Source of the DNA: a phage
DNA length: 64,000 nt
NCBI GenBank assembly: GCA_026110335.1
Contig: GCA_026110335.1_3055.1
Strand: one strand, 5' to 3'
Shown: positions 1 through 64,000 of the stretch, piece by piece
How the letters are laid out: each line of letters begins with the position of its first letter
Numbering within the stretch: the stretch's first letter is position 1
Position numbers and translations under genes: made by a program
The notes under the pieces: generated by a model
The model's database searches: none
What the model saw: the letters and a program-made list of their open reading frames with translations, nothing else
Told to the model about the DNA's origin: nothing

Positions 1-295
1 TGACAGAATCATCTTTTTGAACTTCTTCGAAAAAAGAATATTCTAACATATAAGCAATTGAAAATAACGGGCTATCTTTATAGGATTCGCCCATTACATC
101 AATGGCTTTATACCAGCAGTCATCAATTTCGCGTTTAATGCTAATAACATTCTTTGCAGGGTCAATTTTTACTTTAAATGAATTTTCATCAATAAACTGG
201 GCAATTCGTTTATTAGCTCCGCAAGTTTCATTAAAAATATCTTTATACCCAGTTTTAAAGCGATAAACCTTATCTTCTTCAAACCATTCGCTCAT
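1..295 (-). CDS. hypothetical protein, N-terminal 98 codons; C-terminus lies beyond window start
   Basis: ATG at 293-295 (minus) with AGGAAA RBS upstream; open frame runs to position 2; in small-gene cluster downstream of pseT. Confidence 0.4.
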   Translation of the reverse strand, partial: MSEWFEEDKVYRFKTGYKDIFNETCGANKRIAQFIDENSFKVKIDPAKNVISIKREIDDCWYKAIDVMGESYKDSPLFSIAYMLEYSFFEEVQKDDSV

Positions 296-356
296 TTCAA
301 TTTCCTCATTTGTTTTGGTAGAGCTATAATATCACAACTCTACCATAAAGTAAACT

Positions 357-632
357 TTAAATTGCTTTGAATTCTGATGTCTGTGATTCAAAGCGAATAT
401 CGCCTTTGATGACTAGCTCAGCATCAAGACTGAATACGACAATGATATGCGCGGAGCCTGGATACAACGTGATGGCAACAGAATCCACCTGGTCTGGAAG
501 CAAAGTATTCAATACATGAGTCACTTGAGCATGAATTCGAAGCTCAGCTGCGTTATCAAGTTTTTCAAACATATTATTAGCGATAATTTGGCTAAACACT
601 ACTTCTACGATTTTAGAGTAAGTCGGAAACAT
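357..632 (-). CDS. hypothetical protein (91 aa), pseT-downstream small gene
   Basis: ORF track; compact co-oriented arrangement with pseT. Confidence 0.45.
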   Translation of the reverse strand: MFPTYSKIVEVVFSQIIANNMFEKLDNAAELRIHAQVTHVLNTLLPDQVDSVAITLYPGSAHIIVVFSLDAELVIKGDIRFESQTSEFKAI

Positions 633-695
633 ATTTACCTCACATAATTTTCTTCAAGCCAATTAATAATACCCAAGTTTCATGATGTAAAGCCA

Positions 696-1917
<1,222 letters not shown>

Positions 1918-1921
<4 letters not shown>

Positions 1922-2148
1922 TTATTTTTCTCAACTAATGATTGAATATAATCATGCAGGTCTTTAGATGCTTTACCCCACTTATTTTGATATTCATTTT
2001 TAAGATTAGCCCGAGATTGAGCTAATAAAACATCATTAGTTGGAGGCAAAGATTCTAATCGTTGAATCTGGCGTCCATAAATCATTGCAGCCATCTCAGA
2101 TTCATAAATCAATCCTTTGAGATGTTCAAATTGATGCCATGAAATCAT
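1918..2148 (-). CDS. hypothetical protein (76 aa)
   Basis: ORF track; overlapping start/stop with neighbours. Confidence 0.45.
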
Positions 2149-2444
2149 TTACATTTATCCTCTTTTAGCTCTTGACGATAATAACATATCATAGTTTTTT
2201 GGTCATGTACATATCGTTTTACATCATTAAGCCAAATACGAAATTCCTGGGAATCTTCAAATGGCATACCGACCCAAGCTTTACCATCAATGACTTTAAC
2301 TTGCCAAGATAGTTTAGCTTCATCATATGACTTTATTTGCACAGGCCAATTAGGATGAACTGTTTCTTTCTTTACTTCTAGAGGCTTTGTCGAACAACCA
2401 ACTAGAAGACCAATAGATAATATTACTGCCGATAGTTTAATCAT
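2145..2444 (-). CDS. putative lipoprotein (99 aa)
   Basis: N-terminal signal with lipobox-like LLVGC (MIKLSAVILSIGLLVGCSTKP). Confidence 0.5.
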   Translation of the reverse strand: MIKLSAVILSIGLLVGCSTKPLEVKKETVHPNWPVQIKSYDEAKLSWQVKVIDGKAWVGMPFEDSQEFRIWLNDVKRYVHDQKTMICYYRQELKEDKCK

Positions 2445-2794
2445 TTAGAAAGGTCCTGGATGTCTTCTGCGAACTTGTTGAAGGAGTTGTTGATTTGTTT
2501 TTCAACCAATCCTGGCTTATGAGCCACCACATCCGCCTTCTTTGCATCTTTGCACAGTTTTTCATTTTCACGCTCAATAGCAGCAATTGCCTCACGATTT
2601 TTATTATTCATCGCATCAATATAATTATACTGAATTCGCAAATTATCTAATGCTAAAGCGTTTTCATTGGCCGTTTTTGTAATTTCAGTAACCGATGTTT
2701 CTAATCTTTCTACCTTATTTTTTAAAATAATAGATGTTCCGCCAAATGCTATTACAAGTAATAGCAATCCAGCTGTAAAATTACTTACATGCAT
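2441..2794 (-). CDS. hypothetical membrane-anchored protein (117 aa)
   Basis: Hydrophobic N-terminal segment (FTAGLLLLVIAFGGTSIIL) followed by charged, coiled-coil-like region. Confidence 0.5.
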   Translation of the reverse strand: MHVSNFTAGLLLLVIAFGGTSIILKNKVERLETSVTEITKTANENALALDNLRIQYNYIDAMNNKNREAIAAIERENEKLCKDAKKADVVAHKPGLVEKQINNSFNKFAEDIQDLSK

Positions 2795-3288
2795 AAAGTT
2801 TTAATAACCTCTACAATATCGTCTTGAGAAAGACCGTTAATTAAAATATGATGTTCAGCTGGAGATTTAGAAATTTTAAAGCATGCCTCAACATCTTCTG
2901 CCATATCTGATGCGCTACGATTTGGATTACTAATTCCAAGACGATGCTTTTCTGTCAAAGGATTAACAATGATGTAGCATTTACAGTTATTAATATGAAC
3001 ATTAGGTTGAGTCTGATTAATGAATACTTCACAATCATATTTCGCAAGCTGATTTTCTAAAAAGACTTTCATCTCCTCAACTGCATCAGGAAGCATATCA
3101 CGGGCTTGCTCAAGACGACGATTTCGATATTCTTTGATGGTCGTTTTCCGCTTAACTTGCTTAGCTAAATCTTTCTTAAGATCGGTGATATATCCAACTC
3201 GACGATTTCCTTTAAATACAGAAATCCCATCTGTAGTATCACCATATGCTTCAACGACCATTTCAGTAGTAATAAGCTGTAAATCCAT
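2785..3288 (-). CDS. alc: Alc, inhibitor of host transcription on cytosine-containing DNA
   Basis: 167 aa from second ATG; position between rnlA and pseT as in T4; sequence matches my recollection of T4 Alc. Confidence 0.8.
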   Translation of the reverse strand: MDLQLITTEMVVEAYGDTTDGISVFKGNRRVGYITDLKKDLAKQVKRKTTIKEYRNRRLEQARDMLPDAVEEMKVFLENQLAKYDCEVFINQTQPNVHINNCKCYIIVNPLTEKHRLGISNPNRSASDMAEDVEACFKISKSPAEHHILINGLSQDDIVEVIKTLCM

Positions 3289-3319
3289 CATAAAGTCCTC
3301 ATGTTATGTCAGTAAGACT

Positions 3320-3349
3320 ACTGTAACACAACACGAGGGACTTGTAAAC
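3320..3349 (-). promoter_or_regulatory. candidate T4-type early promoter upstream of alc (weak -10)
   Basis: GTTTAC (rc of gtaaac at 3344-3349), 18-nt spacer, TACAGT-like -10. Confidence 0.3.
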
Positions 3350-3352
3350 AGC

Positions 3353-4944
<1,592 letters not shown>

Positions 4945-4971
4945 AATAAAATGGGCCTTGCGGCCCACTCC

Positions 4972-5474
4972 TTAAAAGTATTTTTTAAAACTCATCATAA
5001 CTTTATCATCAACATCATTATCAATCTGTGCAACAAGATAAGATGACAGTTCTACTTCTTGCGGCGCGGATTGAACATTATCAGAATTAAGATATTCACG
5101 AATCCAAGGATATGGATGTTTAACCGGAGCATCGGTAATTGGGCATGGAAGACCGCACTGTTTCATACGAGATACAGTTAAGTAATCAATAAAGCTCCAC
5201 ATGCTATTTGTATTTAATCCAGGAACATCGCCATCTTTAAATAAATGAACTGCCCAATCTTTTTCTTGACGGTTAACTTCCATGAAAATATCAACTGCTT
5301 CTTGTTCACACTCTTGAGCAATTTTAACCCATTCATCACCATCAGTACCGGATTGAAGCTGACGAATAATATATTGAGTGCCTTTAAGGTGAAGCTGCTC
5401 ATCACGTGCAATGAACTTCATAATCTTGGCATTACCTTCCATGATTTCCATGTTCTTATGGAAGTTAAAGGTAC
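4972..5474 (-). CDS. nrdB: ribonucleotide reductase small subunit, exon 2
   Basis: Encodes ...TFNFHKNMEIMEGNAKIMKFIARDEQLH... to C-terminus; aligns to recalled class Ia R2 (E. coli NrdB FACSFAFAERELMEGNAKI); junction inferred. Confidence 0.85.
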
Positions 5475-6565
5475 CGTTATGTTCGATTGAGCTCGCTAAT
5501 TCTCAACCCGTTCTCTTATGAACTGCTACATATTACTATGCAGACCAGACTATATCACAATCCCAGAGGGATTCTCCCCATTTCGAGTCGCTTGACCCTA
5601 CGTCCGAAGACTAGTCGTTGAACCTTGCTTTGCAATTGTCGCCGTGCCATCGTTTATATGTTGATGGTGATAAATCTTTCTTATCACAATATGGACAATT
5701 CAATTGAATTCTATTTGGATTTAATTTACATCTGTCATTATGTTTTAGATAAAATCCAGGACCTTTACCAATGTGACCGCAGAAATCACATGTGATTTCT
5801 TTTTGTGCAGGATGGGTCCCGTTCTTAACCATTTCTAATGTTTTTGCTGATGTTCTTTTCTTATGGTCTTCTGATAAGAAATGATGTGAACCGTCATTTA
5901 CCCGTTTTGATTGAGTTTCTGACTGCATTTTACCACCGCAAAATACATGAGTACCTTCTTTTATAGCTGCAATATTGCGTTCTTTAACTTTTGCAATATG
6001 CTCAGCTTGTTGAAAATTATGTATACCTAATGCAACTCTATTTAAATTAGATTTACGCTGCATTTCACCATCTAAAAGATGAAATGTACCATTTTCTATC
6101 TTAGATTTAATAGAGGCAATATTTTTAGCTCGTACTTCAGGGATGTTAAAAACCTGGATTTCTCTAGATTTTGCGGCTTTAGAAGCTAATTCAGAAATTT
6201 CTTCAGGAGAATATTTCATTCTAAGCTTTATAGCATGACAAGCCTGGTAATCTTTTTGAGCTAAATGTATATCATAATGTTCCTGTATAGAAAGGCACAT
6301 CAAATTATCTAAATCATTATTTTCACGGTTACCGTCTTTATGATGGATTTCGTATGTTCTTCCATCAGAATCTTTAGGTATAGGTCCGTTAGCATCTATC
6401 CAAATTTTTCTATAGTTCAATTGTGCATCCTCTTAAAAGTATAATCATATTTATATTATACTAATTAAAGGTGCAAGCAAAACCTTGGCTGCTAGTTTTC
6501 CTATAAAGGACTTTCCAGCAATTAAAGGAGTTTTCGATAAACGTTACCGTTTAAAGGCGCATTTT
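5475..6565 (-). mobile_element. group I self-splicing intron in nrdB carrying a homing endonuclease ORF
   Basis: Interrupts conserved R2 motif FYVSFA|C; 5' exon ends in U, intron ends in G; about 1091 nt; boundaries inferred from protein continuity. Confidence 0.75.
5611..6420 (-). CDS. HNH homing endonuclease, I-TevIII-like, apparently full length (269 aa)
   Basis: Intron-embedded ORF with HNH-type motif (EIHHKDGNRENNDLDNLMCLSIQEHYDIH) and C-terminal Cys/His-rich region. Confidence 0.75.
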   Translation of the reverse strand: MNYRKIWIDANGPIPKDSDGRTYEIHHKDGNRENNDLDNLMCLSIQEHYDIHLAQKDYQACHAIKLRMKYSPEEISELASKAAKSREIQVFNIPEVRAKNIASIKSKIENGTFHLLDGEMQRKSNLNRVALGIHNFQQAEHIAKVKERNIAAIKEGTHVFCGGKMQSETQSKRVNDGSHHFLSEDHKKRTSAKTLEMVKNGTHPAQKEITCDFCGHIGKGPGFYLKHNDRCKLNPNRIQLNCPYCDKKDLSPSTYKRWHGDNCKARFND

Positions 6566-7202
6566 ACGCAAAAGATACATAAAAACGAATAGCTTCCAAT
6601 GCGTTGATTACATGCAGGCAGAGGTAAAGAGAACGCATTAATTCATATTTGGCAGTTTTAACACCTTCACTGAACTCATGGTATTCTTCTAAAGCATTTT
6701 GGTATTTACGTGTTTTCTCAATAACGTCATCATAATAACGTCCAATGGATTCAGCACGTTTCATAATAGCTTCATCTAATACAATCTCATCAAATACCTT
6801 TGACGGATCAGTATAAAGATTTCGCATGATATGAGTATATGAACGGCTGTGAATAGTTTCACTAAAAGTCCATGTAGCAACCCATGTATCAAGACTTGGG
6901 TCTGAAATTAATGACATAAGTACAGCAGACGGTGCACGTCCCTGAATGCTATCTAGAAGTGATTGATACTTCAAGTTATTAGTAAAAATATCTTGCTGAT
7001 ATTGAGGAAGCTTGTTAAATTGTGCAGAATCCATCATTAAGTTTACTTCTTCAGGACGCCAGAAAAATGATAATTGCTTTTCGGTTAAATCTTCAAAAAC
7101 TTTATGACGTTGAATATCATAACGCGCAATACCAAGACCTGAACCAAAAAACATAGGTTCTTTTAAAACATCAACTGGATTTGTATTAAAAACTGTGCTC
7201 AT
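6566..7202 (-). CDS. nrdB: ribonucleotide reductase small subunit, exon 1
   Basis: MSTVFNTNPVDVL... through ...EAIRFYVSFA; ORF then reads into intron to a stop. Confidence 0.85.
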
Positions 7203-7253
7203 AAATTTTCCACTTAGTTAATAGTTGGTGACTCGTCCATGAGTCAAATTATA

Positions 7254-9518
7254 TCATAATTTACAGGATGAACAATCGTCGGCTTTTGGAGTTTCTATTT
7301 CATAATCATCAGTACCAGAACCATCGCGGGTATTATGATAATAGAAATTTTTAATGCCATAATACCATCCGTATAGCATGTCATCAATCATTATTGACAT
7401 TGGAACCTTTCCTTTTGGAAAAATCTGCGGGTCATAATATGTATTCGCTGAAGCTGATTGACATACCCATTTCAGCATAATAGCTACCTGCGTAAGATAA
7501 GGTTTATTACCTTTCTTAGCTAATTTCCATGTATAATCATAGAGGTCTATGTTATGTTCAATATTGGGCACGACTTGATTAAATGAACCCTCTTTTGATT
7601 CTTTAACAGAGACTGGTCCACGTGGAGGCTCGATACCGTTTGTACTGTTAGAAACTTGGGAAGATGACTCACATGGCATAAGTGCTGATAATGTGCTATT
7701 ACGGATGCCAAAGAGCTTAAGGTCTTCCCGCAGCGACGACCAGTCACAAACGTATTTTGGAGCTGCGATTTGGTCAATCTTTTTATTGTACCAGTCGATA
7801 GGTAATTCGCCTCGAGACCAACGAGTGTCTGAATAATATTCGCAAGGTCCTTTTTCTTTGGCGAGCTTAATGGATGCTTTAATGAGTCCATACTGTAATC
7901 TCTCAAATAGTTCATGTGTTAAATCGTTAGCATCTTCATAAGAAGCAAAGTTACTTGCCAGCCAAGCTGCATAGTTAGTAACACCTACACCGAGGTTACG
8001 ACGCTTTTTAGCTTTTTCTGCTTCAGGAACTGGATATCCTTGGTAGTCCAAAAGATTATCAAGAGCACGAACTTGGACTTCTGCCAATTCATTAATTTTA
8101 TCTTGGTCTTGCCAATCGAAGTTATCCAACACAAATGCGCTAAGGGTACACAATCCAATTTCAGCATCAGGGCTATTCACATCATTTGTTGGAATAGCAA
8201 TTTCACAGCACAAGTTACTCTGACGAATAGGTGCCTTTTCACGAATAAACGGAGTGTAGTTATTCGTATTATCAATGAACTGCACATAAATCCTTGCTGT
8301 TCCTGAGCGTTCAGTCATGAGCAATTCAAATAGTTCACGGGCTTTAATACGCTTTTTACGAATATTAGGGTCTTTTTCTGCTGCTTCGTATAATTCACGG
8401 AAACGGTCTTGGTCTTTAAAATAAGAATAATACAGCTCTCCACCCATTTCGTGTGGACTGAACAAAGTAATGTAATCGTTCTTTCCGAATCGTTCCATCA
8501 TCAAATCATTCAGTTGAACACCATAATCCATATGACGGATACGGTTTTCTTCTACGCCTTTGTTATTTTTCAAAACGAGAAGATTTTCAACTTCCAAATG
8601 CCAAATAGGATAATAAGCAGTAGCAGCGCCGCCACGAATTCCACCCTGTGAACATGATTTAACAGCAGTCTGAAAATGTTTCCAAAAAGGAATAACACCA
8701 GTATGGCGTACTTCACCCATGCCAATCTTAGAACCTTCAGCACGAATCATACCAACGTTAATACCAATTCCAGCGCGTTTGGAGATATATTCAACAATTG
8801 AAGCGGAAGCCTTATTGATAGACTTTAATGAATCACCTGCCTCAATAACAACGCATGAACTAAACTGTCGAGTCGGAGTACGACAACCAGCCATAATAGG
8901 AGTTGGCAGTGAAATCTGTCGAGTAGATACTGCTTCATAAAAACGAATAACATGTTTTAATCTATCAACAGGTTCATCTTGATGCAATGCCATTCCAATA
9001 GTCATAAATGCAAACTGCGGAGTTTCATAAATTTGACCAGTGGTTTTATCTTTAACTAGATATTTTTCTTTTAATTGCATCGCCCCGGAATAAGTAAATT
9101 CCATATCCCGTTCGTGCTTAATTTTTGATTCTAAAAATGTAATTTCTTCTGCTGAATATTTTGACAATAATTCAGGGTCATATTTACCTTCATTTACACA
9201 GTAAGAAATATGGTCAATAAATGAACGTGGTTCATACTGCCCATAAACATGCTTACGAAGAGCGAACATTAAACAACGTGCAGCTACATATTGATAATCA
9301 GGCTCTTCAACCGAAATAGAATTCGCAGCGGCCTTAATGACAATAGTCTGAATATCATCAGTGGTCATTCCATCACGGAGATATGATTTAATATTTTCAT
9401 ATAATTCATAAGGATCTACAGATGTTCCTTCAGCTGCCCAAGATAAAACTTTAATAATTTTTTGCGGGTCAAAGCTCTGAGAAACACCACTACTTTTGAT
9501 AACATTAATTAATTGCAT
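7254..9518 (-). CDS. nrdA: ribonucleotide reductase large subunit
   Basis: 754 aa; N-terminal ATP-cone region and class Ia R1 catalytic core; matches recalled T4 NrdA; adjacent to nrdB. Confidence 0.93.
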   Translation of the reverse strand: MQLINVIKSSGVSQSFDPQKIIKVLSWAAEGTSVDPYELYENIKSYLRDGMTTDDIQTIVIKAAANSISVEEPDYQYVAARCLMFALRKHVYGQYEPRSFIDHISYCVNEGKYDPELLSKYSAEEITFLESKIKHERDMEFTYSGAMQLKEKYLVKDKTTGQIYETPQFAFMTIGMALHQDEPVDRLKHVIRFYEAVSTRQISLPTPIMAGCRTPTRQFSSCVVIEAGDSLKSINKASASIVEYISKRAGIGINVGMIRAEGSKIGMGEVRHTGVIPFWKHFQTAVKSCSQGGIRGGAATAYYPIWHLEVENLLVLKNNKGVEENRIRHMDYGVQLNDLMMERFGKNDYITLFSPHEMGGELYYSYFKDQDRFRELYEAAEKDPNIRKKRIKARELFELLMTERSGTARIYVQFIDNTNNYTPFIREKAPIRQSNLCCEIAIPTNDVNSPDAEIGLCTLSAFVLDNFDWQDQDKINELAEVQVRALDNLLDYQGYPVPEAEKAKKRRNLGVGVTNYAAWLASNFASYEDANDLTHELFERLQYGLIKASIKLAKEKGPCEYYSDTRWSRGELPIDWYNKKIDQIAAPKYVCDWSSLREDLKLFGIRNSTLSALMPCESSSQVSNSTNGIEPPRGPVSVKESKEGSFNQVVPNIEHNIDLYDYTWKLAKKGNKPYLTQVAIMLKWVCQSASANTYYDPQIFPKGKVPMSIMIDDMLYGWYYGIKNFYYHNTRDGSGTDDYEIETPKADDCSSCKL

Positions 9519-9835
9519 AAGTCCTCAACTTGAAAATCGTCTTTAAACAATCGGTTAACTATATGAGCTATTATATCACCATGACACGGCTTTGGTTTAC
9601 ATGTGCATCCTAGCCTCATTCCACGTAAAGGCTCTAAATGCGCTTTAGTTATTTCTCCGGATTTAATTCGACGTATAAAATCTTTTTTGAATAATTCAAT
9701 GGCAGCCTCCCGGCTGCCAGCATCTTTACCGACGTAATTTCCCCAAAATGTACCACGGTGAATATTAACATCAAAGTCGGATTTATATTTATTCACTACC
9801 CGGCATAGACGGCCCGCGCGGTTGTAGGTGTTCAT
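9509..9835 (-). CDS. hypothetical protein (108 aa), nrdA.1-like position
   Basis: ORF track; between td and nrdA as the nrdA.1/nrdA.2 small genes of T4. Confidence 0.5.
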
Positions 9836-10064
9836 ATTGTTCTTCCGTTAAAACAGTAATATCGTAGTAACAGTCAGAAGAAGTTTTAACTGTAGAAATT
9901 TTATTATCAAAATACTCACGAGTCATTTTATGAGTATAATATTTTTTGCCATAAATGATAATAGGCTGATTTGGTCCTGGAACTTCTAACTCACTTGGAT
10001 TAGGAAGTGTAAAAAGAACTACACCAGAAGTATCTTTAAATCGTAAAATCATATATCCTCGCAA
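9789..10064 (-). CDS. hypothetical protein (91 aa), nrdA.2-like position
   Basis: ORF track; position. Confidence 0.45.
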
Positions 10065-10072
10065 TAATAAAA

Positions 10073-10933
10073 TTACACCGCCATTTTTCCTTTCAAGACA
10101 CCGTGGGACTGATAATCTTTGAGAACGAAATCTTTAGGCCTGAGTTTAAGAACATATTCCAATTGTTCTTTAGTAGAAAGATAACGGAATTTATAAGGCA
10201 ATCCGCCTATTACCAGTTCACAAAGCTCTTTAGGTTCACGACGCAAAATTTCTTTACATTGTTCGACATGATTCATATAGATATGAGTATTACCACCGGA
10301 AAATATCAAATCTCCTGGAATAAGATTACACATCTTAGCTACAATATGAACGAACGCAGCATATGATGCAATGTTGAATGGCAAGCCCAAGAACACGTCA
10401 ACACTTCTTTGATACCACTGCAAATCCAAATAGCCATTACGCACATTAAACTGATAGAACATATGACAAGGCGGTAATGACATATATTTAAGTTCAGCTG
10501 GATTCCATGCAGAAACAATTTGACGTCTATCATTTGGTAGTTTTTTAATACGATCAACAACTTCTATAATTTGGTCTACACCGCCAAAATCACGCCATTG
10601 TTTTCCATAAATTGGACCAAGTTCACCACTATGATATCCTAAATCTTTTGCTTGATTTTCGTAATTTTCATCCCAGACTGTTTTGCCTTGAATTAATGAA
10701 TTGTGTTGAATTAATCGTAAATCATTGACATTTGTGCTTCCTGATAAAAACCATATTAGCTCAGCAATGCAAGCTTTCCAGGCGAGCTTCTTAGTTGTTA
10801 CCGCAGGAAAACCTTTAGTTAAATCCCAGCGTAATTTAGTACCGAACAAAGCAATTGTTCCTGTGCCTGTTCGGTCATCGGTTTCATAGCCATTTTCAAA
10901 AATGTCTTTAATTAAATCTTGGTATTGTTTCAT
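10073..10933 (-). CDS. td: thymidylate synthase, uninterrupted (no intron)
   Basis: 286 aa continuous ORF with ThyA active-site region (LPPCH) and C-terminal MAV; T4 td is split by an intron, this one is not. Confidence 0.9.
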
Positions 10934-10978
10934 TTAGTACCTTATATAAATTATAATACATTTTATGAAGCTAAATAA

Positions 10979-12175
<1,197 letters not shown>

Positions 12176-12185
12176 ATTATTTTCC

Positions 12186-12428
12186 TTAAACAGACTTTTT
12201 CACAATTTTCCAATCAGCTTTAAACTGTTCAACGTCAGAATGGTAAATCCAAAATCCTGCGCTTTCTCCATCCTCATAAAGAGGGCATCCATCGCATTCA
12301 TCTTCCCATCCAATGTCACGTAAAAGATGTTCAGCTTTTTCAACAAGTTCAGAATCTTTACCGATGATATTAAAATACCATTTACCTCTAACTTCCGAAT
12401 CTTTGATGCTCTGACGTTGTAATCTCAT
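12186..12428 (-). CDS. hypothetical protein (80 aa), frd.2-like
   Basis: ORF track; preceded by early promoter. Confidence 0.45.
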   Translation of the reverse strand: MRLQRQSIKDSEVRGKWYFNIIGKDSELVEKAEHLLRDIGWEDECDGCPLYEDGESAGFWIYHSDVEQFKADWKIVKKSV

Positions 12429-12454
12429 TTTATTCTCCTCAAGTTGATAAGGCT

Positions 12455-12484
12455 ATAGTATCATTACCATAGCCTGTTGTAAAC
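12455..12484 (-). promoter_or_regulatory. T4-type early promoter
   Basis: GTTTAC -35, 18-nt spacer, TACTAT -10 on minus strand; A/T-rich UP-like region. Confidence 0.55.
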
Positions 12485-12486
12485 AT

Positions 12487-12714
12487 TTATTTTTGAATTA
12501 AGCCCATATAAAATTTAGCATCTTCAGGATACATGCCATCACAATACTCATTGGTCATAAAACTGATAAGGTCTTCAAGAGGACCTTGGACTTCAATTTG
12601 AATACTAAAGAATTGAGTATCTTTAATGTAAGCCATACTCAAAGAAGGATAACGATTGCGGATAACTTCGTAAGTGTATTCAAAATCAACAATATCAATA
12701 TTAACCTTAGCCAT
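12487..12714 (-). CDS. hypothetical protein (75 aa), paralog A ([13 protein letters not shown]...)
   Basis: Start at MAKVNID; about 55 percent identical to ORF 13198..13425. Confidence 0.5.
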
Positions 12715-12743
12715 TTTATTTTCCTCATGTAGTTGATAGGGTA

Positions 12744-12773
12744 ATAGTATCACACTACTACCCTACTGTAAAC
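12744..12773 (-). promoter_or_regulatory. T4-type early promoter
   Basis: GTTTAC-N18-TACTAT on minus strand. Confidence 0.55.
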
Positions 12774-13153
12774 TACTTTTTGAAAGTTTTTCGCAAAAGT
12801 TCAATGATTTCATCTACATTGTTTTCGTCTACAATGCAGTGAATTTTTGTTACGCCAGAAACCGGGTCTTTGACTTCATCTTCTTCAGAAGTCGGTTCTT
12901 TATACTCACGAAAACAATGAAATTCGTCTTCGCAAATTTCTAAAAGTCTATCTTTGAGGTAAAAATGCTTTCCATTTGCGCATTCAATGTGTTTTACTGC
13001 TTTATATCCATTAGCGACGGAAACTTCTTTAACTTCAAACCATCCGCCATTATCTCGAATGGCTTTAACTATTGATGAATTAGAACACGGACTATAATTA
13101 ATAAATGTATCAATAAGTCTTGGAATAAGTTCATACTTTTTACCAGTATACAT
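12773..13153 (-). CDS. hypothetical protein (126 aa)
   Basis: ORF track. Confidence 0.45.
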   Translation of the reverse strand: MYTGKKYELIPRLIDTFINYSPCSNSSIVKAIRDNGGWFEVKEVSVANGYKAVKHIECANGKHFYLKDRLLEICEDEFHCFREYKEPTSEEDEVKDPVSGVTKIHCIVDENNVDEIIELLRKTFKK

Positions 13154-13197
13154 TGCGTTTTCCTCATTTTAATAGGGGCTTGATAGCCCCTTGATAA

Positions 13198-13425
13198 TTA
13201 CTGTTCAATAAATCCTGTGTAAAATTCTACATCTTCAGCATCCATACCGTCGCAGTATTCATTAACCATAAACTGTTTAAGACGATTTAAAGGACCTTCA
13301 ATAACAACTGAAACATTACAATTAGGATCATTTAGTGCGCTTATGATACTAAGTTCAGGATAACGATTACGAATAATTTCTTCAATATATTCAAAATCAA
13401 CAACATCAATATCAATTTTAGCCAT
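13198..13425 (-). CDS. hypothetical protein (75 aa), paralog B ([13 protein letters not shown]...)
   Basis: Start at MAKIDID; paralog of 12487..12714. Confidence 0.5.
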
Positions 13426-13468
13426 ATTATTTTCCTCTTTAATCATCAGCAGTATTGCCGATAGTTGT

Positions 13469-13498
13469 ATAGTACCATAAAGCTTTATGCTTGTAAAC
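13469..13498 (-). promoter_or_regulatory. T4-type early promoter
   Basis: GTTTAC-N18-TACTAT; part of a conserved promoter cassette repeated in the window. Confidence 0.6.
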
Positions 13499-13520
13499 CG
13501 TTTTGTGAAAAAATTTTAAA

Positions 13521-13548
13521 ATAAAAAAGGGGGACCTCTAGGGTCCCC
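13521..13548 (-). terminator. intrinsic terminator downstream of gene 32
   Basis: GGGGACC-tcta-GGGTCCCC hairpin followed by T-run on minus strand. Confidence 0.65.
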
Positions 13549-13570
13549 GATTAATTAGTAATATAATCTA

Positions 13571-14479
13571 TTAAAGGTCATTCAAAAGGTCATCCAGGTC
13601 CGTGTCATCAGCACTAGATGAACTGCCAGAGCTTGAACTCATAAAATCATCTTCAGTTTTTGTATTGAAGTCATCAACATTGAATGCATCCAAATCATCA
13701 GCAACTTTATCAGCTTTCTTAGCGGCAGTTGCTGCGGCACCACCCATAGCAGCAGTTCCCATAACTTGACTGAACTTAGTGCTCAGTTCTTCAAATGATT
13801 TAAATTTATCTTTAGAAGTCATTTCAGAAAGGTCAACCATTTGTTCGAACAGTTCTTTCTGGAAAGATTCATCATCAATGTTTGGAATCGCAGATTGATT
13901 CAGGAATTTAGATTCGTCGTAGTTACTAAAACCAGAAACTTGTTTAACTTTCAGTACAAAGTTAGCACCTTCCCATGGACAAGTTACATCAACCGGAGTT
14001 TCACCCATTTCAACATCAACCGCAATCATTGCATTGATTTTATCCCAGATTTTCTTACCGAAACGGTATTTAAATACTTTACCTTCGTTTTCTGGAGCAG
14101 CTGGGTCTTTTACTACAAGAATGTTAGCCCAGTAAGAAGTTTTACGTTTAACAAGACTGTACTCTTTATTGTCAGTGTTATACAAATCATTTTTACTGAT
14201 GTACTGACATACTGGACAAGAATCGTAATCACCGTGGGTAGATGAACAGTTTTCAATATACCATTTACCATTTTTCTTGAAACCGTGATTTACAAGAATT
14301 GCGAATGGTGCTTGTTCATCATTTTTAGACGGAAGAAAACGAATTACTGCTTGACCGTTACCCGCATTGTCGAGTTTCAGTTTCCACTCGCCTTTATCTT
14401 CAGAAGAAAAACCACCTTTATTTCCAGCCAGTTTAGCCATTTGTGCAGCGAGTTCAGCAGTAGATTTACGTTTAAACAT
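13571..14479 (-). CDS. 32: single-stranded DNA-binding protein gp32
   Basis: 302 aa; [17 protein letters not shown]..., zinc-binding residues, acidic C-terminal tail; matches recalled T4 gp32. Confidence 0.95.
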
Positions 14480-14513
14480 TTTTATTTCCTTTTTAATTTA
14501 ATTAACAGTTGGT

Positions 14514-14545
14514 GCTATGACGATGTATGACCTCATAGCTGGTCA
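14514..14545 (-). promoter_or_regulatory. gene 32 autoregulatory translational operator (mRNA pseudoknot)
   Basis: Transcribed strand reads TGACCAGCTATGAGGTCATACATCGTCATAGC, matching the recalled T4 gene 32 leader pseudoknot, followed by A/U-rich leader before ATG. Confidence 0.7.
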
Positions 14546-14562
14546 GTGAGATAATTATAATC

Positions 14563-14570
14563 TATTTATA
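14563..14570 (-). promoter_or_regulatory. late promoter (TATAAATA) upstream of gene 32
   Basis: Exact TATAAATA on minus strand. Confidence 0.5.
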
Positions 14571-14578
14571 ATAAGCAA

Positions 14579-15232
14579 TTAATACTTGCAGGATTTCACA
14601 GTTTCAATGAAAACACTTTTGGCTTTCTGTGAATCAATATTTAAAATTTTTCTATAAGCCTTTAACTTTATAGAATAATTATTCCAGACTAAATTATCAG
14701 TCTGTTCATCATGTTTATCAATTATATTTAAAAACGAATCAAGCAAGATAAACGTCTCAAACGAAATTATATTCGATTGAAGCAGTTTAAAAATATAACT
14801 TGATTGAACTTTTGGATTATACTCAAAGATTTCTTTAAAAGCAGAAACTTCAACTTTTTTACTAAAATAATAAATGTTGCGAATATCTTCTTCAAACTTA
14901 AATTTAATTTGCTTTAAGCGTCCGATATATTCACGATAAAACACAAGTGCATCAGCGTCAGAGATGTCACCAATCCAAGCATCCTGGTTAGCAACCAGAT
15001 TGCTTATAAAGATTAAAGCAAGTTCCTTTAATTTATATTTTTCTGATAACTTCTGGAAAAAATACTTATCCCTTCGCTTTTGATAAGCGGCATCAGACAC
15101 CCGCATGCACCAATTATACTTAATTACATCATACTTTCCATTCATATGTTGTTTTATCATTAAGTATAATTTATAAACTGATTTACCATCAATATATCTT
15201 TCACCACCAGCAGGCATGCGGAGTTTAATCAT
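14579..15232 (-). CDS. 59: gp59 helicase loader
   Basis: 217 aa; position between 33 and 32; length and sequence consistent with T4 gp59. Confidence 0.85.
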   Translation of the reverse strand: MIKLRMPAGGERYIDGKSVYKLYLMIKQHMNGKYDVIKYNWCMRVSDAAYQKRRDKYFFQKLSEKYKLKELALIFISNLVANQDAWIGDISDADALVFYREYIGRLKQIKFKFEEDIRNIYYFSKKVEVSAFKEIFEYNPKVQSSYIFKLLQSNIISFETFILLDSFLNIIDKHDEQTDNLVWNNYSIKLKAYRKILNIDSQKAKSVFIETVKSCKY

Positions 15233-15567
15233 AGTAGAAAATCTAATGTATTAGTTTTTTCACAACGAACAACAGAAGGACGTAAAAGATTTTCGTCAAT
15301 AGCTTCTGACTGAATTTTTTCAATTATACCCGAAGGAATAAATTTAGCAAATTGAGTTTCAGGAATAGAATTTTCTTCCAAGAATGCTGTTGTAGCTTCA
15401 AGATAACTCATTCCAAACTCTTCTACCATTTTTTCAATAATAAATCCATTTTCTTGACGATCAAGAAGCTTTGCTATTTCATCCTTTTCTTTCTTAATTG
15501 AAAGTTCTTTTTCTGAAAGACCGGTCTCATCGACCGGACGAATATCATTTAGAGAAAACTGTGTCAT
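15229..15567 (-). CDS. 33: gp33 late transcription co-activator
   Basis: 112 aa from MTQFSLNDIRPV; matches recalled T4 gp33. Confidence 0.85.
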   Translation of the reverse strand: MTQFSLNDIRPVDETGLSEKELSIKKEKDEIAKLLDRQENGFIIEKMVEEFGMSYLEATTAFLEENSIPETQFAKFIPSGIIEKIQSEAIDENLLRPSVVRCEKTNTLDFLL

Positions 15568-15814
15568 AAAGTTCAACTACCTCTTCAGTTTCAGCTTCAA
15601 ACACATCACGATTATCTTTATGATACAAAGCTAACAGACGATTAAACATCTTACCATCAACGCCAAGTTCATCTTTGGCACGAATTCGAATATCTTTAAT
15701 CAATTCATTATAACCGGAAATTTTCAGTTTATGATCAGATGCTTCTTTAATAAATTTAGCTAAGTCTTCGCCGTGGATAGCTTCATCAAATTCAACCATT
15801 TCTTTTTTAGCCAT
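15545..15814 (-). CDS. dsbA: DsbA double-stranded DNA-binding protein
   Basis: 89 aa; position between rnh and 33. Confidence 0.75.
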   Translation of the reverse strand: MAKKEMVEFDEAIHGEDLAKFIKEASDHKLKISGYNELIKDIRIRAKDELGVDGKMFNRLLALYHKDNRDVFEAETEEVVELYDTVFSK

Positions 15815-15822
15815 TATTCACC

Positions 15823-16740
15823 TCAAAATTCATTAATGCTATTAGTTAATTTAGAAAGACCCGCTTTTACAAAATATGAATAAATTTTGCCACGCGGTGG
15901 TAATTTATATGAATTATAGTAATTCACAATGTTTGAAGCAATATTATCAGGAATATAATCAAAATCAATTAGAACTAAATTTTCTTTGTATCGATTATAT
16001 TCAGATTCGGTAAGAAGCACCTTAGCTTGCTCACGGTCATTAGCAATAGCTTCAACGATTGAAGTTTTCATTGAAGGAGTTCGTTCACCTTCAACTCTGG
16101 TAAACCAAAAGTCAGACCGTACTTTAACTGAAGCAACGTTATCCTTTTTGTCGCCTTTAAGGATTTTAGTCATACAGTCAATTTCAGCAGAACCACTTTT
16201 AATTTTAACCCATTTCTTGTGCATCGGTGACCATTGCTTAACATTTGGATATTTGTGAAGTTGAGTAAAGTCACCATCCGATGAAATGATTAAAACCTTA
16301 TGTCCTTCTAAAGAGAACTTTTTAACCAAAACAGCAATATGATCATCTGCTTCATACTTATCAATATCCATAACAATGTATGGCATATAAGCTTTCAATT
16401 CATCTATAACTTTATGGCTGGATTCAAAATAACCTTCCCAGTCCCAAGTAGATTCTTCTCGTGCTTTTCCACGGTTTTTCTTATAATAATAAGCAAAATC
16501 ACGACGCCAGTATCCAGATTTCGCGTTATCAATACACAGTACAATTTTAGTGTATCCAAGCGTTTTTGCTTTTTTGACATTAAACTTAATTGAGTTCAAT
16601 ATCAAATGACGAACCATTGATAAGTTAATTTTTTCTTTATCTGGGAAGTTTACTAAAGCAGTTGAAAGCGCAATCTGACTAAAGTCAATTAAGCAAATTC
16701 CTTCTTTGTAATCTTCATCCAGCATCATTTCTAAATCCAT
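15823..16740 (-). CDS. rnh: RNase H (5'-3' exonuclease / flap endonuclease)
   Basis: 305 aa from MDLEMML; FEN-family acidic residues; matches recalled T4 RNase H. Confidence 0.9.
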   Translation of the reverse strand: MDLEMMLDEDYKEGICLIDFSQIALSTALVNFPDKEKINLSMVRHLILNSIKFNVKKAKTLGYTKIVLCIDNAKSGYWRRDFAYYYKKNRGKAREESTWDWEGYFESSHKVIDELKAYMPYIVMDIDKYEADDHIAVLVKKFSLEGHKVLIISSDGDFTQLHKYPNVKQWSPMHKKWVKIKSGSAEIDCMTKILKGDKKDNVASVKVRSDFWFTRVEGERTPSMKTSIVEAIANDREQAKVLLTESEYNRYKENLVLIDFDYIPDNIASNIVNYYNSYKLPPRGKIYSYFVKAGLSKLTNSINEF

Positions 16741-16802
16741 ATGAACCTCGTTCAATTAGTGAGATTTTTATTATATACCATCCAAATCTTAAAGTAAACA
16801 AG

Positions 16803-16810
16803 TATAAATA
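16803..16810 (+). promoter_or_regulatory. late promoter (TATAAATA) for gene 34
   Basis: Exact TATAAATA about 35 nt upstream of gene 34 ATG. Confidence 0.6.
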
Positions 16811-16844
16811 CTTATTATTGAAAACACAATAGGAGCCCGGGAGA

Positions 16845-19800
16845 ATGGCCGAGATTAAAAGAAAGTTCAGAGCAGAAGATGGTCTGGACGCAGGTGGTGA
16901 TAAAATAATCAACGTAGCTTTAGCTGATCGTACCGTAGGAACTGACGGTGTTAACGTTGATTACTTAATTCAAGAAAACACAGTTCAACAATATGATCCA
17001 ACTCGTGGATATTTAAAAGATTTTGTAATCATTTATGATAACCGCTTTTGGGCTGCTATAAATGATATTCCAAAACCAGCAGGAGCTTTTAATAGCGTAC
17101 GATGGAGAGCGTTACGTACCGATGCAAACTGGACAACTGTTTCATCAGGACCTTATCAATTAAAGTCAGGTGAATCAATTTCAGTTGATACTGCAGCTGG
17201 TAATGACATTACATTTACTTTACCATCTACCCCAATTGACGGTGATACTATCGTTCTCCAAGACATTGGAGGAAAACCTGGAGTTAACCAAGTTTTAATT
17301 ACAGCTCCAGTACAAAGCATTGTAAATTTTAGAGGTCAGCAAGTACGTTCAGTACTAATGACTCATCCAAAATCACAGATAGTTTTAATTTTTAGTAATC
17401 GTCTGTGGCAAATGTATGTCGCTGATTATAGTAGAGAAGCTGTAGTTGTAACGCCTGCGAGTCTCTATCAGGCGCAATCAAACGATTTTATCGTACGTAG
17501 ATTTACTTCTGCTGCACCAATTAATGTTAAACTTCCAAGATTTGCTAATCATGGCGATATTATTAATTTCGTCGATTTAGATAAACTAAATCCGCTTTAT
17601 CATACAATTGTTACTACATACGATGAAACGACTTCAATACAAGAAGTTGGAACTCATTCCATTGAAGGCCGTACAACGATTGACGGTTTCTTGATGTTTG
17701 ATGATAATGAGAAATTGTGGAGATTGTTTGACGGGGATAATAAAGCGCGTTTACGTATTATAACAACTAATTCCAATATTCGTCCAAATGAAGAAGTTAT
17801 GGTATTTGGTGCGAATAACGGAACAGCTCAGACAATTGAACTTCAGCTTCCGACTGATATTTCTGTTGGTGATACTGTTAAAATTTCCATGAATTACATG
17901 AGAAAAGGACAAACAGTTAAAATCAAAGCTGCCGGTGAAGATAAAATTGCTTCTTCAGTTCAATTGCTGCAATTCCCAAAACGTTCAGAATATCCGCCTG
18001 AAACTAAATGGGTGACTGTTCAAGAATTAGTTTTTAACGGTGAAACTAATTATGTTCCAGTTTTGGAGCTTGCTTATATAGAAGATTCTGATGGAAAATA
18101 CTGGGTTGTACAACAAAACGTTCCAACCGTAGAAAGAGTAGATTCTTTAAATGATTCTACTAGAGCAAGATTAGGCGTAATTGCTTTAGCTACACAAGCT
18201 CAAGCTAATGTCGATTTAGAAAATTCTCCACAAAAAGAATTAGCAATTACTCCAGAAACGTTAGCTAATCGTACTGCTACTGAAACTCGTAGAGGTATCG
18301 CAAGAATAGCAACTACTGCTCAAGTTAACCAGGATACTACATTCTCTTTTGCTGATGATATTATCATCACTCCTAAAAAGCTGAATGAAAGAACAGCTAC
18401 TGAAACTCGCAGAGGTGTTGCTGAAATTGCTACGCAGCAAGAAACTAATGCAGGTACTGATGATACTACAATCATTACTCCTAAAAAGCTTCAAGCTCGT
18501 CAAGGTTCTGAATCATTATCTGGTATTGTAACTTTTGTATCTACTGCAGGTGCTACTCCAGCTTCTAGCCGTGAATTAAATGGTACGAATGTTTACAATA
18601 AAAACACTAATAATTTAGTTGTTTCGCCTAAAGCTTTGGATCAGTATAAAGCTACTCCAACACAGCAAGGTGCAGTAATTTTAGCAGTTGAAAGTGAAGT
18701 AATTGCTGGACAAAGTCAGCAAGGATGGGCAAATGCTGTTGTAACGCCAGAAACGTTACATAAAAAGACATCAACTGATGCAAGAATTGGTTTAATTGAA
18801 ATTGCTACGCAAAGTGAAGTTAATACAGGAACTGATTATACACGTGCAGTCACTCCTAAAACTTTAAATGACCGTAGAGCAACTGAAAGTTTAAGTGGTA
18901 TAGCTGAAATTGCTACACAAGTTGAATTCGACGCAGGCGTCGACGATACTCGTATCTCTACACCATTAAAAATTAAAACCAGATTTAATAGTACTGATCG
19001 TACTTCTGTTGTTGCTCTATCTGGATTAGTTGAATCAGGAACTCTCTGGGACCATTATACACTTAATATTCTTGAAGCAAATGAGACACAGCGTGGTACA
19101 CTTCGTGTAGCTACACAGGTCGAAGCTGCTGCAGGAACATTAGATAATGTTTTAATAACTCCTAAAAAGCTTTTAGGTACTAAATCTACTGAAGCACAAG
19201 AAGGTGTTATTAAAGTTGCAACTCAGTCTGAAACTGTGACTGGAACATCAGCAAATACTGCTGTATCTCCAAAAAATTTAAAATGGATTGTGCAGAGTGA
19301 ACCTACTTGGGCAGCAACTACTCTGATAAGAGGTTTTGTTAAAACTTCGTCTGGTTCAATTACATTCGTTGGTAATGATACAGCCGGTTCTACCCAAGAT
19401 TTAGAACTGTATGAGAAAAATAACTATGCAGTATCACCATATGAATTAAACCGTGTATTAGCAAATTATTTGCCGTTAAAAGCAAAAGCTGCTGACGCAA
19501 ATTTATTAGATGGCCTAGATTCATCTCAGTTCATTCGTAGGGACATTGCACAGACGGTTAATGGTTCACTAACCTTAACCCAACAAACGAATCTGAGTGC
19601 CCCTCTTGTATCATCTAGTACTGCTACGTTTGGTGGTTCAGTTTCGGCAAATAGTGTACTAACTATTTCTAATACTGGAACGGCAACTCGTCTGATTTTT
19701 GAGAAAGGACCTCAAACTGGAACGAACCCGGCTCAAACGATGACAGTCAGCGTGTGGGGGAATCAATTTAGTGGGGAATCAAACACAACACGTTCTACCG

Positions 19801-20717
19801 TATTTGAAGTTGGTGATGAAACATCTTATCACTTTTATTCTCAACGTAATAAAGAAGACGGGAATATAGCGTTTAGCATTAATGGTACTGTAATGCCAAT
19901 AAACATTAATGCTTCCGGCTTGATGAATGTTAATGGCGTTGCAACATTTGGTCGTTCAGTTACAGCCAATGGTGAATTCATTAGCAAGTCTGCAAATGCA
20001 TTTAGAGCAATTAGTGGTGATTACGGATTCTTTATTCGTAATGATGCTGCTAATACCTATTTTATGCTCACCGCAGCTGGTGATCAGACCGGTGGATTTA
20101 ATGGATTACGTCCTTTAGCTATTAATAATGCATCCGGCCAAGTAACGATTGGTGAAAGCTTAATCATTGCCAAAGGTGCTACTATAAATTCAGGCGGTTT
20201 AACTGTTAACTCGAGAATTCGTTCCCAGGGTTCTAAAACTGCTGATTTATACACTCGTGCTCCTACTGCTGATACAGTCGGATTCTGGTCAATCGATATT
20301 AACGATTCAGCCACTTATAACCAGTTCCCGGGTTATTTTAAAATGGTTGAAAAAACTAATGAAGTGACTGGACTTCCATACTTAGAACGTGGTGAAGAGG
20401 TTAAATCTCCTGGTACACTGACTCAGTTTGGTAACACACTTGATTCGCTTTACCAAGATTGGATTACTTATCCAACAACACCAGAAGCGCGTACCACTCG
20501 TTGGACTCGCACATGGCAGAAAACCAAAAACTCTTGGTCAAGTTTTGTTCAGGTATTTGATGGAGGTAACCCTCCTCAACCGTCTGATATTGGTGCTTTA
20601 CCATCTGATAATGCTATAATGGGTAATCTTACTATTCGTGATTTCTTACGAATTGGTAATGTTCGCATTGTTCCTGACCCAGTGAATAAAACGGTTAAAT
20701 TTGAATGGGTTGAATAA
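16845..20717 (+). CDS. 34: long tail fibre proximal subunit gp34
   Basis: 1290 aa; repetitive fibre motifs (ATETRRG..., ITPKKL...); 34-35-36-37 synteny. Confidence 0.93.
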   Translation: MAEIKRKFRAEDGLDAGGDKIINVALADRTVGTDGVNVDYLIQENTVQQYDPTRGYLKDFVIIYDNRFWAAINDIPKPAGAFNSVRWRALRTDANWTTVSSGPYQLKSGESISVDTAAGNDITFTLPSTPIDGDTIVLQDIGGKPGVNQVLITAPVQSIVNFRGQQVRSVLMTHPKSQIVLIFSNRLWQMYVADYSREAVVVTPASLYQAQSNDFIVRRFTSAAPINVKLPRFANHGDIINFVDLDKLNPLYHTIVTTYDETTSIQEVGTHSIEGRTTIDGFLMFDDNEKLWRLFDGDNKARLRIITTNSNIRPNEEVMVFGANNGTAQTIELQLPTDISVGDTVKISMNYMRKGQTVKIKAAGEDKIASSVQLLQFPKRSEYPPETKWVTVQELVFNGETNYVPVLELAYIEDSDGKYWVVQQNVPTVERVDSLNDSTRARLGVIALATQAQANVDLENSPQKELAITPETLANRTATETRRGIARIATTAQVNQDTTFSFADDIIITPKKLNERTATETRRGVAEIATQQETNAGTDDTTIITPKKLQARQGSESLSGIVTFVSTAGATPASSRELNGTNVYNKNTNNLVVSPKALDQYKATPTQQGAVILAVESEVIAGQSQQGWANAVVTPETLHKKTSTDARIGLIEIATQSEVNTGTDYTRAVTPKTLNDRRATESLSGIAEIATQVEFDAGVDDTRISTPLKIKTRFNSTDRTSVVALSGLVESGTLWDHYTLNILEANETQRGTLRVATQVEAAAGTLDNVLITPKKLLGTKSTEAQEGVIKVATQSETVTGTSANTAVSPKNLKWIVQSEPTWAATTLIRGFVKTSSGSITFVGNDTAGSTQDLELYEKNNYAVSPYELNRVLANYLPLKAKAADANLLDGLDSSQFIRRDIAQTVNGSLTLTQQTNLSAPLVSSSTATFGGSVSANSVLTISNTGTATRLIFEKGPQTGTNPAQTMTVSVWGNQFSGESNTTRSTVFEVGDETSYHFYSQRNKEDGNIAFSINGTVMPININASGLMNVNGVATFGRSVTANGEFISKSANAFRAISGDYGFFIRNDAANTYFMLTAAGDQTGGFNGLRPLAINNASGQVTIGESLIIAKGATINSGGLTVNSRIRSQGSKTADLYTRAPTADTVGFWSIDINDSATYNQFPGYFKMVEKTNEVTGLPYLERGEEVKSPGTLTQFGNTLDSLYQDWITYPTTPEARTTRWTRTWQKTKNSWSSFVQVFDGGNPPQPSDIGALPSDNAIMGNLTIRDFLRIGNVRIVPDPVNKTVKFEWVE

Positions 20718-20725
20718 GAGGTATT

Positions 20726-21841
20726 ATGGAAAAATTTATGGCAAAGTTTGGACAAGGATATGTCCAAACGCCATTTTTATCGGAAAGTAATTCAGTAAGA
20801 TATAAAATAAGTATAGCGGGTTCTTGCCCGCTTTCTATAGCAGGACCATATGTCAAATTTCAGGATAATCCTATCGGAAGTCAAACATTTAACACAGGTC
20901 TTCATTTAAGAGTTTTTGACCCTTCTACGGGAGCATTAGTTGATAGTAAGTCATATGCTTTTTCGACTTCAAATGATACTACATCAGCTGCTTTTGTTAG
21001 TTTCATGAATTCTTTTTCAAACAACAGACTTGTTGCTATATTAACAAGTGGAAAGGTTAATTTTCCTCCTGAAGTAGTATCTTGGTTAAGAACAGCAGGA
21101 ACGTCTGCTTTTCCATCTGACTCTGTATTGTCAAGATTTGATGTATCATATGCTGCTTTTTACACTTCTTCTAAAAGAGCTATTGCATTAGAACATGTTA
21201 AACTGAGTAATAGAAAAAGCACAGATGATTATCAAACTATTTTAGATGTTGTATTTGACAGTTTAGAAGATGTTGGAGCTACCGGGTTTCCAAGAAGAAC
21301 GTATGAAAGTGTTGAGCAATTTATGTCAGCGGTTGGTGGAACTAATAACGAAATTGCACGTTTACCAACTTCATCCGCGATAAGTAAACTCTCTGATTAT
21401 AATTTAATTCCTGGCGATGTTCTTTATCTTAAAGCACAGCTATATGCTGATGCCGATTTACTTGCGCTTGGAACTACAAATATATCTATCCGTTTTTATG
21501 ATGAATCGAATGGATATATTTCTTCAACACATGCTGAGTTTACTGGACAAGCTGAGTCATGGGAATTAAAGGAAGATTATGTAGTTATTCCAGAAAATGC
21601 AGTAGGATTTACGATATATGCACAAAGAACTGCACAAGCAGGTCAAGGTGGCATGAGGAATTTAAGTTTTTCTGAAGTATCAAGAAATGGCGGAATTTCA
21701 AAACCTGCTGAATTTGGCGTCAATGGTATTCGCGTTAATTATGTCTGTGAATCTGCTTCACCTCCGGATATAATGGTACTTCCTACACAAGCATCGTCTA
21801 AAACTGGTAAAGTGTTTGGACAAGAATTTAGAGAAGTTTAA
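20726..21841 (+). CDS. 35: long tail fibre hinge protein gp35
   Basis: 371 aa; position and size. Confidence 0.85.
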   Translation: MEKFMAKFGQGYVQTPFLSESNSVRYKISIAGSCPLSIAGPYVKFQDNPIGSQTFNTGLHLRVFDPSTGALVDSKSYAFSTSNDTTSAAFVSFMNSFSNNRLVAILTSGKVNFPPEVVSWLRTAGTSAFPSDSVLSRFDVSYAAFYTSSKRAIALEHVKLSNRKSTDDYQTILDVVFDSLEDVGATGFPRRTYESVEQFMSAVGGTNNEIARLPTSSAISKLSDYNLIPGDVLYLKAQLYADADLLALGTTNISIRFYDESNGYISSTHAEFTGQAESWELKEDYVVIPENAVGFTIYAQRTAQAGQGGMRNLSFSEVSRNGGISKPAEFGVNGIRVNYVCESASPPDIMVLPTQASSKTGKVFGQEFREV

Positions 21842-21845
21842 ATTG

Positions 21846-21870
21846 AGGGAGCCTTCGGGTTCCCTTTTTC
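21846..21870 (+). terminator. intrinsic terminator after gene 35
   Basis: GGGAGCC-ttcg-GGTTCCC hairpin followed by TTTTTCTTT. Confidence 0.55.
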
Positions 21871-21872
21871 TT

Positions 21873-21880
21873 TATAAATA
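21873..21880 (+). promoter_or_regulatory. late promoter (TATAAATA) for genes 36-37
   Basis: Exact TATAAATA upstream of gene 36. Confidence 0.6.
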
Positions 21881-21903
21881 CTATTAAAATAAAGGGGCAT
21901 ACA

Positions 21904-22560
21904 ATGGCTGATTTAAAAGTAGGTTCAACAACTGGAGGCTCTGTCATTTGGCATCAAGGAAATTTTCCATTGAATCCAGCCGGTGACGATGTACTCTATA
22001 AATCATTTAAAATATATTCAGAATACAATAAACCGCAAGCTGCTGATAACGATTTTGTTTCTAAAGCTAATGGTGGTACTTATTTAAATAAAGTAATTTT
22101 TAATAAAGGAATGACTGTTCCTGGCGCAGGGTCAGGCGATAACGGTATTTTTGCTGGTCCTGGTGATAGTGCCACGTATGATACTACAAATATGGATATT
22201 GTTTCGTGGTATGGTATTGGTTTTAAATCATCACAAGGAACAGCAGGTAGAACTGTAGTAATTAACACACGAAATGGAGATATTAGCTCAAAGGGCGTAA
22301 TTGAAGCATCACAAATCCGTGTAACTTCGTTATCACCAGTAAATAATTATGACCTTACGCGGAAAGATTATGTTGATGGAGCAATAAATATTGTTACAGC
22401 AAACGCAAACTCTAGGGTATTACGCTCTGGAGATACTATGACAGGAAATTTAACTGCGCCAAACCTTTTTTCACAGAATCCTGCATCTCAACCCTCGCAT
22501 GTTCCACGATTTGATCAAATTGTTATTAAGGATTCTGTTCAAGATTTCGGCTATTATTAA
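21904..22560 (+). CDS. 36: long tail fibre distal connector gp36
   Basis: 218 aa; position and size. Confidence 0.85.
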   Translation: MADLKVGSTTGGSVIWHQGNFPLNPAGDDVLYKSFKIYSEYNKPQAADNDFVSKANGGTYLNKVIFNKGMTVPGAGSGDNGIFAGPGDSATYDTTNMDIVSWYGIGFKSSQGTAGRTVVINTRNGDISSKGVIEASQIRVTSLSPVNNYDLTRKDYVDGAINIVTANANSRVLRSGDTMTGNLTAPNLFSQNPASQPSHVPRFDQIVIKDSVQDFGYY

Positions 22561-22568
22561 GAGGACTT

Positions 22569-25500
22569 ATGGCTACTTTAAAACAAATACAATTTAAAAG
22601 AAGCAAAACTGCAGGAGCACGTCCTGCCGCTTCAGTATTAGCCGAAGGTGAATTGGCTATAAACTTAAAAGACCGCGTACTTTTTACTAAAGATGACCAA
22701 GGAAATATTATTGATCTGGGTTTTGCTAAAGGCGGTAGTATTGACGGGAATGTTATTCATACAGGTAATTATAACCAAACCGGCGATTATACTTTAAATG
22801 GCACCTTCACTCAGACAGGTAATTTTAATTTAACTGGTATTGCTCGAGTAACTCGCGATATTATTGCCGCTGGGCAGATTATGACTGAGGGCGGAGAACT
22901 TATTACAAAAAGCTCAGGTACAGCGCATGTTCGTTTTTTCGATAACAATAGCCGCGAACGTGGAATCATTTATACCCCGGCCAATGATGGTTTAACTACA
23001 CAAGTACTTAATATCAGGGTTCAAGACTACGCCGCTGGTGATGAAAGCACCTATGCATTTTCGGGCAGTGGCCTATTTACTTCACCTGAAGTATCAGCAT
23101 GGAAATCTATTTCGTCTCCACAAATTCTGACCAACAAAGTCATTACAAATGGGAAGAAGACCGGCGATTATGACATTTATTCATTATCAAATAACACTCC
23201 AATGGCAGAAGGCGAAACGGCTATTAACCACCTCCGTGTTATGCGAAATGCTGTAGGAGCAGGTATTTTCCACGAAGTTAATGTTAATGACGGAATAACC
23301 TGGTATTCCGGAGATGGCTTAGACACTTATCTTTGGTCGTTTAACTGGGCCGGTGGATTGAAAGCAGGCCATTCTATTTCTATAGGTCTTCCGGGTGGCT
23401 CTAAAGGATATTCTGAATTAGGGACTGCCTCAATTGTTCTTGGGGATAATGATACCGGATTTAAATGGCATCAGGACGGATATTATTTCAGCGTTAATAA
23501 TGGAACAAAAACGTTTTTATTTAGTCCCAGCGAAACAACTAGCCTAAGAAAATTTGTAGCTGGATATTCTACTAACGGAACCGATTTAACTACTCCTCCA
23601 ACTGAAAACTATGCTTTGGCCACTGTTGTTACTTACCATGATAATAACGCGTTTGGAGACGGTCAGACTCTTTTAGGATATTATCAAGGTGGTAATTATC
23701 ATCATTATTTCCGCGGTAAGGGTACTACAAACATTAATACTCACGGTGGTTTGTTAGTTACTCCTGGTAATATTGACGTTATTGGTGGTTCTGTTAATAT
23801 TGATGGTCGTAATAATTCTTCTACGCTGTTGTTTAGAGGTAACACGACCGGAGCTAGTTCAGTTGATAATATGACAATTTCCGTTTGGGGCAATACGTTT
23901 ACTAATCCTAGTGTAGGTAATCGTAAAAACGTCATGGAAATTTCTGACGCAACTAGTTGGATGAGCTATATTCAAAGACTTACAACAGGTGAAGTAGAAA
24001 TGAACGTTAACGGTTCATTTGAATCATCTGGTGTTACTGCTGGAAATAGAGGAGTTCACACAACAGGCGAAATTTCATCTGGAGCAGTGAATGCGCTTCG
24101 TATTTGGAATGCAGATTATGGAGCTATTTTTAGACGTTCAGAAGGTAGTCTTCATATTATTCCAACTGCTTACGGTGAAGGTAAACATGGTGATATCGGT
24201 CCACTTCGCCCGTTTAGTATGGCTTTAGATACCGGTAAAGTTACTATTCCAGATTTACAATCAAGTTACAATACGTTTGCTGCTAACGGTTATATTAAAT
24301 TTGCTGGTCATGGAGCGGGTGCCGGCGGTTATGCTATTCAATATGTTCAAGCAGCTCCTATTTTCCAGGAAATCGATGATGATGCTGTAAGCAAATATTA
24401 TCCTATTGTTAAACAGAAGTTTTTAAACGGTAAAGCTGTCTGGTCTTTAGGTACTGAAATTAATTCGGGTACATTCGTTATTCATCATCTGAAAGAAGAT
24501 GGTTCACAAGGCCATACGTCTCGTTTTAATCAAGACGGTACTGTTAACTTCCCAGATAACGTTGCTGTCGGCGGCGGTGAAGCTACTATTGCTCGTAATG
24601 GTAACATCTGGTCTGATATCTGGAAAACGTTTACTTCAGCTGGTGACGTAACTAATATTCGCGATGCTATTGCTACTCGCGTTGCCAAAGAAGGCGACAC
24701 GATGACAGGCCGTTTAACTCTTAATGCCAACTCGGATGCTATTATTATTAACAGTGCTGCAACCGAATCTTGTTATGTGAAAGGACAAAAAGCGGGCGTT
24801 AATAACTGGTATGTTGGTAATGGTGGGGCTGATAATGCCATATCGTTTTATAGTTTCCGAAATAATTCAGGCATAATTGTTAATAATGGTGGCGATATTG
24901 CTTTAAACCCAGAAGGGTCAGCCACTTTTAATTTTAATAGGGACCGACTTTTTATTAATGGCTCTGTCTGGACCAGTCACCAGGCCGGCGATTGGGGAAA
25001 TCAATGGCGCCAGGAAGCTCCGATATTTGTGGATTTTGGCTACGTCGGTAATGATAGTTATTATCCAATTATCAAAGGAAAATCTGTTATTACGAATGAA
25101 GGATACGTATCTGGTGTTGATTTCGGTATGCGCCGTATCACTAATACTTGGGCACAAGGTATTATCCGTGTAGGTAATCAGGAAAACGGTTCCAGCCCAC
25201 AAGCTATCTATGAATTTCACCACAATGGAGTTATGTATGTTCCTGACATGGTTAAAACTGGAGCAAGATTATCAGCTGGCGGTGGTGACCCGGTGTGGAC
25301 TGGACCATGTCTTGTTATTGGTGATAATGATACCGGATTAGTTCATGGTGGTGACGGTCGTATTAACATGGTTGCAAATGGAATGCATATTGCTTCATGG
25401 TCGTCCGCTTACCATCTCCATGAAGGTCTTTGGGATACCACTGGTGCTTTGTGGACTGAACATGGAAGAGCTATTATTTCTTTTGGTCATTTAATCCAAC

Positions 25501-25880
25501 AAAGCGATGCCTATTCTACATATGTTCGAGATGTTTATGTCCGTTCGGATATTCGTGTTAAAAAAGACCTTGTTAAATTTGAAAATGCTTCTCAGAAGCT
25601 TTCTAAAATTAACGGTTACACTTATATGCAGAAGCGAGGCCTAGATGAAGAAGGCAATCAGAAATGGGAACCTAACGCCGGTTTAATTGCTCAAGAAGTT
25701 CAAGCTATTTTACCAGAATTAGTTGAAGGTGACCCTGATGGCGAAGCTTTACTTCGTTTGAACTATAACGGTGTAATTGGTTTAAATACAGCTGCAATCA
25801 ATGAGCATACTGCAGAAATTGCAGAACTTAAATCAGAAATCGAAGAACTTAAAGCATTAGTTAAATCATTGTTAAAATAA
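22569..25880 (+). CDS. 37: long tail fibre distal subunit gp37 with C-terminal intramolecular chaperone-like domain
   Basis: 1103 aa; conserved N-terminus; C-terminal about 110 aa (SDIRVKKDL...) resembles the self-cleaving chaperone domains of endosialidase-type fibres. Confidence 0.9.
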
Positions 25881-25911
25881 TAAGAGGGGCTTCGGCCCCT
25901 TGGAGGTTTAT

Positions 25912-26688
25912 ATGGCAGTAACAGGACCATGGGTAGGATCGTCTGCAGTAGTTAATACAGGACAAAATTGGATGGGTGGCGCGGCCCAACGATTAAGAAT
26001 GGGTGCTCCATTTTGGATGAGTAATATGATAGGTCGATCTGTTGAAATAATTCACACGCTTGGAGCAGACCATAACTTCAATGGTCAATGGTTCCGAGAT
26101 AGATGTTTTGAGGCAGGTAGTGCACCTATAGTGTTTAATATCACTGGAGATTTAGTATCATATTCTAAAGATGTTCCTTTATTCTTCATGTACGGAGATA
26201 CACCGAATGAATATGTTCAACTGAATATACATGGTGTAACGATGTATGGCCGTGGCGGGAATGGCGGTAGCAATGGTCCTGGCTCAGCTGGAGGTCATTG
26301 TATTCAAAACGATATTGGTGGGAGACTAAGAATTAATAATGGCGGAGCTATCGCAGGCGGTGGCGGTGGTGGCGGTGGTGGGTATTATTCTCCTACGAAA
26401 CCAATGAAATTAACCTTTGGTGGTGGTGGCGGTCGTCCGTTTGGTGCTGCTGGTGGATCTGCCAACATGCAATCAGGCGCAACTGCTGGTACTCTTTATG
26501 CGCCTGGTTCGGGGTCTGTAAACGGTGTCTACAATGGCGGAAACGGTGGCGAAGTTGGCTCCGCAGGAGGTAGATGTAATATTCGTGGTCAAGGATCTGA
26601 ACATAATGGCGGAGCTGCTGGTTATGCCGTCATAGGGTCTACACCGACATGGCAAAACGTTGGAGCAATATATGGTCCAAGAGTATAA
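25912..26688 (+). CDS. 38: gp38 receptor-recognising adhesin, T2-type (glycine-rich)
   Basis: 258 aa from ATG with GGAGG RBS; conserved N-terminal region and multiple poly-glycine motifs typical of T2-like gp38. Confidence 0.85.
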
Positions 26689-26718
26689 TTTGAATAAATA
26701 TCCTTAAAAGGAGGGTCT

Positions 26719-27375
26719 ATGGCAGCACCTAGAATATCATTTTCGCCCTCTGATATTCTGTTGGGTGTTCTAGATCGCTTGTTCAAAGATAACGCTACCG
26801 GGAAGGTTCTTGCTTCCCGGGTAGCTGTCGTAATTCTTTTATTTATGATGGCGATTGTTTGGTATAGGGGAGATAGTTTCTTTGAGTACTATAAGCAATC
26901 AAAGTATGAAACATACCGTGAAATTGTTGAAAAGGAAAGAACTGCACGCTTTGAATCTGTCGCCCTGGAACAACTCCAGATAGTTCATATATCATCTGAG
27001 GCAGACTTTAGTGCGGTGTATTCTTTCCGCCCTAAAAACTTAAACTATTTTGTTGATATTATAGCATACGAAGGAAAATTACCTTCGACAATAAGTGAAA
27101 AATCACTTGGAGGATATCCTGTTGATAAAACTATGGATGAATATGCAGTCCATTTAAATGGACGTCATTATTATTCTAACTCAAAATTTGCTTTTTTACC
27201 AACTAAAAAGCCTACTCCCGAAATAAACTACATGTATAGTTGTCCATATTTTAATTTGGATAATATCTATGCTGGAACGATAACCATGTACTGGTATAGA
27301 AATGATCATATAAGTAATGACCGCCTTGAATCAATATGTGCTCAGGCGGCCAGAATATTAGGAAGGGCTAAATAA
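26719..27375 (+). CDS. t: holin
   Basis: 218 aa; single N-terminal TM segment and large C-terminal domain; position after gene 38. Confidence 0.9.
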   Translation: MAAPRISFSPSDILLGVLDRLFKDNATGKVLASRVAVVILLFMMAIVWYRGDSFFEYYKQSKYETYREIVEKERTARFESVALEQLQIVHISSEADFSAVYSFRPKNLNYFVDIIAYEGKLPSTISEKSLGGYPVDKTMDEYAVHLNGRHYYSNSKFAFLPTKKPTPEINYMYSCPYFNLDNIYAGTITMYWYRNDHISNDRLESICAQAARILGRAK

Positions 27376-27648
27376 TTATTTGTTCGTATACATCTCTAGA
27401 TATCGATATACACCCTCAAAACCCTCGTTGAATTCGTCGATGAGGGTTTTCTTATCTTCTTGAGTTAATTCAGAAACAATTTTACGGAATGAATTCTGAT
27501 TTAATTTTCTACCTTCATGCGTTACTCCAATCTCATTCAGAAATGCAATAAAATTAGCACGATTCTCAACAATATCTTCTCTGGAAAATTTAATCAAAAT
27601 AGACGCAACAGTAATAATTTCACGAACTGTATCAATATTTTTATTCAT
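27376..27648 (-). CDS. asiA: AsiA anti-sigma-70 factor
   Basis: 90 aa MNKNIDTVREIITVASILIKFSREDIVENRANFIAFLNEIGVTHEGRKL...; matches recalled T4 AsiA. Confidence 0.92.
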   Translation of the reverse strand: MNKNIDTVREIITVASILIKFSREDIVENRANFIAFLNEIGVTHEGRKLNQNSFRKIVSELTQEDKKTLIDEFNEGFEGVYRYLEMYTNK

Positions 27649-27809
27649 TAACTATACCGCTCAATTAGTTGACTTTGTTATAATATCATCAGACGCTTGA
27701 TTTGTAAACTGGTCTGTGTTATTTTCTTCAAAAATTTTTTCTATGAATTCCTTGAACGACTCACGTTCCTGAGCTACATTATGCTCGATTACCTTTTCAA
27801 GATTATGAC

Positions 27810-28088
27810 TCATTCGAAATAATCTTCAATTTCATAATCATGGACATAAATCATTATAGTTTTTAATACATCATCAATACTTTTTCCTGGAGCTGGAATT
27901 ACGTAGAAATATCCTGCTTTTGAGAGGTCTTTATAAGTTCCAATCAAGAAATCATTATTCTCAAGATGTAGTTCTTCAACTAATTCATTAACAATTGAGT
28001 GGTATAAATTTGGTAGAAACTTATATAGCTTTTCTAGAATATCAATTTTGATTGTGTATTGAACCACGGACTGAGAATCAATAATCAT
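27810..28088 (-). CDS. arn: Arn anti-restriction (McrBC inhibitor)
   Basis: 92 aa; position between asiA and motA; length matches T4 Arn. Confidence 0.7.
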   Translation of the reverse strand: MIIDSQSVVQYTIKIDILEKLYKFLPNLYHSIVNELVEELHLENNDFLIGTYKDLSKAGYFYVIPAPGKSIDDVLKTIMIYVHDYEIEDYFE

Positions 28089-28171
28089 AGACCTTCCCCT
28101 TATGTTTCTGTTTGCGATTAGATTCTTTAAACGCTTTCTTCTTATCCTTATGAACAGAAGCTTTATTAAAA

Positions 28172-28390
28172 TTATGTTTTGCGACTAAATTGTTCATAGT
28201 GCTGAATTACCTCTCTCAAACATTTGCATGTGAATGAAAACTTTTTAGCTACACCACATTCAAATATATGTTCTCTTAAATCGCGTGTATCGGTATATCC
28301 CATCTCAACGATAAAATGCCGTATTAGATTTTTATCTTTATCATTGAGAGAATTAAAATAATCAGATTTTGAATTAATTTCCCTGGCCAA
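28172..28390 (-). CDS. hypothetical protein (72 aa), arn.1-like
   Basis: ORF track; position. Confidence 0.45.
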   Translation of the reverse strand: MAREINSKSDYFNSLNDKDKNLIRHFIVEMGYTDTRDLREHIFECGVAKKFSFTCKCLREVIQHYEQFSRKT

Positions 28391-28670
28391 ATTGAATCAC
28401 CTTCAGTTGACGTTTTAACTCTTTTATCATTTCTTCGTTCATCGCAATATAAAGATCGCGTAAAGCAGGTTTTAGCATTCCATTTACTGGAGAACTAAAT
28501 GGACATACATAATCTTTTCCTACAAGCTTTTTGGCGAATTCCATATCGCAGAACTTAAATCCCGGCTCATTGGTATAAATTCCCCAATTAGTTGACATCA
28601 TTTTATTGGCATATTCCAATGCCTGGATTTGATTCATAATTCCATCAATTTGAAACTTTTTAATATTCAT
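28374..28670 (-). CDS. hypothetical protein (98 aa)
   Basis: ORF track; position. Confidence 0.45.
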   Translation of the reverse strand: MNIKKFQIDGIMNQIQALEYANKMMSTNWGIYTNEPGFKFCDMEFAKKLVGKDYVCPFSSPVNGMLKPALRDLYIAMNEEMIKELKRQLKVIQFGQGN

Positions 28671-29131
28671 TAGTAAAGGTCCTCAGAGTAAAGTTCTTTT
28701 TCACTACCACCACGTTCAATACGTACTTGTCCAGCGTAAGTTGCAATAATCATTGCTTCTTCACGTGTCCAATAATTACTATATTGGTCAATAAACCCTT
28801 GGTCATCATCACAAACTTGTTGAGTAACTAATTGAGGTTTAACTACATCTAAAACTTCTGCCATATCTTTAGAATAATGACGAGCACCTGGAATAATAAG
28901 AGTTCGTCCATCTTTTAATTTAAAACGGTTGGCTGCGCAGACAATTCGTCGTTGATACTTTTGGTTTTCATCCCAATACGCAGTCTGCCAACAGATTTCA
29001 GGAACTTCTTTCAGAATATCTTCTTCTGTGCATTTATAACCATGCGCTTTAAATTTTTGAACAAGACTCTCCGGAGTCTCACGAGATAAAGGAACATTTA
29101 GCATTTTTAAACGATTAATAAATGGGTTCAT
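28670..29131 (-). CDS. hypothetical protein (153 aa)
   Basis: ORF track; coupled start/stop with neighbours. Confidence 0.5.
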
Positions 29132-29457
29132 TTAAACCATCCTTTAATACGTTGCCACAAAGTTTTCTGTTGAGCTTTGTTAACACCAATTGAACGAATA
29201 ACTGGTTGAGATTCCTGGAATTCTTTATAATCAGCAAGGTAAATTTCGTAAGCTGCATCCGTAAATGAACTTATCGCTGCCATAAAATTATTGCGAATAC
29301 CTACTGGAGCATCTTTACTTTCACGAATAATCATGTATTTACCAGTCTTAATCTTTACGATAGTTCCAAGATAAGCTCCGTGGTACCAGATGTCCCAACC
29401 CTCTTGAGTAGGTTCTGCGCAACGACGAAGTTCATTAACGATTTCTAACTTGTTCAT
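29128..29457 (-). CDS. hypothetical protein (109 aa)
   Basis: ORF track. Confidence 0.45.
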
Positions 29458-29467
29458 TATTTATTCC

Positions 29468-30103
29468 TCACAGTTCAGATGCTACAGTGATTACAGCTTC
29501 AATGTTTTCTGCCGAGCGTTTAATGTCAAGATACACATTACCGTTTTTAGCGATTTTACATGACATTCCGATATCAGTAAATTTCTGAATATGATGTTCC
29601 ATCATTTTGTATCCAAAAATTCGCATATTTCCATTGTTGTTAATTTCAAAATTACGAATTCCGTGAGTGCGTTTTTCTAAAATAGCAAGATAGTTACTAC
29701 GATAAGTTTCAACTTTTTTAAGAACAAATCCATTTTCATCCAAAAGTTTTAACATGAAGTCTTTATCTTCTTCCATATCAGAAGTAATCTCACGAGCTTT
29801 ACGAGTTGCTCGTTTTTTCAGCAGTTCCGGAGCGTTTTCCTGTGCGTATAAAGTTGCTGCATTTGAAATAATATCCTGAGCTTCACCAGTAATGATTAAT
29901 CCATCACCAGATTTCTCCACCAGGCCTTTTTTAATCAATACCCCAATATTACTATTAACTACTGCATTACCTAAATCTGGATGCACCTCACGAACTTCTG
30001 CAGCTGTAATGAAATCTTTCTTAGCAATAGTAATTAAAATCGCAGCAGTTTTTTCATTCAGAACATCGTTAGAAGCTTTGATGATGTAAGTTACTTTAGA
30101 CAT
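29468..30103 (-). CDS. motA: MotA middle-transcription activator
   Basis: 211 aa; matches recalled T4 MotA; next to asiA/arn cluster. Confidence 0.9.
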   Translation of the reverse strand: MSKVTYIIKASNDVLNEKTAAILITIAKKDFITAAEVREVHPDLGNAVVNSNIGVLIKKGLVEKSGDGLIITGEAQDIISNAATLYAQENAPELLKKRATRKAREITSDMEEDKDFMLKLLDENGFVLKKVETYRSNYLAILEKRTHGIRNFEINNNGNMRIFGYKMMEHHIQKFTDIGMSCKIAKNGNVYLDIKRSAENIEAVITVASEL

Positions 30104-30144
30104 TTTCTAATCTCCGTAATTCTGTATCAGTAGTTGATAGTTGT

Positions 30145-30174
30145 ATAGTACCACAGTATGCTTTGGTTGTAAAC
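30145..30174 (-). promoter_or_regulatory. T4-type early promoter for motA
   Basis: GTTTAC-N18-TACTAT with A/T-rich upstream region. Confidence 0.6.
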
Positions 30175-30198
30175 CGTTTTGTGAAAAAAATTTTTGAA

Positions 30199-30228
30199 AT
30201 AAAAAAGGGAGAGCCTCGGCTCTCCCTA
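30199..30228 (-). terminator. intrinsic terminator
   Basis: GGGAGAGCC-tc-GGCTCTCCC hairpin followed by T-run on minus strand. Confidence 0.6.
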
Positions 30229-30231
30229 AAA

Positions 30232-30381
30232 TTACTGCATGACTGTGACAACTATCATGATAACACGTTGAATGCCGAACGCAAGAAGACCTCCTGCTAC
30301 GGCTGGAACAACGCCTAAACCCGCCAGTAAAATGCCGCCAGATACTAATGCTGCGCTTGTAATACCAATGAATGGACTCAT
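30232..30381 (-). CDS. small hydrophobic membrane protein (49 aa)
   Basis: ATG overlaps gene 52 stop (ATGA); MSPFIGITSAALVSGGILLAGLGVVPAVAGGLLAFGIQRVIMIVVTVMQ. Confidence 0.5.
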   Translation of the reverse strand: MSPFIGITSAALVSGGILLAGLGVVPAVAGGLLAFGIQRVIMIVVTVMQ

Positions 30382-31706
30382 TTGATTTCCTCTAAATCTT
30401 TGGTGTATTCGGTAACTACATCAGTAGTTTTCCAATATTCGTTTTCTTCTTTTTTAGCTTTAGCTTCTTCAGCAAGTTTCTTTGCTTCATCAGAAGTCAT
30501 ATGAAAAATATTCATTCCAACTAGTTTATCAACATAAGAAGAATACATGTCGATTTTCGAAAGTTCTTCGGTCAGTTCTTTACGAGTTTTACCCTGTACA
30601 ACAATTTCACCTGAAATTACTTTCTTAATGAAATGTGCCTTGGCAAAGGCTAAACGAAATGCTGATTCAGTTTCTTTGATTTTGTTATCAATTCGTTTTT
30701 GGACATAAGTTTTACGAACTTCAACAAAGTCTTTAATTAAATCAACTACGTTATCGTAAACTTGCAGCTTTCCTTTCTCATTAATGACTGTAATATTTTG
30801 GGAACGACGCTCAATCAACCCGAAGTCTTTCATGATTTTTGCATGGCGTTCTTCTTCGTTATCACTCAAAGAATATTCTTTACGGAATTTAACTTTAAAG
30901 CCAAAGCCATGTTCACCACAAGCATCATCCCATGTAATGAAGCCTTTATCTTCAAGCGGGTCTAAGATTTTACTCACATAAGTTTCACGATCATACTTAT
31001 ACGGAATCTCAGTGATATTCATTTGAGTTCGTGAAGTAAACTTGTACGTTCCACGAATTTCATATTGACCGTCAATTTCAACGACTTCACCACGAAATTC
31101 TGGGAATTCTACTTTCGGTTTAGTTACTTTCTTTCCTTGAAGAGCTTGTAATACAGCTTTCTTAACAGAAGAAACACTATGAGGAAGAATGTAAGTTGCA
31201 TAACCAGTTGCAATACCGGAAACGCCATTAAGAAGAACAGTAGGAATAACAGGCAAATAGAAAGCAGGCGGAATGTGTTCTTTATCTTGATGTACCGGAG
31301 CATATTCAGTATCTTTATATACGTTATAGAAATTTTTACTTACACGAGCAAAAATATAACGACTTGCTGCTGCCTTTTGGACAGTACGAGAACCAAAGTT
31401 TCCTTGACCATCTAACAAAGGAAAGTTATTATTCCAAGTATTAGCCATCAAAGCACCTGCGTCTTGCGCAGAGTTTTCACCATGATGATATCCAAGGTCC
31501 GCTACACCGCCTGCGATAGAAGCGAGTTTGTGAAACTTATCTTTATTTCCTCGTGCCAAATCAAGAGCTCGAGCAATAACAAATCGTTGAACTGGCTTAA
31601 ATCCGTCAATCATATTTGGAATGGCACGATTTTCAACCGTGTACATAGCATAAGCCAATGCTTCATTATCAATGATACTTTTTAAATCGCGATTATTCAG
31701 TTGCAT
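30378..31706 (-). CDS. 52: DNA topoisomerase II medium subunit gp52
   Basis: 442 aa; GyrA-like N-terminal domain with active-site region; matches recalled T4 gp52. Confidence 0.93.
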   Translation of the reverse strand: MQLNNRDLKSIIDNEALAYAMYTVENRAIPNMIDGFKPVQRFVIARALDLARGNKDKFHKLASIAGGVADLGYHHGENSAQDAGALMANTWNNNFPLLDGQGNFGSRTVQKAAASRYIFARVSKNFYNVYKDTEYAPVHQDKEHIPPAFYLPVIPTVLLNGVSGIATGYATYILPHSVSSVKKAVLQALQGKKVTKPKVEFPEFRGEVVEIDGQYEIRGTYKFTSRTQMNITEIPYKYDRETYVSKILDPLEDKGFITWDDACGEHGFGFKVKFRKEYSLSDNEEERHAKIMKDFGLIERRSQNITVINEKGKLQVYDNVVDLIKDFVEVRKTYVQKRIDNKIKETESAFRLAFAKAHFIKKVISGEIVVQGKTRKELTEELSKIDMYSSYVDKLVGMNIFHMTSDEAKKLAEEAKAKKEENEYWKTTDVVTEYTKDLEEIK

Positions 31707-31710
31707 AAAT

Positions 31711-31851
31711 TTACCATACTAGTGAATGTAGTGCCATAATAACATCAGAAATGAAAAGCACGACTTGAATTAATCCGAACATTATTCCGTAATATAATGC
31801 TATCAATAAAATAGCAAGGGCTAGTGAATAGCCCAAGATTTTCTTAATCAT
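31711..31851 (-). CDS. small hydrophobic membrane protein (46 aa), 52.1-like
   Basis: Hand-translated ORF MIKKILGYSLALAILLIALYYGIMFGLIQVVLFISDVIMALHSLVW; not in ORF track (<60 aa). Confidence 0.4.
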   Translation of the reverse strand: MIKKILGYSLALAILLIALYYGIMFGLIQVVLFISDVIMALHSLVW

Positions 31852-32002
31852 TAGTAGATAACAACACAAATGTTAAATATGCACACATACCCTGAGCTAA
31901 AGCTTGCGAAAACACACTGCTGGCATCAATACAGATAGTTAAAACACATGCTACTATCCAACAAATAAATGAAATAACTCCTAATAATTTTGCGATATTC
32001 AT
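31844..32002 (-). CDS. ac: small membrane protein (52 aa), probable Ac (acridine sensitivity)
   Basis: Hand-translated; hydrophobic; position between stp and 52 as in T4. Confidence 0.45.
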   Translation of the reverse strand: MNIAKLLGVISFICWIVACVLTICIDASSVFSQALAQGMCAYLTFVLLSTND

Positions 32003-32009
32003 ATTTTCC

Positions 32010-32090
32010 TCACTGGCGTCCGAAGACGCCTTTGGTTTTAAGATTGTTACGATAGAACTGCATCACGTGTTCATTGTGGAAATTACTCAT
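32010..32090 (-). CDS. stp: Stp peptide (26 aa)
   Basis: Hand-translated [26 protein letters not shown] matches recalled T4 Stp; ATG overlaps ndd stop. Confidence 0.8.
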
Positions 32091-32548
32091 TAATATGCCT
32101 GCAAAACAAATTTAAAGTTATCAGCCAACATACGATTCATTTCTTCAAGTGTTTGATACTCAGAATGATGATTACGAGTAAACGCCAAAGCTAACTGTCC
32201 TTTTCCAAATCCCGTCGTCAAAGGTTTCATCTTAGAAGCAGGCAGATAAAATACTGTGTATGGAACATTGTTATTTGCAATAGTACGTGCAAGCTGAGAC
32301 CGACGTTGACGAATATGACTTAGAACTGCGCTGAATCCTTGCTTAGAACGTTGATTACCTACATAAAATCGTGCAGACACACATGGATTACTAAATGGAC
32401 GACCATCTAATTTACTTACTAAAAAGTAAAATCCAGGTTTAGACAAAATGTCTTTATGCGGAGTTCCAAAAACCCATTCACCGCCCTTGATTGTACCAAT
32501 AACAGTAGCACCTGCATTATTCAGATCAGTAACAGTCATGTATTTCAT
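32090..32548 (-). CDS. ndd: Ndd nucleoid disruption protein
   Basis: 152 aa from [25 protein letters not shown]...; matches recalled T4 Ndd. Confidence 0.88.
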
Positions 32549-32606
32549 ATTAATTTCCTCTAAATTATTTTCTACTCCAAGGCCGCATGAATACGCGGCC
32601 GATAAA

Positions 32607-32822
32607 TTAATCGTCACAGTCGACGCTCAATTCCCAAAACTCTTCTACGGTATAAGTTTCAGTATCATTTTCAATACAGAAACGTTCATTACTGTTATTT
32701 GCTAAAGTAGCGTTAACTGTCGGTTTCTCGCTAGTGCTCTTAAGAGGTGAAATACGAATTAACTGATCACCGTTATCTAAACAGAAAATTTCACCAACTT
32801 TTACATCTTTAAAACTTTTCAT
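32607..32822 (-). CDS. hypothetical protein (71 aa), ndd.1-like
   Basis: ORF track; position. Confidence 0.45.
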
Positions 32823-32937
32823 AATTCACCTCAAGGAGTATAAAATCCGAATGCAGTTGTTGACCATCCCATCCAATATGGGAAATTTGCACCAATGTAA
32901 AACATGAGAATATAAAACCAAATGTTTAGTAAATTCA

Positions 32938-33156
32938 TCATTTTACACCATTCCAAATTGTTTCAACCACAGATTTTAAACCATTTTGATGAATATCAAT
33001 TCCGACTACCGCCATCAAATAGATTCCAACTACAACTGAACCTAAGGCAAAAATCAGCATGAAAATGAATAAAGCCGGAAAAATATTATCGAAAAACCAT
33101 TCAATAAATGTAAAAGCACTGCGTTTACGCTTCATATTTTCCTCACATAAATCCAA
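32938..33156 (-). CDS. small integral membrane protein (72 aa)
   Basis: Two hydrophobic segments. Confidence 0.45.
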   Translation of the reverse strand: MDLCEENMKRKRSAFTFIEWFFDNIFPALFIFMLIFALGSVVVGIYLMAVVGIDIHQNGLKSVVETIWNGVK

Positions 33157-33256
33157 AATAAACGTTTAATACATCAATCATTAAAACGATTGGGAATATA
33201 CTCAAAACTATTAGTATTATAACTACATTCCATATAGCTTTAACAATCTTTTTCAT
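33143..33256 (-). CDS. small hydrophobic peptide (about 37 aa)
   Basis: Start set at MKKIVKAIW because an early promoter lies inside the longer ORF-track frame. Confidence 0.35.
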   Translation of the reverse strand: MKKIVKAIWNVVIILIVLSIFPIVLMIDVLNVYFGFM

Positions 33257-33283
33257 TTTCTGTTCCTCCGTAGTTGATAGGGT

Positions 33284-33313
33284 AATAGTACCACAAAGGA
33301 ACAGTCTTGTAAA
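33284..33313 (-). promoter_or_regulatory. T4-type early promoter
   Basis: GTTTAC-N18-TACTAT. Confidence 0.55.
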
Positions 33314-33499
33314 CAACTTTTTTAAAAATATTCGTAATAAATGTGAATACCAACTACTACCGCTGAAACCTGTGCAACCCACCACGCGCAAGCAATAAGT
33401 ACAGAATTCAAAATTTTCATAATAACCTCATCACAAAAGTAAATGTTAAACAAATTACTGGAATACTAATTAACCAAACAAAACACCACCACAATGAAC

Positions 33500-33763
33500 T
33501 CATAGTTCAATCTCAATGATTTCAAGATTATTTTCTTTAATAGCTTTCTTTAAATCATCGTAAATAAGAACTTCCCAAGAATTGTTTAAATCACCATTCA
33601 ACAAACGCTCTTGTTGCAATTTATCAGTCAGATATGGTTGATCTGATTCATATTTAGACAATCCCAATGAAATAAATGATGTTGCATCGTCAATTTCAGA
33701 ATATTGTACATAAACAAATTCACCTGTGATTTTATGTTTAACATAAAAGAATTTAAATTTCAT
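33500..33763 (-). CDS. hypothetical protein (87 aa)
   Basis: ORF track; preceded by early promoter. Confidence 0.5.
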   Translation of the reverse strand: MKFKFFYVKHKITGEFVYVQYSEIDDATSFISLGLSKYESDQPYLTDKLQQERLLNGDLNNSWEVLIYDDLKKAIKENNLEIIEIEL

Positions 33764-33790
33764 TTTTGTTCCTCTGTAGTTGATAGTTGT

Positions 33791-33820
33791 ATAGTACCAC
33801 AGTCCTTGTGGTATGTAAAC
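33791..33820 (-). promoter_or_regulatory. T4-type early promoter
   Basis: GTTTAC-N18-TACTAT; same cassette sequence as at 13469 and 30145. Confidence 0.6.
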
Positions 33821-33836
33821 CGTTTTGTGAAATTTT

Positions 33837-34394
33837 TTAAATGGAAAGATACCATCCGTTGTAGTTGCTTTTTCTTACAACCTTACGAAGGTCTTCTCTA
33901 TCACCGATGAACTTCGGAGTGTACTGGATGACACCTGGGTGAATTTCTTTAGTGTTGAATATAATTATACAGTCAGCGACCTGATGATTCAGAATGGGCC
34001 CTAGATTTATTCCAGAACCATATGGATACTCTCCGCTGCATCCTGTTGTTACAGAAATCCAACGTGAGTCAGTTTGATGTGTCTTAACTTCTACACGAAG
34101 CCCGCAGTATCTTGGATGCGCCAATACATCCCATGCGTATGTATACGGGTCATTAACGTCCTCTTGGCCTTTGTTAACATACCCGCTTAGCCAATCTGCT
34201 ACAAAAAACTCTGCGTACACCGCGATACGGCATCTTTCGATAACTTCTGCTTTATCCTGGTTCGGGTTTTGTTTTAAAGAGTATCTTGCTGTATCAGCAA
34301 TTTTGACCTTCATTTCACTAGTCAAATCACTGTTCGATAGGGTAAATGTCGGAATCTGAAATAGTCTCTGTAAACCCGGATTCGTTTTCTGCAT
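33837..34394 (-). CDS. denB: endonuclease IV
   Basis: 185 aa; position between rIIB and ndd; length matches T4 DenB. Confidence 0.8.
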   Translation of the reverse strand: MQKTNPGLQRLFQIPTFTLSNSDLTSEMKVKIADTARYSLKQNPNQDKAEVIERCRIAVYAEFFVADWLSGYVNKGQEDVNDPYTYAWDVLAHPRYCGLRVEVKTHQTDSRWISVTTGCSGEYPYGSGINLGPILNHQVADCIIIFNTKEIHPGVIQYTPKFIGDREDLRKVVRKSNYNGWYLSI

Positions 34395-34656
34395 TTAGAC
34401 TTTCCTTTTTACCGCTGAGATAAGCGTTATATACTTTAAGAGTGCCGTAATAAATTCGGTCATTTTCATCTAAAGACTCACGGTCAAGCTCATCGAGTTC
34501 CTTTTTATCCATGACTATAACATCATTACAGTAAAGAAACCCAAGTTTTTCGTGACCAAACTCAAATTTATTACAGTACACAATATTAGCGTGATGATTT
34601 CCGTGTAGAGAAATTTCTTTTATGTCGGAATCACCGATATTCATACAATAAATCAT
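34327..34656 (-). CDS. hypothetical protein (about 109 aa), denB.1-like
   Basis: Start set at MIYCMNIGD with AAGGA RBS; 3' end overlaps denB start. Confidence 0.4.
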   Translation of the reverse strand: MIYCMNIGDSDIKEISLHGNHHANIVYCNKFEFGHEKLGFLYCNDVIVMDKKELDELDRESLDENDRIYYGTLKVYNAYLSGKKESLNAENESGFTETISDSDIYPIEQ

Positions 34657-34693
34657 AATTTTCCTTAAAACAAAGGGGCCGAAGCCCCTTATT

Positions 34694-34888
34694 TTATTTG
34701 AATTGTGCAATTCTTTTCTCTAAACAATCTGCATAAGATTTCATTGAGATAAATTGTGAAAGCAACAGTTCTTGCTCAACTGCATTAACTGTTAGAAACT
34801 TTGTGCTTTCTAAAAATTTGCTCAGTGCATTAATTTTGAGCATTAATTGATCGTATTCTTCTTTTACTCGTGCTTGATAACCTAACAT
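34694..34888 (-). CDS. hypothetical protein (64 aa), rIIB.1-like
   Basis: ORF track; followed by stable tetraloop hairpin. Confidence 0.45.
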   Translation of the reverse strand: MLGYQARVKEEYDQLMLKINALSKFLESTKFLTVNAVEQELLLSQFISMKSYADCLEKRIAQFK

Positions 34889-34920
34889 AATTTTCCTTAA
34901 TATGATAAGGGCCGAAGCCC

Positions 34921-35859
34921 TTATTTAAATTGTTCAGTAACGTCTTCAACTACTTCGTATTGGCAGGTACGCATTTTAGCATCGTTGTAATCAATCGGAA
35001 TTGATACTACATCACGCGGATGTACTTTAACTTTTACAACTCGGCTGGTTGAACTGCCAAAGTGACGAATATAAGATTTAGAACACACATGCAGACCGCG
35101 AGAACAAGTTTGTGTATCATCGTCATTCACACGAGTACGTGGCATTTTAACTACTTTACCAGGACTGTTATCAAAGGTGTTTGAGTGACAGTCAAAGTAA
35201 TTGTTGCGAACTACTTTCCAAGCATAGAAGTAACCATCTTCTGTAATTTCAATATCGTTTGCTACCAAGAAATCAAAGAGTCGAGATACCGCTTTTTGGC
35301 TTGGGTTTTCCAACAGATTTTCCAAGAACGGAAAATAAAATTCAAAGTTTTCACCTTTTTCCATCGAATCGAGAATACGATCAACCAAACCAGACCGCAA
35401 TTCGATATTTTGATAGAACAAGCTTCCACCTTCAATTCGAACATCGCCGGAAATATATTTTTCAACAGCGCGACGAACATTAATTTTTTGCGCAGCTTCT
35501 TCCAGCTTATCCGCTACAAGCAGATTAAGAATTTCCTGGAAGTTTGAATGAGTATTAGGAGTTGCGTTATAAGTTACACCGTCAACAGTAATTGAAATGA
35601 ATTTTTTAGATGCATTCCAAATAATGTCAGATTTAGCAACTGGAGCAATAACTGCATCGCTATTAACTTTAACTGTAATATCACCGCTAATAGTAACTTT
35701 AGGGCGTTTAGCTTCTTCAGCATTTTTCAAAACACGACGGATTGTGTCAACCGATACACCTTGCCAATCAGCCAATTCCTGTTGGGTGTAATTACCACTT
35801 GAATACAGCTTAACAATTTCAGCTTGTTCGTTTTTGGTCAGGCATTTAATATTGTACAT
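34921..35859 (-). CDS. rIIB: RIIB
   Basis: 312 aa MYNIKCLTKNEQAEIVKLYSSG...; matches recalled T4 rIIB. Confidence 0.92.
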   Translation of the reverse strand: MYNIKCLTKNEQAEIVKLYSSGNYTQQELADWQGVSVDTIRRVLKNAEEAKRPKVTISGDITVKVNSDAVIAPVAKSDIIWNASKKFISITVDGVTYNATPNTHSNFQEILNLLVADKLEEAAQKINVRRAVEKYISGDVRIEGGSLFYQNIELRSGLVDRILDSMEKGENFEFYFPFLENLLENPSQKAVSRLFDFLVANDIEITEDGYFYAWKVVRNNYFDCHSNTFDNSPGKVVKMPRTRVNDDDTQTCSRGLHVCSKSYIRHFGSSTSRVVKVKVHPRDVVSIPIDYNDAKMRTCQYEVVEDVTEQFK

Positions 35860-35870
35860 AATTTTCCTTA

Positions 35871-38048
35871 TTAGGCCGCAAGGGCCTTCATAGTTTTAGC
35901 GATTTGGGAAACTTCATCATCACTTAAAGAATTGCGATAACCGATGAAGTCGGAAACAATACGGAATTTCTTGGTAAACTCAGCAACCATTTTATCACTG
36001 TTTTTTGAAGCATTATTTGATAATACATCAAAAAGATTAGTTACTGTCCAGATGTCATGACCGATGGTATCTCTTCCACCATTAAAATATACACCCTGTA
36101 ATGAACTAACCATATTAGCGAGTCGTGTATATTCTTCAGAAACTTCATCTACACTGAAGTACTTCATCATAAAATCTAGTTCAGGATACTTGATAATTTT
36201 ATCAATATATCGTTTAGCTGAACTTGAATAACCTACGTACTTATCATAATCTACATCATCAAAAGCATCTACATATAAATCACGCAAAGCTTCAAAAATA
36301 CATTGGCACTGACCGAGTTCTTTTACCTTTTTCTGTAAAAGCGGACGAATAACATAAAATTCATTAATGCCAATAAGATTAGCCATACGAATCAAAATAT
36401 TCGTAGATGAATGACAAAGAGATGTAGTACCATCCATAGAGAAAATATCAGAACGATGCATATACGCTACATAACCAGTAATTTCATCTGCTTCTGACGT
36501 AAGTGTAAATAGTTCCTCTTTTTCCCATCGCCCATCTTTAATTTCAAATTTAAATGCTGTAGCAGCTTTAGGACGAGGAGCTTTACTTTTAACTACCTTT
36601 GGAATATAGCTTTTAACTAAAGCTTCGATTTCTGACAAATAATGAATGTTAACTTCATCACTTTCAAACATTGCCATAATATCAGGAAGCAAATCAATCT
36701 GCGATTCTACTTCTGGGTTAATAAACAGAAGACGCTCATTGTGATGAATATTTAAAGTATTATTAAATTCACTATCATCTAACGCACGTGCTAATCCACG
36801 GACAATATTAACACGATTTTTAATATCATCAATAACGATATTAATTTTTGTTGTATTAATACCAAACAGACGATAGCTTGATGCAACGGCTGAAGTTTCA
36901 TGGCTTTGCTTAATACGTTTCAGCCGAGGGTCAAGATTTACTTCATACACAACTCCTGCATTGCATAACTTACTGTCAGGTTCAAACATGCTCTGCATCT
37001 TCTTATATGACAGATTTTTAGTCGTGAATTTGACTGAATTACTAATCATATAATCTCGAGCAGAATACCCCATCTTCATTAATTCGCGATATGTATGACG
37101 AGGAGATGTAGATTCTTTAAATCGTTTTACATCTTCATTAAATGCTTTCTCACTGAGTTCTTTAACTCGTTCAATAATATTTTTACGAGTGCGATCATCC
37201 AGCGAAAGAGCCTCGCGAGATGGAGCAATATCAAGTGAACCCATTGGAAACTTAATGTAATTCACTTCATTGCGAATGCTTAACCAGTTGCGGTCTCTAA
37301 TAACACCATCAATAGGATAAACAATACCGCCGTAGATAGCATATAATCCACCACGATCAGGCCAGTATCTTTCTGGATTTACACCGTAATAGTCATCAAA
37401 ATCCGGAAAATAATCAATTTCGCGGTCAAGACCATTAATGATAGCCAAATCTTTGAATGGTCGCATGATATAAGAAACTTCATAAGCAAAGTTTCTAAAG
37501 TCTTTTTCTTCAACTGGAACTACGATTTCAATACCAGTTTTATCATCTGGACCCATTTCTTTTACGAATGTAGGTTTAATCTGCGGGCCATCGCCATCCA
37601 TGTAAGCTACATAACCACGAATTTCACCTTTATGATACGAAGTAATACTAAATGTATCAGTATAACTAAATGGAGATTTAGAACCTAAACCAAATCCGCC
37701 AATGAAATCATTAGATTCAGCCTTAGATGAACTGAAGTATGAATTATACAGACCAGGAGAATTATCATCACCCTGAATATCAAAATCACTCATACCCGGA
37801 CCAAAATCTCGACAAACAAATCGTGGATCTAAACGTCCAGGAACTTGTATGATAAATTTTTCAGGATTTCCATTGAGTGCATGGGCATCAATCATGTTAG
37901 TAATCAATTCACGGACTACTGCGCGAATTTTGTTTGTATACAAATCAGATGACAGAATTTTAAATACTTTAGGAGATGCTGTGATGCTAAATGCTTTTGA
38001 TTTAGAACCATTACCAAGAATAGTTTCTTTTTCAGTGGTGATAATCAT
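35871..38048 (-). CDS. rIIA: RIIA
   Basis: 725 aa; GHKL-type ATPase-like N-terminus; adjacent to rIIB. Confidence 0.92.
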
Positions 38049-38058
38049 AATTTCCTCA

Positions 38059-38262
38059 TTAATTCATATTACGCTTAATAACTTCAGCAACTTCTAGTAG
38101 TTCATCTTTAGTTGCGGTGTCGGATTGAATTTTATCTCTAATATCCTTAAAGCGGTTTTTAAATTCTTCGGCTTCTCCCATATCGAAAAAGCGTTGAATG
38201 ATTCTATATTCTCGATGAACTGCTTTATCAAAAAGTTCTAAATTTACTCTATATGATTTCAT
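38059..38262 (-). CDS. hypothetical protein (67 aa), rIIA.1-like
   Basis: ORF track; position upstream of rIIA. Confidence 0.5.
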
Positions 38263-38287
38263 TTCAATATCCTCATTTGCCCAATTA

Positions 38288-38317
38288 ATTATACCACATC
38301 CTTGTGGTAAAGTAAAC
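38288..38317 (-). promoter_or_regulatory. T4-type early promoter for rIIA.1-rIIA
   Basis: GTTTAC-N18-TATAAT on minus strand. Confidence 0.6.
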
Positions 38318-40134
38318 TACTGGCTCATCCATTCTTTACGAAGGTCAGCGTTATCTCCCATGAGCATTTCAAAAAGCTCTTTCCAATTCTCAGGAAGTTT
38401 AACAACATCATATACTGGATTTTGAATCATCTCACGATATTCAGATTTTTCCAAAGAGCCAAGTCCCTTAATATAACGGATGCTATGTTTAGGTAGAGCA
38501 TCTTTGGCACTCTCATATTCAGCGACTGTATAAAACCATTCTTGTTTTTTACCGACCTGAGCGATGATTACAGGAGTTTTGACAAAGCGAATTCGTCCTT
38601 GCTCAAACAATTCTGGCCAATTACTAAAAAATCCGAGCAGAGAAGGATAAATGCTTCCTAGACCATCGTGGTCAGCATCAGTCATAATAGCGATATTATG
38701 ATAATTCAAGTTTTCAGCTTTTTCACCAAGAACTAATCCAGTGATTGCGCAAATATCAAATAGTTCTTTGTTTTTAAGCATATCTGCATAAGACATACCC
38801 CAGCTGTTGAGAACTTTACCACGCAATGGATAACCACCGTGAAGTTCTTTATCACGAACATCAATAAGATAGCCGATAGCAGAATCACCCTCAGTCAAGA
38901 AAAGAGTAGTATCAGCATCTTTACCACAAAGATTCGCTTTAATATGTTTATGAACCTTAGCTTTAGAAGCCTTTTTAGCTGCTTTAGTTTCTGCTGCTTT
39001 TTCTGCCGCCAATTTACGAGCTAGTGCAGCTTCAATAATCGGCATCAAAATCGCTTCATTATTTAGAATAGCGCGTGAAATCTTTTTAGCATCAAGTTGA
39101 ATATGACTACGGATTTCACCAAATGGAGAAGTCAAACGCTCTTTAGTTTGAGAATCAAATCGCATGTTTTTCATATCACGAACAAACATAACGATAGTCA
39201 AACATTCTTTAACACGCGCTTTAGTTACATCAATTTTGAACTTGCGTTTGATTTGTGGAATAAGGTCTTCACAAATATCATCCATAACACAGTCAATGTG
39301 ATGGCCACCATTCTTAGTGTGAATGTTATTGACGTACGTCAACTGACGAAAACCATCCGGTGAACGACCAACCGCAATAGAACAATTTTCTTGTTCTTGA
39401 ACGATAGCATGTTCATCATACTGTCGTGCATATTTCTTAAAATTGCCCTGAACCTTTTTACCATTAAAGGTAAATTGAATATCAGGATAAACAACAGCAA
39501 GTGTCTGGAGACGATCTAGTGTAATGTCAAGATAAACTTGGGACAGCTCATTAGTTTCAAATGACATAAAATCAGGAATGAAAGTAACACGAGTTCCTTT
39601 CCATTTTCCAGGAATATCTTCCCATGATTTATTTTCCATGCCATTTGAACAACGAACTACAATATTATTTTGACCATCACCAGTTTCACCAACAAACATC
39701 ACAGAAAAAATGTTTGTCAAACTAGAACCAACACCATTCATACCGCCAGTGACGCGCTCTTTATCATCACCGAAGTTACCACCTGCTTTTGGAATAGTCC
39801 ATGCAGCAACAGGGCCAGGAATTTCTTCACCAGTAGGTGTTTTAACCATCGCTTGTGGAATACCACGACCGTTATCTTCAACTGTTACTTGATTGTTTTT
39901 AATAGTAACATTAATTTTATTTGCGAATTTAAACTTAGTACGAATACCTTCATCTACTGAGTTATCGATAATTTCATCAATAAGCTTAACAAGACCAGGT
40001 ACATACTGAACACTTTCCCATTTACCAAACAGAAAGCGCTCATGCATTTCATTAGCAGAAGAGCCAATATACATGCCGCTACGCTTTTTGATATGTTCAA
40101 TATCGCTCAGAATTTTAATTTCATTCTTAATCAT
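38317..40134 (-). CDS. 39: DNA topoisomerase II large (ATPase) subunit, fused 39+60 form
   Basis: 605 aa single ORF spanning GHKL ATPase and TOPRIM regions; no split or bypass element. Confidence 0.9.
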   Translation of the reverse strand: MIKNEIKILSDIEHIKKRSGMYIGSSANEMHERFLFGKWESVQYVPGLVKLIDEIIDNSVDEGIRTKFKFANKINVTIKNNQVTVEDNGRGIPQAMVKTPTGEEIPGPVAAWTIPKAGGNFGDDKERVTGGMNGVGSSLTNIFSVMFVGETGDGQNNIVVRCSNGMENKSWEDIPGKWKGTRVTFIPDFMSFETNELSQVYLDITLDRLQTLAVVYPDIQFTFNGKKVQGNFKKYARQYDEHAIVQEQENCSIAVGRSPDGFRQLTYVNNIHTKNGGHHIDCVMDDICEDLIPQIKRKFKIDVTKARVKECLTIVMFVRDMKNMRFDSQTKERLTSPFGEIRSHIQLDAKKISRAILNNEAILMPIIEAALARKLAAEKAAETKAAKKASKAKVHKHIKANLCGKDADTTLFLTEGDSAIGYLIDVRDKELHGGYPLRGKVLNSWGMSYADMLKNKELFDICAITGLVLGEKAENLNYHNIAIMTDADHDGLGSIYPSLLGFFSNWPELFEQGRIRFVKTPVIIAQVGKKQEWFYTVAEYESAKDALPKHSIRYIKGLGSLEKSEYREMIQNPVYDVVKLPENWKELFEMLMGDNADLRKEWMSQ

Positions 40135-40202
40135 CACTTATCCTCGTTTGGTTTCGGGAATATTATACTCCAATAATCATAAAGCTAAAGGCCCGAAGGC
40201 CT

Positions 40203-40463
40203 TTATTTAAAACGGATAGTTGAATCCTTAAAGAACAGCCCAGAACATACTGTTCCTTCTACTTTCTGCCCAGTAGGTCCAATAGCACGAAATCCAGTAT
40301 GCTGGAAATCATTTTCAGAGCAACCGAACCAATTATATCCAGTGATTTCAATATTAGTAAAACCACTTGAAGACAAAACTTTAGTTGCATTATCAGCATC
40401 AGTACATCCTACTAAAGACACTACTAATACTAATGCTGCAATAGAACGATTAATATATTTCAT
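40203..40463 (-). CDS. putative lipoprotein (86 aa)
   Basis: Signal peptide with lipobox LVGC (MKYINRSIAALVLVVSLVGCTD). Confidence 0.5.
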   Translation of the reverse strand: MKYINRSIAALVLVVSLVGCTDADNATKVLSSSGFTNIEITGYNWFGCSENDFQHTGFRAIGPTGQKVEGTVCSGLFFKDSTIRFK

Positions 40464-40465
40464 AA

Positions 40466-40642
40466 TTACCCTTTAAGCAAGTCGTAAAAACCACCATTCA
40501 CATGCTTAGGAGCGGAAACTAACCGAATAGCAATCCGATGACAATCAGGACATACATCAGTATCCCTTTCAGAAATTTTCTTGATTTTTTCGTATTCTTT
40601 TGCGCAGTCTTTGGATTGACATTTATAATCATAAAGAGGCAT
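40466..40642 (-). CDS. small zinc-ribbon protein (58 aa)
   Basis: Hand-translated MPLYDYKCQSKDCAKEYEKIKKISERDTDVCPDCHRIAIRLVSAPKHVNGGFYDLLKG; two CxxC pairs. Confidence 0.45.
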   Translation of the reverse strand: MPLYDYKCQSKDCAKEYEKIKKISERDTDVCPDCHRIAIRLVSAPKHVNGGFYDLLKG

Positions 40643-40644
40643 AA

Positions 40645-41064
40645 TTATTCCTTAAAGTGAGCTTTCAACATCTGATACAAGGACCATGCCTGTTCATTAT
40701 TTTCAATAATAACTTCCATGACAGGAAATTCGGCGAAATCTTCTATTTGTTCTTGCTCTTCCTGCTCTTGCTCTTCAGCTGCCTGATATGGATTTTCCAC
40801 TTCATCAAAGAACCCAGCTTCGTTAGTAGAGAGCCAGATAAAGTTTTCGTCAAGGATATCACCACCGGCACAACGTTTGAGCACACCTATGGATGTCATA
40901 ATTTTAGTAGGACGCCCAAGATAATCAGCATCTAAAATTTTAAAAGGCTCCATACCTAAACGCCGCGCATAGATTCCGTTATCAGTATGGTCTTTAATAA
41001 AAGACTCTTGAGCTTGTTTATTTTTAAATTGATACCATTTATTAACTTCAAATTTAATAGCCAT
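40645..41064 (-). CDS. hypothetical protein (139 aa) with acidic EQEQEEQEQ stretch
   Basis: ORF track; position near goF of T4 but not verified. Confidence 0.45.
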
Positions 41065-41282
41065 TAATAAATTTCCTTCCAGTAAGTTGTACCGTCTTCA
41101 GTGATTTCACGGAATACACCATAAATCGGTTGTTTATCACCGACTTTCTCATACACATAAACAGAAGTCAAGTGAGTAAACTTGCTAGTATGTTCCTTTT
41201 GAACTACTACCAAATTTGGATCAAATAATACATCTTCAAATTCATCATTAGTGCAATTCTGAACAATTTTACGTTTCATCAT
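41064..41282 (-). CDS. hypothetical protein (72 aa)
   Basis: ORF track; position near cef of T4 but not verified. Confidence 0.4.
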
Positions 41283-41380
41283 AATTTCCTCATTAATTGA
41301 ACATTGGAGCGATGCGTTTCAGAAGAGTATCAGCGCACCTTTAACGAATTATTCATTTTATTCTTCAAGTTGTTTTCTGT

Positions 41381-41423
41381 ATCAGTAGTTGATATTGATA
41401 TAGTACCATAATCAACTACTGAT
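41381..41423. repeat. 13-bp perfect inverted repeat (ATCAGTAGTTGAT ... ATCAACTACTGAT) with 17-nt spacer
   Basis: Read directly from sequence; spacer contains a TACTAT -10-like element. Confidence 0.6.
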
Positions 41424-41452
41424 GTATATAGTTTTATGAAAAATTTTAAACT

Positions 41453-41950
41453 TTATGCACAGCGAGCTTTGCTATAGTGTTTAATCCAACTTTCAGGAAT
41501 GACTTTGTATGTTCCTAAAAATACCGCGTTGTACAACTTAACGCCATCTTCTACCCATTGATCGGTAATGTATGCACACATAGCACGAGTACGATGTTTT
41601 TGAACAACCCCTTCCTCATCTTCGGTAAATTCGAATTCATAAGGAGCAATGAACTTAATAGCCTGACCGAGTTTCCACTTAAAGTCTACACCTACATGCG
41701 AAGTATCAATCGTTTCAATTTCTTTAGCGGGAACAGCTTTCAAAAACGCAGATTCAAGAAATTTCGCGCGAACATAACCAAACTGAGGTTTAGACTTTCC
41801 ATCTTTAGGAATGATACGCACTTTTACTTCAGAATCTTCATCTTTAACGCCGTGTTTAAGCTGAATGCTTACAATTTCGACCAATTTTCCTGCTGCTTTA
41901 GAGCGGGATTTATCAGATACACGAGCAATTTCACCAATATTAATAATCAT
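41453..41950 (-). CDS. motB: MotB-like protein
   Basis: 165 aa; position between dexA and cef/goF region; paralogous to next ORF. Confidence 0.6.
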   Translation of the reverse strand: MIINIGEIARVSDKSRSKAAGKLVEIVSIQLKHGVKDEDSEVKVRIIPKDGKSKPQFGYVRAKFLESAFLKAVPAKEIETIDTSHVGVDFKWKLGQAIKFIAPYEFEFTEDEEGVVQKHRTRAMCAYITDQWVEDGVKLYNAVFLGTYKVIPESWIKHYSKARCA

Positions 41951-42026
41951 AGTTATCTCTCACTTGTTAAAAAGATTTTATACTCCACAGGACCATTATA
42001 CTCTGGTCCCAAGAGTTTGTAAACTA

Positions 42027-42572
42027 TTAATTCAAAATAGCTACCACCGCACTACGAGGTACTACACTAAAATCTCCTGCATGGACAACGTTCAGAAGCT
42101 CAACACCATCTTCAATCCACTGGTCTGTTACCCAACCACAGATAGGATTATCAAAAGGACGACGGATAGACACAGCAGCACACAACAGGTCTGTAGGGTC
42201 TTGTTCTTCAACTTCTTGGAACAGGATGAACTCATCTTCATAAACCAGGTTTTTCTTTATTTTGTTATTATCTAACCGGCGACCGTGGATGACGTAAGAT
42301 TTGTCAAACCACTCACTTTTGGCAAATTCTTCAACAATAAATTCGCCTTCGCCAAAAACATCAGTCAGAGTTTTATGACCAGAAATCAAGGCATTAGTTT
42401 TAATTTTAGGTTCAACCAGTTTGTAGGTTTTGCCGATTTCAATAGCGGTAGTCATAGTAGGTTCCTTAATTTCCAATGGTTTAACAGGGCATACATAAGT
42501 ACTTACAACGTCAAAATCAATCAGTTTAGCTGCCGGATTCGGTGTGTATTCAGGATTATAATTAAATTTCAT
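42027..42572 (-). CDS. MotB-like paralog (181 aa)
   Basis: C-terminal region shares motif (C..TDQW.EDGV.L.N.V..G...V.P) with 41453..41950. Confidence 0.5.
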   Translation of the reverse strand: MKFNYNPEYTPNPAAKLIDFDVVSTYVCPVKPLEIKEPTMTTAIEIGKTYKLVEPKIKTNALISGHKTLTDVFGEGEFIVEEFAKSEWFDKSYVIHGRRLDNNKIKKNLVYEDEFILFQEVEEQDPTDLLCAAVSIRRPFDNPICGWVTDQWIEDGVELLNVVHAGDFSVVPRSAVVAILN

Positions 42573-42574
42573 AA

Positions 42575-43087
42575 TTATCTCATTTCAATAAAATCTACAA
42601 GTTCAGCATGGGATTTACGGAACATTACTTGGTGCCCGCCAATGATAACTTCATCTTCAGGAACTTCATAAATCGCAATGTACATTCCACGATCTTTTAA
42701 GTCTTCACGCTCTTCTCGGGTGAACCATCTCATCATATCATATTCACTAGCGAAAGCAAAATGATATAATGAAATAAGCCACAATGGAATATAATTTTCA
42801 AATTGTGAATAATCTTTATTCCATTTAGTTTTAATAGCATCATTAGCATTTTCAACTAATAACTTATCATCATGCGGAATAGGAATACTTTCATGACTTT
42901 CATAATTATCGCTATGATGATGAAATGATGATGAATTAATACCGCAAAATTTTAGCCAAGTTCGAGTTTTCATAGAATCAAATCCACGATAAGGAGTTGA
43001 TTGAACGCATAACTCTTGCCTAATTTTCATTATACCACTATCATCATTTAATGCGCTAAACGATGATTCAACACGATAAATTTTCAT
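42575..43087 (-). CDS. hypothetical protein (170 aa)
   Basis: ORF track; preceded by early promoter. Confidence 0.5.
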   Translation of the reverse strand: MKIYRVESSFSALNDDSGIMKIRQELCVQSTPYRGFDSMKTRTWLKFCGINSSSFHHHSDNYESHESIPIPHDDKLLVENANDAIKTKWNKDYSQFENYIPLWLISLYHFAFASEYDMMRWFTREEREDLKDRGMYIAIYEVPEDEVIIGGHQVMFRKSHAELVDFIEMR

Positions 43088-43114
43088 TTTATTATCCTCA
43101 GTAGCTATGGTGTT

Positions 43115-43144
43115 ATAATACCATAACTAACCGAGGAAGTAAAC
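43115..43144 (-). promoter_or_regulatory. T4-type early promoter
   Basis: GTTTAC-N18-TATTAT. Confidence 0.5.
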
Positions 43145-43150
43145 AACTTT

Positions 43151-43834
43151 TTATCGTTTTGTTGAAAGAGACAGAGGATCGCACTCTTCCTCTGATGGAG
43201 CGTCTTCAAGACCCATAGCATACCGCAAAGCATACTTCATCATCAGGATGTCTTTCGCACAGTCATGAATAGAATTATGCGCAACAAATCCATCTAAAGT
43301 TCCCTTTGGAAGAGGACACGTGGTCATATCACGAACAAGGAGAAGTGCTTCAATTCTGGTACGAATATCACGCTGATTCCAGAATTTACATGGTTCTAAC
43401 TTAAATGTATCAAGCTCATTCTCAGAAACGCCGTTAAGGCGTTGAATATCGCGAATGAGATCGACTAAAATTGGAAAATCAAACGACATTCCACGGCACC
43501 AGCCTTGAGATTTCCAAGGATCAATATTATGCGCATTGATGTAATCATTAAATTTTGCAATACCATCAATGGTGCTTACATCTTCATCTGATGGTGCAAT
43601 ATTTTTTCTAGCTTCAGGTGATTGATTTTTCCACCATTCGATAGTGCTTTTAGTAAAAAGACGATGTCCTTTTTGGCTTTTTAAATCAAATTTGATTTTA
43701 ATGCCACGTGAAACTAGTTCATCGAATGTTTCAACGACTTCTGGATTAGGGTCAAAGGCAATAACAGCCAAATCAATAACAGCTGCCTTTTCGCCACTTC
43801 CCATTGTTTCAAAATCTATAATAAAATCAAACAT
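43151..43834 (-). CDS. dexA: exonuclease A (DEDD 3'-5' exonuclease)
   Basis: 227 aa; N-terminal D-x-E motif (IIDFETMG); position next to dda. Confidence 0.85.
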   Translation of the reverse strand: MFDFIIDFETMGSGEKAAVIDLAVIAFDPNPEVVETFDELVSRGIKIKFDLKSQKGHRLFTKSTIEWWKNQSPEARKNIAPSDEDVSTIDGIAKFNDYINAHNIDPWKSQGWCRGMSFDFPILVDLIRDIQRLNGVSENELDTFKLEPCKFWNQRDIRTRIEALLLVRDMTTCPLPKGTLDGFVAHNSIHDCAKDILMMKYALRYAMGLEDAPSEEECDPLSLSTKR

Positions 43835-44076
43835 TAAATTTTCCTTGCTAAATCGCGAATTTGACCTACAGTATAATCTTGAATATAAACTTTATTAATA
43901 GGTTCATCAATAAATTTTGCCATAGATTCAATGTCTTTTTGTATCTCTTCAAGACTGTATACTATCTTTGAAGCTTTTTCGCGAATAGTAATATTTTCAG
44001 GACCCGGATTTTCTTCAATGACAGCTTTAACATTTGTCATAAGAGATTTAAACTGGTACCAACTCAATTCAATCAT
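43834..44076 (-). CDS. hypothetical protein (80 aa), dexA.1-like
   Basis: ORF track; weak paralogy with next ORF. Confidence 0.45.
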   Translation of the reverse strand: MIELSWYQFKSLMTNVKAVIEENPGPENITIREKASKIVYSLEEIQKDIESMAKFIDEPINKVYIQDYTVGQIRDLARKI

Positions 44077-44329
44077 TAATAATCGCCTTATAAAGATAGC
44101 TAATTTCGCCTAAAATATAATCATTGATTGTAACAGTTTTCACTTCACCACAAAAGAATTCTAACGCAATTAAATCTCGTTCAATTTCTTCTAATTGAAG
44201 CCTCAACTTACTAGATTCTATTTTTACAGTTTCACGATTTTTGCTATAAGCAATTTCATAAATTTCGCTTACTTTATCTTGAAGAAGATAAAACTGATCT
44301 TTAGTTATTTCCACGAATAGCTTCCTCAA
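44069..44329 (-). CDS. hypothetical protein (86 aa), dexA.2-like
   Basis: ORF track. Confidence 0.45.
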   Translation of the reverse strand: MRKLFVEITKDQFYLLQDKVSEIYEIAYSKNRETVKIESSKLRLQLEEIERDLIALEFFCGEVKTVTINDYILGEISYLYKAIIND

Positions 44330-44335
44330 ATTTAA

Positions 44336-45655
44336 TCATACATAAAATACATCATAACGACCACGGGTAACACCAACATAAAGAAGTTGTTGGGCCAATT
44401 CAGCATCTGCATAATGAATACAAGGCGTATAAATGAAAGCACGGTCTACAGACATGCCCTGAGCTTTATGGAATGTTGATGCAGGAAGTGCTTTCACTTT
44501 ACTGAACTGTGATTTAGCATCCCAAAAATCACTCCACGGAGCTTTTCCGCCTTTGTTCCAATTTTTATAAGTTTCTGCCGTTTTACCTAAAAATAGGTTA
44601 AACTTATATAGCTCTTCATCAGATGAAATTATTTTAATTTTTTCACGATAATATTCATCATCGCCGTAAGTTTCTACTGTTAAATCCCAATGACGAATTA
44701 AGTATTCTCCAGGAACACCACGAGCTTTAACAAACGTTGATGTATACTCTGCTTCTATAATACGAACTAACTGTCCGTTATTAAAAATAATTTCTGACAC
44801 AGGCTTTCCATCAATTTTATATGTTTTAATTAATGGTTCCTGCATTACAATAATTTCACCGACAATAAAATCTTTATCAGTTTCAAAAATCTTTTTACGA
44901 ATAATGCTATTTAACTTGTCAACAGATTTATTCGTAAATGCCATTACGCGATTTTCAAACAAATCATCTAGAGATTTGACGATTGAAAAATAATTTACCA
45001 TAAAATCACGTAAAGCGGTATCACCAGTAAATCCACGTACTCCATGCCCGTCAACAATTTTATCATAAATCCACTTACCGTTACGAACGTCAGTAGCTAC
45101 ATCAATAATAGGAGCATTACTGCGTTTAACTTCAGTGAGTTCACACTGATAAAAATCTTTGTGTGTAAAGAATGGACTGATATAAGCAGTATTTTCTCCT
45201 GGGTCAACAGGTCTAATTTGCTTATTATCGCCTATTCCAATTATAGTACACCACGGCGGGATAGTTGAAAGCAGAATTTTAAATAGCTTTCTATCATACA
45301 TTGACACTTCGTCGCAGATTAATACCCTGCATTTAGCTAAATCTGGCACTTCCTTCTGTTCAAAAAGAACGTTTTCTTCATACGTAACTGGGTTAATTTT
45401 AAGAATACTGTGAATAGTACTCGCTTCTTTCCCCGACAGTTTTGAAAGAATCTTTTTAGCTGCATGTGTAGGAGCTGCCAAAATGATACCAGTTTCACCC
45501 GTAGATATTAAAGCTTCAATGATGAACTTAGTAAGAGTAGTCTTACCGGTACCGGCAGGTCCATTAATAGTTACATGATGTTTCTTTTCTTTAATAGCCT
45601 TCATAACGATGTTAAAGGCATTTTTCTGGCCTTCTGTCAAATCATCAAATGTCAT
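44336..45655 (-). CDS. dda: Dda DNA helicase (SF1B)
   Basis: 439 aa; Walker A GPAGTGKTT; matches recalled T4 Dda. Confidence 0.93.
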   Translation of the reverse strand: MTFDDLTEGQKNAFNIVMKAIKEKKHHVTINGPAGTGKTTLTKFIIEALISTGETGIILAAPTHAAKKILSKLSGKEASTIHSILKINPVTYEENVLFEQKEVPDLAKCRVLICDEVSMYDRKLFKILLSTIPPWCTIIGIGDNKQIRPVDPGENTAYISPFFTHKDFYQCELTEVKRSNAPIIDVATDVRNGKWIYDKIVDGHGVRGFTGDTALRDFMVNYFSIVKSLDDLFENRVMAFTNKSVDKLNSIIRKKIFETDKDFIVGEIIVMQEPLIKTYKIDGKPVSEIIFNNGQLVRIIEAEYTSTFVKARGVPGEYLIRHWDLTVETYGDDEYYREKIKIISSDEELYKFNLFLGKTAETYKNWNKGGKAPWSDFWDAKSQFSKVKALPASTFHKAQGMSVDRAFIYTPCIHYADAELAQQLLYVGVTRGRYDVFYV

Positions 45656-45963
45656 CGGAAAGTCCCTGCAATTGGAATACTAACAATACGCCCAGTATCT
45701 AAAATTCGCTGATATAATCTTTGTGTCTCCGCATCTAGTTTAACGTGTTTCATTTCAAGCTTATTAAACCAGAACTTACGCGGAGTTTCGACCATTCTTA
45801 GAACTCCCATTTTTAAATCTGTTTTATACTGCGTTTTCAAAGTATCGAAAACTTTATCTGCAATATCCTTTCTAAAAAATACTGCAGGACGATGCTCATC
45901 AAGTGGAACCGGGACAGTAAATCCTTCCATATCTCGATAAACTATTGCATATACATAAACCAT
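45652..45963 (-). CDS. hypothetical protein (103 aa), dda.1-like
   Basis: ORF track; position. Confidence 0.5.
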   Translation of the reverse strand: MVYVYAIVYRDMEGFTVPVPLDEHRPAVFFRKDIADKVFDTLKTQYKTDLKMGVLRMVETPRKFWFNKLEMKHVKLDAETQRLYQRILDTGRIVSIPIAGTFR

Positions 45964-45965
45964 AA

Positions 45966-46715
45966 TTAACCTTTAATCAGTTGGAATAATGATGCGCTAA
46001 GTGGTAAGCCACGTTTCAATTTTAATTTACCAATGAAACCAATCTTTTCAAAACGTTGCAGACCTTGGATAACTTTATCATATGTTTCGAAAAGCGATTC
46101 AGCGTTAGTTAATTTAGTTTTAGTTTTCCAGTCAGAGCCTTTAAGAAGAACGTTGAGTTTAGTAAGTTCATGACCTTCTGCTTGATGTGAGCCATTAATG
46201 CGTGCTTTCAAAGCAACAATTTTAAGTTTAGATTCGTTAGATAAAGGTTGATTTTTCATCATGTTCGCCATATGCTTAACACGATTTTCACGTTTTGCTC
46301 GGATTTTTAAAATAGTGCCATAAACCTTTTTAATTTGGGCCCACTTCTTCTCGTCGAGATTAAGTTTCTCTACTTTACGGGCAGAAGGATTAGCGATACG
46401 TCTTGCAATGGCATCACGTTTCTCAATAAGTTCTTCTAATGTTAAATCAGAACGAGCCGTGTTATATTTTTTCTTAACCGGGATAACATTACCTTTAATG
46501 TAGCCGATATCGTTATTAAAACGTTCTAACGATAATTTCTCTCCTTCAATACGATTATCAAAAGGTTCTCCTGAGTAAGCGCAAACTTTCTGATCTAAAA
46601 TGTTCTTAATGTAATTGAAGTCTAAGTTAAAATCTTTAGAACGTCTTTTAGCTGATGCCTGAGTGTGCTCTAAACGACGTTTAATTTTACGAATTTGATT
46701 ATTAGACAGTTTCAT
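45966..46715 (-). CDS. srd: Srd (sigma-like host-takeover protein)
   Basis: 249 aa basic protein; position between dda.1 and modA; length matches T4 Srd. Confidence 0.6.
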   Translation of the reverse strand: MKLSNNQIRKIKRRLEHTQASAKRRSKDFNLDFNYIKNILDQKVCAYSGEPFDNRIEGEKLSLERFNNDIGYIKGNVIPVKKKYNTARSDLTLEELIEKRDAIARRIANPSARKVEKLNLDEKKWAQIKKVYGTILKIRAKRENRVKHMANMMKNQPLSNESKLKIVALKARINGSHQAEGHELTKLNVLLKGSDWKTKTKLTNAESLFETYDKVIQGLQRFEKIGFIGKLKLKRGLPLSASLFQLIKG

Positions 46716-46751
46716 ATTTTTCTCACATCTTACGGACGGTTAACTACTTAT

Positions 46752-46781
46752 ACTATAACATTTTTACTTCAGATTGTAAAC
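46752..46781 (-). promoter_or_regulatory. T4-type early promoter for srd
   Basis: GTTTAC-N18-TATAGT. Confidence 0.55.
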
Positions 46782-46838
46782 AACTTTATGTAAAAATGCT
46801 TTAAAAATTTCATGGTATAATGAATCTAAGTCCTTCCA

Positions 46839-47441
46839 TTATAGATTAAATCCTTCAAAATCAAGAGTATAGATAGTATATGTTGAATACTTTTTGTACT
46901 CATATCTATCTGCAATTCTAAATACACTTCCAGCTGGTATCATTACTTCTTGTTCATCTGAAACTAATTCCATATTACGATAACGATGGCTATCCGGAAA
47001 CTTAAAGTTTGGATTGTATTCTTTACAGCGTAGAGCTTTTATAGCATACTCCTGGAAATTGAATACCATGGGAGCTTTGAATTCAAAAATAACTTGTGTG
47101 TTATACTCTAAACCGGAAGCAAAATGTAGAGCTATGTTTTTATCATATGAAGCTGATACGACTTTATCAAATGTAATAATATCAATTCCTTGATTTAACA
47201 CCTGCTTAGTCTCAGCTGGAACACCTCTCCAAAGAGGTTTATCGTTTGGAACCAAACGAGATTTGATTATTTCATTTAACCAAGTATGGTCATCTGGTTT
47301 GTTGGTAATACAATGAATTAAAAGTTCAATTTCAGATAAATTAAACCCTTCAGAAAGTAATTCTTCACGAATAGAAGCACGCACCGATGCATCCATTGAT
47401 TTTATTTTAAAATCTTTTAGTTGCATTACTGAGTATTTCAT
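46839..47441 (-). CDS. modA: ADP-ribosyltransferase (assigned modA by length and position)
   Basis: 200 aa; paralog of adjacent ORF; position next to srd; modA/modB assignment could be swapped. Confidence 0.65.
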   Translation of the reverse strand: MKYSVMQLKDFKIKSMDASVRASIREELLSEGFNLSEIELLIHCITNKPDDHTWLNEIIKSRLVPNDKPLWRGVPAETKQVLNQGIDIITFDKVVSASYDKNIALHFASGLEYNTQVIFEFKAPMVFNFQEYAIKALRCKEYNPNFKFPDSHRYRNMELVSDEQEVMIPAGSVFRIADRYEYKKYSTYTIYTLDFEGFNL

Positions 47442-48061
47442 TCAACTACCTCAATATCATAAACTTTAAATGTTCCAAATGAATCGTGTAATTTTTCTTT
47501 TGAAATAGAAGTTATTTTATACTTTCCAATTGGAATCATCCATTCTTGTTCACACACAATCATCATTAAGTTATCAGTACGCTCTGAATCTAGCCCATCA
47601 GTATCTTCATACGTGTACTTGAACTCAGTATTAGGAGAAGAAAGTATAATATCGCTGATATGGTCAGAATAATTAAAAGCTTTATCAGTTTTTAAGCGAA
47701 ATATTATTTCAGTGGAATATTCAACATAAGAAAAACCACATGCTGTGTGCAAACTAGTAGTAAATGAATCTACTCTGTTCGTTGAAAACACTTCTCCAAC
47801 TTGTAAATCTTTAATAAGTTCTTCTGTTGATTTTGATATACCACGATATAACTGATAAGGCGATTTAGTTAAATGCTTTTTAATGATTTTATTCAATTGC
47901 CGATGAAGAGCTTCATTCTTTTTAGCTTCCATACATTGCCAAAGAACAGACTGCTCAAAGTCAGTAAATTTTTCACAGACCTTTTTATACATATCATATT
48001 GAAAATCAACGCTTTCAGCTTTTATAGATAACTGTTCAACATCTGCAAGATTAATAATCAT
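47438..48061 (-). CDS. modB: ADP-ribosyltransferase (assigned modB by length and position)
   Basis: 207 aa; paralogous to 46839..47441; overlapping start/stop. Confidence 0.65.
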   Translation of the reverse strand: MIINLADVEQLSIKAESVDFQYDMYKKVCEKFTDFEQSVLWQCMEAKKNEALHRQLNKIIKKHLTKSPYQLYRGISKSTEELIKDLQVGEVFSTNRVDSFTTSLHTACGFSYVEYSTEIIFRLKTDKAFNYSDHISDIILSSPNTEFKYTYEDTDGLDSERTDNLMMIVCEQEWMIPIGKYKITSISKEKLHDSFGTFKVYDIEVVE

Positions 48062-48087
48062 GATAGCCTCCGTATACTTCAGAAGCT

Positions 48088-48117
48088 ATCATATCATCGT
48101 TAGAAAGGAAAGTAAAC
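48088..48117 (-). promoter_or_regulatory. T4-type early promoter upstream of the mod genes
   Basis: GTTTAC-N18-TATGAT. Confidence 0.5.
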
Positions 48118-48128
48118 AACTTTTTGAA

Positions 48129-48311
48129 TTATTTTGCCCAGGGAGCCCAAGGCGGAGGGTCAAGATGGTATGAAGCTAGTTCTTCTAGAAGAGCATCTGG
48201 GGCTTCAATTCCATAATTCTGTAATACTATACGGTACTCTTTCTTATAATCACTAGAATCATTCTGGATATTCGTAGAATGATTATCTTCTAACATCTCA
48301 AATAAATCCAT
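48129..48311 (-). CDS. hypothetical protein (60 aa)
   Basis: ORF track. Confidence 0.4.
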   Translation of the reverse strand: MDLFEMLEDNHSTNIQNDSSDYKKEYRIVLQNYGIEAPDALLEELASYHLDPPPWAPWAK

Positions 48312-48319
48312 ATTAATTC

Positions 48320-48790
48320 CTAGCGATAAAAACCAAAGTGACGATTAGCTTCAACAATCTTTCTTTCTTCTTCAGACATTCTCCAGCGTAGTCCAACATC
48401 AAAATGAGCCCAGACCATCCTAACAAATGCATTTATATCTTTAATATCTTCAATAATGAATGTTTTACTTTTAGAAGGTTGACTCGCTAATTTAACTTTA
48501 TCGTCTTCAAACATGTCAAAAAGACCATATTCATGAGCTCTTTTATAGCCTTTAATAGTTAAAGCTTCAGAAGAAGAAAACGGTGAATCAGTATTCTGCA
48601 AAATATCTTCAGTATGCTTTATAATTAGAATAACATTTTCTGGATATTTTCTTTCTTTTATATCTTTAATTAAAATATCCGGATTTTCTGCTAAAGGAAT
48701 AATTAACGAGCATTTTTTATCAAGTGTATTTACTGATTTACCTTCTTTAGACATAAATTCTATTGAATAATGTTTTGCTACTTCAATCAT
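48320..48790 (-). CDS. hypothetical protein (156 aa)
   Basis: ORF track. Confidence 0.5.
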
Positions 48791-48943
48791 GTGATTTCCT
48801 TTTGCCTACTAATGGACCGTCAGGAATTTTGTTTTCCTGGATATATTTCTCATTTTCTTCCATCATTTTACTGCCAATTTTAAGAAGCAAATCCATTGCT
48901 TCATTTGCTTTAGCTTTAGCCTCTTCTAACGTCATATCTCTGT

Positions 48944-49147
48944 TCACGATTTATCCCCATAGATGTCTCTCATCAATTTAAGCGCTGAGCGTTCTAGTTT
49001 CTTTTCTTTCTCAGCACTAATCATTGATTTCATCCATTCTTCCGATTCGTTCTGAATTTCTTTATTTGCTTGTTCAACCCAACCATCATCAATATACATT
49101 GAGTTTGGTCTACTAAACCATTCAAGAATCTTCTTGAGAACTTTCAT
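48944..49147 (-). CDS. hypothetical protein (67 aa)
   Basis: ORF track. Confidence 0.4.
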
Positions 49148-49619
49148 TTGTTTTACCTAAAACAATAGTAGGAGCATCGTCAAATTCATGAATTTTTAGC
49201 AATTTTGGATTTAAATTATTCCATACATAATAAATAAAGTATGATAAAGCATCTTCACTCGCAATTATAAATTTATTTCCTTTATCTATTTTCCAGTCAT
49301 ATACTGAATCGTACGAATAAAAAGATAAAGGGTTATCATTATATTGTTCTGCGCTAACATTAATGTATTCGGATTTAGTAAATGCTTCAATTGCTCTAAA
49401 CGGACTATTTGACACAGTTTCAATAATTCCGATCTTTTTAAGTTTTATTTCAGCATCTTCTGGAACTGGCATTGAAACGAAATTTTCTACGAGATACATA
49501 GGGTTACGATAACCCTTATCAATCATTACGGCTACAGTAATTGGAACATCTTTAGCAAACGACATGCTATTACTGCTAATATACATTTCAAACAAAATCG
49601 CTTCCATAATTTTCCTCAA
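49122..49619 (-). CDS. hypothetical protein (165 aa)
   Basis: ORF track; position near mrh of T4 but not verified. Confidence 0.45.
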
Positions 49620-49957
49620 TCACAAGATGTAGATGAACAGCTAGAATCACAAGAACTTCCACATGAATCGCCCGTCCATACATGAACAGGAACATTAGTG
49701 TCATATGAATCAGAACTAGACTGTATATTCTGCGTATTAGATGATGTAGTAGGTGGTGACCAGCGCCAAGGATTTTTATAATATTCTTGGGCTTCTTCAT
49801 AAGTCATAGTAACTGCTTCTACTGTTCCATCTCCCATATAAACATACTCAACTACAGTTAAAGGAAGGTAGTCATTTGAAATAGGAACTACACCTTCTCC
49901 GGGAGTTGTAGAGAAAAAATCCGTAAAGAAACTTTTAAACCAATTAAAGATAAACAT
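49616..49957 (-). CDS. hypothetical protein (113 aa) with Cys/Ser-rich C-terminal tail
   Basis: Ends ...[18 protein letters not shown]. Confidence 0.45.
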
Positions 49958-50163
49958 TACAAAAAGCCTCTTTTGAATTCGACTTGCTTTTCACCATAAT
50001 CATATCGAATCTCTGCATTAAATTCGACAGAACCATCTGCGTACATCATAAATGAATGCACAACAACTTCTGTGGACCATGGTTGTAGTTCATATTTCTT
50101 CATTACATGCCGTGAAATGATAATATCTAAATCTTCATTCGGTTTAATCCAACGATTTAACAT
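49957..50163 (-). CDS. hypothetical protein (68 aa)
   Basis: ORF track; preceded by early promoter. Confidence 0.45.
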   Translation of the reverse strand: MLNRWIKPNEDLDIIISRHVMKKYELQPWSTEVVVHSFMMYADGSVEFNAEIRYDYGEKQVEFKRGFL

Positions 50164-50189
50164 AGTGCTCTCCTCTATAAGATAATTCT

Positions 50190-50219
50190 ATTATACCATA
50201 CTCATTTTGGAAAGTAAAC
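50190..50219 (-). promoter_or_regulatory. T4-type early promoter
   Basis: GTTTAC-N18-TATAAT. Confidence 0.6.
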
Positions 50220-50232
50220 CATTTAAATGAAA

Positions 50233-50258
50233 AAAGGACTCCCGAAGGAGTCCTTGAA
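50233..50258 (-). terminator. intrinsic terminator downstream of soc
   Basis: AAGGACTCC-ttcg-GGAGTCCTT hairpin followed by T-run on minus strand. Confidence 0.6.
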
Positions 50259-50261
50259 TTA

Positions 50262-50498
50262 TTAACCACCTATTGCTGTAGGCGTAAACATTGCAGCATT
50301 CTTAGTTTTCCAAGTTGCTGCATCGGAAACTACATCAGAATAAGCTGCTTTTTCTGACGGAAAGATTTGATAATGAGAATCTGCAATACGATGCTCGTTA
50401 GAATAGATTTCAAATGGAACAGAAACTTCCATACCTTTAACTTCTTTGCCTTCACCCGCTGGATGAGTAAAGGTCTTGATGTTAACGAAACCACCCAT
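50262..50498 (-). CDS. soc: small outer capsid protein
   Basis: 78 aa; VNIKTF...HYQIFPSEKAAYS resembles recalled T4 Soc; own late promoter. Confidence 0.75.
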   Translation of the reverse strand: MGGFVNIKTFTHPAGEGKEVKGMEVSVPFEIYSNEHRIADSHYQIFPSEKAAYSDVVSDAATWKTKNAAMFTPTAIGG

Positions 50499-50530
50499 AA
50501 TAAACTCCTTTATTGTTTAATTACAGGTGT

Positions 50531-50538
50531 ATTTATAT
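50531..50538 (-). promoter_or_regulatory. late promoter (TATAAATA) for soc
   Basis: Exact TATAAATA on minus strand about 30 nt upstream of soc ATG. Confidence 0.6.
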
Positions 50539-50540
50539 CA

Positions 50541-51059
50541 TCAATAACCTCGGTCTTGACGAGCGAAGTTTTCAGCATTTTTCAGATAATAAAGTTTAAA
50601 GATTTCTTCAGCTGACATTCCAAGAGCAATGAATTTATTCATGAAAAAGTGAAATTGGTCAATTAGTTCAAATTTAATTTCAAGCTGATCTTCAGGAGAT
50701 AAATCTTGAATTTTCTTGGATTGCATTTCAGAATAACGTTTCTTCCAAGGTTTCCATACAGCAGAAGCTTCTTTTTCGCCATTACTCATACCGCCAAGAG
50801 AAGTATATAACTCGCGAGTTTCGTCTGCGATATAATCGTCTTGGTTTCGCAACCAAGCAAGAACTTCTCCTGCAGTTTCAAGTGAATCGGGATGACGATT
50901 TGTTTCTGGTTTATCATTAGCCAAACGAATCTGTAAATGCCGCTGCATATCAAGCATAACCTGCAGTGGGTCAATATTGTGCATAATATTCTCAGCATAT
51001 GCACGATTTGCTTTATCAACACCTTCGATCAAATGAGCACATTCATTAAAGTGAGCCAT
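50541..51059 (-). CDS. 56: dCTP pyrophosphatase (dCTPase/dUTPase) gp56
   Basis: 172 aa from MAHFNECAH; MazG-like; position between soc and dam. Confidence 0.8.
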   Translation of the reverse strand: MAHFNECAHLIEGVDKANRAYAENIMHNIDPLQVMLDMQRHLQIRLANDKPETNRHPDSLETAGEVLAWLRNQDDYIADETRELYTSLGGMSNGEKEASAVWKPWKKRYSEMQSKKIQDLSPEDQLEIKFELIDQFHFFMNKFIALGMSAEEIFKLYYLKNAENFARQDRGY

Positions 51060-51119
51060 TATTTTTCCTTTCAATTCATCAATAAGTTAAATAATTATAT
51101 CATTTGAATATGTAAGCAA

Positions 51120-51908
<789 letters not shown>

Positions 51909-52010
51909 TCATTTATTGCAGCAAAAAACGAATTATACAATTCTTCATCATATGTATTTGATAGTAATACTAACACGTTTTGCGATAAATATTAATTTAA
52001 AGGAGGACAT

Positions 52011-52211
52011 ATGGTACAAAAATTAATGGCACTTGTTAATGCCATAAAAGGTAATAAGAAACGTATAGCTTTTACTATTTCTGCTATGATAGGAATTTTA
52101 CTTTGGAATTTTGTTTTATCGCCAGTTGCTATTGCTCATGGCGTTAGTATTCCAGTAGTTACTCTTGATACATTCGTAGATTTAGCATTTGCTTTAGTTG
52201 GGTTAATTTAA
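52011..52211 (+). CDS. small membrane protein (66 aa), plus strand, convergent with gene 61
   Basis: Strong RBS AGGAGG 5 nt before ATG; two hydrophobic segments; stop overlaps gene 61 stop. Confidence 0.5.
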   Translation: MVQKLMALVNAIKGNKKRIAFTISAMIGILLWNFVLSPVAIAHGVSIPVVTLDTFVDLAFALVGLI

Positions 52212-53236
52212 ATCTTAGCATATTTAGATAGCCGCATTTTAGCCATCAACCCCTGGGCAATATTATTTTTCATATATTCCATAATTTGTTCAGGGGTTGC
52301 ACCTTCCTTTCTAATCATATCATTAACATCTTTTGATTTCCAGGGAGATTTATCCCAAAACATAACCCTTTCTCCTGCATCAACTAATTTAGTCATTCGC
52401 TTAATAGTGTCAGGGTGACGAGGTTCATTATCTAAAACCCACACTCGTTTATCTTTAAATGGAACAACTTCTAGGTCTAATTGACCACCCGTAATAGCTA
52501 TACCATTTTCAATAAAAAGTGAATCTATAGGTCCTTCTAGAACATATACATCACCATCTTTAACTCGTTCAACCCCGTAAATTTTTGTTGCCTCAGGATA
52601 AGCTTTGATGGTGATATATTTTTGGGGAGCATCTTTCTTTAATGCACGCCCTTGAAACGACTCGGCTTTTCCATTAGCATTATAAATTGGAATAACAAGA
52701 CGAGGCTCAGGTATTTCCTTTTTATATGTTCCCGGTGCTATGCTATTAACTAATTTAGGCCATTCAGTTGTAAACCAAAGATATTTCCATTTATCCTTTG
52801 GAATACAACGAGCTTTTATATATTTTATAATTGCATGGTCTTCCGCCAGTTTATCTAATCTAACACATGACGGAAGAGATTTAATTATTTTCTTCTCAGG
52901 TTGTTTAGGAAGTTCTTTAGGTTTTTCTACTGGACGACTTTTACATTTTTCTTTTCTTATTTCAAAGATATACTCACGATATAAATCAGGTTCAAACTCC
53001 TTTAAATATATTCCGATTGGTGCATGATAGTTACAGTTATAACAATGAATATTTCCTTCATTATTATCGCCGTAATACCATCCACGGGCTTTATTTTGGT
53101 CGGTTTTTGAATCTCCACAGACAGGGCATCTAAACCGTAATTTAAAAGTTGAACTATTATTTACTTGTGTGAATTTAGGTAAATGAGCTAATGCACGATA
53201 CGCAAACTCATTATCAATCCAAGGTATTGATGACAT
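52208..53236 (-). CDS. 61: DNA primase gp61
   Basis: 342 aa; N-terminal zinc ribbon CPVCGDS...CYNCNYH and TOPRIM region; matches recalled T4 gp61. Confidence 0.93.
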   Translation of the reverse strand: MSSIPWIDNEFAYRALAHLPKFTQVNNSSTFKLRFRCPVCGDSKTDQNKARGWYYGDNNEGNIHCYNCNYHAPIGIYLKEFEPDLYREYIFEIRKEKCKSRPVEKPKELPKQPEKKIIKSLPSCVRLDKLAEDHAIIKYIKARCIPKDKWKYLWFTTEWPKLVNSIAPGTYKKEIPEPRLVIPIYNANGKAESFQGRALKKDAPQKYITIKAYPEATKIYGVERVKDGDVYVLEGPIDSLFIENGIAITGGQLDLEVVPFKDKRVWVLDNEPRHPDTIKRMTKLVDAGERVMFWDKSPWKSKDVNDMIRKEGATPEQIMEYMKNNIAQGLMAKMRLSKYAKI

Positions 53237-53239
53237 TCT

Positions 53240-53404
53240 TTACTCTTCTTTTTCTTTAGATTCCTCTTTTTTCTTTTTAGGAATCTGTTCAGGACCTTTA
53301 TTTACTACAGCGCCTGACGTTGTTCCAGTAGAGATATTTTCAGGATTACAACCTGAATCTCCAGCTACCATATCTTCTTTGATAAATTCTTTATATGTTT
53401 TCAT
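53240..53404 (-). CDS. hypothetical small protein (about 54 aa), 61.1-like
   Basis: Hand-translated MKTYKEFIKEDMVAGDSGCNPENISTGTTSGAVVNKGPEQIPKKKKEESKEKEE. Confidence 0.35.
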   Translation of the reverse strand: MKTYKEFIKEDMVAGDSGCNPENISTGTTSGAVVNKGPEQIPKKKKEESKEKEE

Positions 53405-53405
53405 A

Positions 53406-54032
53406 TTAACCTCTATTCATAAAAGCATTAAAAATTTGGTCATCAATAGAAACATTTACTTTAGACTGTTTTTCAGATGGCAATTCATATCCACATATTA
53501 CAATTTTATGATCAATATCAAAATACACAGAAGCAATATGATTAATGATATTTTCAGTGAAGTCTAAATCAACATCAATGTCTTTTTGACCAAAACCCAA
53601 AGGATAAATAATGCGAGTAATTCGATTATCTTTAACAAAGATTCCACCGACATACTCTGTGCTGCGTTTAAAGTCTACACGCCGACGAAATGAAAAATAT
53701 TCAGGCTCTTTATGAGCTCGGCTCATAGGGCACAACGAATAACTAGAATAAGAGATGTCAAATCCTACGCCTTCAATATGAACTAAATTGTCATGATTAA
53801 ACCAATTATAATCATATGCCAAGTCCATTAGATTGTCATATGTGAAAGGCACCGGATTAACATCATTGGTCACAAGCATATAATTAGCAACTGCTATAAT
53901 TTCATTATTTTTAACGAAAACAAACCGTGATTGATGCGAATGACCTGGACCTGTGTTTTCACGATTAATGATATAACACTGGGCACCTTTATATTTGTAC
54001 GTGTCTTTACACTTGTGCATTTGATAAAGCAT
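53406..54032 (-). CDS. hypothetical protein (208 aa), 61.2-like
   Basis: ORF track; coupled to sp. Confidence 0.5.
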   Translation of the reverse strand: MLYQMHKCKDTYKYKGAQCYIINRENTGPGHSHQSRFVFVKNNEIIAVANYMLVTNDVNPVPFTYDNLMDLAYDYNWFNHDNLVHIEGVGFDISYSSYSLCPMSRAHKEPEYFSFRRRVDFKRSTEYVGGIFVKDNRITRIIYPLGFGQKDIDVDLDFTENIINHIASVYFDIDHKIVICGYELPSEKQSKVNVSIDDQIFNAFMNRG

Positions 54033-54325
54033 TATTCACCTACCACTTCAGCGATGATATTTTTATTATTGAAGTTTTTATCACAATACAGAACATAATT
54101 ATACTGCATTACACCGCCAGACTTAAGCTGTTTTTGCACTTCAGCTTTCATTTCAGGACGATCGCGCTCAACGATATTCATAATATCCGCTTCAATTTGA
54201 GTTTCAACCTCAGTCTGATCTGCAGTCATAGACCATTCGCACAAATCTTTATCATAATCTGCCATAGCAGGCTGAGCAGCGCAAGAAGCTAAAGCAAAAA
54301 TTGTAGCAAAGATAAATTTTTTCAT
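54032..54325 (-). CDS. sp: Spackle periplasmic protein (superinfection exclusion)
   Basis: 97 aa with cleavable signal peptide (MKKFIFATIFALASCAAQPAMA); position in 61.x cluster. Confidence 0.7.
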   Translation of the reverse strand: MKKFIFATIFALASCAAQPAMADYDKDLCEWSMTADQTEVETQIEADIMNIVERDRPEMKAEVQKQLKSGGVMQYNYVLYCDKNFNNKNIIAEVVGE

Positions 54326-54353
54326 GATAATCTCCTCAGTAGTTTATGTTTAT

Positions 54354-54383
54354 ATAGTATCTCAATTTCTAACAAAAGTAAAC
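54354..54383 (-). promoter_or_regulatory. T4-type early promoter
   Basis: GTTTAC-N18-TACTAT. Confidence 0.55.
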
Positions 54384-54637
54384 TATTTTATTTCCTCAAG
54401 TTCGTTAATCAATAAAAGTTCTCTGACGCTAAAAACAAAGAAAAATGTGTTCCCATCAACCAGAGCATGACCGCTAATAGAACACCCTCTGCGGAATTTA
54501 GAAACTTCACAATCTAGAACTGTAAAGGGTTTTAATCCTATGACTTTAGCTGTGCGTCTATTCAGTTCACAACCACTTGCGAATTTTTCCAAATCTTCTT
54601 CTGATTTAAACTGATATTCTCTATTAACTAGCATCAT
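54383..54637 (-). CDS. hypothetical protein (84 aa), 61.4-like
   Basis: ORF track. Confidence 0.45.
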   Translation of the reverse strand: MMLVNREYQFKSEEDLEKFASGCELNRRTAKVIGLKPFTVLDCEVSKFRRGCSISGHALVDGNTFFFVFSVRELLLINELEEIK

Positions 54638-54668
54638 TTTCTTTTCTCCACGATTAGCTGATAGAATT

Positions 54669-54698
54669 ACTATAACACAACTCTATCAGCTTGTAAAC
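54669..54698 (-). promoter_or_regulatory. T4-type early promoter
   Basis: GTTTAC-N18-TATAGT. Confidence 0.55.
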
Positions 54699-54700
54699 TA

Positions 54701-54985
54701 CTATTTTACTAGCATCAATAACTGTTTCTCTAACTTGACTATTTTACGAAAGTATCTTTTGCATTGACGAATCTGTCGCTTCGTAGGGCGCACAGCAAAC
54801 TTAATAAATTCCACTCGACCAAATGGAGGGCTTTCTTCTGCTGGAATATCTAACACCAATTCCCACGTATCTGCAATAAGTGCTTTGAATTGAGTATTTT
54901 TCCTGATGTTATACGGTGTAGGTTTAAATAAAACAATATGCATATTATCCTCGGCAATCCACTTCACATACTTTCTTGTCATCAA
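54701..54985 (-). CDS. hypothetical protein (94 aa)
   Basis: ORF track; overlaps dmd start region. Confidence 0.45.
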   Translation of the reverse strand: MMTRKYVKWIAEDNMHIVLFKPTPYNIRKNTQFKALIADTWELVLDIPAEESPPFGRVEFIKFAVRPTKRQIRQCKRYFRKIVKLEKQLLMLVK

Positions 54986-55127
54986 TGAAAGCTTTAACTA
55001 ATGCTTTATTAACTTCAGCATATTGAGTAGTAGCCCATTGAACGTCATCTTTCATCATTGTGATTTCTTTAGTAAACATGCTTTCATTCTTAAACCACCC
55101 CATAAAAACTACCTTTACCAATTCCAT
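54945..55127 (-). CDS. dmd: Dmd antitoxin (inhibitor of RnlA/LsoA toxins)
   Basis: 60 aa MELVKVVFMGWFKNESMFTKEITMMKDDVQW...; matches recalled T4 Dmd; immediately upstream of gene 41. Confidence 0.8.
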   Translation of the reverse strand: MELVKVVFMGWFKNESMFTKEITMMKDDVQWATTQYAEVNKALVKAFIDDKKVCEVDCRG

Positions 55128-55156
55128 AAAAATCTCCTCATTTAACCAACAAGACT

Positions 55157-55186
55157 ACTATACCATAGTCTTGTCAGCTTGTAAAC
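55157..55186 (-). promoter_or_regulatory. T4-type early promoter for dmd
   Basis: GTTTAC-N18-TATAGT. Confidence 0.55.
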
Positions 55187-56613
55187 TAAAATTTTAATTC
55201 ATTCGCCAAAGCATCTAACTGAGCTCGAGTGGATTCATTTCTTTGATAGCGATTCTGTTCAGCCTGAATCTGCTGTGAACCTGCTACTTCACTCACTCCA
55301 GTTGGAGTAGAATCTTGTTCAATTTCTACCCATTTCTGATTTCCTTTTTGAACACCCATCAAAAACTTATTCCATTTGTTCTTATCACCATATCGTGATT
55401 TGATTTGCTTAATGAGCTGTTGTTCAGCCGCTGCTAACTCTTCAGTTTCAATGACCGCAAGCATAAAATCAGCTGTTGCTGGAAGACCAGCGGATTCTGC
55501 AATATCGCTCATGTTAACATCGGAAGAGTCCCAAGCTTGTTTACCAACCTGTGCTGCAGTCCAAAGAACAGTTTCGGTTTCAACAGCCAGAGCACGCAAC
55601 TCCTCTGCAATAGCTTTAACAGTTGTGTAACTATTTTCTGAATAAACTCTAATGCGGCAAGATTTACAAATACCTAGATAGTCGACAATAATGATTGTTG
55701 GAACAAAATTCTTCTTGAGCTTCAATTCGTTTAAAAGAGATCGAAATGTATTAGCATCTGCTCCACCAGTGGGATATTGCTTAACGATTAAACGACCGAG
55801 AGTAGATTTCTCACGCCATTTTTCCATTTTTCCTTTATACTCAGCGTAAGAAATATGTCCATCATCAATGTCATCAAGAGAAACATCAAGCATATTAGCG
55901 TCAATACGCTTAGCACAGACTTCTTCTGCCATTTCCATGGAGATATAAAGAACGTTATGACCAAGCTGCAAATAATCTGCTGCTAATGAACACAATCCTA
56001 ATGACTTACCAACGTTAACACCAGCCATTAAAACGTTCAGTGTTCCAGTCTCAGCTCCGCCTTTAGTAATTTTGTTTAGAATTCTGAGTTTAAATGGAAC
56101 CTTACGAGCTTTATTCATATAAGATAGCCAACGTGCTTCGTAGTCATCCATCCAATCATGACCAACGTAGCTATCAAATGAAATTGATAATGCTTGACGC
56201 ATAATGTCAGGAATAGCACCAACATCCGGCATTTTCTTATTTCGTTTTTCCGGAGGAAGCTCAGCATTAGTTTGAATTTCGATTATTTTAGACGTAGCAT
56301 TAAACATCGCCCTTTGCTGAACATATTTTTCTGTTTCTTTTACTAACCAGCTGTGGTCTTCCGGAGAATCAGCTAGTTTTGAAATAAGTGTTTTTACACC
56401 AGAATATTCTGTTTCAGTAAATGAACTATTTTCTAATGCAACATTTAACGCATTAATAGATGGAACGCTATGATACTCATTGACATGAGATTTAATTAAT
56501 TTGAATGTATTTTTAGCTGGACCACTTTCAAAATATTCTGAATCCATATATGGCCAAACTTTTGAAAAATAAGCTTGATCAAATATGAGATGAGAAAGAA
56601 TAATTTCTACCAC
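55186..56613 (-). CDS. 41: replicative DNA helicase gp41 (DnaB-like)
   Basis: 475 aa; Walker A GVNVGKS; matches recalled T4 gp41. Confidence 0.93.
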   Translation of the reverse strand: MVEIILSHLIFDQAYFSKVWPYMDSEYFESGPAKNTFKLIKSHVNEYHSVPSINALNVALENSSFTETEYSGVKTLISKLADSPEDHSWLVKETEKYVQQRAMFNATSKIIEIQTNAELPPEKRNKKMPDVGAIPDIMRQALSISFDSYVGHDWMDDYEARWLSYMNKARKVPFKLRILNKITKGGAETGTLNVLMAGVNVGKSLGLCSLAADYLQLGHNVLYISMEMAEEVCAKRIDANMLDVSLDDIDDGHISYAEYKGKMEKWREKSTLGRLIVKQYPTGGADANTFRSLLNELKLKKNFVPTIIIVDYLGICKSCRIRVYSENSYTTVKAIAEELRALAVETETVLWTAAQVGKQAWDSSDVNMSDIAESAGLPATADFMLAVIETEELAAAEQQLIKQIKSRYGDKNKWNKFLMGVQKGNQKWVEIEQDSTPTGVSEVAGSQQIQAEQNRYQRNESTRAQLDALANELKF

Positions 56614-56622
56614 ACTTACTCC

Positions 56623-56985
56623 TTAAAAGAATTTAAATTTTTTCTTTGACCTTTTATTAAATGCATCTTGCAGTTGCATTGTAATACATTTTTCTACATG
56701 AGGAGCTAACTCAGCTTTTCTTTCTTGGTCAAGAACAGCAAAGTCCATTACGACTTTTCCATCAACCCAATCTAATTTTGTCACATACACAATGTGTGTA
56801 GAACCATCTTCTAGTTTAATGACAATCTCCTGGATAACATTTTCCATGGCAGATTTAATTATCTTAAGAGACTCATTAAAAAGACGTTCTTTTCTTTCTT
56901 CTTCCCCCTCCGAAGAGGGGGATTCATCGATAATTTCTAGATCTAAGTCTAAATCATCTTTATTCATTAAATTCTTCCATATCAC
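56623..56985 (-). CDS. 40: gp40 head vertex assembly chaperone
   Basis: 120 aa; position between uvsX and 41. Confidence 0.7.
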   Translation of the reverse strand: MIWKNLMNKDDLDLDLEIIDESPSSEGEEERKERLFNESLKIIKSAMENVIQEIVIKLEDGSTHIVYVTKLDWVDGKVVMDFAVLDQERKAELAPHVEKCITMQLQDAFNKRSKKKFKFF

Positions 56986-58135
56986 TTAACTGCTCGAGGT
57001 CAGTTTCTAAATCAGCTGCTGATTTACTTTTACTTTCTGGAGATTTAAATTTTTCAACCTTTGAGTTAATCAATTCATCAACTTCAGCTTCAACAATTTC
57101 ATTACTATCAATAGCACCTAACTGATAAGCACGTTTAATAGCATCTCGGAATGGCTGATGTTTAAATAAAGGACCCCAGAATGTAGTGCAGTTGGTATCT
57201 TTTGCACGCCAAGATTTTTCTTCGCGAATCATCTCGCCGGTTTCTTCGTCAAGAAATTCACGAGCATACCAACCATTTTTAGGTTTTACCACAAATCCTA
57301 ATTCTAGAGCCATATCTAACAACCCAGAATAAGGATCGATACCACCGTCAAATTTAACATCAATAAAGAATTTACTTTTTTCTTTAACGGTACGAGATTT
57401 TTCTACATTTAGAACAAATTGATACCCCTGAAGATCAGAACCATCTTTAATCTGACGTTTACCGATAATGAATACGGTATCAGCAGAATACATCGGTCCA
57501 GTACCACCTCCCATAACTGTTTTACTAAACATTTCTTGTGTTTCGTATGTATGGTTAATAGCAATACATGGAATATTTTTAGTACTAAAATAGGGAGTTA
57601 CGATACGAAATAAGCTTTTCATTGTTTTAGCTCTAGTCATATCACTAACAACTTTTTCATTTAAAGCATCTTCAGTTTCTTTCTTAGAAGCTAAGTTACC
57701 AAGTGAATCGATAAAAACGACTACCTTTTCGCCGCGTTCAATTGCATCCAATTGATTAACCATGTCAATACGTAATTGCTCAAGTGATTGAACCGGAGTA
57801 TGAATTACTCGTTCTGGATCGACTCCCATAGACCGCAAATAAGCAGGAGTAATACCAAATTCACTATCATAAAACAAGCATACTGCATCAGGATATTGAC
57901 GCATGTAAGATGACACCATTGTTAATCCAAAGTTTGATTTAAATGATTTTGATGGACCTGCCAAAATTAACAGACCAGATTGCATACCACCAGTAATTTC
58001 ACCAGAAAGTGCAATATTCATCATAGGAATTTTTGTTCGAACTACATCTTTTTCATTAAAGAATTTAGATGCTGTTAATTCTGCTGTCAATTTAGAAGTA
58101 GAAGCTTTAATCAAACGAGATTTTAAATCAGACAT
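56960..58135 (-). CDS. uvsX: UvsX recombinase (RecA-like)
   Basis: 391 aa; RecA fold with Walker A GPSKSFKS; matches recalled T4 UvsX. Confidence 0.93.
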   Translation of the reverse strand: MSDLKSRLIKASTSKLTAELTASKFFNEKDVVRTKIPMMNIALSGEITGGMQSGLLILAGPSKSFKSNFGLTMVSSYMRQYPDAVCLFYDSEFGITPAYLRSMGVDPERVIHTPVQSLEQLRIDMVNQLDAIERGEKVVVFIDSLGNLASKKETEDALNEKVVSDMTRAKTMKSLFRIVTPYFSTKNIPCIAINHTYETQEMFSKTVMGGGTGPMYSADTVFIIGKRQIKDGSDLQGYQFVLNVEKSRTVKEKSKFFIDVKFDGGIDPYSGLLDMALELGFVVKPKNGWYAREFLDEETGEMIREEKSWRAKDTNCTTFWGPLFKHQPFRDAIKRAYQLGAIDSNEIVEAEVDELINSKVEKFKSPESKSKSAADLETDLEQLSDMEEFNE

Positions 58136-58143
58136 ATAATACC

Positions 58144-58821
58144 TTATAGTAGTGTTCTTGTTCCACGAAATACTTCGAGCATTCTTGCATAAGATTTATT
58201 TGGAAATCCAGCTTCAATTGCTAATTTTTTAAGCTTAATAGCACCGGGTTTTCCAGAGTTTTCCCATATTTCTTTAATCTTTTCAATGTTATCCCACATT
58301 ATTGGGTCACGTTTATGTGATGGTTTATTTCTATTATAACCATATGGATTATTAAGCAAAGCTTCTTTTCGTTTTGCTTTAGTTTCTTCTGACTGCTTTT
58401 TGCCTAGCTGGGCTTTCCGGCAAACATCACTAAATCCAAGATGTTTTGGTTTTCCTTTTTGGGCTTTTGAAATTTTTTCTTTGGTTTCTGATGAAACTCT
58501 ATAACCAATTCTTCTACCACCCTCTCCACCAATTTTTAAATTATAAGTCATAGGATCATTTACCACATCTATTGTTACTAATTCTCTTTCAGCATCACGG
58601 GCTGATTTAAAATCTTTATAAAACCCAAGAATGCTTAAATTAAAATTTTTCTTACCATACTTTTTCTTGGCTTGTGCTAATAAAGTTCCTGATCCCATAT
58701 AACCATCATTTAAATCATCGGTTGAATGAGTTCCATAGTAAATTTTATTATTAACTAAATTAGTTATAACATAAGTATAATTATATTTCTTTTCTTTATG
58801 TCTTTTCATGTCATTAATCAA
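58144..58821 (-). CDS. GIY-YIG homing endonuclease, SegA-like
   Basis: 225 aa; N-terminal GIY-YIG module (YNYTYVITNLVNNKIYYGTHS...R...E...N) and basic C-terminal DNA-binding region; free-standing between uvsX and the glycosyltransferase-locus gene. Confidence 0.7.
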   Translation of the reverse strand: MINDMKRHKEKKYNYTYVITNLVNNKIYYGTHSTDDLNDGYMGSGTLLAQAKKKYGKKNFNLSILGFYKDFKSARDAERELVTIDVVNDPMTYNLKIGGEGGRRIGYRVSSETKEKISKAQKGKPKHLGFSDVCRKAQLGKKQSEETKAKRKEALLNNPYGYNRNKPSHKRDPIMWDNIEKIKEIWENSGKPGAIKLKKLAIEAGFPNKSYARMLEVFRGTRTLL

Positions 58822-59662
58822 CTGCTATTGGATGAATAGCATTAAACTTATGAAATGCTTCTGATTTTTCTTTACGCGAAACACACATGCGAAGAACCTT
58901 TAGTGGTTCATCTTCTTCACCCAACGATTTTCGTTTTTCAATATTTGAAGTTTTCCAACGAGCTTGCTCTGGAAACTCTCTATTGATTTGCTCAAGCGCT
59001 CTATTATGTTTAGAATTACTACGAATTGAACTACACCCACCGGGAGCGTGTGATTTTCCAGATACAACTAGATATTTGAACAAGGCCAAATGCGGATAAC
59101 CTTGATTAATTAAATTGAGAAATGCATACATATCTTCGCATAAATCAATTTTTCCATACCCAATTTGTTCTGTCGTAAGTTTTCCGAGGTCATACCATGT
59201 ATTCGTGAATCCATATGAGTTTTCACGATAATTACCCCAAGATGAAGTAATTTTAAAAATTGGTAGACGAGCATGACCGTGATAATACCCGCAATCCATG
59301 GCATCTTCAACGTATTGAATTAATTCATAGAACTGTTCACGAGTTAATTGATTAATTTTATCTACGCGCCGTTTATCGTCTCTCTTTCGTATTGAACTCA
59401 TACGAATAGTAGTATCATCATCGATCATCCAAATTCGTTGACCTGCATACATATCAGTAATTGCTTTACGAGTACCGGCAATTCCATTAACATCATCAGG
59501 AATAGTTACAATTTTAGCTCTAGACCCATAAGCATCATAATAAGCTTTTTCTTCGTGTTCACGCACTACAATATGGGGTTCATAATCAGTCGGAAACATA
59601 TTAAGGGCAGAAACTGCCCCTACACGCTGATAACTTGGAATTACGAATTGAATCATTTCCAC
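58814..59662 (-). CDS. putative DNA-modifying glycosyltransferase (GT-A-like, DDD motif) at the beta-gt locus
   Basis: 282 aa; IWMIDDDTTI DxD-like motif; occupies the uvsX-42 slot where T4 encodes beta-glucosyltransferase but does not resemble recalled T4 beta-gt. Confidence 0.45.
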   Translation of the reverse strand: MEMIQFVIPSYQRVGAVSALNMFPTDYEPHIVVREHEEKAYYDAYGSRAKIVTIPDDVNGIAGTRKAITDMYAGQRIWMIDDDTTIRMSSIRKRDDKRRVDKINQLTREQFYELIQYVEDAMDCGYYHGHARLPIFKITSSWGNYRENSYGFTNTWYDLGKLTTEQIGYGKIDLCEDMYAFLNLINQGYPHLALFKYLVVSGKSHAPGGCSSIRSNSKHNRALEQINREFPEQARWKTSNIEKRKSLGEEDEPLKVLRMCVSRKEKSEAFHKFNAIHPIAVD

Positions 59663-60393
59663 TCACCGTTATAATCTTTTTTCACAATATGAGTTTCGCC
59701 AGTATTCCACCAATGATCAACCAAGTAAAAATGACGAGAATATACATGAAGACTTCCAACATTCCATATAATAGAACCTGCTTTATACTGACGAGTTGAA
59801 TCGCCTGCATTCAAATCAGATACTAATTTATCTAATACGTATTTTTGCCATGCATAATCATTACGGAATCCGAAGACCACGTCATTTGAGCGCATGCTTA
59901 CTACTGCATTGACTTTCTTATCACGAATCAGGTACTGTACTGTATTAGTACACATGAAATCTGACATGCCATCTTTATTATAGTCAAATTGCATGGATGG
60001 ACGAGTATAAATCATGATACCACGTCGAGAATCAGGATTTTGACCAAGTTCAGCTAAACACATATCATACTGGGCATAGTTATCTTCTGACCAAATAGCC
60101 CAGCCATAATTCGAGTTAATTTCGCCTTTAGAAGATGCTACCTGCTGCCAAATCTTTGGTGTTTCACCTGGAATATCTTTAACAAACAGACTTTGAGACT
60201 TGTACCATTCAAGTTCACGCTGAATGTATTCATCATTAAGAGCGCCAAAAATAAACGGTTCATCTGCTACAAATGATGCGCCAATAATTTCAATAGTTTT
60301 AACACCGGTTTTATCAACCACGAAATCTTTTTCTTTTAATGCAAGCCCCAAACGAAGACGGATTTCTTCAACTGTCATAGAGTCACTAATCAT
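59653..60393 (-). CDS. 42: dCMP hydroxymethylase gp42
   Basis: 246 aa; thymidylate-synthase-like fold; position next to imm. Confidence 0.9.
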   Translation of the reverse strand: MISDSMTVEEIRLRLGLALKEKDFVVDKTGVKTIEIIGASFVADEPFIFGALNDEYIQRELEWYKSQSLFVKDIPGETPKIWQQVASSKGEINSNYGWAIWSEDNYAQYDMCLAELGQNPDSRRGIMIYTRPSMQFDYNKDGMSDFMCTNTVQYLIRDKKVNAVVSMRSNDVVFGFRNDYAWQKYVLDKLVSDLNAGDSTRQYKAGSIIWNVGSLHVYSRHFYLVDHWWNTGETHIVKKDYNGEWK

Positions 60394-60400
60394 TTAAACC

Positions 60401-60550
60401 TCAATTGATACATTCATATTTAACTTGTAACAGTAATAAGCTCCAACCTAAAATAATAGTTGGAATCATAAGAGGAACCGTTACACTATAGTATATACTT
60501 ATTATAATCATCAAGATTAAAAGCAACACTGTTATAATTTTGCTTTTCAT
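60401..60550 (-). CDS. small hydrophobic membrane protein (49 aa)
   Basis: Hand-translated MKSKIITVLLLILMIIISIYYSVTVPLMIPTIILGWSLLLLQVKYECIN; ATG overlaps imm stop. Confidence 0.4.
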   Translation of the reverse strand: MKSKIITVLLLILMIIISIYYSVTVPLMIPTIILGWSLLLLQVKYECIN

Positions 60551-60798
60551 TCCTTCTCTCTGATGATAATTACTTGATTTGGTTGTGCAGACTTTTTAGT
60601 TTCACCTGCAATTGACCAAATAAATGTAATAAACCAACCAATAATTGACCAGTTAAACAGTAAAGATGTGAAAAAGATTCCTACTGTCGATTTTGACCCA
60701 CGCATCAAGGCGATAAACCATGGAAGCATGTATATAATAATAGCCAACACACCTGAAACTAAAACCATAAAAATTGAACCTGCTACTAAAGTTTCCAT
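60547..60798 (-). CDS. imm: Imm superinfection immunity membrane protein
   Basis: 83 aa with two TM segments; position between 43 and 42. Confidence 0.8.
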   Translation of the reverse strand: METLVAGSIFMVLVSGVLAIIIYMLPWFIALMRGSKSTVGIFFTSLLFNWSIIGWFITFIWSIAGETKKSAQPNQVIIIREKE

Positions 60799-60805
60799 GT
60801 TTTCC

Positions 60806-61198
60806 TCACTTAGTCAAATTTTTTACGCATGAATTATAAGAATTCACTACATACTCCATCGGAGCATTTTTACCAGTACGCCATTGATAATTATTAGCCC
60901 AATTAGCCCAAAGTTCAGCACAGTAGTTTTCAATTTTTTCTTCACGTGTAATCACATCTGAATTACGATATGCTTGAGCAGATTCATCTGGACGAATAGC
61001 TTCGTCAAAATTCGCCTGCATTTGTTCTACTGTCTGTTTTGGAGCTTCTTTATAACACTTGACATTAGGATTATAAAATTTGCTTGAACAGTTTACAATT
61101 TTTCCTACATCAGACTGATTTACTACCGATCCTTGAGCTACACAACCAGCAAGACCTAATGTAATAACCAAAATAGCGATTTTCATTTCATTCTCCAA
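60806..61198 (-). CDS. putative lipoprotein (130 aa)
   Basis: Signal peptide with lipobox LAGC (MKIAILVITLGLAGCVAQ). Confidence 0.5.
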   Translation of the reverse strand: MENEMKIAILVITLGLAGCVAQGSVVNQSDVGKIVNCSSKFYNPNVKCYKEAPKQTVEQMQANFDEAIRPDESAQAYRNSDVITREEKIENYCAELWANWANNYQWRTGKNAPMEYVVNSYNSCVKNLTK

Positions 61199-61220
61199 AT
61201 CCGTATCAGTTGATAGTTGT

Positions 61221-61250
61221 ATAGTACCATAGAAGAACAGGGATGTAAAC
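61221..61250 (-). promoter_or_regulatory. T4-type early promoter
   Basis: GTTTAC-N18-TACTAT; same cassette as at 13469, 30145, 33791. Confidence 0.6.
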
Positions 61251-61332
61251 AGTTTTGTGAAAAAATTTTTAGGGAATCCAAAGGGTCCAGAATCATCTCT
61301 TTTTCATAAGTATAGATTTATATTACTTGTAT

Positions 61333-61353
61333 GAAAAAGGGACCTGGAGGTCC
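61333..61353 (-). terminator. intrinsic terminator downstream of gene 43
   Basis: GGGACC-tgga-GGTCCC hairpin followed by T-run on minus strand. Confidence 0.55.
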
Positions 61354-61367
61354 CTAGATTTATTCTA

Positions 61368-64000
61368 TCAGCCAAACAGGAAGTCTAACGAAGCTTTTTC
61401 TTCATAGTCCATGCCAGCTGATTCACACATACCCGCAAGCGGTTTAACAAACGATTTTTGGAACAAAGTTGAGTAGTCAATCCAAGACAATACATCAGAA
61501 CGAATTTCTTTTGGAAGTTCTGTACCCGACGGCCAAGCAATGCACTTATCACCAAATGGATTTCCTTCACGTAATGGAAGAACCATTACCTTATTTCCAT
61601 CCAAAATTGGAGCTACACCTAGACCACTAACAGCTCGACGATAAGTTAGCACCCCACGAATGTGGAACGGGCATTTAAATCCTGGCCAACCTTTATCATC
61701 ATATTTCGCTATATCGTTCGCAGTTTTTACTTCAGCAATAACTTTATAGTCGAGTTGACGATATTCTTTCTCGAAGTTCTTGTAATATTCTTGGACAGAC
61801 TCTTCACCTTCCTGAAGAATACGACGAATACTTTCTTCGAGAGCTTCTTGTACTGCTTTTGGTGTTGAACTCTGTTGAGTTTCCATACCCATGATTTTTA
61901 GATGCGGTTCAGCAAATCGCTTATCTTCCATATCATAAACGTTCAGAGCATAACGCTTTTTCGCTTTCCAAAATCCACCAACACCCTTTGAACCAAGTGG
62001 AGGGCAAGAAATAGCTTCACGGTCCATATGCATCAGATGCTCGCGGTTATTCATATAATCACATAACTCACGATATGCAACATCAATCATAGGTTCCATC
62101 TTTTTCTTACCGAACTGATTCATAAATTCAACCAAATCGTTCTGCTCTTTGAATCGGTCAAGACCAACTTTTTCAATAACTTTATCTACGCAAACATATA
62201 CCGAATCAGTATCACCTGCTGCAATGAAATCTTCATCATTAGTTCCGCATACTTTATTCAGATATTCATTAATTTTACGAGCAATCCACTGAATACCAAC
62301 TTGGCCGAAAATTGTGATAGCAGTAGCATTTCGCAAATCATAGTAACGGAAATGAATATTACCAAGAGCACCATAAAGACTGTTAATAAGAATTTTACGG
62401 TTCAGCTGATTTGTATTAGCAAGTGTAGCAGCTTTTTCACATTCTTCAATCAGACTATTGAGAACAGATTCAGTATAATTCGATAGTTCATTTAAGAAAT
62501 CATCACTGAACTTAACATATCGTTCAACTTCTGGTTTAGTTGAACAAGACCCTGCGCCTTTCATAATAATCTTTTTAATAGCTTCGGCATTCATTTCTTC
62601 AGCGAACATTTTCTTTTTCCAATCTTTACGCTGGAAAAATACTTTAGCGATTTCCTTTGGAATGATACCTTCTTGATGCTTATCATACATCCATCCATTC
62701 GGAGAACAAGAATATTCATCACTCGGTTTAGGAGCTGTTCCTGCGATATATTCATGAATTGGATGAACTTTAAATTGTCCACGAATAGTCTCAGGACTAA
62801 TGTTAACCTGACGAATAATGCTAGGATACAGAGACGTCAAGTCAAAACTCATAATATATCGACGAGCAATTGGTTTAGGTTCAAACACAAATGCACCCGG
62901 AAAACTTTGTTTAACGTGCGAACCTTGTTGAGGAATAACCTTATGTTCACCTTTCAATGAGTTAAAAATAATAGCATCCCAAGTTTTAATAGGACTCATT
63001 ACACCAGAAAAAGGCATTTTAGCATAATAAGACATACTTAAAACTAGATCGATAAACCCGCGAATTTTATCAATTGCTTGAACTGATTCTACGTCAATGA
63101 TGTTATAACTAATGTATCGTTGATGATTAGTCTCACGAAGTTTATTAATAGGACCGTCGTATGGTAATTTACCTTTTTTGGTTTCATGTTGAGCAACTGA
63201 TTCCAAAGAGAATGACGGCAAATTAGTAAATGCGAATTTCTTGTACAAATCTAAATAATCAAGAATAGATACGCCATCAATAGAATAAATTTCTTTGCTA
63301 CCGTACACATTTTGAATTAGTTTAGATTTTACCCGACCGATTGGAGAGAAACGTTTCATACTGCGTTCACCCAGAATCATTTTAACGCGATTCATGATAT
63401 ATGGAACGTCAAACCCCTCAATATTCCAACCAGTAAAAATAGCAGGTCGTTTCTGTTCCCAGAGATTGATATATTCCATGAGCATATCACGCTCATTATC
63501 GAATGGCATATAAATTACTCGGTCAAGAATTTCTTGAGGAACTTCATCACCACCTTCACAGTCAAGCTTAGCAGCTAACTTTGCATCCCATTTTGATACT
63601 GAACCGTACATTGAATTCAAAAGGTCGAAAACATAAAAACGATCGTCAATTGAATCGTAATGAGTGATAGCATCAATTTCATATTCTGCTTTCATTGGGT
63701 CAGGAAATTTATCACCAGTAACCTCAATGTCACAGTTAGCTATACGAACAAATTTTCGGTCATAAACAATTTCTGAACCATATGTATCACTGATATAAGC
63801 GAGTTTAAAATCGTTCATACCGAGAGCTTCGAGACCGATGTCTTCCATTCGCTTCATCCAATCTCGAGCATCTTTCATTGATGGAAATTTTTGAGGAGCG
63901 CAGTTTTTACCATAGATGTCTTTGTACTTTGACTCTTCCTTACAATGCCTAAACATAGTCGGAAGATATTCTACTTCACGAGTACGTTCCTTTCCATTTT
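61368..64000 (-). CDS. 43: DNA polymerase gp43 (family B), N-terminus beyond window end
   Basis: Exo and pol motifs (e.g. YGDTDS-like AAGDTDSVY); matches recalled T4 gp43 from about residue 37; true start lies past position 64000. Confidence 0.93.
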   Translation of the reverse strand, partial: NGKERTREVEYLPTMFRHCKEESKYKDIYGKNCAPQKFPSMKDARDWMKRMEDIGLEALGMNDFKLAYISDTYGSEIVYDRKFVRIANCDIEVTGDKFPDPMKAEYEIDAITHYDSIDDRFYVFDLLNSMYGSVSKWDAKLAAKLDCEGGDEVPQEILDRVIYMPFDNERDMLMEYINLWEQKRPAIFTGWNIEGFDVPYIMNRVKMILGERSMKRFSPIGRVKSKLIQNVYGSKEIYSIDGVSILDYLDLYKKFAFTNLPSFSLESVAQHETKKGKLPYDGPINKLRETNHQRYISYNIIDVESVQAIDKIRGFIDLVLSMSYYAKMPFSGVMSPIKTWDAIIFNSLKGEHKVIPQQGSHVKQSFPGAFVFEPKPIARRYIMSFDLTSLYPSIIRQVNISPETIRGQFKVHPIHEYIAGTAPKPSDEYSCSPNGWMYDKHQEGIIPKEIAKVFFQRKDWKKKMFAEEMNAEAIKKIIMKGAGSCSTKPEVERYVKFSDDFLNELSNYTESVLNSLIEECEKAATLANTNQLNRKILINSLYGALGNIHFRYYDLRNATAITIFGQVGIQWIARKINEYLNKVCGTNDEDFIAAGDTDSVYVCVDKVIEKVGLDRFKEQNDLVEFMNQFGKKKMEPMIDVAYRELCDYMNNREHLMHMDREAISCPPLGSKGVGGFWKAKKRYALNVYDMEDKRFAEPHLKIMGMETQQSSTPKAVQEALEESIRRILQEGEESVQEYYKNFEKEYRQLDYKVIAEVKTANDIAKYDDKGWPGFKCPFHIRGVLTYRRAVSGLGVAPILDGNKVMVLPLREGNPFGDKCIAWPSGTELPKEIRSDVLSWIDYSTLFQKSFVKPLAGMCESAGMDYEEKASLDFLFG

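Follow-up and report, generated by a model that had tools for sequence, protein, structure and literature searches.

A full-length RB3-type nrdB group I intron encoding the homing endonuclease I-TevIII in a T4-like phage

What interrupts the nrdB gene of this phage, could the interruption be removed from the RNA, and is it a mobile element? The window (i.e. the whole stretch of 64,000 nucleotides that was analysed) comes from a phage of the genus Tequatrovirus (T4-like), and its first 25 kb are ~95% identical to many such genomes, with no genome closer than that. On the minus strand an open reading frame (ORF) at 7202-6564 has the C-terminal sequence AIRFYVSFA followed by a TAA stop codon; a second NrdB-like ORF occupies 5451-4972, and the nrdB frame resumes at 5474. 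A sequence-only reading of the DNA had taken nrdB to be split inside FYVSFA|C by about 1.09 kb, placing the splice junctions from protein continuity. It described the insert as a group I intron containing a 269-aa ORF with an HNH-like motif, apparently a full-length I-TevIII-like endonuclease, and regarded the T4 copy as a deletion remnant. Alignment to the T4 and RB3 introns and folding into P1-P9 elements were proposed, and the lack of a group I core or an ORF truncated relative to characterised I-TevIII was held to speak against the assignment.

Excision of the 1091 nt from 6565 to 5475 generates GCG T|GT ACC and an in-frame coding sequence of 1140 nt, which is the length of the intronless Dhakavirus nrdB coding sequence. 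The spliced NrdB has 379 aa, contains FYVSFACTFNFHKNMEIMEGNAK and matches Pfam Ribonuc_red_sm (PF00268) with E = 3.5e-38; it is a complete class Ia ribonucleotide reductase small subunit. The intron is in phase 1, between the first and second bases of the Cys codon in FYVSFA|C. A synthetic 210-nt junction of exon 1 and exon 2 gave an uninterrupted alignment, at 97.6% identity, with the nrdB genes of many intronless phages. Because this alignment is contiguous and the coding sequence is in frame, the junctions deduced from protein continuity are exact. The coordinates of the features are collected in Table 1.

Table 1. Features of the interrupted nrdB locus, in window coordinates.
Feature	Position	Strand	Remarks
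nrdB exon 1	6566..7202	minus	212 codons and first base of the Cys codon
nrdB exon 2	4972..5474	minus	last two bases of the Cys codon, 166 codons, stop codon
Group I intron, 1091 nt	5475..6565	minus	first base directly after exon U6566; last base G5475
Block deleted in T4, 491 nt	5866..6356	minus	encodes the HNH motif and first repeats; from alignment with T4
I-TevIII ORF, 269 aa	5611..6420	minus	UUG (TTG) start 6420-6418, UAG stop 5613-5611
Shine-Dalgarno-sequestering hairpin	6424..6475	minus	minimum free energy -14.9 kcal/mol, z = -4.26
P1	6557..6569	minus	exon GCGU (6569-6566) with internal guide GCGC (6560-6557), 4 bp
P2 hairpin	6538..6553	minus	UAAACG/CGUUUA, GUAA loop; three compensatory double-change pairs
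P3 5′ strand, CUCCUU	6525..6530	minus	with GGGGAG 5579-5574; from Rfam alignment of the ORF-less ortholog
P4 and P5	6490..6520	minus	P4 6520-6515 with 6495-6490; P5 6510-6507 with 6502-6499
P6 and P6a 5′ strands	6477..6489	minus	P6 GCC 6489-6487; P6a GUUUUGC 6483-6477
3′ catalytic core	5548..5633	minus	P6a/P6 3′ strands to P7 3′ strand; from Rfam RF00028 alignments
P7	5616-5612 and 5552-5548	minus	5′ strand GACUA; 3′ strand UAGUC
P7.1	5611-5602	minus	GUC-UUCG-GAC
P7.2	5598-5585	minus	GGGUC-AAGC-GACUC; U-A to C-G compensatory change
P3 3′ strand and P8	5579-5574 and 5573-5559	minus	J8/7 after P8
Peripheral 3′ hairpins	5485..5543	minus	P9 5543-5526, P9.1 5523-5510, P9.2 5508-5485

A megablast search with the nrdB region returned 728 phage records, the top matches being annotated as 'nrdB' and 'I-TevIII'. 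The closest characterised relative is the nrdB intron of RB3 (GenBank X59078, NC_025419), which lies at the same point of the same gene, is of equal length and is identical to the insert at 1085 of 1091 positions (99.5%). All six differences fall within the ORF, so that the ribozyme segments are identical to those of RB3, the ORF-stripped core being the same letter for letter. As judged by this degree of identity to a characterised element, the insert is not a chance pattern.

The nrdB intron of T4 (598 nt) has the insertion site, the ribozyme and the part coding for the C-terminal zinc fingers in common with the window. Outside a block of 491 nt the two introns are identical at 591 of 598 positions, with two single-base indels in addition. 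Loss of this block (window 6356-5866) has deprived T4 of the HNH motif and altered the reading frame, leaving an I-TevIII remnant of just 97 aa. The T4 deletion is flanked by the imperfect repeats GAAGAaCATA and GAAGAcCATA. The T4 intron is therefore the window intron minus the 491-nt block, a deletion remnant as had been supposed, and Eddy and Gold (1991), as cited in PMC2988022, described the T4 form as a deletion mutant of the wild form. The full-length RB3-type form is likewise in the literature already (Eddy and Gold 1991, as cited there; Robbins et al. 2007, PMC1865063). The insert is almost certainly the nrdB group I intron of T4-like phages in its full-length RB3-type form, which hosts I-TevIII.

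The ribozyme is not immediately apparent from a search of the window. At gathering thresholds (50 bits for RF00028, Group I catalytic intron) Rfam gave no match in the whole 64 kb, because the ORF is an insertion of 785 nt that separates the halves of the core; the negative search reflects the method and does not count against an intron. A permissive scan gave a match to RF00028 of 33.9 bits (threshold 50; E = 1.5e-6), with an alignment that is convincing in its 3′ half alone, over the P6 3′ strand, J6/7, P7, P3′, P8, J8/7 and P9. The 5′ half was forced onto ORF sequence and was discarded. The nrdB intron of the Escherichia phage DCP80 (Gaprivervirus), of 309 nt, provides an ORF-less ortholog with the same insertion site and the same helices. 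It is ~90-94% identical to the window-type intron over core segments, the whole ORF having been deleted between two ACAATTG repeats (positions 142-148 and 927-933 of the window intron). It scores 74.1 bits against RF00028 (gathering 50; E = 6.4e-19), and the core segments of the window align to it without rearrangement.

Identical end points were used to strip the ORF from four introns (window, T4, a20 and HY03), which were then aligned with that of DCP80. A P1-P9.2 model was drawn from the Rfam alignment and by inspection. Standard pairs fill 99.8% of its cells in five distinct orthologs, a percentage that is biased upward since the model was drawn partly from the window sequence. Eight base pairs show compensatory double changes among the five orthologs, three in P2, two in P9.2 and one each in P5 (UA/AU/GC), P7.2 and P9, with DCP80 carrying compensatory changes in P2, P5, P7.2 and P9.2. 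The six slid controls gave no double changes, and eight was not reached in any of 500 shuffles. RNAalifold, run independently, recovered P1, P2, P4, P5, P6, P6a, P7.1, P7.2, P9, P9.1 and P9.2 and the same eight double-change pairs. The P3/P7 pseudoknot is beyond what this program can draw. It also placed local hairpins at alignment columns 218-230 and 232-252 that conflict with P3, P8 and P7; the Rfam-supported pseudoknotted core was preferred to these.

Helices P3, P4, P6, P7 and P8 are invariant among the five orthologs, so that their support comes from the Rfam model and from conservation, not from covariation. The J6/7 and J8/7 strings (GUUCAACGACUA and GAUAUAGUCU) together with P3, P4-P5, P6 and P8 align to the Rfam consensus, and standard pairs suffice to draw every core helix from P3 to P8 and the P3/P7 pseudoknot. 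The P1 helix that cmscan drew on DCP80 was mismatched and was replaced by a P1 of 4 bp containing a U.G pair. In the window the splice-site U6566 forms this wobble with G6560, and both the wobble and the terminal G5475 are invariant in the five orthologs. P6 and P6a pair across the ORF, with GGU 5624-5622 and GCAAAGC 5633-5627, respectively, so that the I-TevIII ORF is looped out of P6a. Note that the P6a/P6 3′ strands, J6/7 and the P7 5′ strand double as coding sequence, for the last eight codons of the ORF and the stop codon. The P7.1 and P7.2 hairpins define subgroup IA (Michel and Westhof 1990). Both are present here between the P7 5′ and P3 3′ strands, and the ribozyme of the window is thus of IA type. 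The proposed P1-P9 folding can therefore be drawn through to P9.2 with eight covarying pairs, and a group I core is present, with P3-P8, the U.G pair of P1 and the terminal G all in place.

The nrdB RNA would be expected to fold into this IA-type P1-P9 core, P7.1 and P7.2 included, with the ORF held out from P6a. Homology with the T4 intron predicts an attack by exogenous guanosine after U6566, followed by one of the freed exon 1 after G5475. GCGU would be joined to GUACC, restoring the Cys codon of FYVSFAC and with it the 379-aa ribonucleotide reductase small subunit. The T4 nrdB intron has been described as self-splicing (PMC2790892), and from the 591/598 identity with T4 and the RB3-identical core we infer that the intron of the window phage probably splices as well. 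The alternative would be an insert that no longer splices, with nrdB a disrupted pseudogene and the phage dependent on the host reductase. The sub-threshold Rfam score of the window by itself would fit this, and the adjoining denA gene is frameshifted, so that gene decay does occur in the region. Yet the ribozyme is base-for-base that of RB3 and differs from T4 at 7 of 598 positions, several of the T4 differences (in P8 and P9) keep standard pairs, and both exons are intact and in frame. We consider loss of splicing very improbable.

The ORF within the intron has the layout of I-TevIII: an N-terminal HNH domain, five repeats of ~22 aa, each terminating in a G-x-H motif, and two zinc fingers of the form CX2CX12-13HX3C. 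Its product matches Pfam HNH_3 with 48.7 bits (cutoff 24.8) and PHROG 12324 ('intron-like DNA endonuclease') end to end (1-269 of 269, E = 7e-193), and both zinc-finger motifs are present, at residues 211 and 242. It is identical to RB3 I-TevIII at 266 of 269 residues, the differences being Y23 for D, V90 for I and M120 for I. Mutation of eight residues of the RB3 enzyme abolished or reduced activity (Robbins et al. 2007, PMC1865063): H26A, H27A, N39A and H48A abolished cleavage, and C211, C214, C242 and C245 of the two fingers are required for zinc and DNA binding. All eight are kept in the window (numbering from the UUG). A search of PDB sequences with I-TevIII found no solved relative. Pfam also reported a match to FlgM at residues 74-114 (26.3 bits, cutoff 25) that is most likely spurious, arising from a helical low-complexity stretch in the nuclease. 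There is no truncation, all 269 residues are aligned, and by its sequence the product is full-length I-TevIII and not merely I-TevIII-like. Its activity in the window phage would be expected from near-identity to the RB3 enzyme.

The UUG start is preceded by the Shine-Dalgarno sequence AAGAGGA at 6434-6428. A T4 late-promoter box, TATAAATA, is found at 6455-6448, between the arms of the hairpin that sequesters the Shine-Dalgarno sequence. RNA beginning downstream of the promoter box has an unstructured leader. In a read-through pre-mRNA the Shine-Dalgarno sequence would be buried in the stable hairpin; late transcripts, on the other hand, would start past its 5′ arm because the promoter box is inside the hairpin, and should then be translatable. 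Promoter, Shine-Dalgarno sequence, hairpin and start codon are all identical to those of RB3. Control by a late promoter and hairpin has been published for the T4 intron endonucleases (PMC2988022); the motifs and fold are evident here at the level of sequence, and the regulatory function is likely to be the same.

A comparable arrangement is found in the other introns of T4. The td intron with I-TevI and the nrdD intron with I-TevII are likewise phage group I introns in nucleotide-metabolism genes, in which the endonuclease ORF is looped out of the ribozyme and is subject to late-promoter and hairpin control. I-TevI and I-TevII cleave at a distance from the insertion site, as does I-TevIII (PMC2988022). 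The host genes differ, however, and I-TevI and I-TevII are GIY-YIG enzymes (I-TevI being monomeric) whereas I-TevIII is a dimeric HNH enzyme. The 3′ core of the window intron has detectable similarity at the DNA level to td-intron regions of T4-like phages. The td gene of the window phage itself is uninterrupted, with no intron.

Is the endonuclease still in use? The intron might be a stagnant copy, the endonuclease being inactive or unexpressed and the element persisting by vertical descent or hitch-hiking only. In keeping with that, V90 and M120 are unique to the window among the six full-length copies compared, and nrdB has no mobE beside it to drive mobility in trans; the T4 nrdB intron relies on MobE for trans-homing (PMC2790892). 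The I90V and I120M changes are nevertheless conservative and fall in neither the HNH motif nor the zinc fingers, the required residues of I-TevIII are all retained, and the elements of expression are the same as those of RB3. Moreover an unbroken frame of 269 codons would be unlikely to last unselected, and introns shortened by deletion to 309 and 598 nt do occur elsewhere. The third change, D23Y, stands beside the catalytic histidines and was considered as a mark of inactivity; this was rejected, as Y23 is also present in TadeuszReichstein, a20, BCPEco_001 and WilhelmHis, with D23 found only in RB3 among the six copies. A stagnant copy thus appears improbable, and an intact I-TevIII intron remains the preferred reading.

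The 5′ part of the intron is present in 127 of the 728 phage records that have the nrdB region. The full-length form (i.e. with the block that is absent from T4) is found in 85 phage records, and has already been annotated in dozens of GenBank phage genomes. Inserts of other sizes also occur, of ~420 nt in Salmonella phage SG1 and ~590 nt in phage F26. The window intron shares 98-100% identity with its counterparts in Mosigvirus a20 and Dhakavirus Bp7, against 65-85% for the flanking exons. Such uniformity of the intron in three genera, where the exons have diverged, points to horizontal transfer by homing in the recent past. The process may be envisaged as follows. When an intronless phage infects the same cell, its uninterrupted nrdB would be bound by I-TevIII dimers via the zinc-finger region, as described in the literature for the near-identical protein. 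Repair from the intron-bearing genome would then copy the intron together with some flanking exon. That an intact copy indicates an active mobile intron, as had been suggested for this locus, is already known of the RB3-type element and provides no new lead.

We note a foreign-looking segment of exon 1 in which the window phage departs from RB3. Over ~100-120 nt (~6631-6750) the sequence is 83-100% identical per 30-nt bin to intronless Dhakaviruses, reaching 97-100% at 6661-6720. Identity with RB3 and WilhelmHis is 50-63% over 6631-6720 and 80-90% in 6721-6750, and exon 1 outside the patch is mostly 87-100% identical to WilhelmHis. The patch starts ~50 bp upstream of the I-TevIII cut site, and the rest of nrdB is of Tequatrovirus type. 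It could conceivably be a scar left when the endonuclease initiated recombination between phages belonging to different genera, an origin that we regard as doubtful, and mosaic recombination of the ordinary kind, in which I-TevIII plays no part, accounts for it just as well. If it were such a scar, the genome would be a natural recombinant in which the break-repair tracts around a phage homing site are directly readable, and in which an intact I-TevIII intron is maintained in the absence of a neighbouring mobE.

An intron that is far closer to those of distant phages than its flanks are, next to a foreign-looking patch in exon 1, might also be produced by the stitching of an intron-bearing fragment of another phage into the assembly. 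Homing, however, is expected to leave just such a contrast in identity between intron and flanks. The 85 independent records share this arrangement down to identical junctions, and the flanks on either side are colinear with Tequatrovirus genomes, so that an artefact of this kind is scarcely credible.

Two features of the neighbouring genes were observed. No mobE is present between nrdA and nrdB in the window, unlike RB3, T4 and HY03. Directly downstream of nrdB, denA is longer by one 4-nt unit within an AAGG/GGAA run (4677-4692), an insertion that is absent from 499 of 499 phage records. The resulting apparent frameshift cuts the protein to 91 aa, and deletion of the four bases restores 136 aa.

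The element, its endonuclease, the cleavage chemistry, regulation and mobility have been published since 1991 and 2007, so the locus is an already known element, adding nothing new beyond one more occurrence. It is nonetheless one that is easily misannotated. Gene callers often report it as two nrdB fragments and a 'hypothetical protein', or start I-TevIII at an internal ATG, cutting off the HNH motif. The correct features are a joined nrdB coding sequence (7202-6566 with 5474-4972), an intron at 6565-5475 and I-TevIII starting from the UUG at 6420. The locus is also a further example of how homing-endonuclease genes spread and decay in cycles: the full-length intron of the type seen here coexists in related phages with the deletion derivatives of 598 nt (T4) and 309 nt (DCP80).

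The gap between nrdA and nrdB in the window is too short to hold the homing endonuclease gene mobE, whereas in RB3, T4 and HY03 mobE lies between these two genes. The intron encoding intact I-TevIII therefore occurs without that neighbour. In T4, a defective copy of the intron is mobilised in trans by mobE. The td gene is unbroken in the window; T4 has a td intron with I-TevI, and the window phage has the nrdB intron but neither of those.

Positions of the features discussed, in window coordinates unless another record is named
Feature	Position	Strand	Details
Mosaic patch	about 6631-6750		nrdB exon 1, 65-185 nt upstream of intron
nrdA-nrdB intergenic region	7203-7253		51 nt
denA (endonuclease II, GIY-YIG)	ATG at 4944; premature stop 4669-4671	minus	extra 4-nt unit within 4677-4692
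ORF-less nrdB intron	2001-2309 of PQ671644.1 (Escherichia phage DCP80)		309 nt
td (thymidylate synthase)	10073-10933	minus	single ORF, 286 aa

Pattern matching shows five repeats arranged in tandem, of about 21-24 aa apiece, at residues 94-207 of I-TevIII (window about 6141-5800), after the HNH domain and ahead of the zinc fingers. Each of them closes with a G-[TIS]-[FH]-x motif. All five are present in the window, whereas the T4 deletion takes out repeats 1-3 and part of repeat 4. The intron ORF is not annotated uniformly. In the records of the BASEL phages TadeuszReichstein and WilhelmHis it begins at an internal ATG (Met41, giving a CDS of 690 nt), so that the catalytic residues H26, H27 and N39 are missing from the annotated product. 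Other records call the nrdB exons as two genes, or label the endonuclease 'hypothetical protein'. These differences are inconsistencies of annotation, not of biology.

Phage DCP80 carries a version of the same intron that lacks the endonuclease ORF. The ends of its deletion fall on ACAATTG, a direct repeat of 7 nt with one copy on each side of the ORF in the window (6424-6418 and 5639-5633). The endonuclease gene thus appears to have been lost precisely. The DCP80 record has a run of N just upstream.

Downstream of nrdB, an AAGG/GGAA run in denA holds one surplus 4-nt unit that shifts the frame, so that the product ends at 91 aa; removal of four bases from the run restores the usual 136-aa DenA. 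The insertion was found in none of the 499 phage records matching the stretch, and it could be either a genuine denA-null allele or a sequencing error. Between the nrdB stop and the denA start (4945-4966, minus strand) a GGGCC-GCAA-GGCCC hairpin is followed by a T run. This resembles an intrinsic terminator, and is also conserved in RB3.

The exon 1 patch is 83-100% identical per 30-nt bin to the intronless Dhakavirus phages NC-G and dhabil (97-100% over 6661-6720), but over 6631-6720 just 50-63% identical to the RB3, WilhelmHis and T4 types, from which it also differs by nine codons in length. Over most of exon 1 outside the patch, identity to WilhelmHis is 87-100%. The patch might be a recombination scar close to the I-TevIII cut site, or it might reflect ordinary mosaicism.

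The introns of a20 (Mosigvirus) and Bp7 (Dhakavirus) are 98-100% identical to that of the window, whereas their nrdA, nrdB and denA flanks are only 65-85% identical, with the switch occurring within about 100 nt of either intron end. This pattern of identity indicates that the nrdB intron has spread across genera, with short co-conversion tracts.

Follow-up and report, generated by a model that had tools for sequence, protein, structure and literature searches.

Phage T4 carries a single frd.3 gene, in the order 32-frd.3-frd.2-frd.1-frd. Its 75-aa product (UniProt P39508, 'uncharacterized 8.8 kDa protein in frd-Gp32 intergenic region') falls in Pfam family PF05798 and in phrog_1764. The literature we found on frd.3 and PF05798 consists of mentions in connection with expression, NAD caps and pan-genomes. 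In a combined transcriptome and proteome study, T4 frd.3 RNA and Frd.3 protein were both classed as early (PMC9697503, supplements 4 and 6), and frd.3 mRNA is among the abundant NAD-capped transcripts of T4 (bioRxiv 10.1101/2024.04.04.588121). Knock-down of T4 frd.3 by CRISPRi-ART was scored 'Not Fit', with no fitness effect in the laboratory host; frd.2 and gene 32 were scored as fitness genes in the same data (PMC11879866, supplement 15). Dispensability of Frd.3 in one host is compatible with a conditional accessory role.

In the portions of Arbiol et al. (2010, PMC2839356) drawn on here, a PeSL is an early promoter fused to a stem-loop and located between small ORFs of variable regions, and one described class has the stem-loop overlapping the -10 box. 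PeSLs are reported there to bring about the insertions, deletions and replacements that distinguish close relatives, and their shuffling can excise one ORF together with one PeSL as a mini-circle. The T4-type promoter consensus given in the corresponding portion of Comeau et al. (2014, PMC4122927) is TTTACW-N17-TAYWAT. The PeSLs described in these portions of the two papers come mainly from RB49/phi1, the PST/T4 pair and nt-1/KVP40, and the frd.3 locus is not among the examples given there.

Two frd.3 genes in a T4-like locus

We analysed a 64,000-nucleotide stretch of phage DNA (NCBI GenBank assembly GCA_026110335.1, contig GCA_026110335.1_3055.1; hereafter the window), which comes from a Tequatrovirus. 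The part of interest is the T4 32-frd.3-frd.2-frd.1-frd region on the minus strand, in which we refer to the two frd.3 genes as copies A and B:

13571-14479, minus: gene 32, followed by gene 59
13530-13548, minus: intrinsic terminator of gene 32
13469-13498, minus: predicted early promoter of copy A (also for frd.2), conserved in T4
13198-13425, minus: frd.3 copy A (75 aa, pI 4.05), immediately following gene 32 as frd.3 does in T4
13175-13190, minus: stem-loop GGGGCT-TGAT-AGCCCC between copy A and frd.2
12773-13153, minus: frd.2, 126 aa, PF03197 at E 2e-33, between copies B and A
12744-12773, minus: predicted early promoter of copy B, its -10 box overlapped by a PeSL-type stem-loop at 12736-12766
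12442-12729, minus: inserted cassette of ~286 bp relative to one-copy Tequatroviruses (ribosome-binding site, copy B and one promoter-stem-loop)
12487-12714, minus: frd.3 copy B, 75 aa, pI 4.27
12455-12484, minus: predicted early promoter serving frd.1; its stem-loop (AGGCTAT...ATAGCCT) spans 12450-12475
12186-12428, minus: frd.1 (DUF5417), PF17438 at E 1e-32, downstream of the insert
11930-12175, minus: acidic ORF between frd.1 and frd, 81 aa, phrog_3183, no Pfam family
11316-11930, minus: frd, 204 aa, compared with 193 aa in T4
10979-11350: ORF between frd and td, 123 aa, not in T4
10073-10933, minus: td, 286 aa, thymidylate synthase

A preliminary description of this DNA had reported two related 75-aa ORFs with an unrelated 126-aa ORF between them. 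Both ORFs are present, on the minus strand, at the coordinates it gave and with the consensus motifs it quoted, and we identified the intervening ORF as Frd.2. The homology between the two proteins stands, but the figure of about 55% identity does not: BLASTP aligned them without gaps at 38/75 identities (51%; 69% positives, E 9e-29). The pair had also been treated as unnamed. Copy A matched PF05798 (Phage_FRD3) at E 4e-32 and 110.9 bits and copy B at E 5e-36 and 123.4 bits, each over residues 1-75 of 75, which for this 75-position profile is well above the curated gathering threshold of 28.1 bits. Both copies also lie in the interval from gene 32 to frd of a T4-like phage, the locus to which the family is tied, with gp32, Frd.2, Frd.1 and Frd around them. 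They are thus members of a named family, that of T4 Frd.3, still with no characterised homologue; in PHROGs, copies A and B, Frd.2 and Frd.1 all fall in families of unknown function.

Both copies share with T4 Frd.3 its length, the full-length profile match, the locus after gene 32, an early promoter and the 5' leader, and are 69% (A) and 68% (B) identical to it. They differ from T4 in number and type: T4 and nearly all of its relatives have one frd.3, whereas the window phage has two allele types at two positions, neither of them T4-type. The copies lie 711 bp apart in the same orientation and are ~70-75% identical in DNA. Each start codon (at 13425 and 12714) is preceded by a GAGGA(A)AATAA Shine-Dalgarno sequence; the longer ORFs listed by program, and the 82-aa versions in databases that start MIKEENN, are read-through of this ribosome-binding site.

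Searching phage records with tblastn, we found frd.3 in 734 records at 738 places, with at most 4 records having two places; one of these, Jbel, has a single copy in the 32-td locus. The copy number check proposed in the preliminary description, which had placed the pair in a variable region, thus gives one frd.3 for nearly all relatives and the same two-copy layout for one. That relative, Escherichia phage VEc74 (MT932213), is the only database genome with the order 32-frd.3-frd.2-frd.3B-frd.1, and the only one of the 734 records to span the Tequatrovirus frd.1-B-frd.2 junction. Its copy B protein is 100% identical to that of the window, with two synonymous differences in the gene, and its position A holds a 76-aa allele of RB51 type that is 76% identical to the window copy A. 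The same B beside a different A indicates that the two positions were exchanged independently. The two-copy layout was therefore already in GenBank, and we found no discussion of it in the literature.

Small ORF size is the one feature that would suit an artefact, either a duplication made in assembly or a pair of untranslated pseudo-ORFs, the two ways in which the preliminary description had said it might fail. A DNA identity of ~70-75% is too low for a repeat that was collapsed or expanded, VEc74 shows this layout in an independent genome, and a metagenome contig (L023) has the order B-frd.1-ORF81-frd. The ORFs have strong Shine-Dalgarno sequences before each ATG, and T4 Frd.3 protein is detected by proteomics. 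Nei-Gojobori estimates of dN/dS are all well below 1: 0.12-0.17 when copy B is compared with its Gaprivervirus and Dhakavirus relatives, 0.21-0.36 when copy A is compared with other alleles at position A, and 0.37 between the two copies. By this measure, both copies are under purifying selection. With DNA divergence, VEc74, dN/dS and T4 expression all against it, we regard an artefact of either kind as scarcely credible.

Several neighbouring features differ from T4. The td gene is uninterrupted, the T4 group I intron with I-TevI being missing, and the gap between genes 32 and 59 (14480-14578) measures ~100 bp and lacks the homing endonuclease gene segG found there in T4. The 81-aa ORF is missing from T4 and found in JB75 and VEc74. 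An Rfam scan of 11000-15500 returned nothing meaningful. Copy B contains a terminator-like inverted repeat, AAGGTC-CTCTTGAA-GACCTT (12568-12587), in the codons of its conserved GPLEDL motif; the repeat also occurs in the T4 allele and not in copy A, and probably arises simply from what these codons have to encode.

Source of the second copy

The preliminary description read the pair as tandem paralogs, which implies local duplication followed by divergence within this genome. Homologous ORFs with a spacing of 711 bp, a common orientation and the same promoter pattern are what such a duplication would leave, and copies made in place should be each other's closest relatives. In a gene-by-gene comparison across 20 loci they were not. 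Copy A shares 99% identity with the allele of JB75, 76% with the RB51/VEc74 type and 69% with that of T4. Copy B is 85-91% identical in protein and ~92% in nucleotides to the frd.3 of VR26, VR25, KIT01 and RZ, compared with 51% to A, and T4-type position-A alleles are nearer to B (68%) than is the window's own A. The PeSL downstream of B (AGGCTAT/ATAGCCT) is near-identical to the frd.3-frd.1 intergenic element of VR26 and was not copied from the local one, and VEc74 carries the same B beside a different A. Local duplication is, on this evidence, very improbable, and that part of the preliminary description falls.

The similarity of copy B to other genera extends to its position. In Gaprivervirus and Dhakavirus phages (VR26, VR25, VR7, KIT01, IME08 and RZ), frd.3 comes after frd.2 and before frd.1, the placement that copy B has, and is followed by a promoter-stem-loop that copy B shares. 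VR26 and KIT01 have the order 32-frd.2-(extra ORF)-frd.3-frd.1, so that their single frd.3 immediately precedes frd.1; RZ likewise has frd.3 after frd.2, with further ORFs between it and frd.1. In contrast to these phages, copy B sits in a Tequatrovirus backbone beside a resident frd.3, and the extra ORF of ~85 aa between their frd.2 and frd.3 was not brought along with it. At the DNA level, copy B with its flanks reaches 92% identity to VR26, a Gaprivervirus, and 88% to KIT01, a Dhakavirus, whereas gp32 of these phages is only 62-65% identical to that of the window, and Frd.1 of the window is 99% identical to T4 Frd.1 but 71% (70-73%) to the Gaprivervirus/Dhakavirus protein.

These values also bear on an older origin for the two positions. 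They correspond to the positions used by the two lineages, as would be expected if a T-even ancestor had carried both copies and most Tequatroviruses had since lost B, Gaprivervirus and Dhakavirus had lost A, and the window phage had kept both. Reciprocal loss of this kind predicts that B is as diverged as its flanks (71% for Frd.1, 62-65% for gp32), but B is at 85-91% in protein and 92% in nucleotides. The two-copy state occurs in at most 4 of the 734 records, and a Gelderlandvirus-like genome (L019) also has the T4 order only. We consider retention from a two-copy ancestor improbable, if less so than local duplication.

Because copy B is far closer to Gaprivervirus/Dhakavirus frd.3 than are the flanking genes or copy A, it is, as judged by these comparisons, a recently imported xenolog, that is, a cross-genus allele and not a local duplicate. 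An allele of B type (at least 80% identical to copy B in protein) is present in 80 records, and all inspected loci among these are of Gaprivervirus/Dhakavirus type except VEc74. From this allele frequency we infer transfer from a Gaprivervirus/Dhakavirus-type phage into Tequatrovirus; the closest candidate donor matches copy B at only 92% in nucleotides, and no exact donor was found.

Promoter-stem-loops and the inserted cassette

An exact GTTTAC-N18-TACTAT match lies upstream of each copy, as the preliminary description had noted; both matches are on the minus strand. It had not mentioned a third, upstream of frd.1. The window has eight such sites, all on the minus strand, compared with 0.01 expected from shuffles; the other five are at 30145-30174, 33285-33314, 33791-33820, 54354-54383 and 61221-61250. 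In standard notation these early promoters are TTTACA-N17-TACTAT with a TG-extended -10, a form in which the three at the locus fit the PeSL consensus, and early promoters were predicted independently at equivalent sites in the annotation of fPS-90. Judged from sequence, transcription of each copy would start at its own sigma-70 early promoter within the first few minutes after infection. The early-promoter pattern is absent from the 44-nt spacer before frd.2, and we infer that frd.2, having no promoter of its own, is co-transcribed with copy A. Terminators are annotated in JB75 and fPS-90 at the same place as that of gene 32 in the window, where it would keep upstream transcription from running into the frd.3 unit.

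Stem-loops overlap the -10 box at two of the three promoters. That at copy B (TAGGGTA.../...TACCCTA) has 14 bp, -18.9 kcal/mol and a z of -3.9, and that at frd.1 has 11 bp, -14.7 kcal/mol and a z of -3.3; neither is followed by a U-run. The stem at the copy A promoter is weak (z -1.45). The frd.1 and copy B promoters thus have the stem-loop that marks a PeSL, and the arrangement, a sigma-70-type early promoter with a stem-loop between small ORFs of a variable region, is that of described PeSL cassettes. The stems at this locus differ in lacking a U-run, and promoter activity, terminator activity and circle formation here are predictions. The GC-rich stem-loop at 13175-13190 (-12.9 kcal/mol, z -2.7) is conserved in T4, has neither promoter nor U-run, and may be an RNA-stability or processing element.

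Most related phages align to ~87% of the locus in two pieces, the missing piece being copy B. JB75 matches the window at 11900-12497 and 12712-13600, with the split at 12497/12712, and its two matches overlap by 72 bp of JB75 that make up the frd.2-frd.1 intergenic promoter region, so that at this locus the window equals JB75 plus 286 bp. A direct repeat (D7) has the same spacing of 286. We resolved the junctions by multiple alignment with JB75, T4, VEc74, VR26, KIT01 and RZ. Both fall in a repeated PeSL/ribosome-binding-site motif, TATCAACT...GAGGAnAATAAAATG, within which the exact ends of the cassette are ambiguous; indel junctions in such a motif are a further mark of PeSL shuffling. The PeSL upstream of copy B is the element directly before frd.1 in JB75 and T4, and, from the alignment, the promoter-stem-loop that now precedes frd.1 (12455-12484) arrived together with copy B.

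The inserted unit matches in composition the one-ORF, one-PeSL mini-circle described for PeSL shuffling. In the mechanism that we propose, copy A would be the resident allele in the T4 position, and this lineage would have acquired copy B within a 286-bp cassette, made up of a ribosome-binding site, the ORF and one PeSL, by homologous recombination at the PeSL/ribosome-binding-site motifs that precede frd.1 in both lineages; the process would be the PeSL-mediated modular shuffling of Arbiol et al. (2010). As a whole, the stacking of two divergent frd.3 alleles by cassette insertion is the best explanation of the locus, and we hold it to be likely. In T4 (L003, 2506-2643 in the frd.2-frd.1 gap), the same PeSL junction holds a different filler of ~90 bp with a short ORF start, which suggests that the junction before frd.1 may be a recurrent insertion point.

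The gene family (PF05798), the locus and the PeSL shuffling mechanism had all been described, so that the two-copy frd.3, though rare, is an ordinary example of a known process and not a new kind of system. What is new is modest: the 'duplicate' is a cross-genus allele that cassette recombination put where such alleles normally sit, frd.3 is unusually mosaic, and a recombinant of A by B without frd.2 probably occurs in nature. The locus offers a sequence-resolved example of T-even phages moving single small genes between genera, with PeSL cassettes serving as recombination sites that are themselves portable. A metagenome contig (L022, positions 3001-3330; Logan contig, SRR29999948) shows what is likely a follow-on product, with a chimeric frd.3 and frd.2 lost; its Tequatrovirus backbone has gene 32, the chimeric frd.3, the AGGCTAT PeSL and frd.1. 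This frd.3 has a T4-type N-terminus and hairpin to residue ~52 and is of window-B type after that. It is probably the product expected from A x B recombination in a two-copy phage. At the crossover, the stretch identical to the window B allele is only ~6 nt, and a double crossover with a donor, or a join made in assembly, is a possible source of the same sequence.

Predicted fold, the variable hairpin and candidate roles of Frd.3

The structure prediction that the preliminary description had suggested was carried out with AlphaFold2, which gave a common fold at high confidence (pLDDT 93.1 for copy A and 94.5 for copy B). Both copies have the same predicted beta1-alpha1-beta2-beta3-alpha2-alpha3 topology with a one-residue C-terminal bridge, and are predicted to be small acidic ferredoxin-like alpha+beta domains. 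A ferredoxin-like assignment calls for a beta-alpha-beta-beta-alpha-beta topology together with significant matches to one superfamily; Foldseek against the PDB gave generic matches only, none below E 0.09. Against BFVD, the only proteins retrieved were Frd.3-like and uncharacterised, and came from T4-like phages of Erwinia, Serratia, Klebsiella and Shigella, and a sequence search of the PDB with Frd.3 gave nothing at E <= 1.

A profile search of 1.8 billion representative proteins returned 8 hits, 6 of them genuine, and so few among so many indicates that the Frd.3 family is confined to T4-like phages. The phrog_1764 profile has 391 positions, of which Frd.3 matches 317-391, and we therefore searched for fusions. 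None of the 8 hits is a genuine Frd.3 domain fusion; two candidates (P0018 and P0022) were internal-repeat proteins matching short stretches and were rejected as spurious.

Across 22 diverse Frd.3 alleles, 28 columns are invariant. Variation is concentrated in residues 26-44 (beta2-loop-beta3), where column entropy is highest and copies A and B share 2/19 residues, compared with 36/56 elsewhere. The ratio of nonsynonymous to synonymous changes is higher in this hairpin than in the rest of the protein (Fisher p 0.02-0.05). Between T4 (L003) and the RB51 type (L017, VEc74 copy A), codons 26-44 have 12 nonsynonymous and 4 synonymous differences and one codon indel, whereas the rest of the gene has 0 nonsynonymous and 3 synonymous differences, and dS is 0.53 in the hairpin and 0.10 elsewhere. 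Positive selection on the hairpin was considered and is not established: omega exceeds 1 in two pairs only, over very few sites, and dS is raised in some pairs as well. This raised dS favours imported mosaic segments over positive selection in place, and the segment coding for the hairpin in the T4/RB51-type comparison looks like an exchanged module. P0025 and other database alleles are likewise mosaics of N-terminal/hairpin and C-terminal modules, which places frd.3 among the more mosaic, allele-rich early genes of the T4 group.

Each copy would yield a small, very acidic single-domain protein without a catalytic signature. It would most likely act by binding a partner protein stoichiometrically, using the helical and N-terminal surface that hardly varies, with specificity tuned by the hypervariable hairpin; with two alleles, a phage would have a wider range of partners or hosts. 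The basis of this model is size, charge, timing and the pattern of conservation, and we put forward only tentatively, as a reading with the odds somewhat against it, that Frd.3 is a non-enzymatic early accessory protein whose conserved face binds a partner while the hairpin modulates specificity. The variable hairpin could also simply be less constrained.

Anti-defence is a more doubtful reading, in which Frd.3 proteins would be anti-defence factors and two stacked alleles would broaden the host defence variants neutralised. The proteins are small and acidic, early expression goes with no fitness cost of knock-down in a laboratory host, and allelic diversity is extreme, with mosaicism focused in one hairpin of genomes that are otherwise near-identical. 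The same features suit host-takeover or regulatory accessory proteins, no characterised protein is similar by sequence or fold, characterised anti-defence inhibitors included, and the literature that we found does not link Frd.3 to defence; PADLOC returned noise only. A further reading, equally speculative, is that Frd.3 may be a modular specificity factor: a conserved scaffold would bind a constant partner and an exchangeable beta2-beta3 hairpin would recognise variants of host immunity or host factors, with hairpin and C-terminal modules shuffled by recombination within the gene and two alleles occasionally stacked via PeSLs to broaden host range. If this were true, frd.3 would define a new family of very small anti-defence or host-range determinants and two-copy phages would be natural 'bivalent' variants. 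Two natural alleles in one genome offer a simple test of a host-specific or counter-defence role.

Frd.3 and Frd.2 were also considered as a co-evolving pair, an idea that we rejected as their alleles assort independently: JB75 is 99% identical to the window in Frd.3 and 78% in Frd.2, and another genome (L016) is 96% identical in Frd.2 and 69% in Frd.3. Elsewhere in the window, the minus strand at 3983-4120 gave a weak tblastn match to Frd.2 (32% over 53 aa, E 0.006), which may mark a distant paralog resembling Frd.2.

Follow-up and report, generated by a model that had tools for sequence, protein, structure and literature searches.

A predicted self-cleaving chaperone domain at the end of the long tail fiber subunit gp37 of a T-even-like phage, and the adhesin-type gene 38 beside it

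The stretch of DNA analyzed here, 64,000 nucleotides in length and called the window below, is a segment of a T-even (Tequatrovirus-like) phage. As judged by homology, the last 111 residues of its long tail fiber distal subunit, gp37, are an intramolecular chaperone domain of the peptidase S74, or endosialidase, type. The explanation that best accounts for the findings as a whole, to which we assign a probability of roughly 90%, is that this chaperone domain would cleave itself from gp37 and that the fiber would then be capped by gp38. The gene that follows, gene 38, encodes an adhesin of the T2/S16 type.

The terminal domain of gp37 and its locus

Gene 37 occupies positions 22569..25880 of the plus strand and is an ORF of 1103 codons encoding a precursor of 118.9 kDa. 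The protein has Pfam matches to Gp34_trimer, gp37_trimer, and Peptidase_S74, and its GenBank relatives are annotated as the long tail fiber distal subunit. The C-terminal chaperone domain runs from Ser993 to Lys1103 (25545..25877, plus strand; 111 residues, 12.3 kDa) and is predicted to be released after trimerization. The interval 25545-25880 had been flagged by the first-pass annotation, and both its coordinates and the residue strings quoted for the gp37 end are exact to the base. Since the codon of Ser993 (TCG) lies at 25545-25547 and the TAA stop at 25878-25880, the interval takes in exactly the 111 codons of the domain and the stop.

The first-pass annotation had likened this end to the chaperone domains of endosialidases and T5-type fibers and had proposed a profile search against peptidase S74, and the likeness was borne out by that search. 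The Pfam family PF13884 (Peptidase_S74, "Chaperone of endosialidase") matches gp37 residues 993-1052 with an E-value of 2.3e-12 and 47.5 bits, as compared to a gathering cut-off of 22 bits, and the match spans profile positions 1-57 of 58. When the C-terminal 226 residues of gp37 were compared with solved structures, the nearest relative proved to be the S16 gp37 construct PDB 6F45_A, matched with an E-value of 1.1e-43. This alignment starts 79 residues upstream of Ser993 (at query residue 37, Ser993 being query residue 116), contains one 12-residue gap, and extends from the tip across the cleavage motif to the end of the terminal domain. With a profile made from 17 relatives, matches were also obtained to the ICA domain of MyRF, 7DC3 (E=2.4e-4), and to another tail fiber, 8JOV (E=0.02). 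In the 7DC3 match, the serine of the gp37 family is paired with an alanine and the lysine with a lysine; the alanine is presumably an engineered substitution.

By tblastn, relatives were found in 1661 phage records. Nearly all of the PHROG profiles that match the domain are annotated as tail, fiber, or baseplate proteins and, with one exception, the matches sit at the C-terminal ends of the profiles or no more than a few residues away. The same position is seen in the window, where the domain reaches the stop codon and the upstream Pfam matches are fiber trimerization domains, and in 75 of 80 related loci, where the stop lies 0-3 codons past the domain match. Within the domain, the core motif G1038-L-I-A-Q1042 (25680..25694, plus strand) is conserved, with the Gly, Ala, and Gln invariant among the window, S16, T2, T5-like, and K1F proteins as well as in the alignment of the 17 relatives.

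The end of gp37, which had been described at first pass as a coiled-coil, was modeled by AlphaFold as one long helix comprising residues 1066-1102 (25764..25874, plus strand; model residues 94-130, pLDDT about 90-92). This helix is presumed to be the part of the chaperone that forms a trimeric helical bundle, the trimeric state being that of the family. The model represents one chain of what is an obligate trimer and has a mean pLDDT of 64.7. Because the tip, made up of the first 30 residues, falls below 50, the model was not used for any structural conclusion on the docking surface. Taken together, the gp37 domain shows the profile match, the Ser-Lys dyad, and the C-terminal position of the S74 chaperone family; its fold may be like that of the solved chaperone domains 3GW6, 4UW8, 3GUD, and 7DC3, for which the indication is weak.

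Upstream of gene 37, Pfam matches place the other fiber genes on the same strand: g34 (16845-20717), g35 (20726-21841), and g36 (21904-22560). Downstream, g38 is followed by the t holin gene (26719-27375, plus strand) and then by asiA and motA on the opposite strand. Outside this locus, a region of 20 kb shares about 94-95% identity with known Tequatrovirus genomes. For the g37-g38 pair, the best overall identity among GenBank phages is 91% (vB-Eco-KMB40). Over its last 480 bases, g37 has 96-98% DNA identity to a different set of phages, PP01, AR1, RB27, and others (98% to Maryam, T4_ev151, PP01, and AR1), and the terminal domain of the protein is 96-99% identical to those of many sequenced phages. 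The only exact copy of gp37 on record lies on an SRA-derived contig (SRR22245981), which carries the same gene calls across the fiber locus. The g37-g38 pair (22569-26688) is mosaic, and the gp37 allele of the window is a new mosaic.

Two further observations concern this locus. Residues 58-127 of the hinge protein gp35 match PF15711 (ILEI, interleukin-like EMT inducer/FAM3) above the cut-off (E=8e-8), and the same match is precomputed for the copy of gp35 on the SRA contig. A "GG domain" common to gp35 and to FAM3, POMGnT1, and KIAA1199 has reportedly been described before, and the ILEI match is thus probably known. In addition, three 170-residue entries named "tail fiber domain-containing protein [Escherichia coli]" are 98-100% identical to the window domain. 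Their contigs measure about 166-167 kb and resemble complete genomes of T-even phages submitted as E. coli assemblies, in which gp37 would be either truncated at the end of the contig or annotated from an internal start alone.

The Ser-Lys dyad and the predicted cleavage site

Alignment of the window protein with S16 gp37, T2 gp37, a T5-like L-shaped fiber, and K1F endosialidase revealed six invariant columns, which include Ser993 and Lys998. Ser993 (TCG, 25545..25547, plus strand) is the predicted nucleophile, and the serine that the first-pass annotation had singled out at this codon does indeed align with those of S16, T2, the T5-like fiber, and K1F (Ser911). Lys998 (25560..25562, plus strand), five residues further on, is the predicted general base of the dyad and aligns with Lys916 of K1F and with the MyRF lysine. 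The K1F equivalents, Ser911 and Lys916, were assigned by direct residue count. In the endosialidase, these two are reportedly the serine at which cleavage occurs and the lysine that acts with it (Schulz et al. 2010).

By homology, the scissile bond would be R992|S993, within the motif DVYVR^SDIRVKK. Cleavage at this bond is predicted to yield a mature gp37 of 992 residues and 106.6 kDa and a 12.3-kDa fragment. The segment D988-V-Y-V-R992 (25530..25544, plus strand) would then become the new C-terminus of mature gp37. In the alignment, its counterparts are DLNVS in S16 and DVYIR in the fPS phages, and it is predicted to be the last beta-strand of the tip and the place where gp38 docks.

To gauge conservation, we used 80 related viral contigs, which comprise 53 distinct sequences and had been collected with search patterns from which the dyad was excluded. 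Among the related fiber ends, the lysine is kept in 81 of 81 and the serine in 80 of 81; in the tip motif, the equivalent of D988 is kept in 75 of 81 and that of R992 in 77 of 81. The lone serine exception (IMGVR_UViG_2974741249_000001, 155,101 bases) has a reading frame with an interruption shortly before the cleavage serine, which reflects either a sequencing frameshift or a truly disrupted gp37 end. In this phage (vB_EcoM_005, the name on entry P0012), the annotated chaperone part is only a 65-residue "tail fiber protein" fragment.

Gene 38 and assembly of the fiber tip

Gene 38 (25912..26688, plus strand) encodes a 258-residue protein from its ATG and matches PF21721 (Gp38_N, E=1.8e-21), PF05268 (GP38, E=3.3e-72), and phrog_2056 ("tail fiber protein; host specificity", E=1e-109). 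The start was placed at ATG 25912 because the Gp38_N profile then aligns from its first position to residue 1 of the product, and a GGAGG lies five bases before this ATG; the gene call in the SRA contig has the same start. The TTG at 25900, given in the mechanical ORF list, lies inside the hairpin and ribosome-binding region and was not used. Residues 1-40 form the N-terminal attachment domain with Trp7, Trp20, and Trp35, and glycine-rich motifs follow. The three tryptophans are invariant with S16 and T2 gp38, to which the window protein is 52% and 51% identical, respectively, and the poly-Gly motifs are conserved. A T4-type layout, in which gp38 is a pure chaperone and gp37 the adhesin, was rejected because gp38 matches adhesin families. 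In sequence, then, each feature of a T2/S16-type fiber tip that could be looked for is in place, namely an adhesin-type gene 38, the three tryptophans, and a gp37 tip homologous to 6F45.

Between the two genes lies a stable hairpin predicted by RNA folding, GAGGGGC-UUCG-GCCCCUU (25884..25901, core 25886-25899, plus strand), directly followed by the GGAGG Shine-Dalgarno sequence of g38 (25902-25906, plus strand). Hairpins occupy the same place in T2 (GAGGGC-UUCG-GCCCUC) and S16 (GAGCC-UACG-GGCUC), and these counterparts indicate that the stem is kept through compensatory changes while the loop stays UNCG. A role as a terminator between g37 and g38 was rejected: there is no T-run, the ribosome-binding site of g38 follows, and the z-score is only -1.9. 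The hairpin was treated as an intercistronic UNCG hairpin that is part of the locus and lies outside the chaperone domain. It is probably a classic T4-type intercistronic C(UUCG)G hairpin of the kind reportedly described by Tuerk et al. 1988.

The association of the two genes extends to the relatives. When the window gp38 was used as a tblastn query, a gp38-like N-terminal domain was found immediately downstream of the chaperone stop in 73 of 80 related loci; in the subfamily closest to the window, the two travel together. In 49 of the 80 loci only the first ∼44 residues of gp38 (Gp38_N) match, with unrelated C-terminal domains behind them, and many of these 49 lie on contigs of 30-110 kb that are not T-even. 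This distribution suggests that the combination of a chaperone-ended fiber with a Gp38_N-headed cap is employed as a module far outside the T-even phages.

The first-pass annotation had gone further and read the chaperone domain as implying a T2-like route in which the processed tip of gp37 binds gp38. The route itself is supported, as gene 38 is an adhesin of the T2/S16 type. The domain does not carry that implication by itself: T5 and the endosialidases possess it without any cap, and in fD1 a gp37 with such an end is described as the likely receptor binder; it is the identity of gene 38, not the chaperone domain, that points to the route.

By analogy with S16, T2/T6, the endosialidases, and T5, assembly of the tip would most likely proceed as follows. 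The chaperone domains would bring three gp37 chains into register, with their long C-terminal helices forming a bundle, and this alignment would nucleate folding of the trimeric beta-helical tip. Following trimerization, Ser993, activated by Lys998, would attack the Arg992-Ser993 bond so that every chain cuts itself. The 12.3-kDa fragments would then depart, leaving mature gp37 ending in ...DVYVR. The exposed three-fold tip would take up a single copy of gp38 through W7, W20, and W35 of the N-terminal helical domain, and receptor specificity would from then on be set by gp38.

Three other explanations bear on this scheme. The Ser-Lys dyad might not be what removes the module for chaperoning and trimerization, and a separate protease of phage or host origin might do so instead; this would be compatible with PMC3157838, where gp37 of T2 and T6 is only "proteolytically cleaved", Drexler et al. 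1986 is cited, and no protease is named. We consider this very unlikely, given that the dyad is conserved, that the S74 family is defined as self-cleaving, and that the recombinant S16 homologue, 52% identical, is reported to autocleave (PMC7917993). Just as little credence can be given to retention of the domain in the virion, either uncleaved or cleaved but still bound, with gp38 binding elsewhere or only transiently. Some members of the S74 family do lose their catalytic residues, and release is not proven by anything in the sequence; in the window, however, both catalytic residues are intact and the tip motif D-V-Y-V-R is conserved. Moreover, S16 gp38 is reported to be docked on the base of the C-terminal interdigitated domain of gp37 (PMC6851490), a surface that is described as exposed only once the chaperone has been cleaved off (PMC7917993).

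The remaining alternative, that the similarity is due to chance or to low complexity of a coiled-coil and that there is no chaperone domain at all, takes its appeal from the heptad-like C-terminal helix, as such segments can draw spurious matches. It is effectively refuted by the Pfam and 6F45_A E-values and by the alignment across several families, and we regard it as the least probable of the three by far. The preferred reading is thus still that of an S74 chaperone domain that would release itself and give way to gp38. A bolder version of it, which we put forward as speculation and think rather unlikely, is that release and docking are a coupled hand-over, with Gp38_N recognizing the cleaved chaperone trimer on the three-fold surface common to both and perhaps displacing it. 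If this were true, the pairing of a chaperone-ended fiber with a Gp38_N-headed cap would be a general plug-in platform extending well beyond the T-even phages.

Significance and comparison with known systems

The feature as such is already known, and Pfam annotates it automatically. Processing of T2 gp37 was reportedly described by Drexler, Riede and Henning 1986 (J Mol Biol 191:267), the structure of the family, that of the K1F endosialidase chaperone domain (PDB 3GW6), is said to come from Schulz et al. 2010 (NSMB 17:210), and the S16 gp37-gp38 complex (PDB 6F45) is reportedly that of Dunne et al. 2018 (Structure 26:1573). The value of the present assignment therefore lies in practical annotation knowledge rather than in discovery. 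The domain fixes the predicted true end of the mature fiber, Arg992, as well as the surface that would seat gp38, the determinant of host range. For swaps of the gp37 tip or the gp38 adhesin, or for recombinant expression of the fiber, the chaperone domain and its Ser-Lys dyad should be kept intact, and in host-range engineering the tip must match the N-terminal subtype of gp38.

Phage S16 offers an extensive parallel. It shares with the window the gene order g37, g38, t holin, asiA, 52% identity over the aligned 131-residue C-terminal segment that contains the domain, the common cleavage motif xxxV[SR]^SD[IR]R[VI]KKD, and a gp38 that, at the identity given above, has the same three tryptophans and glycine-rich motifs. 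The gp37 of S16 is reported to autocleave between the two serines of DLNVS^SDRRIKK, exposing the docking surface for gp38, and its chaperone domain is given as the last 113 residues (PMC7917993); counted from the second serine, we find 112. In the crystal structure, three conserved tryptophans of S16 gp38 are reported to enter three symmetry-equivalent pockets on the base of gp37 (PMC6851490). The two phages differ in the residue before the scissile bond (Arg in the window, Ser in S16), in the tip (DVYVR versus DLNVS), in the gp37 shaft, and in the host genus, which is presumably Escherichia for the window and is Salmonella for S16. For the fPS phages, cleavage has been predicted after DVYIR (PMC7917993).

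T2 resembles the window in architecture and assembly logic. The gp37 proteins of T2 and T6 are reported to be cleaved and then capped by gp38 (PMC3157838, Trojet et al. 2011). The corresponding motif, NVYIR^SDIRLKS, is found at residue 1243 of T2 gp37, and its gp38, 51% identical, has the same tryptophans. The chaperone subtype is different, with 33% identity over the aligned 131-residue segment and a tail of 99 residues versus 111 in the window. The processing of T2 gp37 reportedly removes about 120 residues, as compared to the 99 counted for its domain from the sequence. It is PP01, AR1, and RB27 that share the chaperone subtype of the window, at 96-98% DNA identity.

More distant systems carry a domain of the same type in other settings. 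The K1F endosialidase (endoNF, MEROPS S74, PDB 3GW6) is only 18% identical over the aligned 131-residue segment; its domain, 154 residues in length, contains a long insertion ahead of the final helix, and its parent protein is a tailspike enzyme with no adhesin cap. The L-shaped fiber of phage T5 (pb1, PDB 4UW8) likewise possesses the chaperone domain and no gp38-like cap. In T5, the mature fiber tip itself binds the receptor. The MyRF ICA domain (PDB 7DC3) belongs to a eukaryotic membrane-tethered transcription factor, and its cleavage releases a DNA-binding trimer rather than a fiber. Phage fD1 has the same kind of gp37 end, yet gp37 itself is the likely receptor binder, and Gp255, the product of a downstream fiber-locus gene that is called an assembly chaperone, is absent from the particles (PMC8309999).

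Follow-up and report, generated by a model that had tools for sequence, protein, structure and literature searches.

In the T-even phages the name gene 38 can stand for two different proteins, a chaperone as in T4 or a receptor-binding protein of the tail fibre as in T2. Which of the two is encoded at 25912..26688 of the 64,000-nt stretch of phage DNA analysed here (the window; all features given below are on its plus strand), and which host receptor would it serve? [quoted passage not shown]

The open reading frame is intact, running from an ATG at 25912 through 258 codons to a TAA stop (26686–26688). The mechanical list of open reading frames opens this frame at an upstream TTG (25900); we favour the ATG as the start because the homologues all begin MAV. 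A GGAGG Shine–Dalgarno sequence, read from the DNA, lies at 25902–25906, 5 nt 5′ of the ATG. Glycine makes up 34% of residues 113–258 versus 11.6% of residues 1–112, and the receptor-binding half of the gene (26248–26685) has a GC content of 52% against a window mean of 35.5%, a local GC island that arises from its 63 Gly codons.

The gene product exceeds the curated Pfam thresholds for both adhesin domains. Residues 1–40 match the whole of Gp38_N (PF21721; E=1.8e-21, 76.3 bits with a cut-off of 25, profile 1–40 of 40), and residues 45–258 match the whole of GP38 (PF05268; E=3.3e-72, 243.3 bits with a cut-off of 25, profile 1–218 of 218). [quoted passage not shown] An AlphaFold2 model built on an alignment of 76 homologues has a mean pLDDT of 91.3, and a Foldseek search of the PDB with this model retrieved the same two structures, 9V85 at E 1.7e-27 with a target-normalised TM score of 0.88 and 6F45_D at E 5.9e-24 with a TM score of 0.80; that search gave no third fold match, the next entry having E 2.5. 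By prediction, gp38 folds as a β-helix plus a polyglycine-II (PGII) sandwich, the same fold as PP01 and S16 gp38 (TM 0.8–0.88). Fifty columns are invariant among the 76 homologues and the window protein keeps all of them, including the Gly motifs and RP(F). Membership of the family is thus directly observed in sequence and, by way of the model, in fold, and the view of the initial annotation that this is the T2-type adhesin architecture and not the T4 chaperone is borne out by the two Pfam families and by the sequence and predicted fold matches to PP01 and S16.

According to the T4 reading, gp38 would be a non-virion chaperone that folds gp37, with gp37 itself binding the receptor. What can be said for it is limited to the gene name and the location after gene 37, together with the fact that homologues still carry the name 'distal long tail fiber assembly catalyst' in some database records. 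T4 gp38 is a protein of 183 aa that is absent from the virion (NC_000866 note; PMC6851490), and it shares with the window protein no more than the place of its gene, which lies between gene 37 and t. BLASTP against T4 gp38 returns E=1.8 with a best alignment of 12 residues, and whereas the window protein hits the adhesin families, a Pfam search with T4 gp38 at E≤0.01 finds nothing. An NCBIfam scan found no match for either protein, and with T4 gp38 matching neither database there is no positive T4-type profile to compare against. The window gp37 ends in an S74 intramolecular chaperone and not in a His-rich needle tip, while T4 gp37 is without an S74 domain and has a His/Ser/Gly-rich C-terminus unrelated to that of the window gp37. 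We therefore reject the T4 chaperone reading on the BLASTP comparison and on the type of the gp37 C-terminus, and regard it as next to impossible. We assign an equally negligible probability to the idea that the gene is decaying and non-functional and that its Gly runs are degenerate or of low complexity. The high Gly content would fit such an idea, and a run of nine Gly codons could slip in replication. However, the frame is intact, its length falls within the class of the relatives (256–264 aa), every invariant column is retained, the model is confident, and an identical protein comes from an independent read set. Furthermore, the Gly codons are mixed and form no simple repeat, using all four GGN codons (GGT 29, GGC 15, GGA 14, GGG 5).

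The adhesin begins with a predicted N-terminal attachment domain (residues 1–40; 25912..26031; Gp38_N and AlphaFold2) of three helices, placed by the model at residues 8–16, 21–27, and 36–39. Each helix starts right after Trp7, Trp20 or Trp35, and these three tryptophans are invariant in 10 references that include S16, whose N-terminal Trp 'prongs' insert into gp37 (PMC6851490). The attachment domain is followed by a conserved central part (residues 45–112; 26044..26247) defined by the alignments, which is modelled as the first β-helix rungs (AlphaFold2 strands, pLDDT 84–96), the β-helix domain name being taken from the PP01 and S16 structures. The initial annotation had described a conserved N-terminal region. 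This description fits residues 46–112, which are nearly invariant in Tequatrovirus and Krischvirus relatives, but not residues 1–45, which occur in at least three allelic forms.

The synteny around gene 38 is likewise directly observed: gp36 (21904–22560), gp37, gp38, and holin t follow one another on the plus strand. Gene 37 (22569..25880) encodes a subunit of 1103 aa with Pfam matches to gp37_trimer, Gp34_trimer and Peptidase_S74; it is labelled the distal long-tail-fibre subunit in relatives ~94% identical, and its trimer is the expected partner of gp38. Gene 38 starts (25912) directly downstream of the end of this S74-bearing gene (25880). The C-terminal intramolecular chaperone of gp37 spans residues 993–1103 (25545..25877), with the Peptidase_S74 match at residues 993–1052 (2.3e-12). 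The gp37 motif DVYVR^SDIRVKK lines up with DLNVS^SDRRIKK, the autocleavage site of S16 (site position from PMC7917993), and given this alignment mature gp37 is predicted to end at R992. Hence, we infer autocleavage between R992 and S993, which would expose the tip onto which gp38 is predicted to dock. Downstream, the canonical neighbour is holin gene t (26719..27375; Pfam Phage_holin_T, 4.9e-117). The flanking 16 kb are ~94–95% identical to the best genomes of the phage collection, for example Tequatrovirus KMB40 and RB27.

The gp37 C-terminal type (25728–25877) and the allele of gp38 residues 1–45 (25912–26046) co-vary in 10 of the 10 phages compared. They sort into three linkage groups (PP01/S16-like, T6-like, and T2-like). 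By its gp37 end and attachment domain the window falls in the PP01/RB27 group, yet its receptor-binding domain is T6-like.

The transcription signals of the locus were also examined. A T4 late-promoter motif, TATAAATA, was located by motif search upstream of gene 36 (21873..21880), and no further copy of the motif lies between 21880 and gp38, which suggests that genes 36, 37, and 38 share one late transcript. From its position, the motif at 21873 is the likely start of that transcript; the motif as such is no more frequent in the window than expected by chance (6 found versus 10.6 expected). A further copy at 16803–16810 lies just upstream of gp34 (16845). An intergenic hairpin, GAGGGGC-UUCG-GCCCCUU (25884..25901; −15.8 kcal/mol, z=−1.9), follows the gp37 stop codons and abuts the gp38 Shine–Dalgarno sequence, with no U-run after it on the plus strand. 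A second GC-rich UUCG hairpin (21845–21866) is found in the gap between gp35 and gp36, with a T-run and, beyond that, the motif at 21873 downstream of it. Either hairpin may act as a terminator, as an RNA stabiliser or in translational coupling. Scans for sigma-70 promoters and terminators around the gp38 locus gave counts at chance level, and scans of the whole 64-kb window, a stretch of a T4-like genome, found neither tRNA genes nor any Rfam family at the gathering threshold.

The remainder of gp38 (residues 113–258; 26248..26685) is the predicted receptor-binding or specificity domain, recognized by its Gly content, conservation and fold. The architecture of this domain, in which glycine-rich motifs (GRMs) alternate with hypervariable segments (HVSs), has been described for the T-even adhesins (Trojet 2011, PMC3157838) and for S16 (PMC6851490); the GRMs were counted as five by Trojet (PMC3157838), and S16 gp38 has ten PGII helices (PMC6851490). 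In the alignment of 76 sequences, invariant Gly, R175, P176, and G178 columns of the window protein alternate with columns in which no residue reaches a majority, and the C-terminal end is conserved in the reference alignments. Thus, the short variable segments that the initial annotation saw between poly-Gly motifs are real: the Gly motifs are nearly invariant and the segments interspersed among them lack a majority residue. The two poly-Gly motifs that it quoted are also exact letter for letter, one with nine Gly followed by YY (A148–Y159) and the other extending from F169 to residue 182.

The variable loops of the domain can be placed by alignment with PP01. Loop A, or HVS1, comprises residues 119–123, GSNGP (26266..26280), and corresponds to the PP01 loop A W119–I124. 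The nine-Gly run (residues 149–157; 26356..26382), read directly from the sequence, lies within GRM2 and corresponds to PGII helix 3 of S16, 151-GGGGGGGG-158. Loop B, or HVS2 (residues 159–168; 26386..26415), is the most divergent loop. It is followed by GRM3 (residues 169–182; 26416..26457), in which G170–G174, R175, P176, and G178 are invariant in the 76 sequences. Loop C (residues 182–187, GSANMQ; 26455..26472) forms the start of HVS3, and loop D (residues 203–207, VNGVY; 26518..26532) and loop E (residues 223–230, NIRGQGSE; 26578..26601) are mapped from PP01 in the same way. Just past loop E, in the motif SEHNGG, the window protein has His231 (26602–26604), where every close relative compared has Tyr. 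Among the 134 proteins retrieved, SEHNGG is confined to the query's own sequence or cluster representative.

That such variable segments determine receptor specificity, as the initial annotation held, is well established experimentally (PMC3157838, PMC12892980, bioRxiv 10.64898/2026.04.02.716166). The evidence comes from T6/PST and RB5/RB32 chimeras (PMC3157838), from the loops of PP01 gp38 (PMC12892980), and from gp38 swaps and the RB68 substitution Q206L, which alter the receptor (bioRxiv 10.64898/2026.04.02.716166). Similarity and phylogeny of the gp38 C-terminus also predict the receptor (PMC12032242; bioRxiv 2026.04.02.716166). We aligned the window gp38 with those of T2, T6, PP01, S16, RB27, FL23, FL04, FL20, fPS-65, Bas35 and others, with the OmpA class represented by FL20 and not by K3 or Ox2, and computed RBD identities over residues 113–258. 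The RBD is 89–90.4% identical to those of T6, FL04, FL23, RB27, and Bas35, whose receptor is Tsx; 91% to fPS-65, which uses LPS inner-core heptoses on Yersinia; 77–79% to FL20 (OmpA); 57.5% to PP01 (OmpC); 51–53% to T2 (FadL/OmpF); and 50.7% to S16 (OmpC of Salmonella). The receptor loops of PP01 and S16 are unrelated to those of the window, although the N-terminal half of PP01 gp38 is 90% identical to that of the window protein and the C-termini of the two gp37 proteins are nearly identical. T2 gp38 shares the family and the architecture and belongs to another gp37-tip linkage group, with an identity of 49% overall and 46% over residues 1–112. The label T2-type thus holds for the class, but the allele is T6-like and T2 itself is distant.

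The T6-like group (T6, RB27, RB14, FL23/FL44, FL04, Bas35 WilhelmHis, and CM8) consists of Tsx binders. Use of Tsx has been determined experimentally in the T6-like RB phages including RB27 (Trojet 2011, PMC3157838) and in FL04, FL15, FL23, and FL44 (Lutz 2025, PMC12032242), and was shown with complementation for WilhelmHis/Bas35 (Maffei 2021, PMC8594841). The window protein has the same domain order and the same GRMs as this group. Its HVS1 and HVS4 are in essence those of the group and of the T6 set, with one private change each (G122 and H231), and its HVS3 is close to the T6 set and over most of its length identical to the group's. The window differs from the group in HVS2, where TKPMK replaces F(S/P)QMR and four of the five core residues differ from the T6 set, and in P180A, I184A, I206V, and Y231H. 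Compared with T6 itself, the first 45 residues are of the PP01/RB27 form, and identity over residues 1–112 is 76%. The alignment check on the variable segments that the initial annotation proposed thus places gp38 in the Tsx class, its HVS2/HVS3 cassette being a variant. Because the receptor-binding half is a T6-like allele, we infer that the primary E. coli receptor is probably Tsx, the nucleoside channel. We hold this prediction at no more than probable because variant residues lie in the loops and switches of specificity by a few residues are documented.

A segmental comparison shows where the variant cassette begins and ends, as DNA identity along gene 38 shifts abruptly. Nucleotides 1–420 of the gene are 97–99% identical to phages 121/2022-2B and Ec_YwIITB1, the latter having a PP01-like distal half. 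Nucleotides 421–600 (26332..26511; GRM2-HVS2-GRM3-HVS3) are 95.6% identical to the Krischvirus phiS and 80% to 121/2022-2B and RB27. Nucleotides 601–777 are again closest to 121/2022-2B and RB27 (93.8%) and 79.7% identical to phiS. The gp38 proteins of 121/2022-2B and RB27, the best matches on either flank of the cassette, also rank highest in the phage collection when the full length is compared (94% and 92% aa identity). They share the gp37-tip type and the length of 258 aa, and the first 112 residues of the window protein are identical to those of 121/2022-2B and 96% identical to those of RB27. All 15 differences from 121/2022-2B fall within residues 122–232, and the central 180 nt are the stretch in which the two are 80% identical. 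The phiS gp38 (PP449093) is the only phage record that has SPTKPMK together with the whole GRM2-HVS3 block. The two proteins are identical over residues 123–202, and among the 134 proteins retrieved the SPTKPMK allele of HVS2 is common to phiS only. In contrast, phiS has a T6-form N-terminus (83% identity over residues 1–112), its distal quarter is the diverged segment, and phiS belongs to another genus. The mosaicism is observed directly, and on these comparisons gene 38 is a recombinational mosaic whose HVS2–HVS3 block is best attributed to a phiS-like (Krischvirus) lineage, so that 26332–26511 has the look of a cassette recombined between genera. The breakpoints fall within or close to conserved Gly motifs, in accord with Trojet 2011 (PMC3157838) and earlier work.

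The protein may be the same adhesin with another taste in receptors: the phiS-like HVS2/HVS3 cassette could have shifted or broadened its specificity such that the primary receptor is not K-12 Tsx alone. OmpA or another porin would then be candidates, as would LPS or a given Tsx loop variant found in wild E. coli. We consider this unlikely, yet credible enough to be weighed against the residues involved. The window protein differs from all of five T6-like references at 11 positions in the RBD and at none in the N-terminal part, and seven of these 11 private positions fall within the 34 loop residues mapped from PP01 loops A–E (hypergeometric p=0.0035). Such window-specific substitutions thus concentrate in the loops, above all in loop B/HVS2, and the DNA of the cassette is just 80% identical to that of the nearest relatives typed as Tsx binders. 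Adding FL04 to the comparison removes G122, L195, and Y196, leaving eight RBD residues that are absent from every Tsx-confirmed reference compared (T162, K163, P164, K166, A180, A184, V206, and H231). P164 aligns with T6 Q167, and G205/V206 align with T6 G208/I209. P164 and V206 are therefore at or adjoin T6 positions 167/168/208, where three substitutions in PST widen recognition to Yersinia and OmpA (PMC3157838). Together with RB68, in which the single HVS3 change Q206L switches the receptor from OmpF to OmpW (bioRxiv 10.64898/2026.04.02.716166), PST gives precedent for switches of a few residues. G122 and Y196 are also present in the OmpA binder FL20, but G122 and L195/Y196 occur as well in FL04, a confirmed Tsx binder.

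The overall typing weighs against such a shift. The RBD is ~90% identical to Tsx binders versus 77–79% to the OmpA type, and HVS1, HVS4, and most of HVS3 are unchanged. Trojet 2011 reports a single HVS set common to almost all Tsx binders, in which scattered differences are tolerated; RB5, for instance, is 11 aa away from PST and yet uses Tsx (PMC3157838). We considered fPS-65 as an OmpF counter-example and rejected it, as it is fPS-2 and fPS-90 that use OmpF, while fPS-65 depends on LPS inner-core heptoses on Yersinia (PMC7917993); its 91% RBD identity makes it a weak caveat to the Tsx call. We came across no receptor determined by experiment for either phiS or JoYop, whose central cassettes are the most similar to that of the window. 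The narrower proposal, that a phiS-like HVS2–HVS3 cassette in an RB27-like gp38 gives a specificity unlike that of the T6-like relatives, be it for another outer-membrane protein or for a Tsx loop variant, seems to us improbable. If true, it would be a natural change of specificity by Krischvirus–Tequatrovirus cassette exchange at glycine-rich motifs.

With Tsx as the probable receptor, we envision the following course for the adhesin. The genes for gp36, gp37, and gp38 would be expressed late. gp37 would trimerise with the aid of its own C-terminal intramolecular chaperone and then cut itself at R992^S993, and the three-helix N-terminus of gp38, with Trp7, Trp20, and Trp35, would plug into the gp37 tip so exposed. 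The C-terminal half of gp38 would then form a β-helix topped by a polyglycine-II 'sandwich' of the invariant Gly motifs, and the hypervariable segments between these motifs would make up five distal loops that touch the outer-membrane protein.

The gp38 protein itself is already known, in that its family, fold, mechanism, and recombinational behaviour have all been described. The window protein is 100% identical to NCBI EKC7973763.1, a 'receptor-recognizing protein [Escherichia coli]' that clusters at 90% identity with the RB27 and FL23 proteins among others, 76 members in all. An identical gp38 is also present in the Logan assembly of SRR22245981 (contig 253). The NCBI record lists this protein as one of 'Escherichia coli', on a contig of 73.8 kb, which suggests that a virulent T-even phage genome sits in bacterial isolate sequencing data and not in a phage record. 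What our analysis adds is the T6-like/Tsx typing and the phiS-like cassette. The central cassette is another natural case of the recombination between Gly motifs known for the T-even adhesins and raises no new question. For the biology of this phage, the finding implies that it would choose its host by a separate tip adhesin, and not by gp37, with Tsx as the probable receptor. Typing gp38 in this way serves annotation, the prediction of host range, and the choice and engineering of therapeutic phages.

Follow-up and report, generated by a model that had tools for sequence, protein, structure and literature searches.

A perfect palindrome between motB and cef of a T4-like phage is probably the stem-loop of an early-promoter cassette

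The perfect inverted repeat at 41381-41423 of the window (the whole 64,000-nt stretch of phage DNA analysed here) is very probably the stem-loop part of a T4-type early-promoter cassette of the PeSL (promoter-early stem-loop) kind, namely the subclass in which stem and -10 box overlap. Most likely the hairpin marks where two transcription units meet. Cassettes of this class have been described before, and the element, an ordinary example rather than something new, is present unchanged in T4, where it lies between motB and cef.

The window comes from a Tequatrovirus (T4/T2-like) and is 96-98% identical to SP21535, P922, RB32 and others. The minus-strand genes around the site follow the same order as in T4: dexA, motB.2, motB.1, motB, cef, goF, 39.2, 39.1 and gene 39. 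As the original prediction had stated, the site is intergenic and upstream of ORF 41064..41282. It lies between motB (41453-41950, minus strand, 165 aa), read-through RNA from which would contain both arms of the repeat, and that ORF, which is cef (41064-41282, minus strand, 72 aa), the nearest gene to remain intact downstream of the promoter described below. At the motB-cef locus, the T4 GenBank records list only CDSs. The first reading frame served by the promoter is a vestigial 8-codon ORF, MNNSLKVR (41330..41356, minus strand, with its ATG at 41356), the SD of which is GGAG in T4 and a weakened GAAG in the window. This small frame is what a deletion left of an 89-aa ORF. ADUt, RB5 and SholemSchwarzbard keep that ORF intact; an internal deletion at the short repeat AAAA(T/C)T has cut it to 11 codons in T4 and to 8 in the window. 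The 89-aa ORF gave no Pfam match.

The plus strand of 41381-41423 reads ATCAGTAGTTGAT-attgatatagtaccata-ATCAACTACTGAT. The two arms, at 41381-41393 and 41411-41423, are exact reverse complements (13/13 positions) with 17 nt between them, and the minus strand carries TACTAT at 41405..41400 within these 17 nt; both direct reading of the sequence and a repeat search thus bear out the repeat as first described. The repeat search further extended the pairing inward, giving 20-nt arms with 85% complementarity and a 3-nt loop. In RNAfold, the minus-strand RNA forms an outer stem of 13 bp and an inner one of 5 bp, separated by a 2x2 internal loop and capped by the 3-nt loop CUA; the energy is -20.2 kcal/mol (z = -6.0 relative to shuffled sequences, 0/200 of which folded equally well). 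The inner 5-bp helix, UGGUA/UAUCA, joins 41408-41404 with 41400-41396 and includes one G.U pair, and the outer 13-bp stem is A/U-rich, with G-C at 4 of its 13 pairs. Counting perfect inverted repeats with arms of 13 nt or more and 3-40 nt between them, we observed two in the window, compared with 0.1 expected per 64 kb from first-order Markov simulations; the second, at 15112-15171, falls in coding sequence. The likelihood that one perfect 13-nt inverted repeat arises somewhere in 64 kb is about 10%, which leaves room for the view that the spacer is fortuitously complementary to the start region, perhaps perfected by quasi-palindrome templated mutation, and is functionless. By itself the repeat is merely mildly improbable; it is the promoter position and the conservation that make it real.

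The hexamer between the arms was first noted only as a -10-like element, and this held up in a stronger form, as it belongs to a full early promoter, TATACA-17-TGgTACTAT, on the minus strand. Read along that strand, the motB stop codon (41455-41453) is directly followed by an A/T-rich UP-like tract, aagtttaaaatttttcataaaacta (41429..41452), the -35 hexamer TATACA (41423..41428), tcagtagttgattatgg, the -10 hexamer TACTAT (41400..41405) preceded by TGg as an extended -10, then atcaat, ATCAACTACTGAT and acagaaaacaacttgaagaataaaATG. The 5' arm (ATCAGTAGTTGAT on the minus strand, 41411..41423) corresponds to promoter positions -30 to -18 and covers the last base of the -35 hexamer and most of the 17-nt spacer. 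The segment between the arms (41394..41410) holds the extended -10, the -10 hexamer and the discriminator, so that the hexamer comes to lie at the top of the stem. The 3' arm (41381..41393) occupies the predicted positions +1 to +13, assuming a start 7 nt after the -10 hexamer, about the distance usual for T4 early promoters, which act directly after infection and need no phage protein synthesis, and lies in a conserved start region, TATCAACTAC(TGATACAG), common to the cassette at 30173. Sister cassettes at 30173, 33819, 61249 and 13497 read ttttttcacaaaacgg, TTTACA, 17 nt ending in tgg, TACTAT, acaac and TATCAACTAC, and align with the site block by block, including the UP-like tract, which is homologous to their ttttttcacaaaac tract. 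The arm is indeed a conserved half-site of these cassettes, as had been claimed, but it is not found in every one of them: TATCAACTAC is exact in five minus-strand cassettes only, and the others vary.

We searched the window with TTTACW-N14-TGN-TAYWAT, that is, the published T4/PST early consensus TTTACW-N17-TAYWAT (PMC4122927) with an extended -10 TGn added. Allowing at most one mismatch, 19 matches were found, all on the minus strand and the site under study among them, against 0.83 expected. The resemblance to the T4 early promoters (Pe), described as 'uber' promoters with the layout UP / GTTTAC / TGn / TAtAAT (Hinton 2010, PMC2988021), extends to the UP-like tract, the 17-nt spacer, the extended -10, TACTAT, the conserved start region and the early-gene orientation. 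The exception is the -35 hexamer: TATACA has one mismatch to the T4-type TTTACW and departs from (G)TTTAC(A/T), which we counted against the promoter reading, whereas the extended -10 and -10 elements are perfect. TATACA also occurs in the orthologous promoter of Dhakavirus, which argues for constraint on this -35 variant; Mosigvirus has TGTACA. Judged from these sequence elements, the promoter is probably active, with a start at about 41393. For this promoter, no experimental start site, 3' end or reporter data were found in the searchable literature, and no literature on dyad symmetry in T4 early promoters was retrieved. A plus-strand promoter in the palindrome was also considered, given the TATAGT present there, and was rejected: there is no usable -35 at 17 nt, and the scan lists none there.

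PeSLs were defined in RB49 and phi1 by Arbiol et al. 2010 as strong sigma70-like early promoters that combine an A/T-rich tract with a stem-loop, precede an SD and start codon, and recur through the hyperplastic regions (PMC2839356). Five positional subclasses of the stem were distinguished, of which overlap with the -10 box is among the two commonest; the stem was proposed to terminate or attenuate upstream transcription, and the one RB49 stem put to a reporter test, PeSL211/210, lowered lacZ expression about as much as rrnB T1 (PMC2839356). The site in the window shows the early promoter with its A/T tract, the embedded stem-loop, the intergenic location with an SD and start codon, and the one-strand repetition (19 cassettes in 64 kb). 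Small-ORF indels nearby are a looser match, as the adjacent downstream 89-aa ORF varies in presence among Tequatroviruses, but the deletion ends lie inside that ORF and not in the cassette or palindrome. The PeSL of RB49 at 131725, taken as a positive control, reads GGGGGTA-gTAATA-TACCCCC across the -10 box in the same layout, and PeSL211/210 has GGGGAT..ATCCCC between the boxes, then TATACT, with no true U-tract. Two differences should be mentioned. The RB49 and phi1 stems are short and G/C-rich (Gn-loop-Cn), whereas the stem in the window is 13 bp long, A/T-rich and reaches +13. Further, overlap with the -10 box was described for RB49 and phi1 but not explicitly for T4-type phages, and Comeau et al. 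2014 placed the PeSL stems of PST and T4 just upstream of the promoter (PMC4122927).

Other cassettes of the window also have stems that span the -10 box. We folded the native -32 to +14 segments of the 19 cassettes and compared them with chimeras in which the spacer of one cassette was joined to the -10 and start region of another. The mean for native segments was -10.3 kcal/mol, compared to -6.2 kcal/mol for chimeras, and none of 20,000 permutations reached the native value, with or without the site under study, which speaks against fortuitous complementarity. Folds of -12 kcal/mol or lower were found for 8/19 natives and 17/342 chimeras. The eight cassettes with their own stem across the -10 box include the motB-cef site, the stem of which is the second most stable; that of the cassette at 43143 is the most stable (-23.1 kcal/mol), with a 3' arm that pairs the SD of motB.2, and the cassette at 54697 has perfect 10-nt arms. 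The initial statement that the half-site forms a palindrome only here is therefore correct for this 13-mer, but seven other cassettes of the window have -10-spanning stems of other sequences. The cassette at 30173 has the same 3' arm without a complementary spacer and folds at only -5.1 kcal/mol, so the stem is not a property of the shared start region. Genome-wide, an excess of such stems was detected in Mosigvirus MM02 (p = 0.02) and was not significant in Karamvirus KMB17 (p = 0.38), which has only six cassettes.

The relation between embedded stems and terminators was also considered. Canonical terminators, with a G/C stem and a T-run, are located directly upstream of the window's early promoters at 50218, 30173 and 13497, and the embedded stems of those three are weak, which fits embedded stems substituting for terminators. 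In a 16-cassette set, the comparison of upstream terminators with embedded stems went in the expected direction in 3/3 and 6/6 cases, too few for significance. The stem at the motB-cef boundary resembles an intrinsic terminator in being a stable intergenic hairpin about 30 nt past a stop codon. As a terminator in the strict sense it was rejected: the stem is A/U-rich, it is followed by ACAGAAAAC instead of a U-tract, the terminator scan passed it over, and the canonical terminators of the window look quite different.

Conservation of the element was assessed among Tequatrovirus records and then at orthologous promoters. The 73 nt centred on the element are identical to the window in 343/534 phage records and differ by one to three bases in 153/534; in 14 IMG/VR and metagenome copies both arms are invariant, while the T-run length and several 5' UTR bases vary. 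Low Tequatrovirus divergence makes this invariance weak evidence against a functionless by-product. Among five variant Tequatrovirus records, there were two arm changes only, A-to-G in the 5' arm of SholemSchwarzbard and A-to-G in the 3' arm of Lv5cm. Each of these transitions leaves a G.U pair on the sense strand and would be an A.C mismatch on the other strand, although these are two cases only.

We then took the promoters upstream of cef from six annotated phages of other genera and from 39 IMG/VR loci. Nearly all of these orthologous promoters, from at least eight other Tevenvirinae lineages, have a stem spanning the -10 box, with arms unrelated to one another: GGTCTAT / ATAGACC in Mosigvirus, TAGGGTA / TACCCTA in Dhakavirus, AGGGCTAT / ATAGCCCT in Karamvirus and relatives, AGGGTTAT / ATAACCCT in Gelderlandvirus, TTGGTAGGAG / CTCCTACCAA in phiR1-RT, and, among the IMG/VR loci, TGGTAGAAGAC / GTCTTCTACCA in L038, TGGTAGGAGC / GCTCCTACCA in L031 and TTGGTGTAGGAG / CTCCTACACCAA in L026. 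In L045 and L049, it is the -35 hexamer that the stem spans, and a T-run follows. As for the proposed check of conservation across relatives, the palindrome itself is kept within Tequatrovirus, but across genera only the pairing is kept and not the arm sequences. The downstream half of the Tequatrovirus cassette differs from that of the other genera and is common to paralogous cassettes, and a stem is present nonetheless.

Covariation was quantified on an ungapped alignment of 29 distinct sequences, using a 13-pair helix centred between -12 and -11 and 500 shuffles. Standard pairs filled 70.8% of the cells, compared with 58.0% in shuffles and 32-43% in slid controls; 10 of the 13 pairs were changed on both sides (6.3 in shuffles, 5-8 in slid controls), and 60 cells carried double changes (17.6 in shuffles, 11-24 in slid controls). 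No shuffle matched the observed value on any of the three measures. The seven core pairs were also predicted independently by RNAalifold, and five of these show compensatory changes. Clean double substitutions were seen between close relatives, such as C-G to T-A between Karamvirus and Gelderlandvirus and G-C to A-T between L026 and L040, and L029 has G.U where L031 has G-C. T-15/A-8 and R-16/T-7, the two innermost pairs, are dictated by the promoter consensus, as a chance origin of the stem would have it, and were given no weight; the outer pairs are the informative ones. Since compensatory changes keep the stem across the Tevenvirinae, it is under selection as a structure. A stem is maintained at the same promoter across lineages: close relatives show at least three clean double substitutions that compensate each other, the arms have turned over completely between genera, and Tequatrovirus has a new stem despite the differing cassette half. 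A functionless chance or mutational by-product is therefore hardly credible.

The same data bear on whether the dyad is an operator, bound by a dimeric phage or host protein over the spacer and start site so as to repress the early promoter, which was among the functions originally suggested. The dyad spans -30 to +13, where a bound protein would block RNA polymerase, and motB, which adjoins the site, encodes a protein reported to bind DNA (PMC6070864). The shut-off of T4 early promoters is not fully explained (PMC2988021). However, the arms at the orthologous promoter are unrelated between genera while their complementarity is kept, arm length (6-13 nt) and loop length both vary, and the centre of symmetry is not fixed: at -9 in Tequatrovirus, it lies at -11.5 in most of the other lineages and, in the sister cassette at 12772, at -14. 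Where the pairing is imperfect, it is of the G.U type, and the unpaired copy of the 3' arm at 30173 is likewise at odds with a bound dyad. Moreover, MotB is not known to recognise a specific sequence. Arm turnover with kept complementarity and a shifting centre and loop indicates a nucleic-acid stem, not a site for a dimeric protein, and repression through an operator is accordingly very unlikely.

Such a stem could form in RNA or in DNA. Under the DNA-level explanation, a hairpin in single-stranded replication or recombination intermediates, or a cruciform, drives cassette exchange and indels or modulates promoter opening. Recombination between PeSLs is documented in RB49, where it gave indels and mini-circles and a crossover was mapped in the loop of a stem-loop (PMC2839356). 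In agreement with this explanation, the 89-aa ORF indel lies directly downstream, and the site has the downstream half of its cassette in common with paralogous ones (that at 30173 in the window, and an EC.W5-4 match), as expected after exchange within the promoter. Nevertheless, homologous recombination needs identity and not a stem, which leaves the compensatory arm changes unexplained, and the deletion that separates T4 and the window from the intact ORF ends at the AAAA(T/C)T microhomology rather than at the palindrome. Strand comparisons gave a mixed picture. Over the 19 cassettes of the window, the sense strand folded more stably than the antisense strand (-10.3 vs -7.3 kcal/mol, Wilcoxon p = 0.002), including all eight strong stems, which favours the sense strand, whether as RNA or as non-template DNA; the two natural arm variants, too, can pair as G.U on the sense strand only. 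This bias was absent in Mosigvirus MM02 and Karamvirus KMB17, as a DNA-level role would allow, and the counts of G.U and A.C in the core of the ortholog helix (10 vs 5) were non-discriminating. Taken together, we regard a DNA-level element as unlikely and infer that RNA, and not single-stranded DNA, is where the stem acts. Of the functions originally listed, an RNA hairpin fits both this evidence and the PeSL concept, and a recombination target fits loosely. A homing-endonuclease target would be expected within a conserved gene beside a mobile endonuclease ORF, and its presence or absence would go with that ORF. A homing-endonuclease or recombinase site was dismissed, as the site is non-coding, its neighbours are motB and cef, no such gene adjoins it and the 89-aa ORF resembles no Pfam family.

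We propose that host sigma70 RNA polymerase would use the UP tract, TATACA, the 17-nt spacer and TGgTACTAT to start at about 41393 on the minus strand, and that the promoter would drive the vestigial leader ORF and then cef, goF, 39.2, 39.1 and gene 39. RNA started locally would carry the 3' arm only and have an unfolded 5' end; it could not form the stem because the 5' arm sits in the promoter spacer. RNA arriving from motB and further upstream would have both arms and could form the hairpin (about -20 kcal/mol) shortly after the end of the motB reading frame, marking the boundary of two transcription units. There, the hairpin may attenuate or pause read-through, or may protect the 3' end or serve the processing of the upstream message; judged from the sequence, a 3'-end-protecting or processing role fits equally well as attenuation. 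Substrates of E. coli RNase III are double-stranded over about 20 bp, and many contain an internal loop. The Tequatrovirus stem has 18 bp with a 2x2 internal loop, whereas orthologous stems have only 6-13 bp. Rfam gave no meaningful match in 40900-42100 at E <= 1.

A related arrangement is known for the T4 genes e, soc, 49 and I-TevI, in which the promoter is inside a hairpin and only the short transcript escapes folding (Uzan & Miller 2010, PMC3014915). In both cases the promoter is located in the 5' part of the stem-loop, so that long transcripts fold and those from the internal promoter cannot. The difference is that in those genes a late promoter lies inside the hairpin, the 3' arm of which hides the SD or AUG, whereas at the motB-cef boundary the SD lies about 15 nt beyond the stem, is unpaired and is not predicted to be masked in translation; the SD at 43143 is paired.

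A further-reaching version of this scheme is that the -10 stem, rather than being a passive remnant of a terminator, is a selected switch at the motB/cef boundary, with compensatory upkeep across the subfamily and a new form in Tequatrovirus, giving two classes of cef-goF-39 mRNA, folded when made by read-through and unfolded when initiated locally. We consider this possible but doubtful. If true, the two classes would differ in decay, processing or 3'-end formation, and the T4 logic of a promoter within a hairpin would extend from a few late genes to many early promoters (8/19), with SD masking at 43143.

For phage biology at large these results change little, and an eye-catching palindrome of the T4 motB-cef region is assigned to a described class. 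The presence of -10-overlapping stems in T4-type phages, together with covariation at one orthologous promoter, is a modest addition to the PeSL work. About 40% of the early promoters in this T4-type window are nested inside a hairpin, an arrangement in which RNA made by read-through and RNA initiated locally would differ in 5' or junction structure, and such nesting could help explain the separation of immediate-early from delayed-early transcription. As the cassettes are sites of gene gain and loss, they are also relevant to the annotation and engineering of T4-like therapeutic phages.

Strong stems crossing the -10 box were also found in three other early-type promoters on the minus strand, located at 54656-54697 (-18.0 kcal/mol), 55141-55185 (-18.9 kcal/mol), and 3304-3348 (-14.1 kcal/mol), each with a -10 box reading TATAGT or TACAGT. 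The arms of the stem in the promoter at 54656-54697 are perfect over 10 nt (AGCTGATAGA and TCTATCAGCT). Three further early promoters on the same strand are each immediately preceded on the 5ʹ side by a canonical intrinsic terminator (~50220-50260, ~30175-30215, and ~13500-13540), with G/C stems of GGACTCC..GGAGTCC, GGGAGAGCC..GGCTCTCCC, and GGGGACC..GGTCCCC. In all three, the terminator T-run also makes up the promoter's A/T-rich upstream tract, and the stems embedded in these promoters are weak.

A second perfect 13-nt inverted repeat is present in the window at 15112-15171, with arms AATTATACTTAAT and ATTAAGTATAATT separated by a 34-nt loop. This repeat lies within a 217-aa ORF on the minus strand (14579-15232), whose N-terminus presumably corresponds to that of the helicase loader encoded by T4 gene 59. 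TATAAT-like strings also occur in the repeat.

The promoter upstream of cef was further compared with sequences from other contigs. In two distant T4-like contigs (L045 and L049, ~640-700), the cef-upstream promoter has a stem, AAAGAGG/CCTCTTT, that covers its -35 hexamer (TTTACA), with TTTTATTT coming directly after the stem. The stem-loop thus resembles a terminator and overlaps the -35 box, an arrangement that is another published subclass of the promoter-early stem-loop (PeSL) cassettes of T4-type phages (Arbiol 2010, PMC2839356). The anchor pattern was also matched in an unrelated metagenome contig (RCNH01012728.1, L069, 744-778), where TATACA-N17-TACTAT precedes a 12-nt palindrome, ATCAATATTGAT; this is probably a promoter of another phage.

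Between the promoter and cef, an 89-aa ORF is complete in ADUt, RB5, and SholemSchwarzbard and is cut to 11 codons in T4 and to 8 in the window, where the remnant occupies 41330-41356 on the minus strand (compare L003, 788-1057). The deletion joined two AAAA(T/C)T repeats and shifted the frame, and the Shine-Dalgarno sequence of the remnant in the window is mutated from GGAG to GAAG. A Pfam search gave no match for the 89-aa ORF. Gene 39 (38317-40137, minus strand) consists of one 606-aa ORF encoding an unsplit topoisomerase large subunit, whereas in T4 gene 39 is shorter and is accompanied by gene 60; at this locus we therefore take the window to resemble T2/T6 and not T4 proper.

The most stable hairpin among the 19 early-promoter cassettes of the window (-23.1 kcal/mol) encloses the early promoter of motB.2 (43095-43143, minus strand, -35 at 43143). 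In the predicted fold, its 3ʹ arm pairs with the Shine-Dalgarno region of motB.2, ACUGAGGA. The ribosome site would be masked in read-through RNA and free in promoter-initiated RNA, which applies to an early promoter the logic of gene e, soc, 49, and I-TevI, where the promoter lies inside a hairpin that only long upstream transcripts can fold (PMC3014915).

Follow-up and report, generated by a model that had tools for sequence, protein, structure and literature searches.

The closest described relatives of the gene analyzed here are conserved hypothetical genes of T4-like phages. They are annotated in most relatives, mostly under the name "hypothetical protein", and are held as a protein family in PHROG (phrog_2024). 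RB69ORF029w (NP_861719) and VR7ORF033w (YP_004063714) are the named orthologues. Nolan et al. (2006; PMC1524935) counted RB69ORF029w among the ORFs without a match in T4, and a transmembrane (TM) helix at residues 21–41 was already predicted for its product in supplementary file 2 of that paper. Beyond its own family, the product can be compared with the T4 holin T, with the class II holins and pinholins (S21), and with the T4 proteins Imm and Sp.

The window, which is the whole stretch of 64,000 nucleotides analyzed, is a T4-type (Tequatrovirus) genome. Its minus strand carries gene 56 (50541–51074), dam encoding adenine methyltransferase (51120–51899), and gene 61 encoding DNA primase (52208–53236), and beyond gene 61 it carries 61.1, 61.2, sp, and 61.4. 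A preliminary description had placed a 66-aa plus-strand ORF between dam and gene 61, convergent with the latter and with overlapping stop codons. The coordinates (52011–52211, plus strand, ATG to TAA) and the translation (MVQKLMALVNAIKGNKKRIAFTISAMIGILLWNFVLSPVAIAHGVSIPVVTLDTFVDLAFALVGLI) agreed with that description, and the TAA of the ORF and the TAA of gene 61 share four bases (52208–52211, ATTTAAAT). The AGGAGG ribosome-binding site was likewise located, at 52001–52006, with a spacing of 4 bases (ACAT), or 5 when the A of ATG is included. The description had named no T4 gene in this orientation at this position; in agreement with it, nothing is annotated between dam and gene 61 in NC_000866 and AF158101.

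The window protein matched the phrog_2024 profile with an E-value of 8.1e-31 (106.6 bits), residues 2–66 aligning with profile positions 1–65 of 65. The gene is thus a member of this family, with the same length, orientation, and position between gene 56 or dam and gene 61 (T6, RB69, and others have no dam at the locus, and gene 56 is the neighbor there). What sets it apart is solely that both T4 reference records lack the T4 orthologue, and for this reason RB69ORF029w was counted as having no T4 match. The T4 orthologue is intact at NC_000866 17,738–17,938 (L003 3739–3939) and differs from the window gene by 4 amino acids and 12 nucleotides. The exact T4 protein had no NCBI accession in the protein collection searched and was found only in Logan assemblies. 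The ORF is also unannotated in JS98 (NC_010105 15343–15537) and IME523 (L029 1501–1698).

The modest new point is that the ORF is intact in T4 yet absent from both reference records; beyond this annotation gap, the biology is the ordinary one of a conserved hypothetical gene. T4 is a reference organism, and many data sets built on NC_000866, among them proteomics, RNA-seq counts, and screens by CRISPRi or knockout, are without this ORF. Its product, a small membrane protein on which purifying selection acts strongly in the closest relatives of T4 and in at least eight further T4-like genera, has therefore probably never been assayed in T4. Annotating the ORF is cheap and would allow tests of whether it acts in the control of lysis, in the function of the envelope, or by antisense effects on primase.

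Conservation and coding constraint

A tblastn search with the protein retrieved 693 phage records, of which 686 covered at least 80% of it with the frame intact. Approximately 503 Tequatrovirus records matched at an identity of at least 80%, compared with 502 records containing a T4-type primase (at least 95% identical); as the two counts agree, essentially every Tequatrovirus carries the ORF. A further 190 records (Mosigvirus and Gaprivervirus) matched at 47–57% identity.

Wider homologues were found by walking along primase loci for a small late-strand ORF lying tail-to-tail with the primase gene. This position and orientation are shared by at least nine T4-like genera in all: Tequatrovirus, Mosigvirus, Gaprivervirus, Dhakavirus (seen in PSD9; JS98 is the case without annotation), Moonvirus, Gelderlandvirus, Jiaodavirus, Marfavirus, and Kanagawavirus (the unannotated ORF of IME523), together with two metagenomic lineages. 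Winklervirus, Kagamiyamavirus, Slopekvirus, RB43, and Serratia phage 92A1 lack the ORF beside their primase gene. A Dhakavirus/Marfavirus type and a Moonvirus/Gelderlandvirus/Jiaodavirus type share phrog_2024 with the T4 type, and the subtype representatives matched this profile with E-values of 5e-28 to 8e-26. Profile comparison by hhalign related the T4 type to the Dhakavirus type (probability 97.1%, E-value 4.8e-11) and to the Moonvirus type (probability 97.5%, E-value 6e-12). An exhaustive profile (HMM) search of 1.84 billion representative proteins gave six matches, all from the same family, and the family is therefore restricted to T4-like phages. Across the 64-kb window, the family profile found no paralogue or other relative, and t and sp were unmatched.

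Gaprivervirus UPEC01 has two tandem paralogues, one of the T4 type and one of the Dhakavirus type (L015 2495–2692 and 2701–2901). VR7 has tandem copies at L014 2495–2692 and about 2584–2970; the second copy, which is unannotated (NC_014792 16598–16792), has a C-terminal frameshift when compared with UPEC01 and continues into the antisense strand of the primase gene. The arrangement of the stop codons relative to gene 61 differs among relatives, with a 9-nt gap in metagenomic lineage L017, a 14-nt overlap in L019, and an 18-nt gap in KPV15.

Pairwise Nei–Gojobori estimates of dN/dS were 0.08–0.30 within Tequatrovirus and 0.10–0.13 within Mosigvirus; one higher value, 0.61, was based on three substitutions only. 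Between genera, dS was saturated and dN was 0.27–0.55, while the protein motif survived; motifs were kept at 20–55% protein identity where the DNA was saturated. As the minus-strand gene overlaps only the last 4 nt of the ORF, this purifying constraint belongs to the plus-strand frame. The near-universal presence in Tequatrovirus, the low dN/dS, the homologues at 47–57% identity, and the more distant ones at the same site bore out the earlier proposal of a real gene: the ORF is a genuine, strongly conserved protein-coding gene of T-even-type phages.

Frame disruption in close relatives had been named in the preliminary description as evidence against a gene. In ECCR664 (OL631257; L016 about 2495–2500), the only truncated copy examined, a 1-nt deletion in an A-run changes AATAAAAAG to AATAAAAG. 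The record has 134 kb and only 100 annotated features, and the truncation was set aside as a counter-example, since faulty assembly is a more probable cause than decay to a pseudogene. The T6 record (NC_054907 16228–16230; L005 1501–1503) has ATT where the other Tequatrovirus examined have the ATG start codon. This ATT lies 4 nt after the same AAGGAGG, and the CDS in the record begins at Met6 instead; the ATT could be a non-canonical start codon, a mutation, or a sequencing error.

Predicted late expression

The ATAAATA motif that had been noticed upstream of the ORF is present at 51985–51991 and is preceded by a G. Together they form the late-promoter-like −10 element GATAAATA (51984–51991, plus strand), which agrees with the T4 late consensus TATAAATA (positions −13 to −6) at seven of eight positions, the mismatch being at −13 (G here, not T). 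Nolan et al. (PMC1524935) placed the late consensus at −13 to −6 and reported that the T at −13 is poorly conserved in T4-like phages; they identified no late promoter for RB69ORF029w. From the published placing, the predicted transcription start would lie approximately 6 nt after the motif, at 51996–51998 on the plus strand. A start near 51997 would give a leader of approximately 14 nt, and the equivalent position in T4 would be about 17,722 (plus strand). The Shine–Dalgarno sequence, AAGGAGG in full (52000–52006, plus strand), lies 4 nt before the ATG.

The upstream regions of 16 sequences were aligned by eye. Despite flanks diverged beyond recognition, NATAAATA or ATTAAATA was found upstream in 14 of the 16 (ATAAATA in 12 and ATTAAATA in two), 4–14 nt before the Shine–Dalgarno sequence, and the base at −13 was G, A, C, or T. 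The two exceptions without the motif at the usual place were L017 and the second gene of a tandem pair. A strong Shine–Dalgarno sequence (AAGGAGG, AGGAGG, or GGAGG; AAGGAG in RB69) was present in 15 of the 16 sequences, including the first gene at every locus compared, and only a weak purine run takes its place in the second tandem copy of UPEC01.

The window is poor in ATAAATA: both strands together have 14 sites, compared with 37 ± 6.8 in dinucleotide-preserving shuffles, every one of which gave a higher number. This depletion would fit with stray late promoters being selected against. Several of these few sites stand in front of late genes in the same layout, namely three ORFs of the tail-fibre region (two with the full TATAAATA), holin gene t, and soc. 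The layout in front of t (window approximately 26.7 kb) resembles that of the ORF in detail: both have NATAAATA, 8–9 nt, AAAGGAGG, 4–5 nt, and ATG, with t reading AATAAATA-tccttaaAAGGAGGgtct-ATG and the ORF reading GATAAATA-ttaatttaAAGGAGGacat-ATG. As the ORF, the Shine–Dalgarno sequence, and the promoter-like motif are all kept across genera and ATAAATA is under-represented in the window, their combination is more than chance.

On the plus strand, 10 sigma-70-like sites were found compared with 12.8 expected, and none of them stands in front of the ORF. Given the conserved late-type motif and no sigma-70-like site above chance before the ORF, we infer that a gp55-type late promoter drives it. 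The late expression proposed in the preliminary description is thus favored by the comparison of upstream regions and by the likeness to t.

An 8-bp perfect inverted repeat (ATTAATTT at 51991–51998 and AAATTAAT at 52020–52027) brackets the Shine–Dalgarno sequence and the start codon. Its stem consists of A and T only and is weak. Because its left arm extends over part of the predicted promoter and start site, a late-promoter transcript would lack this arm. The layout recalls an arrangement described for T4 gene e.

Predicted topology and function of the product

The window protein has a hydrophobic stretch at residues 19–42 (Kyte–Doolittle 19-mer up to 2.0) and a second one at residues 45–66 (1.86), which contains D53 and D57. 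The two hydrophobic segments that had been described from the sequence are therefore present in this protein. AlphaFold2, run with a shallow alignment of eight sequences (mean pLDDT 75), predicted helices at residues 2–13, 16–42, and 52–62 and a loop at 43–51. Residues 1–18 (52011–52064, plus strand) form a predicted amphipathic helix (2–13) followed by the basic patch KGNKKR and are predicted to be cytoplasmic. Residues 19–42 (52065–52136, plus strand) form the TM helix according to both hydropathy and AlphaFold2, with the invariant W32-N33 and P38, and residues 43–66 (52137–52208, plus strand) form a conserved loop and tail with G44, P48, the acidic residue 53, and the helix 52–62.

In an alignment of 15 family sequences, the invariant columns were W32, N33, P38, G44, and P48; A40 and G64 were nearly invariant, and position 53 was Asp or Glu in all 15. 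The conserved signature can be written as W-N-x4-P-x5-G-x3-P followed by D/E. The N-terminus is rich in Lys and Arg, with a net charge of +1 to +7 in all 15 members, and the hydrophobic 19-mer around the W-N motif has a Kyte–Doolittle value of 1.5–2.6 in all of them. The tail beyond the TM helix has 20–25 residues in every member, and the C-terminus is hydrophobic with a net charge of −2 to 0. The hydropathy of the tail is 1.5–2.2 in the T4 type and 0.4–1.5 in the other two subtypes.

The claim of a small membrane protein held for every member, each of which has a strong TM helix; the two hydrophobic segments did not extend to the family, as the second segment is not hydrophobic family-wide. 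For the same reason, a single pass is more likely than two TM helices. The family-wide features and the structure prediction point to an N-in, single-pass inner-membrane protein, with its conserved surface predicted at the outer-leaflet and periplasmic side. In the T4 type, the C-terminal segment allows more than one topology, being hydrophobic enough for a second TM helix, and the tail could dip into or cross the membrane.

Similarity searches were uninformative as to function. Pfam, NCBIfam, and PADLOC gave nothing relevant for the window protein, nor did NCBIfam and PADLOC for three relatives. A profile search of PDB sequences gave chance matches to YejA only (E-value 0.13), and Foldseek against BFVD returned the family itself and one 63-aa Enterobacter phage protein (E-value 0.09), with no informative fold. 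A literature search on the ORF names, on T4 ribosome profiling, and on unannotated T4 ORFs found nothing on this gene. Three functional labels in relatives were considered and rejected. The label "putative head morphogenesis protein" in T6 belongs to notes transferred from unrelated matches (the dCTPase there is noted as "ferredoxin"), and "DNA packaging ATPase" for the second copy of UPEC01 and "Holin" in one UniProt entry are unsupported automatic names.

The best explanation of the locus, in which we have good confidence, is a genuine T-even gene that most likely has its own gp55-type late promoter, a single-pass inner-membrane product, and a late envelope-side function. Transcription would start from GATAAATA, and the short leader would carry the strong Shine–Dalgarno sequence in the layout seen at t. 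A single TM helix (about residues 19–42) would anchor the 66-aa product in the inner membrane, leaving the basic N-terminus on the cytoplasmic side and a short C-terminal tail at the periplasmic face, where W32, N33, P38, G44, P48, and the acidic residue 53 would cluster. A late role on the envelope side, in which the protein would contact another component of the membrane or periplasm, is the most likely one, and candidate roles are lysis timing, lysis inhibition, and envelope integrity or maintenance. The role of a late envelope-side accessory protein is a guess, placed above others only by timing and topology. As a side effect, transcription of the ORF would yield RNA antisense to primase.

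A bolder version, in which the protein is a missing late-acting envelope factor at the periplasmic face that modulates, for example, the timing or inhibition of lysis or the protection against superinfection late in infection, is tentative and on balance unlikely. According to this version, the gene, although present in essentially all T-even-type genomes, would have been overlooked by T4 genetics and screens because the reference annotation omits it, and its antisense transcript may also damp primase.

Alternative explanations and neighboring elements

The unit may instead mainly drive late antisense transcription across gene 61 and thereby shut off or interfere with an early/middle replication gene, with the peptide secondary, a possibility that we regard as improbable. 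As the ORF converges on gene 61 with overlapping stop codons and no plus-strand terminator-like site was found in 51000–53500, the late transcript should run antisense into the primase gene. The tail-to-tail position beside gene 61 is kept in at least nine genera, and antisense transcription of the early gene 32 of T4 offers a precedent in the literature cited in PMC3014915. The overlap with gene 61 is, however, not conserved, as gaps of 9 and 18 nt occur and a second paralogue lies between the two genes in Gaprivervirus. A strong Shine–Dalgarno sequence precedes the gene at every locus compared, and selection on the amino acids is strongly purifying, with invariant protein motifs surviving saturated dS. 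Because of this amino-acid constraint, the antisense effect cannot be what selection sees in the ORF, although it could be a real by-product.

An assignment as a small holin or pinholin-like lysis protein, as the UniProt/BFVD entry of the OE5505 orthologue is labeled, is very improbable. The protein does resemble the class II holins and pinholins (S21) in that it has 60–70 residues, is hydrophobic, and is probably late, and T4-type members have two hydrophobic stretches. The layout of promoter and Shine–Dalgarno sequence is also that of t. Unlike these holins, the protein has no family match, no charged C-terminal cytoplasmic tail, and no conservation of the second hydrophobic segment as such. 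No Pfam or NCBIfam match was obtained at E-values up to 1, and the sole PHROG match was phrog_2024, to which no function is assigned. Two conserved TM domains with a charged cytoplasmic C-terminus, as used to recognize holins, were not found, the C-terminal end being hydrophobic without a charged domain and the charge being N-terminal. The label itself is an unreviewed automatic name, and T4 has a well-characterized holin, T, which is encoded in the window. Both T and the ORF product are N-in inner-membrane proteins, the latter by prediction. The T holin has a large periplasmic domain. It has 218 residues in the window and is unmatched by the family profile, whereas the tail of the ORF product extends only approximately 23 residues beyond the TM helix.

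An early or middle membrane protein, for example one acting in superinfection exclusion like Imm and expressed from a sigma-70 or MotA promoter, is highly improbable. The ORF does lie in an early-gene block approximately 2 kb from sp, small T4 membrane proteins with exclusion roles exist, and Imm and Sp resemble its product in being small T-even envelope proteins. Imm and Sp are, however, early genes on the other strand, and the ORF runs opposite to all neighboring early genes. Upstream, it is a late-type element that is conserved, sigma-70-like sites upstream are not above chance, and the family profile detected no second copy or relative in the window.

The weakest alternative, a spurious ORF in a region conserved merely as non-coding control DNA or RNA (a gene 61 terminator or the dam promoter), is effectively refuted already by the substitution pattern and has next to no probability: although the curated T4 records leave the ORF unannotated and a terminator-like hairpin of the minus strand lies inside it, dN/dS values are well under 1, nearly all records keep an intact frame, the protein motifs outlast saturation of the DNA, the hairpin is not kept outside Tequatrovirus, an Rfam search of the region gave no family match (sub-threshold chance matches only), and the sole frameshift examined is a single-base deletion in a poorly annotated record.

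This hairpin with its T-run (ATGGCATTAACAAGTGCCAT followed by TAATTTTTGT; 52026–52045, minus strand) follows gene 61 on its own strand and falls within the 5′ part of the ORF's coding sequence. A scan for terminator-like sites found one site compared with 1.3 expected by chance. The hairpin was rejected as the reason for conservation, being kept within Tequatrovirus only and being no more than chance gives. It is an uncertain candidate for an attenuator of gene 61 transcripts.

On the dam side, TGTATAAT (51932–51939, minus strand), read from the sequence and without a −35 match, lies 33–40 nt upstream of the dam start codon and is a possible −10 element of a dam promoter. Many relatives have an insertion of approximately 540 bp between dam and the small ORF, which is not present in the window. 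In IME537 (NC_054921 93541–94101; L002 1550–2110), the insertion contains a 186-aa minus-strand CDS that abuts dam and belongs to phrog_8706. Its similarity to the GATC-specific restriction endonuclease DpnII is weak and sub-threshold (Pfam E-value 0.0045, 16.8 bits with a cutoff of 23); a GATC nuclease beside a GATC methylase would be notable if true.
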